DNA of 22,545 nucleotides from Nitrosopumilales archaeon (GTDB lineage: Archaea > Thermoproteota > Nitrososphaeria > Nitrososphaerales > Nitrososphaeraceae): assembly GCA_044507735.1 (NCBI GenBank), contig JBIQJB010000031.1:1-22545 (forward strand). Direction: 5' to 3'. How positions within the stretch are numbered: position 1 is the stretch's first letter; each line of letters begins with the position of its first letter. The notes below the pieces were generated by a model. That model searched no databases. It saw only the letters and a list, made by a program, of their open reading frames with translations, and was not told where the DNA came from. Both the position numbers and the translations under genes were made by a program. Positions 1 to 22,545 of the stretch are shown in pieces.

Positions 1-1111
1 CCTATAGAATATAGATAAGAGTAACGTGGCTACAAAGTGCTATCATTGCAAGATAATTGGATTGACCAATGTCAAGCAGGAAGCACTTACTCAGGAATAC
101 GACAACCTGCAGCACTATCTTCAGACCAGAGAAGATAAGGGGCCGTATTCAGCCATCAAGCAGCAGGCAGACAGGTTCTACAAGACAATCAAAACTGGCA
201 AGAAATACCCCCTCTCAATACGCAACGACTTGCTGAAGATAGAAAAGAACTCCAACACAATTGCTCAATACTGGTGTAGAATACCAGTAAAGGCGATCAG
301 AGGCGGGATATGGGTTGGTATCAAACCATACGAACCGATACCAAGCGATGCAAAAATCTGCGAATCCAAACTCTACTTCAAAAACAAGAAGTGGTGGTTG
401 GACATCGTCGTGACAAAGGACGTTCCTGAGAATACTGAATACCAGAACGTGTTGGCAATCGACATGGGAATCAAGCACATAGCCTGTTCTGTGGACATGG
501 CTAGTGGCAAGACTGTTTTCTATGGCAACGACCTGAACCGTGTCAGAGGGCACTACTTCTGGTTGAGAAGAAAATTAGGCATGAAGAAAGCAATAGACAC
601 CATCAAAAAGATAGGTGACCGTGAGAAGAGGATCGTCAACGACATAATACACAAGATAAGCAGAGACATTGTCAATCAAGCAGTCGAAACAAACGCTGTG
701 ATAATACTCGGCAACATCAAGTATCTGAGAAAGAGGCGACAGAAGCAATACAGGAGAAGGATGGCAAGGCTACTAGCTGGCTTTCCATACTACAAGCTGA
801 TGCAATACATTCGGTACAAGGCGGCACTTGCAGGCATCAAGGTAATCGAGGTATCGGAAGCGTGGACTAGCCAGACTTGCCACATGTGTGGTGAAAGAGG
901 TCAACGAAAGACGCAAGGATTGTTTGAGTGCAACTGCTGTGGTGTACGAGAAGACGCAGACAGAAACGCTGCTTTCAACATCGCCAAACGAGGCTTGGGG
1001 TATTGCTCCAAGCTAGGGGTAGTTGTGAACCTGCCCGTAACCGTTGCTAGGGTAGACAGGAACCCGATGATGACAATGGAGGCTATCGGTCTATGACCGA
1101 TAGTAGTTCAC
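1..1111 (+). mobile_element. IS200/IS605-family element carrying tnpB; left end is upstream of the window, right end is at 1111
   Basis: Perfect subterminal hairpin CTATCGGTC-tat-GACCGATAG (1083-1103), preceded by GAGG and followed by ...GTTCAC. Identity with the second copy stops exactly after TCAC (1111 and 3353). No tnpA in the window. Confidence 0.88.
26..1096 (+). CDS. tnpB: RNA-guided endonuclease TnpB (IS200/IS605 family), 356 aa, rearranged RuvC-II site
   Basis: RuvC-I LAIDMG (D146), HKISRDIV helix, YKAALAGIKV, VSEAWTSQTC, zinc finger CHMC...CNCC, RuvC-III DADRNAAFNI (D312). The canonical RuvC-II Glu position is G229 (IILGNI). GTG start. Confidence 0.95.
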   Translation: MATKCYHCKIIGLTNVKQEALTQEYDNLQHYLQTREDKGPYSAIKQQADRFYKTIKTGKKYPLSIRNDLLKIEKNSNTIAQYWCRIPVKAIRGGIWVGIKPYEPIPSDAKICESKLYFKNKKWWLDIVVTKDVPENTEYQNVLAIDMGIKHIACSVDMASGKTVFYGNDLNRVRGHYFWLRRKLGMKKAIDTIKKIGDREKRIVNDIIHKISRDIVNQAVETNAVIILGNIKYLRKRRQKQYRRRMARLLAGFPYYKLMQYIRYKAALAGIKVIEVSEAWTSQTCHMCGERGQRKTQGLFECNCCGVREDADRNAAFNIAKRGLGYCSKLGVVVNLPVTVARVDRNPMMTMEAIGL

Positions 1112-1131
1112 CATTTGTAGTGGATGAAGAA
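985..1131 (+). ncRNA. TnpB omegaRNA (reRNA) scaffold overlapping the tnpB 3' end, plus guide from the right flank (from 1112)
   Basis: Stems GCTTGGGG/CTCCAAGC (993-1013), GGGTAG/CTGCCC (1017-1036), CCGTTG/CAATGG and the terminal hairpin. Loop GTGAAC (1025-1030) is complementary to terminal GTTCAC (pseudoknot). 5' end and guide length are approximate. Confidence 0.8.
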
Positions 1132-1302
1132 TTTCTCACCGACATGTGGCTCCATACTTTTGAAGGAACGCCACTGGACACGTATGAGAACAAGTACTTT
1201 TGGGAAGTAAGAGTGATAACATCAACAGAATTTGGGCAGAGAGGGTTTCATTATTGGGTGGATGCAGATTCTGGCGAGTTTCTTAAAGAACTACAAGACT
1301 GA
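1112..1302 (+). pseudogene. C-terminal remnant of a PepSY-like surface protein gene interrupted by the IS
   Basis: YFWEVRV...HYWVDADSGEFL resembles the YAVDAVSGEII and HLVDAETGRVV motifs of the 5350 and 6843 proteins. The ORF-track start at 1093 is inside the IS right end. Confidence 0.65.
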
Positions 1303-1533
1303 ATGGCGTAAAGGCTGGAAAAGGCTCAAGAGCAGCTGGCTGCTTCTATCTCAAACGTAGATTCCAAAACAATAAGCATGGCGCCATTGGATTTCACTCG
1401 GAAGCAAGAAAAATCATTCTGGCCGGACAATTTCGTGAGGGTAGATTTCTTTCTTAACGTGCCTGGAATTGTCGTCGCTGTCTACTTCTCTGTACAATGC
1501 GAATCCAGCCGGGGAATCTTTGCTATGTTATTG

Positions 1534-2589
1534 TCATTCTATGCGCACAAGGCTTGCCAGTATCTTGTCTGATGGTATCTTTTGCTCGACGCCTGCAGCA
1601 ATCGCCGCAAGGTTCCTGATCTCAAATGCCATCAGCTTGATGGATGCGAGAAGGTTTGCAACCGTAAAGACAGTGCGGTACGAGTTCATTATGCGCCTGA
1701 GCGACTCTTTCTCAAATGCCGCCTCGAGTTGCATTATGGCATCGATGTCGTTTGCAGCGCTGCGGGGGATCAGCTCCTTGTATGCGGTGCCTGCTAGCTC
1801 GCCAATCGCCTCCTGTATCTTTTCTGTGTTTATCATGCGCTGGAGCACGTCTTTTGAAACCTTGCCGGTGGTGACTATCAAGTCGCTCACTTCTGCAGGG
1901 CTCAGACCCCAGAACTTGCCGCGGAGGACTGCAAGTACATTGTATGCATCAACGTCGACCGAGACAACCTTGGTCGTGTCCTGAAGCTTGGATTCAAAGG
2001 CTACTGCCCTGTCAAGCGACTTGTAAAAGGCATGATCAAGAAAAGTGTCAAACACACGCACGTCGCCCTTTTCCTTGTATGCTTGGGCGGCCTTGCGGGC
2101 GTCTTCGCCAAATTCGCTTCCTGCAAGTGAGTTGATTGCTTCGTCAAAATCCTTGGCCACTAGAGCCTTGACGACCAGATCTCTGCGTCCCACCAGCTCT
2201 TCTGCCCTCAAGTTTACTTTTGGCAGCAGCTCTTCATAGGTCCTGCCCAGGGCCTTACCCTTCAGGATGATCTTCAAGTTCCATGTGATGTATCTGACAA
2301 AATAGGCGCTGAGTATTGCCGAGCCGTTTGCGATGTTGACTATTTTTGCGTGCTGGTTGACAAGGTGTTCACGCAGCGCCGACTCGACCTTTTCCGCAGT
2401 ATATGGCTTGGTTAGTTTTGCAAGAGCGTCAAGATAAACAGTGTTTTTCATTCTGGTAACGAGCTCGTCCACATCTCTGGACTCTGCCAGAGTCTGGAAC
2501 TCGGTCCTGGATAGCATCTTGCCTCTCAGGCTGTGGGCAAGAACGGTACCGAATATCTTGTTTGGCAGGCTGACCTTGTTAGTGTTCAA
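1534..2589 (-). CDS. atpC: A/V-type ATP synthase subunit C (AC39 family)
   Basis: 351 aa helical protein with SLRGKMLSR, WNLKIILKGK, LDHAFY, VDAYNVLAVLRGK and EIRNLAAIAAG, typical of subunit C. TTG start, with a TATA-like TTTATAAA about 25 nt upstream. Confidence 0.9.
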   Translation of the reverse strand: MNTNKVSLPNKIFGTVLAHSLRGKMLSRTEFQTLAESRDVDELVTRMKNTVYLDALAKLTKPYTAEKVESALREHLVNQHAKIVNIANGSAILSAYFVRYITWNLKIILKGKALGRTYEELLPKVNLRAEELVGRRDLVVKALVAKDFDEAINSLAGSEFGEDARKAAQAYKEKGDVRVFDTFLDHAFYKSLDRAVAFESKLQDTTKVVSVDVDAYNVLAVLRGKFWGLSPAEVSDLIVTTGKVSKDVLQRMINTEKIQEAIGELAGTAYKELIPRSAANDIDAIMQLEAAFEKESLRRIMNSYRTVFTVANLLASIKLMAFEIRNLAAIAAGVEQKIPSDKILASLVRIE

Positions 2590-2671
2590 GCTGCACTCAG
2601 TTCCTCTGGTACTTTATAAAAACTATCCTTAATCTTCTACAGATGGTATCAACCCCTTCTTGAACCTTTGG

Positions 2672-2985
2672 CTACGTTTTGCCCCATCCATCTCTTCTTC
2701 TTGCAGCTATTATGCTGCTGGACAACGCTATCGAAACTCCAGCAGTGACTATTGACAGAGAACCAGCAAATTCCGGTATTGCGGTGGTGCCTACAATCTC
2801 TATTGTGTCTGCCCTTTCATGTGGCATTGATATAGAGATCGAGGTGAGGTTCTCGTTGACTGGATTGCCGTAATAGCGCGGACTATAATCGATGTCATAC
2901 ACACGGTGCTGTCCATCAAGAAACACACTGTATGGTCCGCCCAGCATCTCTTTTGGAAATGTGACTGTAAATTCAGCTGCTTTAT
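2672..2985 (-). pseudogene. C-terminal fragment of a PEFG-CTERM-like surface protein, cut by the 2986-3353 element
   Basis: TVTFPKEMLGGPYSVFLDG...IEIVGTTAIPEF followed by a TM helix and basic tail. The apparent N-terminus of ORF 2672..3244 reads through the mobile element. Confidence 0.75.
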
Positions 2986-3353
2986 AGTGAAATTTGGCGA
3001 GAAGACCACTGGACTTGTCCAGTGGATGAATCGCTGCAGTATTTTTAAAAAGCTGGATGTATACCAAGTGTAGGATGAAGCGACGTCTGTGGCGCTCGCT
3101 GACATTGCACAGGAACCAAGCTGAGTAGTGCGGTCGCCGACAATACAGCGACAGGGCGAGTGACATGGTTAGAAGTAGCCCAACCAGGTCTGAGGCTATA
3201 TGTCTCAGATAGGGGTCGAGCGGCATCCTGTAATTCCTCCGCAAGGGAGAATAGACAGGGAAACCAGTGAACCGACCCAGAACTGCTGCTAGGGTAGACA
3301 GGAACCCGATGATGACAGCAGAGGCTATCGGTCTATGACCGATAGTAGTTCAC
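2986..3353 (+). mobile_element. Non-autonomous IS200/IS605 derivative (368 bp) with left end, promoter, omegaRNA and right end
   Basis: Left-end hairpin CCACTGGAC-tt-GTCCAGTGG (3006-3025) starts 20 nt after TTAT (2982-2985). 3267-3353 matches 1025-1111 at 78/87 nt, with an identical right-end hairpin and TCAC terminus. No tnpA or tnpB ORF inside. Confidence 0.88.
3042..3051 (+). promoter_or_regulatory. Putative TATA box inside the non-autonomous element
   Basis: TTTTTAAAAA just after the left-end hairpin. Predicted start near 3070-3076, just before the structured region. Confidence 0.5.
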
Positions 3354-3373
3354 AGGCACGCTCGATTTAGCCG
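3075..3373 (+). ncRNA. Stand-alone expanded omegaRNA-like RNA with guide AGGCACGCTCGATTTAGCCG (from 3354)
   Basis: Same four stems and pseudoknot as 985-1111, with compensatory substitutions. Extra stem-loop at 3219-3266 and extra 5' stems at 3079-3186. Transcript ends are inferred. Confidence 0.7.
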
Positions 3374-3573
3374 CGGAGCCTCACCTCGACCCTTGCGTCG
3401 AAAAAAGCCCCTGTATTGTTTTGAAAAATTCCAAGTGGGAATCAGCTACAGCGAGAAAGACCGTTAATGGATCTTGACTGTTGATTGTTTAACTACTGAA
3501 AACAGCATTATACTTAAAGGCTTTAACTATAAAGATAATGAGTTTAAATAGCATAGAGCGCTAATAGTTAAGG

Positions 3574-4674
3574 ATGACATTAGTTATCAAAAGCATCAAT
3601 GGTATTTCATACTATTACTACCAAGATAGGGTAAAGACTACCGGCAAAGGAAGGGCTAGAACTATAAGCACCTTTGTAGGCAGGACTGACCTTAATCCCC
3701 AGGATCTTGCTGCAGCACAAAGAATTGCTTTGGACAGGCATATTGTCAAATTGTTCAAGGCTGCATCTCTGATCAAAGATCAAGGATATCATTTTGAAAC
3801 ATGGCAATATACTCAAGAGGATCTAGATGCTTTCGAATTCGTGAAGGTAATCTATCAGATAGTCAAGAATCAGATCCAGCAAGATGAATTGATGGAATAC
3901 GAAAAGATGTTCTATAATAGGTATGTCTATGGGACCACCGCCATAGAAGGAAATATGTTAAGTGAGCAGGAAACTGCCAAAGTACTTGAAACTGGTCTGA
4001 CAGTGGAAAATAGACCTCTGTCTGATACTATTGCGGTAGCAAACTACAATGATGTAAAGAAATTCATGAAGGATTACTCTGCAGGTGTATCTGAGAATAT
4101 GATAAAGACGGTTCACACCATTTTGATGAAAGGAATGAAGGGTGATGATGGATTACCTATACCGCTTGGTGAATACAGAAAGAATCGTTCAAGGATCCAC
4201 GGACTAGGTTATACTCCACCGCCTCCAGAAGCTATTTCAGAACATATGAGGTACTTGCTTGCCGAATATGATGATCGTATTAGGAGAAAAGTGCATCCTG
4301 TAGAGGCTGCGGTAATCTTCCATCAAAAACTTGAAGAGATACACCCATTCAAGGACGGGAATGGTCGCACTGGACGGGAGATACTAAACTTCATGCTGCA
4401 GAAGGCCGGGTATCCGCCGATTTACATAACACCTAAGGAGCGTAAGAACTATATCGATGCTTTAGAGCAAGGCAATAGTCAAAACTATTCTCCTCTTATG
4501 ACTTTTGTAGCGACTAGGATGGCTGCTACGCTATGGTATATGTTCTCGCGAACAAAGATATTCGACGTTGCAACTGAGGCTCTATCTAAAGTCGCTGCCA
4601 GTCCAAATGAGCACGGCATAAAGAAAGTATTAGAGCGACTGGCAAACTATCATTCGTCGCCTGATCTTCCTTAA
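3574..4674 (+). CDS. Fic family protein (AMPylase-type, with an intramolecular inhibitory motif)
   Basis: Intact HPFKDGNGRTGR Fic motif. TTAIEGN is an (S/T)xxxE(G/N) inhibitory helix N-terminal to the core. TTTAAATA at 3543-3550. Confidence 0.93.
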   Translation: MTLVIKSINGISYYYYQDRVKTTGKGRARTISTFVGRTDLNPQDLAAAQRIALDRHIVKLFKAASLIKDQGYHFETWQYTQEDLDAFEFVKVIYQIVKNQIQQDELMEYEKMFYNRYVYGTTAIEGNMLSEQETAKVLETGLTVENRPLSDTIAVANYNDVKKFMKDYSAGVSENMIKTVHTILMKGMKGDDGLPIPLGEYRKNRSRIHGLGYTPPPPEAISEHMRYLLAEYDDRIRRKVHPVEAAVIFHQKLEEIHPFKDGNGRTGREILNFMLQKAGYPPIYITPKERKNYIDALEQGNSQNYSPLMTFVATRMAATLWYMFSRTKIFDVATEALSKVAASPNEHGIKKVLERLANYHSSPDLP

Positions 4675-4788
4675 ATGGTCAGATACTATTCCCTCCAGCC
4701 CAAAATCCTCTGGACTCTAATAACGTAAAAGTCTCCCAATGAAACCAGCAGGTATTTTGGTTGGCGGCTAGATAGTATTCCCGACTGC

Positions 4789-5310
4789 TTGCTCCCATCC
4801 CAAGTACTGGTGATAATAGGCATTGTGGCAGGCGCATCAATAGTAGTATCTATTCTCTATCTCCAGCCTGGTATTGGAATTTTTGGACAGAATGAGCGCT
4901 ATGCAAAGGTCACTATCGAAGGTCTACGGCAAACATACGCGATTGGCGAGCCAATGGATTTCCTGGTTAGAGTCGAAGGCTATGGCTGTGATTGGGGTTT
5001 TCCACATGTCTATGTTAAGAGGCTATCTTTTTCATCAGCTAGCGATAGCGACCAAACAATAGAAGAGATCGTTTGGTTGAGGGTTGGTGAGATCCGCACC
5101 TTCCCAGCAGGTACATCATGCAATCCAACCAATATTCATCAAGCTAGGCATATTGGCGATGTGGAAAAATACAACAATGATGTACAGGAGCAACTAAGAA
5201 TCCAAGGTAGCGTGCCCATTGTCATAGATAGAGAGGGAAGGTATGCAATACATGTGGAAGGCGGCAATGTACGCGGCGAACCCTTCGTCCAAGAATTTGA
5301 AGTAAAATAA
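4789..5310 (+). CDS. Membrane-anchored hypothetical protein, paralog of 6090..6542
   Basis: N-terminal TM helix. IEGLRQTYAIGEPMDFLVRVEG..GFP aligns with IDGMKEIYLTNEKIDFVVKAQG..GFP. Confidence 0.75.
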   Translation: MLPSQVLVIIGIVAGASIVVSILYLQPGIGIFGQNERYAKVTIEGLRQTYAIGEPMDFLVRVEGYGCDWGFPHVYVKRLSFSSASDSDQTIEEIVWLRVGEIRTFPAGTSCNPTNIHQARHIGDVEKYNNDVQEQLRIQGSVPIVIDREGRYAIHVEGGNVRGEPFVQEFEVK

Positions 5311-5349
5311 CAAAAGGCTCAAAAGCCGTAGCTTGCCTACATATGTGAT

Positions 5350-5892
5350 GTGGGCCGGCGTTCTTCTGCTCTGATAGTTGTTCTCGTATTTGCTGTTTTG
5401 TTTTCTTTGTTGTATGGCGCTGCTACCTACACTCCTGATGTGGTACCTCAACCAAGAATTACGCAAGAGCAGGCTATAGAAATGGTTCGACAAGACCTAG
5501 AAGCGAATGGGCTGGGGCCAATAAGAGGAATAATGGCATTCCGGGACATCGACGATTTTGAGAATAGAGGCTATATTTCATACTCGGAATTTCAAGATGG
5601 AGAGTATAGGGTGCCCTTAGCATATTCAAACGCAGGTGGCTCTGCTGTAACCATATGGTCGGAAGACAGCTTTGGTGGTGATGATGGTATCGTTCAAGAT
5701 TGTTCAACATCGCCTGATGCGTTTGTCTGTATTGTTAGCTGTTTTTCAGAGGGGCAACTATTCTGGATCATAGACATGTCTTCAGAATACTACGCTGTAG
5801 ATGCCGTCAGTGGTGAAATCATTTTTTCCCAGAGTCGTCAGCAGCAAATGATCCAGAACAATTCAGAGGTCGCAAAGTGTTTCCGTGTGTAG
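5350..5892 (+). CDS. Membrane-anchored PepSY-like hypothetical protein
   Basis: Signal/TM segment, PRITQEQAIEMV and YAVDAVSGEII. N-terminus is paralogous to 6843. Confidence 0.75.
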   Translation: MGRRSSALIVVLVFAVLFSLLYGAATYTPDVVPQPRITQEQAIEMVRQDLEANGLGPIRGIMAFRDIDDFENRGYISYSEFQDGEYRVPLAYSNAGGSAVTIWSEDSFGGDDGIVQDCSTSPDAFVCIVSCFSEGQLFWIIDMSSEYYAVDAVSGEIIFSQSRQQQMIQNNSEVAKCFRV

Positions 5893-6089
5893 CAGATCCA
5901 CCGGAGAAAGCTGGGTGTGGGTAGAATAGGACGCTATGAAAATGGAGATGGGGGTAACGAAACAGATAGAGAAATTGAAGTTGATAGAGTACGGAATTTT
6001 TTGCTGCGTAATATCTACAGGAAAGAAGGACAAATGCGATCATGCTAGTGGGTTATCGCGAAAAGACAGGAGAGAAGCTGGCCTGCCTA

Positions 6090-6542
6090 TTAGCGCATGC
6101 CGCTAAATTGCACTACGGTAAACTCCTTTTGAATCGTGCTGTCTCCATAAGATACGATGACCTTGTAGTTTCCACCTTGAGGAATGGTGATTTCTTGTCC
6201 GAATCCCATCCGTGATAACGTCCATGTTTCGTTTATGTCTCTGATAGCCGGGTCACATAAAACCAGCGTGATGATGTCAGAGTTATGATGAATCAAAGTG
6301 CCATTCTCACTGAGTATCCTCAGCTTCGGAAAACCACAAACGATGTCATGCCCTTGTGCTTTGACTACAAAGTCTATCTTTTCATTCGTCAGGTATATTT
6401 CCTTCATGCCGTCTATTTCTAACTTGAGAAACCTATATTCTGCCAGCGGGCGTACCGGAGTACTGAACAAAGATGCAAAAAGAACCACAAAGCCTATTCC
6501 TATTGCCAGACCTGCGGCAACAGGGGCAGCGATGTATGACAA
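6090..6542 (-). CDS. Membrane-anchored hypothetical protein, paralog of 4789..5310
   Basis: APVAAGLAIGIGFVVLFA anchor, shared internal motif, and similar GxYxV...KEFTV end. Confidence 0.75.
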   Translation of the reverse strand: MSYIAAPVAAGLAIGIGFVVLFASLFSTPVRPLAEYRFLKLEIDGMKEIYLTNEKIDFVVKAQGHDIVCGFPKLRILSENGTLIHHNSDIITLVLCDPAIRDINETWTLSRMGFGQEITIPQGGNYKVIVSYGDSTIQKEFTVVQFSGMR

Positions 6543-6842
6543 GGTAGCAAGATCATGCCTTTGGATCTTATCTTTTAATTTTTCGAATCAAGCCGTTAGA
6601 TGTGGGTCTAGATGCGTTTCATTACCCGTTTATCCCCCAAACGATGCATCAATTCCCATTCTGAGCTCTTGATATACTGGTATGTGACACCAAGATGGTG
6701 AGGCGGGTGTAAGACAGGAAGCTTAACGGAGGCCAATGGGTGTAGGCAGTAAGCACCGCGATATCAAGATGCCCTCTGTTGGATGCTGGTATAGAGTCGC
6801 TTGGACAAAAAGTAAAAAGAATCCATAGCGTGTCTGGTACAT

Positions 6843-7835
6843 GTGGGCTGGCACTCTAGCGTCCTCCTGTCTATCCTTACCTTCGCTATCTTGTTTTCAT
6901 TACTGTATGCATCCTACCAAGCGAACTATATTCCGCCACATAATCCAAATACAATACCTACTGAACCAAGAATAACACCGGCCCAAGCCATTGATATTGT
7001 CGAGATGGGCTATAGACGGGCAGTACCAGACTTTCAGGAGGCATACCTGCATGTCCAGTACTACAACTTTTCACGGGATCTGGTAGATGATAATGAGTAT
7101 CAACTATACTTGAGCTCTATACGCCCGGGCTGGAAGCTGTCAGACGTAAAGACAAAGCCAGAACTACTAAGCCTGACTCCAGTCTTTGTACATGCCAATG
7201 GTACCATGTACATGGTTGATGCAAAAGATGGGAAATTTGAAAAAGTTTGCGATCAGCCTTCTCCAGAATGTCCGCTAGGCAGTTTTGCAGAACTTGCCAG
7301 AAACAGGCTAGTGTATGAAGTTGGAGCTATCGTCGTGGGCAAGGAAGACCACTATGATATCCACCACTTGGTCGACGCAGAGACTGGCAGGGTGGTATTT
7401 TCCACGCCGCTTGTTGTGCAAGGACCAACAGTTCCAGCATCCGTTCTTGAAAATAGGCATACAATACGGGAGCTGAACCAGCTGATAGAGAATCCAAATC
7501 ATGATGGTATCTCGATCGAAATTGTAGAGAACTCGTCAGAGGTTGCTCAAGATGTCGGGGGCATCAACAACAAGGGATACAGACCCGCTCATGCGTCTGG
7601 GATGTTGTCCAATGCCACTGTACAGGTTGTATGGTTCAACAATGATGGCGTGAACCATACTGTTACTTCTGACACTGGGTTCGCAGATTTGCTTGGATGA
7701 GAATTCGACTCAGGAATTATTGAGCCAGGCAAGTCATTTGAATTTGTATTTACAGAGCCGGGCTATTGCGGCTATCATTGCAAGATACATCCCTGGATGA
7801 AGGGGGAATTGGATATTATGGAGAATTCTGTATAA
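6843..7835 (+). pseudogene. PepSY-like plus C-terminal blue-copper (cupredoxin) protein, interrupted by an in-frame TGA at 7698-7700
   Basis: WFNNDGVNHTVTSD comes before the stop. After it the frame continues EFDSGIIEPGKSFEFVFTEPGYCGYHCKIHPWMKGELDI to TAA at 7835, giving type-1 copper ligands H, C, H, M. Confidence 0.85.
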
Positions 7836-8017
7836 AGGCAGATCTGCTGAGCGAATCAATCGGGACGCTATCGCTCAACAAGCTGGGCGTAGTCATGGGA
7901 AGGCTGGATGTGTGCAAGAGATGTGCTTGAGTAGCGTGGACATGATAAACAAAGGTACCAGTTGCAGACGCGTTTGTGCAAAAAAGGAGAATAGTGTGGA
8001 TGTGGTGAAGAGATGAT

Positions 8018-8263
8018 ATGCTGCGTAAGGTGGCTGTCCTGTCTCTTGGTCTGTGGATTCTTTTTTCCATCCAAGTGGCAGAAGCAAAGTGTCTACTACT
8101 GGACGATAGTGGTGATTGTATGGATGGAGGAAAGGCCTCTGGTGTTGAACAGTCGTCCGAGACTGGTGTTGATGCCATCTCTATGCTATCATTGCCATTT
8201 GCAGCAGCATCCGCAGTAGCTATTGGAACAATCGTATACTTTAGGTGGAAATCGTCGCCCTAA
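8018..8263 (+). CDS. Small exported protein with a C-terminal membrane anchor
   Basis: Signal peptide ending AEA, two Cys, and a C-terminal hydrophobic helix followed by RWK. Confidence 0.55.
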   Translation: MLRKVAVLSLGLWILFSIQVAEAKCLLLDDSGDCMDGGKASGVEQSSETGVDAISMLSLPFAAASAVAIGTIVYFRWKSSP

Positions 8264-8514
8264 TCCTCAAAGAGCGAGGATATTGCCTTTGAGATCCTTC
8301 TAGAGAAGGCCAGAATTGCAAAGTGAAGGCCAAAGCCGATGCCCGCGCTGATGCCAATGTTTACGCCCATCTGGTAAAGCCCGATAAAGAGGCCAAGAGA
8401 GGGCAGGGTAAGGATTAGTGCCATTGCAGTGCTGACCCACGTTCCCTTGATGAGAATATCTGGCGGGAGCTTGTCGAGTCGCTGACTTTCAAACTTGAGC
8501 GGGGGCTTGCCCAT
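8260..8514 (-). CDS. Small two-TM membrane protein
   Basis: Two hydrophobic helices. ATG at 8514 is preferred over TTG at 8535 because the AT-rich TATA-like box lies at about 8540-8550. Confidence 0.75.
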   Translation of the reverse strand: MGKPPLKFESQRLDKLPPDILIKGTWVSTAMALILTLPSLGLFIGLYQMGVNIGISAGIGFGLHFAILAFSRRISKAISSLFED

Positions 8515-8816
8515 CAAAATTTTTTTAAATTGCAAGCAATATTAATTATAACGCGTTAAATCACTTAACGAATATTATCACAAATCAAAGAAATCATGCT
8601 AGAAATCAGATTGAAGAAATTTTTGCAATCAAATCAACAAAAAGCAAAAATTCTAGGCGTGTTTTGCCACAGTTGTCGACCATCCGCGATGATTAATTAC
8701 ACAAACATGCCTATAAGATTGCAATAATATTTAACAACAAGCCTTCATTTAATAGGATAAGCAAAATTTTTGTCGTTCCAATAAACTTAATTAGATAGTT
8801 TGCCATTGTATAGGAG

Positions 8817-9251
8817 ATGCAAGTCTCGACGTCTGTTCCTCATGTTGAGGAAAGCAAGCTGGACGAAAGGCTGGAAATGCTGATAGATCAATTTGAGCGC
8901 GACGTTGCCCCGTACGACAGATGGTCAAGGATATCGATGATCGCCACCTCTGCTGGAGTGATTTCATCCGTGGTCCTTCCGCTCCTGTTGCTCGAGCCTG
9001 CTGTTGCCCTGTATGCCACGGTGGCAGGCATTGCAGCAAGCATTGGTCTGACAAAGCTGCCAATTCTGTACGCAGACCACAAAAAACACGAAATTTCCAG
9101 AGAAAAATACAAGCCTGTTACAGGGGTTTGCATGTGCGATCTCTACCAATACAGGACCCACCTTCACAAGATGCAGAATGCAAGCAATCCTGCAGAGCGA
9201 ATCAGACACTCAAAGCTTGCAAGCTACTACAAGCACCAGATGGGATTGTAA
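8817..9251 (+). CDS. Two-TM hypothetical protein with a Cys/His-rich C-terminus
   Basis: Two TM helices, then CMCDLYQYRTH...RH...KH. Upstream CTTAATTA box and GGAG. Confidence 0.75.
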   Translation: MQVSTSVPHVEESKLDERLEMLIDQFERDVAPYDRWSRISMIATSAGVISSVVLPLLLLEPAVALYATVAGIAASIGLTKLPILYADHKKHEISREKYKPVTGVCMCDLYQYRTHLHKMQNASNPAERIRHSKLASYYKHQMGL

Positions 9252-9285
9252 GAAGGCTTAAATTGATTCCGGTTCACCCCTTTTT

Positions 9286-9537
9286 TTGTTGTCCGGAGGC
9301 GACGAGCGAAAAAAGGTCACGGTAGGCAGGGTTTATGCCGTAAGCACGATTTTGGCCGTGATAATAGCCATTCCTGCCGTAGTGGTCACCGTAGTGATGC
9401 ACTATGTCATCAAGACTGACTTTTTCGTGACTCTGACTGCAGGGCTGATAACGCTCTTTATCGCGATGGGTTTTGGCTACAAGCTGTCCAAAAAGTTCGC
9501 CAGGATTCCCGGCAGCGACCAGCAATCTAGCACATGA
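9286..9537 (+). CDS. Small two-TM membrane protein, probable paralog of 8260..8514
   Basis: VSTILAVIIAIP...AMGFGYKLSKK versus VSTAMALILTLP...ILAFSRRISKA. TTG start, with GCTTAAAT upstream. Confidence 0.72.
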   Translation: MLSGGDERKKVTVGRVYAVSTILAVIIAIPAVVVTVVMHYVIKTDFFVTLTAGLITLFIAMGFGYKLSKKFARIPGSDQQSST

Positions 9538-9571
9538 AACGGATCTGCTGCGCCGCTGAGCTGAAATATGC

Positions 9572-9829
9572 GTGATGCGAAATCGCACCGTGAACCTAAA
9601 GCACATCGCCTTGCAGCTCTGCACATGCACATGGATCGAGATAATGACGGGCGCAGGAATTACGCTGTACATGATATACGTGGGCAACCACATGCTTGCG
9701 ACAATCACCGTTGGAGCATTTGCACCGCTCATCCTATTCCATTTCGCTGTGGACCGCATGCCAAAGAGCAACGTTGAATGGCGGCGCCACCATCAGCAGA
9801 ATACCCGGAAAATAAGGCTCCGCGTCTAG
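9572..9829 (+). CDS. Small membrane protein
   Basis: Two hydrophobic segments and a basic tail. Stop overlaps the pyrI stop (CTAG). Confidence 0.55.
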   Translation: MMRNRTVNLKHIALQLCTCTWIEIMTGAGITLYMIYVGNHMLATITVGAFAPLILFHFAVDRMPKSNVEWRRHHQQNTRKIRLRV

Positions 9830-10287
9830 AACACCAGCTCGTCAATTGAGAGCGTTCTGGCGCAGTACCTGCACTTGAGCACCACTTTTTCCTTGTCAAT
9901 GACATCAATTTTTGACCTGATCTCTTCGCCGCTATTTGTGATGCATTTCAGGTTGGGGCACTTGAAGATCCCGACAATAGAATCCGGCAGCTGGATCTTC
10001 CGCTTCTCTACCAGCTTGTAGTCCCGGATGATGTTGATGGTCGCGCGTGGAGCAATGAGCGCCAGCTTGTTGGTCTCGCTGGTTTCAAGAAACCTGTTCT
10101 CCACCTTGATGATGTCCTTCTTGCCATGCTTGCTGCTGGGCACGTTCAGCGCGACTGTGATTACATTTCCCTCCTTGCCCGTTATGCTCAGCGCCCGCAG
10201 AACAAAGAGCGCCTTGCCTGCTTCGATGTGATCTATGACAGTGCCGTCCTTTATCCTGCGCACGAGAAGCTGGCTCGTGTCAGACAT
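9826..10287 (-). CDS. pyrI: Aspartate carbamoyltransferase regulatory chain
   Basis: IKDGTVIDHI, GKKDIIKVE, APRATINII, zinc ligands CPNLKC...CRYC. Confidence 0.97.
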   Translation of the reverse strand: MSDTSQLLVRRIKDGTVIDHIEAGKALFVLRALSITGKEGNVITVALNVPSSKHGKKDIIKVENRFLETSETNKLALIAPRATINIIRDYKLVEKRKIQLPDSIVGIFKCPNLKCITNSGEEIRSKIDVIDKEKVVLKCRYCARTLSIDELVF

Positions 10288-10683
10288 TGGACTGTTGCGG
10301 TGCTGCTAACTATATCAGCATATCGTTTGCGATAAGATGTTGCACAAATTGGCATCTCCTGGCGATCTGCTGTTCCCAACCTTGATGGCAGTTTCGAAGT
10401 CGTCCTGATCCGTGTGGCAGAATTTCTCTTTGAGCTACCGCGCAAACACGAGCGCCCCTGTACACCCGCACTGCCGCCAGTATTTGCTGTGCATATGCAG
10501 TGGACCGCGAAAACAGCTGGACCCCAAAGATGACTATGCTGCTGTTGGCGGGCTGTCTATCGGTAGCGATGAAAATCTGGTTGCAGGGCACGCGTCCGTC
10601 CGCCAAAACGGGCCTGCTAAAGAGACTATCTCTATCGAAGAATCAACGATACGTTGATTATTCTGTGGCGTTTAATAGTCTGC

Positions 10684-10935
10684 ATGGGACTGTTCAGGCG
10701 CTGGAAGCCGAAGGGCAAGATGTACAGCCTGAAATGCACACAGTGCGGCGAAGGCTTTCTGTCCAGCTATCCACTGGAAGCGCCCATCTGCGGCAAGTGC
10801 CTGCAGAAGGCCAAGTCCCTCGACTCGACCATTGATCACGACAAGACCTGCATCAAGTGCGGCACACAGGGCGTGATCTATGGCAAGGAATACTGCTACT
10901 CATGCTATTTTGGCTTCAACAAGAAAGAGCAGTAG
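10684..10935 (+). CDS. Small double zinc-finger protein (four CxxC)
   Basis: CTQC, CGKC, CIKC, CYSC. ATG at 10684 is preferred over TTG at 10654. Confidence 0.7.
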   Translation: MGLFRRWKPKGKMYSLKCTQCGEGFLSSYPLEAPICGKCLQKAKSLDSTIDHDKTCIKCGTQGVIYGKEYCYSCYFGFNKKEQ

Positions 10936-11135
10936 TAGCCGCCACAGGTTTTTGTTGGTCAACGAGGGATATTGTAATATGACGATCTGCACCGGCTGGC
11001 GGCATCTGATTCCAGGTCCGCCACGCGATGGCCCCGGCGAAAATCGCACCGGATACCAATAGAGTCTGACGACTGCTCCATCACGAAAAATTTACTATTT
11101 GGTCAGCAGAGGTTGTCCGGACGGCATTAATCTCT

Positions 11136-11227
11136 CAAAGGGGAGAGCAGCGGCACCGGCGGATTGCGCAGTGCCGCCAAGGGAGAAAGGGATGCTCGGG
11201 AAAAGCTTTCCATTTCTCTCCCCTTTG
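11136..11227. repeat. Nested inverted-repeat / structured intergenic element
   Basis: Perfect 12-bp CAAAGGGGAGAG/CTCTCCCCTTTG enclosing GCGGCAC/GTGCCGC and GGAAA/TTTCC stems. Confidence 0.6.
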
Positions 11228-11370
11228 TCTTACCGCCTACCCAATTTGACTTAAGGAACGCGCTGATTTTTGTCATTTCCTACCACAACGTGGCTCTTAA
11301 TGGTAATTGGAACCTGTATTTGGGGAATGTCGAATTTTTCCACGGAAGGGTGTGGGGGTGGACAAGCTTT

Positions 11371-12507
11371 TCACCCAAAAGTAAAGGTGTAGATCCGGAA
11401 ACCCTGCCCGACGACATCAATTACCAGCTGGTGGTTGCCATATCCGTCATGCGTCACAAGATTGTATAGCCTCTGGCCGTCTATTGTAACCTCTCCACCC
11501 TCTGACACGTCAGTTCCCTTGGAGCCGGCTGCGAGATCCTTGCCGTCCTCTGAAATGTACAGTTTACCTGTGCCGCCTGCGACGATATTAACCACCTTGG
11601 CAGAGTAGGATAGGACTATTTTACCGGCCTGACCCTGCAGCTCCATGCTGTCGGGCCGGTTTTTCCACTGGCCTTCAAGGTATATCCTGTCTGGCGCGAT
11701 CGCTGTGTCATTGTGGATGGTGTACGTTACCACTTGCTCTGGATGGAAGCCCTCCGGATTTCCAAGCTTGGCTCTTGCAAATTGGTAGCCAAAGTACAAT
11801 TCGGGTGTCCCTATCCGCCGGAAGTCGACACTCTGTGCATTTTCAGGATTGCTGATCGATCCGTCAAAGCTCAAGTTGCTCCCCATGAACGAGGCGCGCT
11901 CTGACAGGAGCGACTGGATCACTTTTTCAGTTTCGGCGTATGCGCCTTCACCGATGTGATCGTATCTGATGTAGCCTTCGTTGTCGATCAGATATTTCCG
12001 CGGCCAGTACCTGTTCTCGTATGCCTTCCATGTACCCTTGTCGTTGTCCTGCACCACCGGATATTTTATTTCAAATTTTTCTACCGCTGCCTTGACGTTG
12101 TTGTAGTCTTTTTCAAACTCGAATTCCGGTGTGTGCACGCCTACTATGACCAGGCCGTCGTCTGCATATTTTTCATACCACGCGTTAAGGTACGGGATGG
12201 TTCTGATGCAGTTGATACAGCTGTAGGTCCAGAAATCTACTAGCACGATCTTGCCCCTCAGATCAGCAAGTGTGATTGGATCTGTGTTGATGTAACCGGA
12301 GACCTGTGTAAGCTCTGGTGCCAGCTTGAACTGCGACTTGTCTATCTCTAGAGTCCCGTTCTGCGTAATAGCAGCGGGTACGAAATTTTCCTGTTGGTCA
12401 GACGCGGCCTTGTTGAGCATGGGACTGTTGAAATAGACGCCAAATCCTGCAATCAGCACGACGACCCCGATTCCGACTACCAGCGCGCTCAGGTTGTCAG
12501 TATTCAT
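11371..12507 (-). CDS. Membrane-anchored thioredoxin-like protein (DipZ C-terminal half)
   Basis: VDFWTYSCINC, GVHTPEF, NRYWP, GEGAY, TPELYFG, RLYNLV and IYTFTFG, all DipZ-type motifs. Confidence 0.92.
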   Translation of the reverse strand: MNTDNLSALVVGIGVVVLIAGFGVYFNSPMLNKAASDQQENFVPAAITQNGTLEIDKSQFKLAPELTQVSGYINTDPITLADLRGKIVLVDFWTYSCINCIRTIPYLNAWYEKYADDGLVIVGVHTPEFEFEKDYNNVKAAVEKFEIKYPVVQDNDKGTWKAYENRYWPRKYLIDNEGYIRYDHIGEGAYAETEKVIQSLLSERASFMGSNLSFDGSISNPENAQSVDFRRIGTPELYFGYQFARAKLGNPEGFHPEQVVTYTIHNDTAIAPDRIYLEGQWKNRPDSMELQGQAGKIVLSYSAKVVNIVAGGTGKLYISEDGKDLAAGSKGTDVSEGGEVTIDGQRLYNLVTHDGYGNHQLVIDVVGQGFRIYTFTFG

Positions 12508-13289
12508 CCCAGACCTCTCTCCAAGTTGATTATCTCGTTCGCAAGCGGAAAGTTACCGATTATGCTGAGCTGATTGGTGAGCACCAGTATGCCCAGCACG
12601 ATCAGGATTGCGCCCATCACTGGATTGAAGTACTTGAGATGCTTGGCCATCCTTTTGATTACCCTGGTCGACTGCGAAAAGAATGCGCCGGTTATCAGGA
12701 AGGGCACTCCGAGTCCGAGCGAGTATGCAAGCAGCGAGTTGTAAGCCGCGCCTGGTGCAGTTGCCGCAAGTGTTAGCGTAGTGCCAAGTATCGGTCCAAC
12801 GCAGGGAGTCCAGCCTGAAGCAAACGCCGCGCCAAACACAAACGACGTGATGTACGTGGTCTTGAAACGCGGCAGGTTTGTCATTCTCTTTTCAAAGTTG
12901 AGCAACCGGACCTTTGTCGACAAGATCAGGTAGGCGCCAAACGCGATTATCACAGCGCCGCCTGCTGTCTGCAAGGTGGCCTGAAAGCTGGTGCCGACAC
13001 TGACAAGAAAGCTGTTCAGTATCACGCCCAGCACGGCGAACACGAGCGAAAAGCCCAGTACGAAATAGACAGTATTAAGAAAGATGTTGAGCCTTATGGA
13101 TTTTTTCACCGTTACAGAAGAGCCGCTGGCCACCTGGCTCTGTCCTTGAATCTCGGTCATGGTAGTGCCAGAAAGGTACGATACGAAAGCCGGGATTATC
13201 GGTAGGACACATGGCGAAAAGAACGATCCCGCCCCTGCTAGCGCAGACACCAATATGCTAGCTTCGACCAATTCAAGCGGCAGCTTCAA
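12504..13289 (-). CDS. ccdA: CcdA/DsbD-family transmembrane electron transporter
   Basis: SFFSPCVLP and GWTPCVGPIL conserved Cys motifs, multiple TM helices, 4-nt overlap with the thioredoxin gene. Confidence 0.93.
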   Translation of the reverse strand: MKLPLELVEASILVSALAGAGSFFSPCVLPIIPAFVSYLSGTTMTEIQGQSQVASGSSVTVKKSIRLNIFLNTVYFVLGFSLVFAVLGVILNSFLVSVGTSFQATLQTAGGAVIIAFGAYLILSTKVRLLNFEKRMTNLPRFKTTYITSFVFGAAFASGWTPCVGPILGTTLTLAATAPGAAYNSLLAYSLGLGVPFLITGAFFSQSTRVIKRMAKHLKYFNPVMGAILIVLGILVLTNQLSIIGNFPLANEIINLERGLG

Positions 13290-13341
13290 ATTTTCGCTTA
13301 AATCCTTTTTTCCAGATCCGCACCAGATTCATTGATGGCCG

Positions 13342-13656
13342 TCAGGCAGCCCTTTCCTTCTTGAATCCCTCTGGCCAGACCGTCACTTTCAGAAGGGCAA
13401 TCAGGCCCACAAGCTCGGCAATGTGTATCCCGACAAAATACGGCAAAAGCTCTTCTGAATACAGCGGTGCCATCGCAAAGTAGGCATAAACGGCGATCAT
13501 GTTATGGAGTATCAGCATGCCTGCAAACACCATCAGGCCAACTGTGAACGTTGCCCCTGTCTTGCTGTATATCCTGCTGTACACGGACATCAGGGCTACC
13601 AGTATGGCCACGTTTGCCATACTAACAATGGCACTGACGTCCATGAGCATTGCCAT
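13342..13656 (-). CDS. Three-TM small membrane protein
   Basis: Three hydrophobic helices, co-oriented between the regulator and ccdA. Confidence 0.8.
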   Translation of the reverse strand: MAMLMDVSAIVSMANVAILVALMSVYSRIYSKTGATFTVGLMVFAGMLILHNMIAVYAYFAMAPLYSEELLPYFVGIHIAELVGLIALLKVTVWPEGFKKERAA

Positions 13657-13683
13657 AAGGACGGGCGGCCGAAATTGGCTTAT

Positions 13684-13995
13684 TTACTTTTTTCCAGATT
13701 TCTTTCTGTCAATCGCGGCTCTGACTTCGTTGAACGACTCGATGTTGGCCTCAAGATAGTTTGAGATGAAATAGAGGACGCCGTACTTTTCGCCGGTCCT
13801 TGTTACCATGTTGTTCCTCTCAAGGACGCTTATGTGGTGCTGGACTGCCTTGTAGTCTATGCCGAGAGCCTCGGCGAGCTGGTTCGTGTTGCGCGGCTGC
13901 TCCTTGAGAAGGTCGATTATCCTTATCCTGTTCTCTCCCCCACGCGAGCCTGCAAAGAGGTACCACAGCAGGCGCCTTGCGTCGGGGTCTGGCAT
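13684..13995 (-). CDS. ArsR-like winged-helix transcriptional regulator
   Basis: LLWYLFAGSRGGENRIRII...NTNQLAEALGIDYKAVQHHISVL. ATG at 13995 fits TTTAAA at about 14024-14029. Confidence 0.9.
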   Translation of the reverse strand: MPDPDARRLLWYLFAGSRGGENRIRIIDLLKEQPRNTNQLAEALGIDYKAVQHHISVLERNNMVTRTGEKYGVLYFISNYLEANIESFNEVRAAIDRKKSGKK

Positions 13996-14152
13996 GTCAT
14001 CCTGCCTAGGGAATAGTTTGAAATTTAAACTTGCATACCGCATCCCTTATATCCCCGACCAGTCTCCCATTATGTACAAGACAAAAGTTTCGGCACGGTA
14101 GATTTGTCAAAAGAAAACCAACCTTTTCATCTCTTCCGTGGCTTTTGTGAAT

Positions 14153-14170
14153 ACAACAACAACAACAAAA
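14153..14170 (+). repeat. (CAA)n microsatellite in the helicase leader
   Basis: ACAACAACAACAACAAAA about 20 nt before the ATG. Confidence 0.8.
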
Positions 14171-14189
14171 GTGTGTGAAAGAAAGCAAA

Positions 14190-15581
14190 ATGGCAAAAAC
14201 ATTTGAAGAATTAGGATTGAGTGCACAACTAACAAGAGCACTCTCCGAAAATGGATTTGAGGCGCCGTTCCCTATACAAGAGGCAGCTATACCGCTTGTT
14301 TTGGAAGGTAAAGATGTCATAGGACAGGCGCACACAGGAACCGGCAAGACGGCGGCATTTGGACTGCCGATATTGCAAAAGATCAAGGCAGACGGGCCGG
14401 TACAGGCCCTGATACTTGCGCCGACAAGGGAACTTTCGGTGCAGGTGACAACCGAGATCAACAGGTTCGCAAAGTACACAGGAGTCAAGACCGTCGCAAT
14501 CTATGGCGGCCAAAGCATGAACGTACAGCTTGACAAGCTCCAGCGCGGGGCCCAGATAGTGGTCGCGACACCCGGCAGGCTTATCGACCACATAAAGCAG
14601 GGTTCGATAATCCTCGACGATGTCAAGTTCGTCGTGCTCGACGAAGCAGACAGGATGCTAGACATGGGCTTCATTGACGACATCAAGTTCATCCTGTTCT
14701 ACGTGAACGAGGATCGCCAGACATGTCTGTTCTCTGCAACAATGCCTCCGGAAATCTTGCGGCTGGCAGAGGAATACATGAAGCGCGACGAAATTGAGCA
14801 TGTCAAGCTCAACGAAGAAGAAGTCACGCTTGAAACAATCGACCAGTCATATCTGGTGGTTGAAGAGCGCGAAAAGTTCAGGCACCTGGTCAACTTTATC
14901 AAGCAGAACAATGGAAACAAGAGCCAGACAATAGTATTCGCTGCTACAAAGCAGCGCGCAGACAGGGTCGCATACCAGTTAAGGCGCGAAGGCCTCAATG
15001 CAGTCGCAATCCACGGCGACCTGTCGCAAAGGCAGCGCGACAACGCGATGGGCAAGTTCAGGAAAGGAACAGAAGACATCCTGGTTGCGACAGACATTGC
15101 AGCAAGGGGAATCGATGTCCCGTCAGTCGGAAACGTCATCAACTACGACATTCCAGACGACCCCAACGTGTACTTCCACAGGATCGGCAGGACCGCGAGG
15201 GCCGGCGCAGAGGGCAGGGCGATATCTCTTGTCTCAAATGACAGGATCGCAGACTTTGACCGCATCCTTGCACAGACCCATCTCCCGATACGCAAGCTCA
15301 ATGACGAAATGGGAATCGTTGTGCCGGTAGTCGCGCAGCGTCAGCCGCAGATGTATGGCGGCGGATCCAGAAGGCGCGGCGGCTACGGCGGCGGTGGCGG
15401 CGGCAGACGCTTTGGCAGCGGCGGTCGCGGATACCGCGGTGGCGGTGGGAGCGGTGGCGGCGGATACGGAGGAAGGCGCGGCGGCCACAGGAGCTTTGGC
15501 GGTGGCGGCTATCGTGGTGGCGGAGGCAGACACTACGGCGGCAACCGCGGCTACTACGGCGGGAGCGGCTCCAGCTATTAA
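14190..15581 (+). CDS. deaD: DEAD-box RNA helicase (DeaD/CshA-like) with an RGG/YGG-rich tail
   Basis: Q motif, AHTGTGKT, PTREL, TPGR, DEAD, SAT, ARGID and HRIGRTAR, then a long G/R/Y tail. ATG at 14190 is preferred. Confidence 0.95.
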   Translation: MAKTFEELGLSAQLTRALSENGFEAPFPIQEAAIPLVLEGKDVIGQAHTGTGKTAAFGLPILQKIKADGPVQALILAPTRELSVQVTTEINRFAKYTGVKTVAIYGGQSMNVQLDKLQRGAQIVVATPGRLIDHIKQGSIILDDVKFVVLDEADRMLDMGFIDDIKFILFYVNEDRQTCLFSATMPPEILRLAEEYMKRDEIEHVKLNEEEVTLETIDQSYLVVEEREKFRHLVNFIKQNNGNKSQTIVFAATKQRADRVAYQLRREGLNAVAIHGDLSQRQRDNAMGKFRKGTEDILVATDIAARGIDVPSVGNVINYDIPDDPNVYFHRIGRTARAGAEGRAISLVSNDRIADFDRILAQTHLPIRKLNDEMGIVVPVVAQRQPQMYGGGSRRRGGYGGGGGGRRFGSGGRGYRGGGGSGGGGYGGRRGGHRSFGGGGYRGGGGRHYGGNRGYYGGSGSSY

Positions 15582-15625
15582 GCGGGCACACCATTTTTAA
15601 AGCCCGCTCACTTTCCTATTTTTTG

Positions 15626-16150
15626 ATGTCTTTTGGCGTCGACACTCTCGGAGGCTTGACCGAGAAGCTAAAGCAATTGGTTAACGATACTCAGGGCCTC
15701 TACGAGTCATTCATTGACGCTAACCAGCTCTACAAGCAGGGCAAGCTTGGAGATAAGGAGTTCTTTTCCAGGATAGGCGAATACCTGGTTGCGACGTCTG
15801 CGATGAACTTTCTGGCCGTCCGCGTCATCCTGGAGCTAAAGACTGCCTTGGAGAAGGGCACATCGGTCAAGAGCCCAACAGGCGGCAGCTCGTACCCATC
15901 AATGCCCCAGGCAGGCTTTGGCATCGGAGGCTTTGTAGGCGCAGGCGGCACCGCTGGGCCCTCCGCAGGGGCAGGGGGCGGCGAGTATGTGCTTCCGTCT
16001 CCTCCGGATCCACAGCAGCAGGAACTGCCGTCGTTCAAGCCGGTGGACATTGAGCTCCCAAAGAAAAGCTCGACCAAGAACTGCATCATTTGCGGCGCTT
16101 CCATTCCTGCGCAGGCCAAGTTCTGCAGCAAGTGCGGCAGGTCGCAATAA
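15626..16150 (+). CDS. Zinc-ribbon domain protein
   Basis: Helical N-terminus, G/P linker, C-terminal CIICG...AKFCSKCG. Confidence 0.85.
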   Translation: MSFGVDTLGGLTEKLKQLVNDTQGLYESFIDANQLYKQGKLGDKEFFSRIGEYLVATSAMNFLAVRVILELKTALEKGTSVKSPTGGSSYPSMPQAGFGIGGFVGAGGTAGPSAGAGGGEYVLPSPPDPQQQELPSFKPVDIELPKKSSTKNCIICGASIPAQAKFCSKCGRSQ

Positions 16151-16181
16151 TTAATAGCCACTCTCGGTCATCCTTTTCGTG

Positions 16182-16595
16182 ATGGCAAAGGCGTTCAATG
16201 GCAGGTCAGCCACCGACGAGTACATGTCTACCCACTCGCTTACCTTCTCCACCCCCGAGATGACTCTGCGAAAGTTTGCACTGTGGCTTGGCGAGCCAGT
16301 AAGCCTTCCCGGCGGAGAGCGGGGGCCGCGCCTCATGCTGTATCTTGAGGAAAAGAACGAAAGGAAAGCATCTGAGCTCATGCCCGATGTCGATGACTCT
16401 TTCAAGCCTACGGGGGCAGTGACTGAAATGTACCGCGGGCTTCCTTCGGCGCCCACCGATCAGACGTCTCCACCGCAGCTGACTCCGCTAGATAGGGAGA
16501 CTCTGGAGCCGGAGCAAAAGTTCTGCATCAGCTGCGGCAACAGGCTCAAGGCAAATGCCAAGTTCTGCACAAAATGCGGAAGCGCCCAGGGCTAG
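16182..16595 (+). CDS. Zinc-ribbon domain protein
   Basis: C-terminal CISCG...AKFCTKCG, 31 nt after the previous gene. Confidence 0.85.
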   Translation: MAKAFNGRSATDEYMSTHSLTFSTPEMTLRKFALWLGEPVSLPGGERGPRLMLYLEEKNERKASELMPDVDDSFKPTGAVTEMYRGLPSAPTDQTSPPQLTPLDRETLEPEQKFCISCGNRLKANAKFCTKCGSAQG

Positions 16596-16705
16596 CCCTT
16601 TTGTTTCTCTTTCATCTTCAGGTAGCATTCGTTGCACACAGTCTTTGAGAACAGGAAGTTGATCGAGTAGAATCTTACCCTGCCGCAGGACTCACACGTG
16701 CGCAT
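16592..16705 (-). CDS. 37-aa zinc-finger microprotein (not in ORF track)
   Basis: MRTCESCGRVRFYSINFLFSKTVCNECYLKMKEKQKG*, with two CxxC. Fills the gap exactly, with an AT-rich box at about 16734-16741. Confidence 0.65.
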   Translation of the reverse strand: MRTCESCGRVRFYSINFLFSKTVCNECYLKMKEKQKG

Positions 16706-16764
16706 ACATCTGTGTCTCTGATTGTAGGCCCAAGAATAAATAGTGTGTCGCGCTGATAGTCTCG

Positions 16765-17328
16765 GTGAAGCTGGTCATTACCGGCAACCCTGGAGTCGGC
16801 AAGCACACAAGTGCCAAGCTGATTGCGGAGAAAACCGGCGCGGAGATAGTCGACATAAACAGGGTTGCAATCGACAACGGGGCCATTGCAGAAAAGACAG
16901 AGCTGGGCCTCGAAGTCGACGTGAAAAAGTTACGAAGGCTGCTTGCAAAGATGCTCAAAGGAAAAAAAGATCAAATTGTCGTTGGGCACCTTGCGCCCTA
17001 TGTGCTAAAGCCTGCTGGAATAAGCATGGTCGCCGTGCTGAGGAGATCGCCATACGAGCTTGAAAAGACACTTGAGAAGAGGGGATACGACCATCACAAG
17101 GTCAATGAGAACTTGGCAAGCGAGACACTCGGCGTGTCGCTCTACGATTCGATAAAGACCTTTGGCAAACGCAAGGTCGTCGAGTTCGACACCACTGACA
17201 AGACGCCGGAGCAGACAGCGGATGAAATACTGCGCGCTATGCGCAAAAGGCCAAAGGCAGCCGGCAACATCGACTGGCTTGCAATGGTCTCTGAAAAAGA
17301 CGACCTGAAAAGGTTCTTTGAATACTGA
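16765..17328 (+). CDS. Atypical adenylate kinase, AK6/Fap7 family
   Basis: ITGNPGVGKHT P-loop, IVVGHL motif, LEKRGY...KVNEN, IDWL. Confidence 0.88.
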   Translation: MKLVITGNPGVGKHTSAKLIAEKTGAEIVDINRVAIDNGAIAEKTELGLEVDVKKLRRLLAKMLKGKKDQIVVGHLAPYVLKPAGISMVAVLRRSPYELEKTLEKRGYDHHKVNENLASETLGVSLYDSIKTFGKRKVVEFDTTDKTPEQTADEILRAMRKRPKAAGNIDWLAMVSEKDDLKRFFEY

Positions 17329-17401
17329 GGCGTTGTGCTCTTACACGCACAATTAGTTTGCAAAGCTTGCTTGTGTCAATGAGGAAGCATTTGCATGGCC
17401 T

Positions 17402-17917
17402 CTATTGCCCAACGACTCTGATATGGTAGTTGTAGTAAGCACTTCCCACGTCAGTGTGGTAGCCAGCCCAGATAGCCTGCACGTCGAGAATATAGTCGCC
17501 TTCATCCAAGTCTATCACAAACTTGGTGCTGTTCAGCTTCTGAGCAACCATTTCCTGCTTTGGTGTGAAAATACGGTCCTCTTCCAATTCACTTGCTAGC
17601 ACCCTGTAGAGTTGGCTTGGCTGCAAGTATCCGGCGACTCTTACAGAGACCTCCGAGCCTTTCTCTACTATAGCTAGGTCTTGGGGCATGCGAAAGTAGG
17701 TGTCGGTGCATCCATTGGCAAAACAAAAACTACCTTTCTCTCCGCTGTATTGCTTCCCGTCAACTATGAGAAACATGTTGGGTGGTTTCGTATGCAATGA
17801 ATTTGAAGAAAGGCTGTATTCTGCCAATGCAATCGCTACAATGAAAATGACACCAAGAACCAAGCCTGCAATTACTGGCGCTGTCGTGCCGCTACCGCTC
17901 AAACATGTGCTGGTCAT
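17402..17917 (-). CDS. Membrane-anchored hypothetical protein
   Basis: APVIAGLVLGVIFIVAIA anchor resembles that of 6090..6542, followed by a beta-rich ectodomain. Confidence 0.7.
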   Translation of the reverse strand: MTSTCLSGSGTTAPVIAGLVLGVIFIVAIALAEYSLSSNSLHTKPPNMFLIVDGKQYSGEKGSFCFANGCTDTYFRMPQDLAIVEKGSEVSVRVAGYLQPSQLYRVLASELEEDRIFTPKQEMVAQKLNSTKFVIDLDEGDYILDVQAIWAGYHTDVGSAYYNYHIRVVGQ

Positions 17918-18208
17918 TTGCCGCTATTCATTAGCCTTTGGCTATTGCATCAACCTCTCGATTTCTGCAGTTATTTGCCTCTCCAGATCTTCTATCTTGA
18001 TTTGCTGGACCATTTTCCGTTCTAGAGTCTGCCTTGATGTGGCCGTCCTTGTCGATGTCGAGTTTTACTGTGCTCTCTGCATCAATCCCTTCTTTGCTGT
18101 ACTCACACCGGATCGCACTGGAACACTGATTTTTCGGGGTCTTGCAGCCATTTACTGCCTCGATTTAAAAATTCGTATATATACTGCTAGAAAGCTAACT
18201 GTCACTCA

Positions 18209-18622
18209 ATGGCTGCAGTTGTTACCCGCAAATTTGGAGAGGAGACGTTCCAGTTCCTTGGAAAAAAGGTCTCCGTAGAAACTTCGGATAATAGAGTTTA
18301 CAATGCAACTCTTGCTGGAATTGACGAAAGACTTGACATTGTGCTTGACAGCGTCGAAGGTCACGGCATAACAAAAATGATAATCAACGGCGCATTTGTC
18401 AAGGAGATAAGGCTGATGGAAAAGCCGTTCGACTTTAAGGCGCTTGCAGATAGGCTGTCAAGAGTCTTCCCTGGACTGGTAAAGATCCGCGAAGACGTCG
18501 GCGCGATAATCGTCATGGACAAGATAAAGGTGACCCAGTTCGGCGTGGAAGAAGGCACGGGCCTCGTGGCAGACAGGGTAAAATCCATCTTTGACGAGTT
18601 CATGAAGGAGACAAAGAGGTAG
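18209..18622 (+). CDS. Lsm/Sm-like RNA-binding protein with a C-terminal extension (SmAP3 type)
   Basis: Sm1 LGKKVSV...YNATLAGID..LDIVL, Sm2 MIINGAFVKEI, and an extra C-terminal domain. TATATA at about 18176-18183. Confidence 0.88.
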   Translation: MAAVVTRKFGEETFQFLGKKVSVETSDNRVYNATLAGIDERLDIVLDSVEGHGITKMIINGAFVKEIRLMEKPFDFKALADRLSRVFPGLVKIREDVGAIIVMDKIKVTQFGVEEGTGLVADRVKSIFDEFMKETKR

Positions 18623-18626
18623 GGTT

Positions 18627-20147
18627 GTGTTCGAGGTCCGGTACTCGGATCTGGCGGCCCGCATAGGGAGGCTTGAGACGCCCCACGGAGTCGTCGAGAC
18701 TCCTGCTTTTGTACCTGTCGTGCACCCTGTAAGGCAGACTGTCAGCACCCAGTTTTTGAAAAAGATGGGCTTTCAAATCGTCATCACCAATGCATACATC
18801 ACGCTCAGGCACTACGGCGACGAAGCGAGAAAGCGCGGCATACACGACATCATTGGCTACGACGGCGCGGTCATGACTGATTCTGGCGGCTACCAGGTGC
18901 TGGAATATGGCTCGGTAGAAGTAGAGCCGGCCACGATGGCACAGTTTGAAAAGGACATCAGAAGCGACATACCGATCCCGCTTGACAAGCCCACCGGTTA
19001 CGGCCTTGACTATGAACGTGCCAAACAATACGTCGCAATTACGCTCAAGAACTCGAAAGAAACCCTAGACGTTGTAGGCGACACAGACGCAATATGGGTT
19101 GCTCCCGTGCAGGGCGCCGAGCACACCGACCTTGTCGAGTACTCTGCAAGGGAGCTCGACAGGATGGGGTTCAAGCTGATGGCGCTTGGCAGCCCCGTCG
19201 AGCTGATGGAAGCGTACGAATTTGCAACGCTTGCTCGCATGATAGTCGCCGCCAAGAAGGTGATCCCAAGCAAGCCCGTCCACCTGTTTGGCGCCGGCCA
19301 CCCGCTCACCATTCCACTTGCAGTCGCACTTGGCTGCGACATGTTTGACTCGGCCTCCTACATGCTATATGCAAAAGACGGCAGGTACATGACTCCAAAC
19401 GGCACTGTCAGGCTGGAAGAACTTGCATACCTGCCGTGCCAGTGTCCTGTGTGCTCCTCCTGCAGCCTGCAGGAGCTGCGCGGGATGCAGGGGGATGAGC
19501 GCACCGTCGAGGTGGCAAAGCACAACCTGCACGTGCTCAAGGCCGAAGTCGACCTGGTCAAGCAGGCCATAATGGATGGCAGGCTGTGGGAATACGTGAT
19601 GCAAAAGGCCAGGGCCCATCCGAAATTGATGGAAGCCGTACAGCTCTTCAAGGACATCGAGATGCTTGAGGCAGGCACTCCTCTCTTCAAACAAAAGGCG
19701 ATCTTTTTCTACGAGCCAATAGACCAATACAGGCCGGAGGCCAAGAGGTTCCGAAGAGCGGTGGATGCATTCAAGTCAAGCAAGAGAAAGCTCGTGCTCT
19801 GCCCAGAGGGAGAGCTCCATCCGTTTTACGCCACCCGAATCTACAGGGAAGTCGTGAAGAGGTTCCCTGACGCGCAGGTGTGCAGTTACAGCCCTTTCCT
19901 TGGGATAATCCCTGCCGAAATATCGGATGTCTTTCCGGCGTCACACAACCTTGCGCCGCGGTCAGGCCAGAGGGTGGGGGACTATCCGACCTTTACAGAA
20001 TCTCTGGCAAAGTTTGCAAGCAGATTTGAAGAAGTTGTCATAGTGGCCAACGACTTCATGAGGGAAGCAGCAGCGGCATCAGCAGTCGCCGGGGCGGGGG
20101 CCACAGGGCTAAATGCCCGTCTGGTCAATGACATTTCAGAGCTTTGA
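18627..20147 (+). CDS. tgtA: Archaeosine tRNA-guanine(15) transglycosylase
   Basis: ETPAFVPV, TDSGGYQ, PVHLFGAGHP, LGCDMFDSA, zinc site CQCPVC...HN. No recognisable C-terminal PUA domain. Confidence 0.94.
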   Translation: MFEVRYSDLAARIGRLETPHGVVETPAFVPVVHPVRQTVSTQFLKKMGFQIVITNAYITLRHYGDEARKRGIHDIIGYDGAVMTDSGGYQVLEYGSVEVEPATMAQFEKDIRSDIPIPLDKPTGYGLDYERAKQYVAITLKNSKETLDVVGDTDAIWVAPVQGAEHTDLVEYSARELDRMGFKLMALGSPVELMEAYEFATLARMIVAAKKVIPSKPVHLFGAGHPLTIPLAVALGCDMFDSASYMLYAKDGRYMTPNGTVRLEELAYLPCQCPVCSSCSLQELRGMQGDERTVEVAKHNLHVLKAEVDLVKQAIMDGRLWEYVMQKARAHPKLMEAVQLFKDIEMLEAGTPLFKQKAIFFYEPIDQYRPEAKRFRRAVDAFKSSKRKLVLCPEGELHPFYATRIYREVVKRFPDAQVCSYSPFLGIIPAEISDVFPASHNLAPRSGQRVGDYPTFTESLAKFASRFEEVVIVANDFMREAAAASAVAGAGATGLNARLVNDISEL

Positions 20148-20800
20148 CTACGCAGGATGCAATAAGGCTGCAGAAAGAAATTGCGGAAAAGGTGGTCGTG
20201 CGCGACGAGCTTGGGTTTGAGAGTGTCCGCCGGGTCTGCGGAGTAGATGTTGCATACGACGGCGACATCGCATACTGTTCGGCAGTTGTGATAGAAATAA
20301 AAGGAGAAGGAGAAGGCGGAGAACAAAAAGCAAAAGACAGAGGGTCGGCGGCAGCGGTAGTAGTAGACTCGGCCGACCTGCAAACACACATCAAGTTTCC
20401 ATACATTCCGGGGCTATTGATGCTGAGAGAAGCCGAGCCAGTCATCAGCACGCTTGCGCTGCTCAAGAAAGGCTATGACCTGTTGATGGTCGATGGCCAC
20501 GGGCGGCTGCACCCAAGGAAATGCGGCCTTGCCTGCTACCTTGGAGTCACGCTTGACAAGCCGACGATTGGGGTTGCAAAGAGCCGGCTCTGCGGAACAG
20601 TACGGCCGGACTGTTACGTGGAGATGAAAGGAGAGGTCCTTGGCTATCTAATCAACGACAAGACCTACGTCAGCGTCGGCCACAAGGTAAGCCTGGAAAC
20701 CGCTATAGCAATCGTGAAAAGGCTCGGGATAGAGCCGCTTCGCCTGGCCGACATCAACTCTAAAGCGCAAAAAAGGAGAGGAAAAGGGCTCAAGCGCTGA
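20144..20800 (+). CDS. nfi: Endonuclease V
   Basis: GVDVAY, FPYIPGLLMLRE, VDGHGRLHPRKCGLA, PTIGVAKS, YVSVGH. Overlaps the tgtA stop. Confidence 0.95.
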   Translation: MTTQDAIRLQKEIAEKVVVRDELGFESVRRVCGVDVAYDGDIAYCSAVVIEIKGEGEGGEQKAKDRGSAAAVVVDSADLQTHIKFPYIPGLLMLREAEPVISTLALLKKGYDLLMVDGHGRLHPRKCGLACYLGVTLDKPTIGVAKSRLCGTVRPDCYVEMKGEVLGYLINDKTYVSVGHKVSLETAIAIVKRLGIEPLRLADINSKAQKRRGKGLKR

Positions 20801-20915
20801 CTGTCATTGGCTGCTCTTCTGCCGTCGTGACCCTCTCGAGCTCGGGCTCTTCGGCTGGTATCAAATTCTTGACCTTGCCCTTCTGCCTGTGTTCGTAATA
20901 CATGTAGTCACACAT
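20790..20915 (-). CDS. 41-aa hypothetical microprotein (not in ORF track)
   Basis: MCDYMYYEHRQKGKVKNLIPAEEPELERVTTAEEQPMTVSA*, convergent with nfi. BRE/TATA-like AAAAAGGCTTATC about 30 nt upstream. Confidence 0.45.
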   Translation of the reverse strand: MCDYMYYEHRQKGKVKNLIPAEEPELERVTTAEEQPMTVSA

Positions 20916-21023
20916 ATGTTGGTCAGATAATACACAGCATGAAAGATAAGCCTTTTTCGTGATGCGAAAACTGATGATGAAAATAAAAATGAAAAAGGAA
21001 GGAATTTTTTCTTTCCTTCGGAC

Positions 21024-21317
21024 TTAACCTTCTTCCCAGCCCTTGCTGAACACACCGTTCTTGTGCAGCGGGACTGGCTGTCCTGGAGTGTATTGCATTG
21101 GCCTCATCCAGAAGATAGCGTGTGTTGGGCATACGCCTACACAAGCACCGTCTGAAATGCATCTCTCTGGATAAAAGACGAATGCCTTACCCCTCTTCCA
21201 GCCTTCTACTGGTTTTACCCTGAGAACGTCCGGGCCGAGGGCAGTGCAAATCTCTACACAGAGCGCACAGCCAATGCATCTTTGCTCATCGACGTCTGGA
21301 AGTATAGCAATTGGCAT
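21024..21317 (-). CDS. Dicluster 4Fe-4S ferredoxin
   Basis: CIGCALCVEIC and CISDGACVGVCP (Cys replaced by Asp in the second motif). Confidence 0.93.
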   Translation of the reverse strand: MPIAILPDVDEQRCIGCALCVEICTALGPDVLRVKPVEGWKRGKAFVFYPERCISDGACVGVCPTHAIFWMRPMQYTPGQPVPLHKNGVFSKGWEEG

Positions 21318-21472
21318 CTAAATTCACTTACACGTCAGTATTGTTCGAAACTATTTAAACCCTATGGGTACGGCAAAACGCTGTTATAACAACACAACAA
21401 CCAAGCTGCGAGCAAGCCAAACGCTGCGCTAATTGCAGGATAAAATAAAGGAAAAAGAGAAAAGAAAATTTC

Positions 21473-21691
21473 TTACTTGTTCATGCGGAGAACGTCGACT
21501 TGGCCACTGTGCAGCCAGTCCTTGAGCTCTTCATGAGTTGGCTTGGCATCGTGCTTGCCTTGCAAGTGAAGATGCAGAAGGACATAGTTAACCTGATTTA
21601 GCAATGGCTTGTTTTGTTCGTCGCCCTTGCGAGCCTTTTCCTTCAAGTCAGCTGGTACAGTTCTCCACCAGTCATCAAATTTCCTAACCAT
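21473..21691 (-). CDS. Small hypothetical protein
   Basis: MVRKFDDWW...QVDVLRMNK. ATG at 21691 fits TTATTAAG at 21713-21720. Confidence 0.7.
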   Translation of the reverse strand: MVRKFDDWWRTVPADLKEKARKGDEQNKPLLNQVNYVLLHLHLQGKHDAKPTHEELKDWLHSGQVDVLRMNK

Positions 21692-21822
21692 AACACCAGA
21701 GTGAAAACCGAACTTAATAAGCCTTTTGGGATTTTTCAAACGGTGTTATATCGGCAAGATTACAATGGATTCAGATGCAGATTAGAAGTATTATATGATT
21801 GGAGTAGAACAAAAAAAGCTTG

Positions 21823-22545
21823 ATGCCTTTTGCGATTCAGGACCTGCAGAGCGCCTACAAAGCTTATCTCCAGTTTATGGATCGCAGGCCACCAGCGCAT
21901 CACGCACGCTACATCTTTCCGTTCTTCACGGGGTCGTATTTCACCTACCGCAAGGTGGATGTGAAGAGGGTGGTGGCGATCGCCCGGTCAGTTTCCGAAA
22001 GCCCGACTTATGTCGATGTGGGCTGCGGCTATGGAGACTTTCTTGAGAAGGTGCGAAAATATCTGCCAAACGCGGAAGGAATCGAAAAGGAAGGAGGCAT
22101 CTTTTACGCATTCAATGTGGTCAAGCCGGACCACATCAGACTCATGCCAGTCGAAGGGCTTTCAGTGCCTGTAGACGTCGCATTTGTCGGCTGGATGGAG
22201 CCGGGGCAGGACTTTCGCAGGTTTGTTGCAAAGCATGCCCGGTGCGTCATCACCACATTCGACGCAGGCGGCCAGTGCGGGATAAACGGTGGCTGCGAGT
22301 ATGAAGAGTTTGGCTATGAACGGATCGCCTGGTGGAGGACGCCATCGTGGATCGACGTCAACACGGAACTCATGAACCGCTACTATACGCCTTCACTTGA
22401 CGACAAAAGGAAGGAGGAGCTTGCACGCCTCCGAGGCGCACACAACTTTTGGTACGTGTATGCAAGGCCTGAGTTTGCCGGCAGAGTGAAGTCTGGCCTC
22501 AGGTCGCATCTTGACAGGGGAGAAGACCCGGAAGACCGGTTTGAT
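21823..22545 (+). CDS. Class I SAM-dependent methyltransferase-like protein, truncated by the window end (not in ORF track)
   Basis: Open frame MPFAIQDLQ...TYVDVGCGYGDFL...AEGIE running to the window edge. TTATAT at about 21791-21796. Confidence 0.82.
   Translation, partial: MPFAIQDLQSAYKAYLQFMDRRPPAHHARYIFPFFTGSYFTYRKVDVKRVVAIARSVSESPTYVDVGCGYGDFLEKVRKYLPNAEGIEKEGGIFYAFNVVKPDHIRLMPVEGLSVPVDVAFVGWMEPGQDFRRFVAKHARCVITTFDAGGQCGINGGCEYEEFGYERIAWWRTPSWIDVNTELMNRYYTPSLDDKRKEELARLRGAHNFWYVYARPEFAGRVKSGLRSHLDRGEDPEDRFD

What the first reader, a model, noticed from the sequence alone, without database searches (positions are those of the whole stretch)
993..3353. Stem-by-stem covariation between the two omegaRNA copies defines the fold and a pseudoknot
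Copy 1 versus copy 2: GCTTGGGG/CTCCAAGC versus TCTGAGGC/GTCTCAGA (both 8 bp, 5-nt loop), GGGTAG/CTGCCC versus GGGTCG/CGACCC, and CCGTTG/CAATGG versus CTGCTG/CAGCAG. Seven of the nine differences in the 87-nt shared block fall in these stems and keep pairing. Loop GTGAAC and terminal GTTCAC are invariant and complementary. This points to selection on RNA structure, with copy 2 more perfectly paired than the copy that also encodes protein.
Basis: seen in the sequence. Interest (0 to 1): 0.8.

Follow-up and report, generated by a model that had tools for sequence, protein, structure and literature searches.

The report
TnpB guide RNA and orphan mini-copy
The two repeats are guide-RNA (omegaRNA) scaffolds of an archaeal IS200/IS605 transposon, one at the end of its tnpB nuclease gene and one in a gene-less miniature copy, and their stems and pseudoknot are real but of a known kind.

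Summary
Copy 1 (992-1111) is the omegaRNA and right end of a 1557-bp IS200/IS605 element. That element has a Y1 tnpA (on an adjoining contig) and a 356-aa tnpB (26-1096). Copy 2 (3187-3353) is the omegaRNA of a 367-bp tnpB-less mini-element (2987-3353) with its own left-end hairpin. Both elements sit 3' of TTATA.

Between the copies, 16 of 40 stem nucleotides differ and all 20 pairs survive.

A covariance model found 75 homologues in related Nitrososphaeraceae-type genomes:
- 92% of pair cells are paired, against 37-44% in slid controls.
- 35 of 35 pairs show compensatory changes.
- Structure-blind MAFFT alignments agree.

The pseudoknot (loop GTGAAC with terminal GTTCAC) switches as a unit to GTGAAT/ATTCAC, CTGACAT/ATGTCAG and TTGACTA/TAGTCAA in other lineages. 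It has the same topology as the ISDra2 omegaRNA pseudoknot.

This type was never found next to tnpB (0 of 11, 0 of 10 and 0 of 24). It still covaries within its own lineage.

The verdict is a new member of a known kind, PATE-like elements that carry omegaRNAs. No RNA data were available.

The parts
26..1096 (+). tnpB, 356 aa, GTG start, TGA stop at 1094-1096 inside the loop of stem 4. It is complete.
   Evidence: Pfam Cas12f1-like_TNB scores 76.7 bits (cut-off 26.3). OrfB_IS605 scores 25.6 bits, below its cut-off of 30.5. The closest homologue is 355 aa with the same start. PDB TnpB and Cas12f hits reach E 1e-19. RuvC-I D, RuvC-III D and the zinc finger are present. The canonical RuvC-II Glu is replaced by Gly.
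1..1111 (+). The part of a 1557-bp IS200/IS605 element that lies in the window. Its left end and a divergent Y1 tnpA lie on contig C34, which overlaps window 1-55.
   Evidence: Window 1-55 is the reverse complement of C34 1-55 at 100%. PF01797 scores 126 bits at C34:91-450. Contigs of other runs run through the join.
992..1111 (+). omegaRNA scaffold, copy 1. Stem 1 is 992-1000/1006-1014. Stem 2 is 1017-1022/1031-1036. Stem 3 is 1041-1046/1074-1079, with an inner stem at 1050-1053/1062-1065. Stem 4, the right-end hairpin, is 1082-1090/1096-1104.
   Evidence: (138.5 bits).
1025..1030 (+). Pseudoknot 5' strand GTGAAC, in the stem-2 loop of copy 1. It pairs with 1106-1111.
1106..1111 (+). Pseudoknot 3' strand GTTCAC. 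These are the last 6 nt of the element, just before the guide.
1112..1131 (+). Inferred guide of copy 1. This is flanking host DNA, the 3' part of an interrupted PepSY-domain gene.
   Evidence: The element boundary comes from loose ends before 1114 in runs X2, X4 and X16 and from the continuous frame after in-silico excision. No second match longer than 13 nt exists in the genome.
2982..2986 (+). TTATA, the inferred target/TAM directly 5' of the mini-element.
   Evidence: TTATA precedes the left end in 10 of 10 elements inspected.
2987..3353 (+). tnpB-less PATE-like mini-element of 367 bp. It has a left end with hairpin 3006-3025, a central conserved stretch, and the omegaRNA/right end.
   Evidence: It aligns end to end with 5 relatives from 3 genomes, and the flanks are unrelated. 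There is no TnpB homology in the 1400 nt upstream. Its left-end core is 94% identical over 32 nt to the full element's left end.
3187..3353 (+). omegaRNA scaffold, copy 2. Stem 1 is 3188-3196/3202-3210. Stem 2 is 3213-3218/3273-3278. Stem 3 is 3283-3288/3316-3321, with an inner stem at 3292-3295/3304-3307. Stem 4 is 3324-3332/3338-3346. The pseudoknot is 3267-3272 with 3348-3353.
   Evidence: (113.5 bits).
3219..3266 (+). Expansion segment in the stem-2 loop, 5' of the pseudoknot strand. It is a hairpin of variable length with conserved flanks (ACGGCATCC ... GGGAAACC).
   Evidence: It is seen only in tnpB-less copies.
3354..3373 (+). Inferred guide of copy 2 (flanking DNA).
   Evidence: The right boundary is shared by all copies. 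No second match longer than 12-16 nt exists in the genome.

Best explanation
Both repeats are omegaRNA scaffolds of one family of IS200/IS605 elements in an ammonia-oxidising-archaeon-type genome. Its relatives are titled Nitrososphaera or Nitrososphaeraceae.

Copy 1 is the right end of an autonomous 1557-bp element with this layout:
- TTATA target, then a left-end hairpin
- a Y1 tnpA, divergently transcribed
- a 356-aa tnpB
- the omegaRNA/right end, finishing in GTTCAC

The RNA is read on the tnpB sense strand and overlaps the last ~35 codons of tnpB. It folds into four stems plus an H-type pseudoknot. In the pseudoknot, the last six scaffold nucleotides pair with the loop of stem 2. The scaffold then continues into about 16-20 nt of flanking DNA that serve as the guide.

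By analogy with ISDra2 and Geobacillus TnpB, the TnpB-omegaRNA complex would cut the vacated donor joint (TTATA + guide) after TnpA excision. Repair from a sister copy would then restore the element.

Stem 4 doubles as the TnpA-recognised right-end DNA hairpin.

Copy 2 is the same scaffold in a 367-bp element that kept the left and right ends but has no gene. It belongs to a separate tnpB-less lineage marked by an extra hairpin in the stem-2 loop. This lineage presumably borrows TnpA and TnpB in trans.

Shown here:
- the anatomy and the element boundaries
- covariation of all stems
- pseudoknot haplotype switching
- absence of tnpB next to long-insert copies
- continued covariation inside that lineage

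Inferred, not shown:
- transcription
- TnpB binding
- TTATA acting as the TAM
- cleavage, and action in trans
For: Pairwise: 16 of 40 stem nt differ and 20 of 20 pairs are kept. None of 200,000 random trials did this.

Family-wide covariation:
- The covariance model R1 found 75 matches in 72 loci.
- 92.0% of cells are paired, against 37-44% in slid controls.
- 35 of 35 pairs have compensatory changes. The covariation score is 0.526 against 0.05-0.07.

Structure-blind MAFFT alignments:
- 89.2% paired against 35-50%, with 23 of 27 pairs compensatory
- 95.6% paired against 33-43%, with 19 of 41 pairs compensatory

Strand: G.U outnumbers A.C by 327 to 68, which points to the tnpB sense strand.

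Pseudoknot:
- 45 of 75 rows have at least 6 contiguous Watson-Crick pairs between loop and tail. With shuffled tails the figure is 1.7%.
- There are four complementary haplotypes.
- ISDra2 forms its pseudoknot between -6..-2 and -102..-106 (PMC10097598).

Element anatomy:
- TnpA.
- Contig join.
- Contigs from three runs carry the left-flank sequence directly before position 1114.
- The host frame is continuous after in-silico excision.
- TTATA precedes 10 of 10 left ends.

Mini-element:
- Full-length alignment.
- No tnpB nearby: 0 of 11, 0 of 10, 0 of 24.
- Within the tnpB-less lineage, 92.4% of cells are paired against 31-53%, and 28 of 35 pairs are compensatory.

Precedent: PATEs 'often encode omegaRNAs' that TnpB would act on in trans (PMC10055086, passages read).
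Against: - No RNA evidence exists. No listed run is on record as RNA, so transcription, RNA ends and processing are all unshown.
- A5 and A10 are fitted to the model's structure and lean towards it. Related sequences also inflate the shuffle controls.
- Inside the main lineage the pseudoknot is almost invariant. There is one clean double change (L013) and about ten G.U changes. Its support therefore rests mostly on divergent subfamilies that MAFFT could not put in register.
- GTTCAC may also be held constant as the TnpA cleavage motif at the right end.
- 30 of 75 rows lack a 6-bp Watson-Crick pseudoknot. These are G.U variants, decayed copies, and low-scoring hits to other tnpB families.
- The TnpB lacks the canonical RuvC-II glutamate. 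Activity depends on an alternative glutamate that I did not verify.
- Each element is single-copy in this genome.
- The mini-element is fixed in all four runs laid. No contig skips it, so its mobility here is unshown.
- One relative with five mini-copies (G147, 92% complete) showed only a frameshifted cognate tnpB.
Confidence: 0.85

Rival explanations
1. Copy 2 is an inert relic. The mini-element family is or was active, but this copy is fixed and no longer transcribed or used. Its intact pairing would then only reflect recent descent.
For: There is one copy in the genome. It is present with only a few SNPs in all four runs laid, with no empty site. Its guide has no other target. No RNA data exist. 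Its insertion site shows a truncated neighbouring gene, not a clean insertion.
Against: All 35 model pairs are intact in copy 2 (31 Watson-Crick + 4 G.U). That is the best value in its group, although it is 76-88% diverged from its nearest relatives. An intact cognate tnpB and tnpA sit 2 kb away.
Confidence: 0.25
2. The conserved hairpins act as single-stranded DNA structures for the TnpA transposase, not as RNA.
For: Stem 4 resembles the left-end hairpins. It lies where IS200/IS605 right-end hairpins lie. GTTCAC is at the cleavage boundary.
Against: By established IS200/IS605 knowledge (recalled), TnpA needs only the subterminal hairpin and the cleavage motif. Stems 1-3 and the pseudoknot lie up to 120-167 nt inside the element. 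They covary and show the RNA-type G.U excess of 327 to 68. The overall layout matches solved omegaRNAs.
Confidence: 0.05
3. The covariation is a by-product of protein-coding constraint on the TnpB C-terminal tail.
For: In copy 1 and its relatives, stems 1-3 and half of stem 4 lie inside the ORF. The tail peptide is conserved.
Against: The same pairs covary in 35 distinct gene-less copies. Paired double changes are not what codon constraint predicts. In ISDra2 the overlapped tail is reported as non-essential (passage).
Confidence: 0.03
4. This is a domesticated, nuclease-dead TnpB (TldR-like) whose guide RNAs regulate host genes.
For: The canonical RuvC-II Glu is absent. Copy 2 sits upstream of a Fic gene.
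Against: - Transposon ends, tnpA and an interrupted host gene are all present.
- Insertion sites differ between genomes.
- The guides match nothing else in the genome.
- Glu-to-Gly at RuvC-II is a described rearranged, presumably active, configuration (PMC10691335).
Confidence: 0.03

Closest known systems
ISDra2 TnpB omegaRNA (Deinococcus radiodurans; PDB 8H1J, 8EXA, 8BF8)
   Same: - It is sense-strand RNA that overlaps the 3' end of tnpB and runs to the right end.
- It has a multi-stem scaffold.
- The nucleotides just 5' of the guide pair with a distant upstream segment to form a pseudoknot.
- The guide is flanking DNA.
- It has a 5-nt T-rich TAM on the left flank (TTGAT there, TTATA inferred here).
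   Different: - There is no detectable sequence or Rfam similarity.
- The protein match is only E 3.5e-10.
- Here the 5' pseudoknot strand lies in a hairpin loop and forms 6 Watson-Crick pairs.
- The TnpB is shorter, 356 aa against 408 aa.
- The TnpB has Gly at the canonical RuvC-II Glu.
- The host is an archaeon.
PATE-like non-autonomous IS200/IS605 elements carrying omegaRNAs (Geobacillus stearothermophilus; Meers et al., PMC10055086)
   Same: It is a gene-less element that keeps the left and right ends and an omegaRNA. It shares its end sequences with an autonomous element in the same genome. It is presumed to use TnpA and TnpB in trans.
   Different: - The lineage is archaeal.
- It carries a lineage-specific expansion hairpin in the scaffold.
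- It is single-copy in this genome but multi-copy in relatives.
- Its structure is shown here to covary after gene loss. I did not see that analysis in the passages read.
TnpB clades with a rearranged RuvC-II site, Glu replaced by Gly (Altae-Tran et al. 2023, PMC10691335)
   Same: Gly sits at the canonical Glu position. The RuvC-I and RuvC-III Asp residues and the zinc finger are conserved. Archaeal representation is reported in the paper.
   Different: I could not place this protein in a named branch. I also could not confirm the compensating Glu. A conserved Glu in the motif SEAWTSQ is only a candidate.
Archaeal sotRNAs of IS1341-type tnpB genes (Halobacterium). Recalled, not read here.
   Same: These are sense-overlapping transcripts at the 3' end of archaeal tnpB genes.
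   Different: They belong to a different archaeal phylum. No comparison was made here.

Membership tests
TnpB-associated omegaRNA (OMEGA system) | Lies on the tnpB sense strand, overlaps the ORF's 3' end and ends at the transposon's right boundary | tested here: met
   Copy 1 spans 992-1111, the ORF stop is at 1094-1096, and the boundary is at 1111. In 13 of 75 homologues a TnpB-like frame of at least 320 aa ends inside the RNA.
TnpB-associated omegaRNA (OMEGA system) | Conserved secondary structure supported by covariation | tested here: met
   R-scape itself was not available.
TnpB-associated omegaRNA (OMEGA system) | Pseudoknot formed by the last scaffold nucleotides before the guide | tested here: met
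   There are four complementary haplotypes, and 45 of 75 rows have at least 6 bp. The reference architecture was read.
TnpB-associated omegaRNA (OMEGA system) | Expressed, bound by TnpB, and directs TAM-dependent DNA cleavage | not testable with these tools
   No RNA run is listed.
Rfam-curated RNA families | Match to any of the 4227 Rfam 15 models | tested here: not met
   There were 0 matches at gathering score over the window. Nothing fell on either copy at E up to 10.
TnpB (RuvC-type RNA-guided nuclease) | Domain signature and catalytic D-E-D triad plus zinc finger | tested here: inconclusive
   The TNB domain passes its cut-off. OrfB_IS605 falls below its cut-off. RuvC-I D, RuvC-III D and CxxC...CxxC are present. 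The canonical Glu is Gly. A rearranged site is known, but the alternative Glu was not verified.
IS200/IS605 insertion sequence | Y1 (HUH) TnpA, subterminal hairpins at both ends, and insertion 3' of a conserved short motif | tested here: met
   PF01797 scores above its cut-off. TTATA precedes 10 of 10 left ends. Absence of a target duplication was not formally tested.
PATE / non-autonomous IS200/IS605 derivative | Left and right ends present, no ORF, several copies with unrelated flanks | tested here: met
   One search shows 6 full-length copies with unrelated flanks. Searches show no tnpB. It is single-copy in this genome. Mobilisation in trans is not testable.
TldR-like domesticated TnpB | No transposon ends, fixed locus, and a guide matching a host promoter | tested here: not met
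   Ends and tnpA are present. The insertion site differs in the relative L041. The guides have no second target.

The most novel reading that the evidence does not exclude
The long-insert scaffolds define a widespread family of guide-RNA-only hitch-hikers in soil Nitrososphaeraceae. After losing tnpB they have stayed under purifying selection for a TnpB-competent fold: stems 1-4 plus the pseudoknot. They have also gained a lineage-specific expansion hairpin next to the pseudoknot strand. That would make them hyperparasites that compete with autonomous elements for TnpB, with the expansion tuning that competition or stabilising the RNA.
Probability: 0.4. Interest if true: 0.5.

Novelty: new member of a known kind. 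Interest (0 to 1): 0.3.

Why it matters
- It adds a well-supported omegaRNA family that Rfam lacks, from ammonia-oxidising-archaeon-type genomes. It is paired with a very compact 356-aa TnpB that has a rearranged RuvC-II site and an inferred TTATA TAM. This could interest people mining small RNA-guided nucleases.
- It gives a clean natural experiment. Gene-less copies keep the whole RNA fold, which argues that the fold is selected for RNA function and not for coding.
- It does not change the current picture of how TnpB systems work.

Tried and rejected
- **RNA evidence.** The look-up of sequencing runs listed no RNA holder, so nothing can be said on expression.
- **Empty site for the mini-element.**
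  - No contig in the four runs laid skips 2987-3353.
  - G147 synteny ends at the ATPase gene.
  - The G223 orthologue of the neighbouring PEF-CTERM gene loses homology at the element's left boundary. The window's right flank does not continue that gene. No clean pre-insertion site was found.
- **Putting the divergent pseudoknot subfamily in register.** MAFFT misplaced it. Those rows therefore count as 'not paired', or as spurious U.G. I used a script that searches the loop and tail directly instead.
- **Structure of the expansion segment.** RNAalifold pairs its conserved flanks, but no pair there changes on both sides, so this is inconclusive.
- **Second targets for the guides.** Only 12-13-nt exact matches and one 16-nt alignment with a mismatch were found, all near E 0.5-2.
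- **Earlier notes of this scan.** None exist for this genome.
- **Not attempted.** Structure prediction and complex prediction. The tools return no coordinates, so they could not locate the alternative catalytic Glu.
- **Literature.** The search for TnpB with Nitrososphaera or Thaumarchaeota listed no paper holding both terms among the 10 shown (listing only).
- **Supplements.** Supplements of the papers cited were not seen. These include the branch tables of PMC10691335 and the extended data of PMC10055086. They may already list this clade or similar PATEs.

Full report
**Observation**

The 87-nt blocks 1025-1111 and 3267-3353 differ at 9 positions. Seven are in stems 2 and 3, and two are linker bases. 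By hypergeometric test, P = 1.5e-4.

Over the three named stems, 16 of 40 nucleotides differ and all 20 pairs remain standard in both copies. None of 200,000 random placements of 16 substitutions achieved this. Seven pairs changed on both sides. Independent MFE folds recover the same stems.

Two things were not in the finding. Copy 2 has a 48-nt insertion (3219-3266) in the stem-2 loop. A fourth hairpin, identical in both copies, precedes the terminal GTTCAC.

**What copy 1 belongs to**

ORF 26-1096 is a TnpB.
- Pfam Cas12f1-like_TNB scores 76.7 bits. OrfB_IS605 scores 25.6 bits, below its cut-off.
- The best PDB matches are TnpB and Cas12f chains, down to E 1.2e-19. ISDra2 TnpB matches at 3.5e-10.
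- It is complete. The nearest homologue is 355 aa with the same GTG start.

The window begins at a contig end. Its first 55 bases are the exact reverse complement of the start of contig C34. C34 carries a Y1 transposase (PF01797, 126 bits), transcribed divergently from tnpB. After the transposase comes a left-end hairpin, preceded by TTTTATA. Contigs from other public runs run straight through this join. The element is 1557 bp.

In three runs (X2, X4, X16), a contig carries sequence about 85% like the left flank directly before window position 1114 (loose ends). This is an uninterrupted version of the site in a related strain. Removing the element in silico leaves one continuous reading frame for a PepSY-domain protein.

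The element therefore ends at GTTCAC (1111). The sequence from 1112 onward is host DNA, which is the position of an omegaRNA guide.

**What copy 2 belongs to**

There is no TnpB homology in the 1400 nt upstream of copy 2. In the protein search of the genome, only the 27 codons shared with copy 1 match.

Window 2987-3353 aligns end to end with five elements from three related genomes. The flanks are unrelated. Each of the six has:
- TTATA
- a left-end hairpin (3006-3025 here)
- a conserved central stretch
- the scaffold with the insertion

The left-end core is 94% identical over 32 nt to the full element's left end. It is 86-88% identical to the left ends of a different tnpB-only element in another relative.

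This is a PATE-like non-autonomous derivative. Meers et al. describe such elements and note that they 'often encode omegaRNAs' that TnpB must act on in trans (PMC10055086, passages read).

TTATA precedes the left end in 10 of 10 elements inspected. I infer that it is the target and the TAM.

**Larger alignment**

BLAST in 201 genomes of the family found matches in 18, counting the window's own genome.

I aligned 14 tnpB-linked scaffolds with MAFFT. RNAalifold on that alignment gave 35 pairs, 18 of them with compensatory changes. The resulting covariance model R1 matched 19 of 151 genomes. It also matched 75 places in the 72 loci I collected.

| Alignment | Rows | Cells paired | Slid controls | Pairs with changes on both sides |
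|---|---|---|---|---|
| A5, model-fitted | 75 | 92.0% | 37-44% | 35 of 35 |
| A6, MAFFT, 3' block, rows of at least 40 bits | 59 of 75 | 89.2% | 35-50% | 23 of 27 |
| A4, MAFFT, 14 sequences, pseudoknot added | 14 | 95.6% | 33-43% | 19 of 41 |

On A5 the covariation score is 0.526, against 0.05-0.07 in the slid controls. A fitted alignment leans towards its own structure, which is why I ran the two structure-blind alignments as well.

G.U cells outnumber A.C cells by 327 to 68. This is expected for RNA read on the tnpB sense strand.

One A5 row (L055) comes from a genome flagged unpublished (G035). Nothing depends on it.

**Pseudoknot**

In the main lineage the two hexamers are nearly invariant.
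- There is one clean double change, GTGAAT/ATTCAC in L013.
- There are about ten A-to-G changes that give G.U.

A divergent subfamily found by the same model has different pairings.
- Six loci have CTGACAT/ATGTCAG, and a seventh (L084) has the 6-bp form.
- L053 has TTGACTA/TAGTCAA. L085 has the same with one mismatch.

MAFFT could not put these in register. In one search they therefore appear as unpaired.

A direct search of loop against tail gave at least 6 contiguous Watson-Crick pairs in 45 of 75 rows. With shuffled tails the figure is 1.7%. The other 30 rows are G.U variants, decayed copies, and weak hits to other tnpB families.

The topology is that of the solved ISDra2 omegaRNA. There, -6..-2 pair with -102..-106, and the authors state that the pseudoknot is conserved among Cas12 guide RNAs (PMC10097598).

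One caution applies. GTTCAC is also the right-end cleavage boundary, so TnpA may contribute to its constancy. This is an inference.

**The tnpB-less lineage**

The insertion-bearing scaffold was never found next to tnpB.
- 0 of 11 copies in the family loci. Three of these had less than 400 nt of upstream sequence.
- 0 of 10 matches in a pattern scan of one genome per species. All 9 stretches are titled Nitrososphaera, Nitrososphaeraceae, Thermoproteota or Ca. Nitrosopolaris.
- 0 of 24 metagenome contigs. Only 10 of these had at least 1 kb of upstream sequence.

Among 37 model matches from loci chosen for that motif (35 distinct), 92.4% of cells pair. Slid controls give 31-53%. Twenty-eight of 35 pairs show compensatory changes. 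One or two of the 37 may be ordinary short-type copies on the same contigs.

Many of these copies have lost the inner part of stem 3.

The claim that the non-coding copy pairs better holds only for this pair, at 31+4 against 29+6 of 35. Other gene-less copies score 24-29 Watson-Crick pairs.

**Mechanism**

The mechanism is inferred from ISDra2 and Geobacillus work.
1. TnpA excises the single-stranded element.
2. TnpB loaded with the element's own RNA cuts TTATA + guide at the vacated site.
3. Recombination restores the copy.

The mini-element would need both proteins in trans. The cognate genes lie 2 kb away. Neither guide has another target in the genome, which fits homing and not regulation.

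The TnpB has Gly where RuvC-II normally has Glu. Altae-Tran et al. describe large clades with exactly this replacement and propose a compensating Glu (PMC10691335). Yoon et al. also describe shifted glutamates. I did not verify the compensating residue.

**Verdict**

The feature is a new family member of a well-known kind. No Rfam model covers it. A literature search listed no paper joining TnpB with Nitrososphaera (listing only).

Noticed in passing
window 1096-1302 (+) and contig C34: The IS interrupts a PepSY-domain membrane protein gene. The frame is continuous once the element is removed in silico. Contigs from three public runs carry an uninterrupted, slightly diverged version of the site.
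   Followed up: yes
window 2672-2986 (-): This ORF has a PEF-CTERM-like C-terminus and lacks its N-terminal half. Homology to the orthologue in G223 (locus L106) stops at the mini-element's left boundary, and the window's right flank does not continue the gene. The G223 orthologue itself is split at a run of A.
   Followed up: partly
window 26-1096 (TnpB residues around IILGN): The canonical RuvC-II glutamate is Gly in all nine close relatives aligned. The next residue is N, D, E or K. A conserved Glu in SEAWTSQ (8 of 9) is a candidate replacement.
   Followed up: partly
window 1091-1096 and homologues: The tnpB stop codon sits in the loop of the right-end hairpin: TGA in CTATG-A here, and TAA in the TTTTAAT loops of relatives. 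One hairpin thus serves the protein end, the RNA scaffold and the transposon end.
   Followed up: partly
L043, L060 (G041), L050 (G074), L023 (G055), L055 (G035, unpublished): Five right ends in four genomes are followed by the same sequence after GTTCAC (TCCTGG...). Two of them are solo right ends. This could be a shared target, a nested repeat or a fixed guide. It remains unexplained.
   Followed up: no
L062, L028, L035, L090, L098 (G147): The loop of the inner stem is expanded by GTA/GTG triplet repeats of varying number (for example GGTGGTGGTAGTAGTAGTAG).
   Followed up: no
G000:C37:14442-14558 (-) and G000:C19:15320-15411 (-): These are two further weak model matches in the window's own genome (31 and 24 bits). 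The second lies at the end of a 493-aa TnpB-like frame. They are probably other omegaRNA families that share the right-end hairpin and GTTCAC.
   Followed up: partly
window 1314 onward: Contigs of three runs diverge from the window just after the PepSY gene (loose ends behind 1314). This points to structural variation between strains.
   Followed up: no
window 3574-4674 (+): A Fic/DOC-family gene lies 220 nt downstream of the mini-element's right end.
   Followed up: no

What the first reader, a model, noticed from the sequence alone, without database searches (positions are those of the whole stretch)
2986..3373. Protein-free mini-transposon that is essentially a guide-RNA gene, 1.9 kb from a tnpB
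Seen: a 368-bp unit with a left-end hairpin (3006-3025), a TATA box (3042-3051), a structured RNA, and a right end identical to that of the tnpB element (GAGG, hairpin, GTTCAC). It has no tnpA or tnpB. Its right flank gives a different guide (AGGCACGCTCGATTTAGCCG) from the tnpB copy (CATTTGTAGTGGATGAAGAA). Established: TnpB uses a right-end-derived omegaRNA plus flank as guide, and Y1 TnpA acts on end hairpins. Inference: this parasite borrows TnpA for mobility and TnpB for retention/homing, so one nuclease would be programmed by several dispersed, self-transcribed guides in a thaumarchaeote.
Basis: partly seen in the sequence, partly recalled or inferred. Interest (0 to 1): 0.9.

Follow-up and report, generated by a model that had tools for sequence, protein, structure and literature searches.

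The report
Protein-free guide-RNA mini-transposon (PATE)
A 368-base hitchhiker of an IS200/IS605 jumping gene keeps only the two ends, a promoter and the guide-RNA part; such elements are already known in bacteria and salt-loving archaea, and this one, from a Nitrososphaera-like archaeon, also carries an RNA domain of its own.

Summary
Window 2986-3353 is a 368-nt protein-free element. It has the left-end hairpin and the right end of the neighbouring tnpA-tnpB insertion sequence, and TTTAT lies at its left junction.

A covariance model built only from six tnpB-linked 3' ends matches 3179-3353 over its full length (115.5 bits). The unit therefore carries a complete copy of the RNA module that sits at the end of tnpB, not just a transposon end.

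It is not a local deletion relic. It belongs to a family of 12 copies in 4 of 72 genomes of the genus. Two copies have precise empty sites in this genome, with no target duplication.

The family keeps an A/T box inherited from tnpB-only IS promoters. It also keeps a roughly 110-nt 5' RNA domain that is absent from the parent IS. A second family shares that domain, but its 3' module matches a different TnpB lineage.

The concept of a PATE encoding an omegaRNA used in trans is already in print (Meers et al. 2023).

Function here is inferred. No RNA data were available. The resident tnpA has ATA where its ortholog has ATG. The TnpB has a rearranged RuvC-II site. This genome holds only one intact copy of this family.

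The parts
2981..2985 (+). TTTAT target motif (predicted TnpA target and TnpB TAM) just 5' of the left end
   Evidence: All 7 family-1 copies with a readable left junction have TTAT there, and 6 of 7 have TTTAT. The full IS has TTTTAT.
2986..3031 (+). Left end (LE) with subterminal hairpin at 3006-3025
   Evidence: 3000-3031 is 93.75% identical to C34:489-458, the LE of the tnpA-tnpB IS, with one compensatory stem change. Unit positions 4-64 are 90-91% identical to the LE of tnpB-only ISs L014 and L023.
3040..3051 (+). A/T-rich TATA-like box; predicted promoter of the RNA (inferred)
   Evidence: Present in unit, L011, L020, L021 and L022. It is homologous to the LE-proximal box that precedes tnpB by about 50-60 nt in tnpB-only ISs. 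No transcript data.
3071..3187 (+). PATE-specific 5' RNA domain, absent from the parent IS
   Evidence: No detectable similarity to the tnpB 3' coding region (z = 1.2), but related to the second PATE family (z = 3.6). Aligned. 3075-3133 is 83% identical to C9:3922-3980.
3188..3210 (+). Hairpin A, the first helix of the omegaRNA-type module
   Evidence: Model R1 alignment. The same helix lies at 992-1014 in the IS with a different sequence.
3213..3278 (+). Stem B (GGGUCG/CGACCC) with a 54-nt loop; GUGAAC at 3267-3272 is the predicted 5' strand of the pseudoknot
   Evidence: 53-nt insertion relative to the IS model. GUGAAC:GUUCAC pairing is kept in 13-15 of 15 sequences per pair.
3283..3321 (+). 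Stem C (CUGCUG...CAGCAG around GGGU...ACCC)
   Evidence: Two compensatory pair changes against the IS copy (CCGUUG...CAAUGG). Further compensatory variants occur in L056 and L016.
3324..3353 (+). Right-end hairpin (3324-3346) and terminal AGTTCAC; the transposon boundary is at 3353
   Evidence: Identical to 1082-1111 of the resident IS. The other family members carry a CCGAAC...GTTCGG hairpin.
3354..3373 (+). Flank that would be read as the guide (AGGCACGCTCGATTTAGCCG); inferred
   Evidence: No other site in the genome matches its first 16 nt with 2 or fewer mismatches.
26..1096 (+). tnpB of the resident IS (356 aa)
   Evidence: NF040570 guided_TnpB 177.6 bits against a cutoff of 100. PF07282. 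D146, G229 in place of the RuvC-II glutamate, E278, D312 and two CxxC motifs.
983..1111 (+). tnpB-linked omegaRNA-type module and right end of the resident IS
   Evidence: Model R1, 148.9 bits. The right end closes at 1111, 15 nt past the tnpB stop.
2672..2985 (-). 3' remnant of a gene cut off exactly at the left junction
   Evidence: The ortholog in G066:C105 continues with about 185 N-terminal residues that are absent from this genome.

Best explanation

Shown from sequence:
- It has the subterminal hairpins of the resident IS at both ends.
- It has no protein gene.
- Its last 175 nt hold a complete copy of the four-helix RNA module that overlaps the 3' end of tnpB.
- That module ends exactly at the transposon boundary.
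- Its relatives inserted 3' of T(T)TAT without duplication.

Inferred:
- An archaeal promoter inherited from tnpB-only ISs (box at 3040-3051) starts an RNA near 3071.
- The RNA runs through the right end into the flank, giving an omegaRNA whose guide is 3354 onward.
- TnpA supplied in trans moves the element as single-stranded DNA.
- TnpB supplied in trans loads the RNA and cuts the TTTAT-plus-guide site left after excision, so recombination restores the element.

The element is a mosaic. One part is a PATE-lineage chassis: left end, promoter, a 5' domain of about 110 nt and hairpin A. The other part is a 3' TnpB handle and right end that matches the IS living in the same genome.
For: **Complete RNA module.** Model R1 was built from 6 tnpB-linked 3' ends only. 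It matches 3179-3353 across model positions 1-128 at 115.5 bits, with one 53-nt loop insertion. It also gave 11 further full-length matches with E of 4.2e-07 or better among the PATE and deletion-derivative loci searched.

**Conserved structure.**
- The consensus structure of 7 family members has 62 pairs.
- 90.2% of cells are paired, against 30-46% when partners are slid.
- 14 pairs change on both sides, against 6.0 in shuffles (0 of 500 reach the observed value).

**Pseudoknot-like pairing.** The last 6 nt pair with a strand about 85 nt upstream, as GUGAAC:GUUCAC. The pairing is re-made with other letters in the second lineage: UUGACUA:UAGUCAA and GUUGAC:GUCAAC. This parallels the ISDra2 omegaRNA pseudoknot (PMC10097598, passages).

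**Family and mobility.**
- 12 copies occur in 4 of 72 genomes of the genus.
- All 10 readable right flanks differ.
- Empty sites exist in this genome for L020 (C17...atcgctttat|actttgag...) and L022 (C7...ggtattat|aatgctac...).

**Mosaic.**
- 5' domain: PATE-1 versus PATE-2 z = 3.6; versus their own ISs z = 1.2 and -0.3.
- 3' module: PATE-1 versus IS-A z = 7.0; PATE-2 versus IS-B z = 16.6 (97% identity); PATE-1 versus PATE-2 z = 0.1.

**Partners present.** The right-end hairpin is identical to that of the resident IS. IS200 TnpA (144.7 bits, cutoff 55) and guided TnpB (177.6 bits, cutoff 100) are in the same genome.
Against: - The resident tnpA has ATA where the G071 ortholog has its ATG, and there is no ATG, GTG or TTG upstream in frame.
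- The TnpB has glycine at the canonical RuvC-II glutamate position. That glycine and an alternative E278 are invariant in all 20 aligned sequences (the window TnpB and 19 relatives). The literature read only predicts activity for such rearranged sites (PMC10691335).
- Only one intact family-1 copy exists in this genome.
- Of the other three genomes with family-1 copies, G073 has a tnpB split near residue 257 and a tnpA piece with a stop. G066 has only an internal-deletion tnpB and no tnpA hit. G061 has no close tnpB. These are incomplete assemblies.
- Copies within one genome are only 83-94% alike, so there was no recent burst.
- The unit's right flank does not continue the gene cut at its left junction, so the site has been rearranged.
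- The structure test used a structure predicted from the same alignment.
Confidence: 0.7

Rival explanations
1. It is a fossil: a once-mobile PATE that is now inert in this genome. It is neither mobilised nor read by TnpB. Its conserved fold reflects only the functional master copy it descended from.
For: - The cognate tnpA lacks a canonical start.
- It is a single copy in this genome.
- Family copies are 83-94% alike within genomes.
- Partner genes are broken or not found in 3 of the 3 other genomes that hold family 1.
- The right flank has been rearranged.
- A decayed relative sits on C37 at 44.8 bits.
Against: - The unit scores 115.5 bits with every helix intact, far above the decayed copies at 21.7-44.8 bits.
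- Its right-end hairpin is identical to that of the resident IS and unlike every other family member. This argues for recent exchange or co-selection in this genome.
- A second Y1 transposase gene with an open frame is present on C21.
Confidence: 0.22
2. It is a simple internal-deletion relic of the neighbouring tnpA-tnpB IS.
For: - It shares the left and right ends with that IS and lies 1.9 kb away.
- Genuine deletion derivatives of this IS type exist elsewhere: L007/L027 (residues 69-287 lost), L033, L045 and C37.
Against: - The stretch between the left end and the 3' module (3071-3210 tested) shows no detectable similarity to the IS (z = 1.2).
- That stretch is shared with copies in other genomes at different sites.
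- The left end plus A/T box resembles tnpB-only ISs, not the tnpA-bearing neighbour.
- The true deletion derivatives look different.
Confidence: 0.03
3. The conserved 5' domain is an independent small-RNA gene carried as cargo, or a domesticated regulatory guide. The transposon ends serve only for spread.
For: - The 5' domain is conserved across two PATE families that have different 3' modules.
- A fragment of it occurs alone at C9:3922-3980.
- In ISDra2 the corresponding 5' region is dispensable for cleavage.
Against: - No Rfam family matches at E up to 1.
- The guide has no second target in the genome.
- The consensus fold pairs the 5' domain with the PATE-specific loop of stem B, which suggests one RNA.
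Confidence: 0.05

Closest known systems
PATEs of Haloquadratum walsbyi (Dyall-Smith et al. 2011, PMC3119063; passages read)
   Same: No terminal inverted repeats, near-terminal palindromes related to IS605-type transposons, no target duplication, too short to encode a transposase, and heterogeneous families.
   Different: Those were described before guide RNAs were known, and many are terminal-only fusions as short as 52 bp. This element keeps a full omegaRNA-type module, a promoter-like box and an extra 5' domain. Its host is a Nitrososphaera-like archaeon, going by the record titles of relatives.
PATE-like elements of Geobacillus stearothermophilus that encode omegaRNAs (Meers et al. 2023 preprint, PMC10055086; passages read)
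   Same: Protein-free elements with IS ends. The paper says they often encode omegaRNAs that TnpB from another IS must act on in trans, and that TnpA mobilises them in trans.
   Different: Those are bacterial. The passages I read do not mention an own promoter, a PATE-specific 5' domain or exchange of the 3' module. Their Extended Data and supplements could not be seen.
ISDra2 TnpB omegaRNA (Nakagawa et al. 2023, PMC10097598; passages read)
   Same: The scaffold overlaps the 3' end of tnpB and ends at the transposon boundary. The guide-adjacent nucleotides pair with a strand about 100 nt upstream to form a pseudoknot. The scaffold is about 116 nt, and the region 5' of it is dispensable.
   Different: There is no sequence similarity. 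Here the scaffold is 128 model positions and lies almost wholly inside the tnpB reading frame. Binding and cleavage are untested. The TnpB has a rearranged RuvC-II site.
Sense-overlapping transcripts of archaeal IS1341-type tnpB genes (Gomes-Filho et al. 2015, PMC4615843; title and start of abstract only)
   Same: Non-coding RNAs at the 3' end of archaeal tnpB genes.
   Different: Those are embedded in tnpB genes, not carried on protein-free elements.

Membership tests
PATE (palindrome-associated transposable element) | No terminal inverted repeats; palindromes close to both termini | tested here: met
   Hairpins at 3006-3025 and 3324-3346; the ends are not inverted copies of each other.
PATE (palindrome-associated transposable element) | Too short to encode a transposase | tested here: met
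   368 nt. The only protein similarity is a 26-residue TnpB C-terminal remnant.
PATE (palindrome-associated transposable element) | Ends related to those of an IS605-type transposon | tested here: met
   Left end 93.75% over 32 nt and right end 78 of 87 nt to the resident IS.
PATE (palindrome-associated transposable element) | Insertion without target duplication, next to a short target oligonucleotide | tested here: met
   Met for family members L020 and L022, which have contiguous empty sites in this genome. For the unit itself no empty site was found, because its right flank has no match in the other 71 genomes of the genus.
omegaRNA (TnpB guide RNA) | Homologous to the RNA module that overlaps the 3' end of tnpB, with its 3' end at the transposon boundary | tested here: met
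   Model R1, trained on tnpB-linked copies only, scores 115.5 bits over positions 1-128 and the match ends at 3353.
omegaRNA (TnpB guide RNA) | Pseudoknot between guide-adjacent nucleotides and an upstream strand | tested here: inconclusive
   GUGAAC:GUUCAC is predicted and kept in 13-15 of 15 sequences per pair, and it is re-made with other letters in lineage B. This is in silico only, with no structure.
omegaRNA (TnpB guide RNA) | Transcribed, with a guide of about 16 nt taken from the flank | not testable with these tools
   No RNA run was listed for this stretch.
omegaRNA (TnpB guide RNA) | Binds TnpB and directs TAM-dependent DNA cleavage | not testable with these tools
   Needs biochemistry.
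IS200/IS605 (the parent element) | Y1 HUH transposase TnpA | tested here: met
   NF033573 144.7 bits (cutoff 55) and PF01797 126.5 bits. The HUH motif PDHIH and the YIxxQ tyrosine are present, but the start codon position reads ATA.
Catalytically active TnpB | RuvC D-E-D triad | tested here: inconclusive
   D146 and D312 are present. The canonical glutamate is G229, with an invariant alternative E278. This pattern is described as a rearranged, predicted-active site in PMC10691335. Its supplementary tables could not be seen, so the clade name is not assigned.

The most novel reading that the evidence does not exclude
The PATEs of this genus may form an independent lineage of guide-RNA parasites. 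They share a chassis: left end, tnpB-type promoter, a conserved 5' RNA domain of about 110 nt that docks on a PATE-specific loop, and hairpin A. On this reading the chassis survives by swapping its 3' TnpB handle and right end, at a breakpoint near AGGGG, for that of whichever IS is resident. It would thereby re-tune itself to different TnpB lineages, here ones only about 40-43% identical. The 5' domain would be an adaptation for making a stable omegaRNA without the tnpB mRNA.
Probability: 0.35. Interest if true: 0.7.

Novelty: new variant of a known kind. Interest (0 to 1): 0.5.

Why it matters
If the RNA is made and loaded, one TnpB would serve guides encoded on elements that carry no protein. 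Selection would then act on the guide RNA gene as a mobile unit in its own right. That is one step closer to the dispersed or arrayed guides of CRISPR-Cas12.

The mosaic pattern gives a concrete, testable case of a guide scaffold being exchanged between transposon lineages. It also offers two natural scaffold variants for a compact archaeal TnpB with a rearranged active site: one with and one without the 53-nt loop insertion and the 5' domain.

If the element is inert, it is an ordinary PATE.

Tried and rejected
- **Rfam.** No match in the window at gathering thresholds. No match in five loci at E up to 1.
- **Expression.** No RNA holder was listed for window 2900-3450, so nothing can be said about expression.
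- **Empty-site allele in metagenomes.** Contigs of 4 DNA runs from 4 studies were laid on 2000-4400.
  - No contig joins 2985 to 3354.
  - The only joint listed (3031 to 3267, with 1426 letters between) is the full IS.
  - X19 record 9 bridges the left junction with 34 differences.
  - Contigs drop rare variants, so this does not show that excision is absent.
- **Empty site in relatives.**
  - The left flank matched G066:C105, G063, G061 and G066:C210.
  - The right flank matched none of the other 71 genomes of the genus.
  - No orthologous empty site for the unit itself could be built.
- **First relatives search.** 0 of 40 other genomes matched. The wider genus search was needed.
- **Order-wide search.** 401 genomes were searched and 11 had a match. 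Outside the genus, only left-end or right-end pieces matched (unit 4-65 or 267-368). Only 2 candidates per genome were scored, so sensitivity was low.
- **Mixed 5'-domain alignment.** RNAalifold on it gave only 7 pairs. I did not build a model from it.
- **C-terminal sorting signal.** The remnant gene's PEF...RRR tail looked to me like an archaeal sorting signal (recalled). NCBIfam and Pfam gave no match, so I make no such claim.
- **Regulatory-target idea.** No second site matches either guide within 2 mismatches, except one 2-mismatch site for the IS guide (C26, preceded by gttgaag, not TTTAT).
- **Literature.** Searches for archaeal PATE or MITE elements with TnpB acting in trans found the concept in Meers 2023. 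In the listings and passages I read, I found no description of a PATE-specific 5' domain or of 3'-module exchange. Supplements were closed and may hold such data.
- **Unpublished genomes.** The tally (11 of 72) includes G053, and the tally (11 of 401) includes G309. No specific claim rests on either.

Full report
**What is there.**

The window is the first 22.5 kb of contig C23 of a 2.33-Mb, 55-contig assembly. Close relatives of its TnpB come from records titled Nitrososphaera sp..

Positions 26-1096 encode a 356-residue TnpB (PF07282; NF040570 at 177.6 bits against a cutoff of 100). The first 55 nt of the window are identical to the end of contig C34. Joining the two contigs shows a 1558-nt IS200/IS605 element. 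Its order is TTTTAT, then a left-end hairpin, a divergent Y1 tnpA, tnpB, and a right end closing with GTAGTTCAC at 1111. The tnpA scores 144.7 bits on NF033573 (cutoff 55) and also matches PF01797.

**The unit at 2986-3353.**

- It starts right after TTTAT.
- It carries the same left-end hairpin: 3000-3031 is 93.75% identical to the IS left end, with one compensatory stem change.
- It ends with 87 nt that match 1025-1111 at 78 of 87 positions, and the last 31 nt are identical.
- It has no protein gene. A 26-residue echo of the TnpB C-terminus is all that remains.

**Is the RNA part real?**

I built covariance model R1 from six tnpB-linked 3' ends only: this window, L005, L006, L007, L056 and L016. 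Their alignment already shows compensatory changes in two stems.

- In the window, R1 finds its own training copy (983-1111, 148.9 bits) and the unit (3179-3353, 115.5 bits, E = 7.6e-31).
- The unit match spans model positions 1-128 with all four helices. The one difference is a 53-nt insertion in the loop of the second helix.
- Across the whole genome there are only two further, weak matches: C37 (44.8 bits) and C19 (21.7 bits).

The unit thus carries a complete copy of the module that overlaps the end of tnpB, well beyond what a TnpA recognition end needs.

The last six nucleotides (GUUCAC) can pair with GUGAAC 82-87 nt upstream, in both IS and PATE copies. Each of the six pairs is a standard pair in 13-15 of 15 sequences. 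In a second lineage the same long-range pairing is re-made with other letters: UUGACUA:UAGUCAA and GUUGAC:GUCAAC. This mirrors the pseudoknot of the ISDra2 omegaRNA. There, nucleotides -5 to -3 pair with -105 to -103 of a 116-nt scaffold, and the region further 5' is dispensable (PMC10097598, passages).

**It is a family, and the family moved.**

The unit is single-copy in its genome, and 0 of 40 first-drawn other genomes matched. A search of all 72 genomes held for the genus found family-1 copies in 4 of them:

| Genome | Copies |
|---|---|
| G000 (this genome) | 1 |
| G066 | 2 |
| G073 | 6 |
| G061 | 3 |

- All 7 readable left junctions have TTAT, and 6 have TTTAT.
- All 10 readable right flanks differ.
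- For two copies this genome holds the uninterrupted site. The G066:C118 copy (L020) corresponds to C17 ...atcgctttat|actttgag.... The G061:C421 copy (L022) corresponds to C7 ...ggtattat|aatgctac.... Neither shows a duplication.

That is the IS200/IS605 insertion signature, and it meets the published definition of a PATE (PMC3119063).

Copies within a genome are 83-94% alike, so the spread is not recent.

A consensus structure of seven members has 62 pairs. Of the cells, 90.2% are paired, against 30-46% when partners are slid. Fourteen pairs change on both sides, against a shuffled mean of 6.0 (0 of 500 shuffles reach the observed value). One caveat applies: the structure was predicted from the same alignment.

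**Not a deletion relic of the neighbour: a mosaic.**

The stretch 3071-3210 is not detectably related to the tnpB 3' region (z = 1.2).

A second PATE family shares this 5' domain and hairpin A with family 1 (z = 3.6). It gave matches in 7 of 72 genomes, including C52 of this genome. Yet its left end (85-88%) and its last 103 nt (97%) match another IS, L053. The TnpB of L053 is 40-43% identical to this one.

The 3' modules of the two PATE families are unrelated (z = 0.1). Each matches its own IS (z = 7.0 and 16.6). The switch lies at the AGGGG that follows hairpin A.

The A/T box is the left-end-proximal box of tnpB-only ISs. Unit positions 4-64 are 90-91% identical to L014 and L023, where the box lies about 50-60 nt before the tnpB start. 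The same relation holds between family 2 and L053.

True deletion derivatives also exist, and they look different: L007/L027, L033, L045 and C37.

I read this as a PATE chassis that exchanges its TnpB handle and right end with resident ISs. In this genome, the unit's right-end hairpin is identical to the resident IS and unlike all other family members.

**Limits on the functional claim.**

- No RNA run was available.
- The resident tnpA has ATA where the G071 ortholog has ATG. A 38%-identical Y1 gene is open on C21.
- The TnpB and 19 relatives all have glycine at the RuvC-II glutamate position and an invariant E278. Altae-Tran et al. 2023 describe this pattern as rearranged and probably active, but untested (PMC10691335).
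- Intact close tnpB genes were found only in G000 and G071, and G071 has no PATE. The tnpB is split in G073, internally deleted in G066 and not found in G061. A cognate tnpA is intact only in G000 (apart from its start codon) and in G071. These are incomplete assemblies.
- The gene cut at the unit's left junction continues in G066 with about 185 residues that this genome lacks. The right flank is therefore not the original target.
- No contig in four metagenome runs shows an empty site. This does not exclude excision.

**Compared with what is known.**

PATEs were defined in Haloquadratum. Meers et al. 2023 wrote that PATEs often encode omegaRNAs that TnpB from other IS elements must act on in trans.

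In the papers and passages I could read (searches; supplements closed), I did not find described:
- the promoter retention;
- the conserved PATE-specific 5' domain shared by two families;
- the exchange of the 3' module between TnpB lineages.

I therefore rate the find as a new variant of a known kind, of moderate interest.

Noticed in passing
G000:C34:55-480 (just left of window position 1): The resident tnpA has ATA where the 93%-identical G071 ortholog has its ATG start. No ATG, GTG or TTG lies upstream in frame, so the transposase may be poorly translated or dead.
   Followed up: partly
window 26-1096: The TnpB and 19 relatives all have glycine at the canonical RuvC-II glutamate position (G229) and an invariant E278 just before the TSQ motif. 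This is a rearranged active site that the literature predicts to be active but has not tested.
   Followed up: partly
window 2672-2985 (minus strand): A gene remnant ends exactly at the PATE left junction. The ortholog in G066:C105 has about 185 more N-terminal residues that are absent from this genome, so a deletion or rearrangement abuts the element's right side. L010 in G066 shows a comparable loss on its left side relative to G000:C9:17554-18018.
   Followed up: partly
G000:C52:50228-50459; G000:C9:3922-3980 and 33096-33263; G000:C37:14442-14563: This genome holds further PATE-like pieces: a family-2 copy on C52, fragments of the 5' domain and of a 3' module on C9, and a decayed mini-derivative on C37.
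   Followed up: partly
G000:C19:15320-16875 and G000:C1:about 36950-38190: There are two more tnpB-bearing IS200/IS605 elements of other lineages. Both close with GTAGTTCAC, like the window's IS. The C19 element has a family-2-type left end.
   Followed up: no
L026 (G073:C157) against window about 1537: In G073 a PATE copy abuts the ortholog of the V-type ATPase subunit gene end. This is 426 nt from where the IS right end sits in this window. The neighbourhood may be an insertion hot spot.
   Followed up: no
window 1093-1302 and C34 left flank: The IS appears to sit within or between PepSY-domain coding sequences (weak PF03413 match on the right flank). The two flanks are not in the same frame.
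   Followed up: no
L021, L036, L037, L038, L026 (G073): A G073 subfamily of the PATE is expanded to about 530 nt by purine-rich and trinucleotide (GTA/CTG) runs inside loops of the RNA fold.
   Followed up: no
window 15358-15562: There is a run of about 200 nt of degenerate GGC/GGT-rich repeats (10 copies of a 46-nt unit at 61-72% identity to the reference). It probably encodes a glycine-rich segment.
   Followed up: no
window 3574-4674: A Fic/DOC-domain protein gene (PF02661, 79.4 bits) lies immediately right of the PATE. Its upstream region has no match in the other 71 genomes of the genus.
   Followed up: no

Follow-up and report, generated by a model that had tools for sequence, protein, structure and literature searches.

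The 48-nt segment at 3219-3266 is probably an expansion, closed by a helix, of loop L1 of the pseudoknot in a putative trans-acting omegaRNA, which is carried on a protein-less, PATE-like element and predicted to be loaded by TnpB. The window (the whole stretch of DNA analyzed, 22,545 nt from a Nitrososphaeraceae archaeon) holds both this element and a TnpB-coding relative; coordinates without a contig name refer to the window, and the features described are on its + strand. PATE-borne omegaRNAs are already known; the distinguishing trait here is the hairpin-expanded loop. The anatomy of the element, its family, its mobility and the covariation of its helices are shown by the copies; transcription, loading onto TnpB and cleavage are predicted. 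On this comparison, the insert appears to be an old, lineage-defining hallmark of a mobile PATE-like family in soil ammonia-oxidizing archaea.

The protein-less element and its TnpB-coding parent

Copy 1 is an autonomous IS200/IS605-type element whose tnpB gene (26-1096) is recognized by Pfam Cas12f1-like_TNB (1.6e-21) and by matches to TnpB structures in the PDB; OrfB_IS605 scores 25.6 bits, under its cut-off. A Y1 tnpA gene (C34:91-450) and a left-end hairpin lie on contig C34, whose first 55 nt match positions 1-55 as their reverse complement; the genome has two Y1 tnpA genes. Copy 1 ends at the IS right end with the 3' strand of its pseudoknot, GTTCAC (1106-1111). Its TnpB is a candidate trans-acting nuclease for the protein-less element. 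In an alignment it has Gly at the canonical RuvC-II Glu position (ILGNIK), a trait of the largest rearranged TnpB clade (PMC10691335); the likeness to the RuvC-II-rearranged clades is read from the alignment alone.

Copy 2, the protein-less element (2991-3353, ~363 bp), lies 1.9 kb downstream of copy 1 and consists of a left end, a promoter-like box, a structured RNA and a right end. An nhmmer profile built from five copies matches it over hmm 2-365 (E 2.7e-108), and full-length homologues occur in other genomes between unrelated flanks. With the tnpA/tnpB IS of its own genome it shares only 32 nt at the left end (94% identical) and the final 87 nt (3267-3353 against 1025-1111, 90% identical); blastn detects nothing in the TnpB element that matches the intervening 3032-3266. 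In one metagenome contig, the position equivalent to 3031 is joined to that of 3267 through 1426 other letters, which make up a full IS. The element is too short for a transposase and has no protein gene: the one long ORF across it belongs to a minus-strand ORF, without a Pfam match, that reaches into the element only by an N-terminal extension lacking support.

The ends are of IS605 type. No inverted terminal repeats were found; related subterminal palindromes are present at both ends. The left-end hairpin (3006-3025, CCACTGGAC-TT-GTCCAGTGG) is common to the TnpB-bearing elements, being present in L006, L008, L018 and L019 as well as in the genome's own IS. The right-end hairpin (3324-3346), likewise shared with the genome's own tnpA/tnpB element and others, is also the last stem of the omegaRNA, and is followed by the 3' strand of the pseudoknot, GTTCAC (3348-3353); homology among copies ends exactly there, at 3353. 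Just outside the left boundary, or at it, stands a TAM-like motif, TTTATAG (2981-2987, read by eye). In ~13 elements, from both classes, this or a one-base variant (TTTATAA, TTTATAT or TTATAG) precedes the left-end hairpin by 11-13 nt, with unrelated sequence upstream of it; L038 differs, with TATATG. The autonomous element of the window has the motif too, in its left-end flank on contig C34. The flank that would be read as guide (3354-3373) is different in every copy. No second site of at least 14 nt for it was found in the genome itself, and hence nothing points to a domesticated regulatory target.

No empty site was found: in a genus-wide search with 2400-3950 (72 genomes, five best syntenic loci compared) synteny stopped at 2642, and contigs from four runs contained no joint skipping the element. 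For this reason the proposed boundaries, the TAM and the lack of a target duplication are read from flank conservation alone.

Within the element, a candidate archaeal TATA box, TTTTTAAAAA (3042-3051), precedes the start of RNA-level conservation by ~25 nt, and an A/T-rich box occupies the same alignment position in other copies; a promoter role would fit. Next comes a 5' domain specific to the protein-less class (3072-3187), with helices P1 (3081-3098), P2 (3133-3152) and P3 (3154-3181); no match to it was found in TnpB-bearing elements. Rfam matched no family in the whole window at gathering thresholds; over 2950-3400, at E<=10, it returned only four weak C/D-box chance matches of 12-18 bits, against cut-offs of 38-48.

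The insert and its fold

The insert reads AGCGGCATCCTGTAATTCCTCCGCAAGGGAGAATAGACAGGGAAACCA. In copy 1 the pseudoknot hairpin (1017-1036) has GGGTAG (1017-1022) and CTGCCC around the loop TTGTGAAC, in which only TT separates GGGTAG from the pseudoknot strand GTGAAC (1025-1030). Copy 2 has GGGTCG (3213-3218), the 48 nt, GTGAAC (3267-3272) and CGACCC (3273-3278). Relative to copy 1 the enclosing stem has exchanged A-U for C-G and U.G for U-A; these changes are therefore compensatory.

Between a 5' flank, AGCGGCAU, and a 3' flank, GAAACCA, the insert forms two helices. The strands TCCTGT (3226-3231) and ACAGGG (3255-3260) provide the basal helix (3227-3231/3255-3259), with an internal loop above it; the strands ATTC (3233-3236) and GAAT (3249-3252), together with CC-GCAA-GG (3239-3246), provide the upper helix (3233-3240/3245-3252), which closes the GCAA loop (3241-3244). 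The first-pass annotation had described this fold, and had placed the 48 nt in the loop of the pseudoknot strand where copy 1 has TT; the sequence bears out both, with every named strand in its place. Its account of a stand-alone omegaRNA with an ancestral frame homologous to the TnpB C-terminus also holds: no TnpB homology was found upstream, and the remnant frame VNRPRTAARVDRNPMMTAEAIGL, with its stop, matches TnpB residues 331-356 at 77%.

Folded alone, the 48-mer reaches -15.2 kcal/mol (z = -2.1; 6 of 200 shuffles are as stable), only mildly beyond chance. The hairpin is given weight because of the comparison with other copies, that is, the covariation of the basal helix and the presence of an insert in 20 of 20 genome copies. 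Conserved across copies are the flanks CGGCAU and GAAACC and a covarying basal helix of 3-5 bp; in genome and metagenome copies alike the flanks are far better kept than the tip. In seven of the 20 genome copies, the short form, the fold scores z about 0 against mononucleotide shuffles and the basal helix alone remains, with 3-4 bp. Total length ranges naturally from 28 to 65 nt across copies, in keeping with the claim that the position tolerates insertions. Microsatellite-like runs expand within some copies.

Kink-turns consist of a 3-nt bulge followed by tandem sheared G.A / A.G pairs. By inspection, neither internal loop of the insert has a GA/GA arrangement, and a kink-turn or L7Ae site was set aside. 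Nor is the 48-mer a separate mobile repeat in its own genome, as had been entertained: blastn-short returns only the insert itself, the next best match being 19 nt with one mismatch (E 0.065).

A family of mobile copies

Twenty copies were found in seven Nitrososphaeraceae genomes, and all 20 carry an insert at exactly this position, of 31-65 nt from CGGCAU to the pseudoknot strand. The insertion is thus no private event of this copy, a result in favor of the first-pass reading, against which uniqueness to this copy would have counted. At least 16 of 20 metagenome loci have it too (28-62 nt); none of 13 copies of the TnpB-coding type does, and there the loop measures 8-13 nt. Two metagenome copies are without it: L087, which has the 5' domain and a short loop, and L079, for which only ~80 nt of upstream sequence is covered. 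The insert is therefore not indispensable for persistence. Insert and 5' domain occur together in every full-length copy but one.

Two features that define an omegaRNA are present: the scaffold (3267-3353) is a homologue of the tnpB 3' end and stops where the transposon does on its right side, and a hairpin loop forms a pseudoknot with the nucleotides immediately before the guide. A tnpB in cis is absent, which makes this the trans (PATE) form. By tblastn no tnpB lies around any hairpin-bearing copy within a nominal ~1.5 kb per side (less at contig ends), apart from unrelated adjacent fragments at L084, L089 and L061. A related TnpB (at least 70% identity) is found in only four of the seven carrier genomes, and none was detected at E<=1e-30 in G110 (90% complete) or G101 (75% complete).

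Paired copies from one genome have 92-94% identity. Their 40-nt flanks reach 45-65% in that global alignment, a range read without a random-sequence control and taken by judgement to mean unrelated flanks. The family thus has multiple copies at different sites, with a TTTATAG-type motif on the left side only; the absence of target duplication is read from the flanks. Decayed fragments are also present in the genome (C9:3835-4058; C37).

Covariation of the RNA

Pairing was scored as the share of copies' cells that pair at the positions of the structure, against controls slid along the alignment, in sets of 10 and 25 copies. In the 10-copy set, 84.6% of cells are paired against 32-41% in slid controls, and 31 pairs have changed on both sides against 4-12; the margin over the controls is inflated, as the structure came from the sequence of the window itself, and the copies are related to one another. 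The covariation fits folding of RNA and of top-strand ssDNA alike.

The evidence is spread over most of the helices. In the insert, six of eight pairs have changed on both sides (10 copies); the basal 3 bp are paired in 90.3% of cells in 25 copies, with CG-to-UA exchanges at two of the three pairs, and the distal helix in 68% (10 copies). P1 has changed on both sides at five of six pairs. P2 is held in the 10 copies and falls to 37.5% of cells in 25, probably because a second subfamily uses another register. Stem P4 (TCTGAG / CTCAGA, 3189-3209), the positional homologue of the copy 1 stem 993-1014, has changed on both sides at all six pairs, with 87-92% of cells paired. An alternative pairing of GCUGAG with the 3' strand of P4, drawn by eye, was inconsistent across subfamilies and was dropped. 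The pseudoknot hairpin P5 (3213-3278), whose strands GGGTCG and CGACCC enclose the insert and the pseudoknot strand, is 89-92% paired, with compensatory changes relative to copy 1.

The terminal GTTCAC of copy 2 (3348-3353) and of copy 1 (1106-1111) is the reverse complement of GTGAAC (3267-3272 in copy 2), the 5' strand of the pseudoknot. Strands 3267-3272 and 3348-3353 pair in 96.5% of cells across 25 copies, and in the divergent copy L013 the pseudoknot is fully compensated (CTGACA / TGTCAG). Stem P6 (CTGCTG / CAGCAG, 3283-3321) has changed on both sides at five of six pairs, and is compensatory relative to CCGTTG / CAATGG of copy 1; its inner helix P6b (GGGT / ACCC, with GAUGAUGA on the 3' side) is paired in 57% of cells in the 10 copies. 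The right-end hairpin is 95% paired, with four of eight pairs changed on both sides. The first-pass annotation had held that every scaffold stem is intact; this is so for the 3' stems, which are kept with compensatory changes, but the claim does not extend to the 5' half, where 3032-3266 has no blastn match in the TnpB element to be compared with.

A model for the element, and its competitors

We propose that 2991-3353 is a non-autonomous IS200/IS605 derivative of Nitrososphaeraceae, whose end hairpins would have been kept for Y1 TnpA acting in trans. Between them would lie a self-standing omegaRNA gene: the promoter-like box, then the 5' domain of this class, then a 3' scaffold of TnpB type that includes the pseudoknot. 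Loop L1 is taken as the stretch from the 5' strand of the pseudoknot hairpin to the pseudoknot strand GUGAAC, and the 48 nt are probably this lineage's version of an old expansion of it. What appears to be maintained is the short closing helix with the flanks CGGCAU and GAAACC; these would hold the insert's two ends together and thereby preserve the GUGAAC:GUUCAC pseudoknot and the geometry of the scaffold, and the distal part would be free to grow, shrink or open. Once transcribed, the RNA would be loaded by TnpB made elsewhere, in this genome by the copy 1.9 kb upstream, and would guide cleavage of the element-free site: a TTTATAG-type motif, then the 3' flank.

A further step, possible though doubtful, would make the insert and the class-specific 5' domain one self-contained folding or maturation module. 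CGGC in the insert's 5' flank (3221-3224) would pair with GCUG (3120-3123) and clamp the 5' domain on the pseudoknot junction, with L1 as its docking point; the guide RNA could then fold, mature or be stabilized outside the tnpB mRNA, as a gene in its own right, with its own transcription and its own mobile element. The pairing itself is tentative. RNAalifold proposes it, 93.5% of 92 cells are paired against 25-66% in slid controls, and L034 (GGCG/CGCC) and L054b (GCGG/CCGC) show compensatory changes; the far better conservation of the flanks than of the tip, and the near-constant company of insert and 5' domain, agree with it. But the helix has 4 bp, with one compensatory cell at each of two pairs, a count that 16 of 500 shuffles reach; L061 breaks two of the four pairs, and L090, L097, L081 and L037 break at least one. 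A local alternative, GCGG with CC(A)GU, is also compatible with the change in L034, and L087 has the 5' domain without the insert.

One could also suppose that the element is a decaying, non-functional remnant: the insert would be junk acquired after coding constraint was lost, and the covariation a reflection of shared ancestry. The highly variable tip, with its microsatellite-like runs in some copies, looks the part; so do the decayed fragments in the genome itself and the failure to find TnpB in two of seven carrier genomes. We consider this unlikely. The non-terminal helices P1, P4 and P6, which transposition does not need, have changed on both sides without losing their pairing; the basal helix and flanks of the insert persist in copies down to ~60-68% overall identity; and near-identical copies at different sites speak for recent mobility.

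The hairpin might instead act at the DNA level, serving TnpA in the ssDNA transposition intermediate as an extra binding site or as spacing, with no role in RNA. IS200/IS605 elements do move as top-strand ssDNA with subterminal hairpins (PMC10055086), and covariation that tolerates G.U or G.T falls on the same strand either way. Yet each end already has its canonical subterminal hairpin (3006-3025; 3324-3346), the insert sits inside the pseudoknot hairpin of the omegaRNA, ~90 nt away from the right end, and TnpB-bearing elements with the same ends have no insert; this reading is very improbable.

Equally little credit goes to the idea, raised in the first-pass annotation, of a GNRA-capped arm selected because its tip contacts a tetraloop receptor or binds a protein. 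The cap CC-GCAA-GG is real in this copy, and GCAA recurs in the short-form copies L029 and L048, closable there with AC/GU by eye only and not in the RNAfold structures. Other copies have GCAG, ACAA, UUAAU, long A-rich loops of 7-10 nt, or an open tip; arm length varies as well, and the short form has no stable arm. The GNRA loop is thus not conserved across homologues, and a GNRA-mediated tertiary contact is therefore unlikely as a selected feature.

Archaeal bulge-helix-bulge introns have two 3-nt bulges on opposite strands, exactly 4 bp apart, with contiguous flanking helices. Excision at such a site, restoring the short loop, can be given almost no credence: the insert has a 4-bp helix CCUG/CAGG flanked by CAU (5' strand) and AGA (3' strand), and archaeal omegaRNAs can be circularized (PMC12558985), but by eye the unpaired UA (3231-3232) and GAAA (3260-3263) break the contiguity of the outer and inner helices with the 4-bp helix, so that the canonical hBHBh' geometry is not formed, the second bulge is absent from short-form copies, and PMC12558985 reports no bulge-helix-bulge at its circular omegaRNAs.

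Relation to known systems

The proposed L1 expansion is best placed against ISDra2, whose cryo-EM structure has the pseudoknot strand in the loop of stem 1, stacking on that stem (PMC10097598). As here, the 3' scaffold overlaps the end of tnpB, the stem 1 loop forms a pseudoknot with pre-guide nucleotides, and the guide is the flank past the right end; one flexible stem, the disordered 3b, can be deleted in ISDra2 with activity kept (PMC10097598). The Nitrososphaeraceae RNA, known here from sequence alone, differs in having its gene apart from tnpB, another 5' domain, and a helix-closed insert of 28-65 nt before the pseudoknot strand; the two have no sequence similarity.

PATEs of Haloquadratum (PMC3119063) and Geobacillus (PMC10055086) likewise have no protein gene and no inverted terminal repeats, with subterminal palindromes like those of an IS605-type parent and many copies at different sites. 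They 'often encode omegaRNAs' that are acted on in trans (PMC10055086), and these need TnpB in trans, as is proposed here. The present family differs in its Nitrososphaeraceae host, in an internal core of ~235 nt without detectable match in the parent IS, and in the class-specific loop expansion, a feature that does not figure in the available parts of PMC3119063 and PMC10055086. Sense-overlapping transcripts of IS200/IS605 elements in haloarchaea and Sulfolobales are archaeal omegaRNAs from the 3' end of tnpB, a likeness to the present case; they are tnpB-linked (PMC12558985), unlike the protein-less element. A limited literature search listed no paper linking Nitrososphaera to TnpB; the TnpB census (PMC10691335) may include these loci.

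Implications

If the RNA is inactive, the element is an ordinary decaying transposon remnant. If it is active with TnpB in trans, then dozens of natural variants show that L1 accepts 28-65 nt, given a short closing helix, which would amount to a design rule for placing aptamers or handles on compact TnpB editors. A cognate set of autonomous tnpA/tnpB element, guide-only element and TAM-like motif would then be at hand within ~3.4 kb and one adjoining contig.

Uncoupling of the guide gene from the nuclease gene is thought to be a step on the way from TnpB to CRISPR-Cas12. Should insert and 5' domain prove to form a module, the family would be a natural, still evolving example of such uncoupling. 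An active RNA would also mean that ammonia-oxidizing archaea harbor mobile elements that carry only a guide, with a promoter-like box of their own and a 5' domain that is not related to tnpB, which would bear on how guide RNAs came to be separate genes.

Identity of the two elements

Matches to TnpB and Cas12f in the PDB identify the ORF at 26-1096 as TnpB. Positions 1-55 are identical, in reverse complement, to the initial 55 nt of C34, another contig of the same genome, which carries on the opposite strand a Y1 transposase gene (C34:91-450) and then a left-end hairpin. Copy 1, the omegaRNA region at the 3' end of tnpB, hence forms the right end of an IS200/IS605-type element, ~1.58 kb long, that is autonomous and has both tnpA and tnpB. 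The window thus begins inside the autonomous IS, at an assembly break within the element, and the Y1 tnpA on C34 is divergent. The same genome also holds a decayed 5' element fragment (C9:3835-4058) and, on contig C37, a right-end remnant of the TnpB type.

Copy 2, the element at 2991-3353, is matched end to end by a profile built from five homologues, and no TnpB homology was found in it outside residues 331-356. Only two parts of it are shared with the IS: the final 87 nt, and the left end (94% identity over 32 nt), to which the hairpin 3006-3025 belongs. An independent line comes from a metagenome contig in which the stretches matching 3000-3031 and 3267-3316 are separated by 1426 other letters; this is the full IS.

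No family matches the ORF 2672-3244 on the minus strand; its N-terminal stretch, which crosses the RNA, is unsupported, and only its C-terminal part, with a tail like a sorting signal, looks like a real small protein. That smaller ORF (2672-2950) ends in PEF, a hydrophobic stretch and RRR, a tail that we take to resemble an archaeal C-terminal sorting signal; G110, a related genome, has a homologous stretch elsewhere. Farther along, a DEAD-box helicase ORF (14175-15581) has a long Gly/Arg/Tyr-rich tail of 10 imperfect repeats (15358-15562). A 28-nt motif (...AAGTTCTGCA.CAAGTGCGGCA) recurs at 10837, 16070-16139 and 16512-16581; within ORFs 15623-16150 and 16179-16595 it codes for paired Cys-x-x-Cys motifs like those of zinc ribbons.

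An insert in the pseudoknot hairpin

Copy 1 reads GGGTAG-TT-GTGAAC-CTGCCC at 1017-1036; copy 2 reads GGGTCG (3213-3218), then 48 nt (3219-3266), then GTGAAC (3267-3272) and CGACCC (3273-3278), and compensatory changes separate the two enclosing stems. Pairing partners within the 48 nt are TCCTGT/ACAGGG, ATTC/GAAT and CC-GCAA-GG. The first-pass annotation had described this insert and its pairings, and a reading of 1-1500 and 2700-3700 bears both out to the base. In either copy the last six bases, GTTCAC, are the reverse complement of GTGAAC; the 87-nt segment from one to the other is 90% identical between copies. Folded in isolation the 48-mer reaches -15.2 kcal/mol (z = -2.1), a predicted energy that is suggestive of structure and not decisive; prediction for the 254-nt RNA places the same hairpin within the GGGTCG/CGACCC stem (P5), with z = -4.4 for the whole RNA. 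The internal loop of helix P6 has on its 3' strand a box-C-like motif, GAUGAUGA (3308-3315), which recurs at 1066-1073 in copy 1; it has no matching CUGA opposite, and a second subfamily is without it.

In ISDra2, as set out in passages of PMC10097598, the pseudoknot strand lies within the stem 1 loop, the pseudoknot stacks on stem 1, and removal of a disordered stem raises activity. P5 of copy 2 would be the counterpart of ISDra2 stem 1. By analogy, the insert would take the place of the 2-nt segment between the 5' strand of P5 and the pseudoknot strand; in an H-type pseudoknot this segment is the loop that we label L1, following general pseudoknot nomenclature. The helix closing the insert would bring the chain back to the same place, so that constraint would be limited to the base of that helix.

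Two classes of element

Of 238 genomes from the family to which the source belongs, 21 gave matches in a DNA search. (Six genomes flagged as unpublished, G234, G089, G090, G092, G130 and G131, enter only the tallies of genomes in the DNA, genus-wide and TnpB searches, and support no claim.) The matches split into a TnpB-coding type, with a pseudoknot loop of 8-13 nt in all 13 loci where the pseudoknot hairpin could be interpreted, and a protein-less type, found at 20 places in seven genomes (G000 1, G110 2, G124 6, G101 3, G066 6, G068 1, G140 1). All 20 protein-less copies carry an insert where copy 2 does; counted from CGGCAU up to the pseudoknot strand it spans 31-65 nt, and 16 different sequences occur. 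The insert is thus not private to one copy, a possibility raised at first pass, and the proposal of an omegaRNA that stands alone and tolerates an expanded pseudoknot loop is broadly right. When metagenomes were scanned for a 23-nt pattern taken from the 3' flank, 20 further loci emerged: the insert (28-62 nt) is present in at least 16, absent from two (L087, L079) and cut by contig ends in two. No tnpB was found by tblastn in cis of the hairpin-bearing copies; only unrelated neighbouring fragments matched, at L084, L089 and L061.

Copies within a genome are 92-94% identical; their 40-nt flanks, at 45-65% in the same global alignment with no random-sequence control, are read as unrelated. Homology between copies ends at GTTCAC. 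To the left of the hairpin, at a distance of 11-13 nt, both classes carry TTTATAG or a sequence differing from it by one base. No empty (element-free) site was found in a genus search of 72 genomes, at the five best syntenic loci or in contigs from 4 runs.

Some individual copies deserve mention. The metagenome copy L087:1435-1680 has the class-specific 5' domain without the insert, its loop reading GGGGGCGGGAAACCTGTGAAC; this copy either arose by deletion or represents an intermediate. In a sub-lineage within G124 (L025, L040, L044, L039) the element has expanded to ~525 nt; its 5' domain and P6 loop contain runs that resemble microsatellites, namely (GAA)n, (TAG)n/(TGG)n and G-rich tracts, and its insert arm is the longest (62-65 nt). 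At L072 (G124:C157) another right-end/omegaRNA fragment adjoins a V-ATPase subunit gene homologous to the window gene 1534-2589; such elements may have landed repeatedly in this gene neighbourhood.

Conservation and covariation

Across copies three things are kept: the 5' flank CGGCAU, the 3' flank GAAACC(A/U) and the first 3-5 bp of the insert helix, which covary (CCUG/CAGG, UCUG/CAGG, CCC/GGG, CUC/GAG); all sequence distal to this basal helix is variable. A long form, the window copy and 12 others, has a stable arm (z -1.7 to -4.8 versus mononucleotide shuffles); a short form, to which seven of the 20 copies from genomes and the majority of those from metagenomes belong, has a 3-4-bp helix and an open loop of 9-17 nt, with z near 0. 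The GNRA cap does not hold up as a meaningful conserved feature: GCAA belongs to the window copy, an AC/GU closure possible by eye in L029 and L048 is absent from the RNAfold prediction, and loops elsewhere are GCAG, ACAA, UUAAU or A-rich.

Pairing was counted on a structure derived from the window's own sequence and in mutually related copies: over the whole structure in 10 copies, 84.6% of cells are paired versus 32-41% with partners slid, and 31 pairs are changed on both sides versus 4-12; in the insert helix such changes affect six of eight pairs. Among 25 copies, pairing reaches 90.3% in the basal 3 bp of the insert, two of which show CG-to-UA exchanges, 89-92% in the stem of the pseudoknot hairpin, and 96.5% in the nearly invariant pseudoknot; the divergent L013 has CTGACA/TGTCAG in place of GTGAAC/GTTCAC. 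Helices P2 (37.5%), P6b (57%) and the distal insert helix (68%) are weak.

RNAalifold also pairs CGGC of the insert (3221-3224) with GCUG (3120-3123) of the class-specific 5' domain. In 25 copies 93.5% of 92 cells are paired versus 25-66% slid, with compensatory changes in L034 and L054b; two pairs are broken in L061 and one or more in four other copies, and 16 of 500 shuffles equal the count of compensated pairs. A contact here is tentatively proposed.

Candidate partners in trans and relation to known elements

The genome of the window has two Y1 tnpA genes and a TnpB gene 1.9 kb upstream of copy 2. In the alignment to 9nzp_A this TnpB has Gly (707-721, residues about 228-232, ILGNIK) where solved TnpBs have the canonical catalytic Glu of RuvC-II; RuvC-I (IDMG) and RuvC-III (DADRNAA) are intact. 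In this the protein resembles TnpBs of the 'RuvC-II rearranged' type, and a Glu ~45 residues downstream (847-873, IEVSEAWTSQ) could be the substitute. Large 'rearranged' clades, in the portion of PMC10691335 that treats them, have Glu-to-Gly replacement with an alternative Glu and are presumed active. TnpB of at least 70% identity occurs in four of the seven carrier genomes; the best in G140 is a 48% relative, and none was found at E≤1e-30 in G110 (90% complete) or G101 (75% complete). Within its own genome, no further match of 14 nt or more to the guide-like flank was found. A search for RNA runs that contain the copy 2 stretch likewise found none. Transcription, RNA ends, TnpB loading and cleavage by the copy 2 RNA are inferred from sequence.

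PATE elements have been described for Haloquadratum, in parts of PMC3119063, and the protein-less type has the same anatomy. The protein-less element and its predicted RNA are a variant of the PATE-borne omegaRNA, itself already known.
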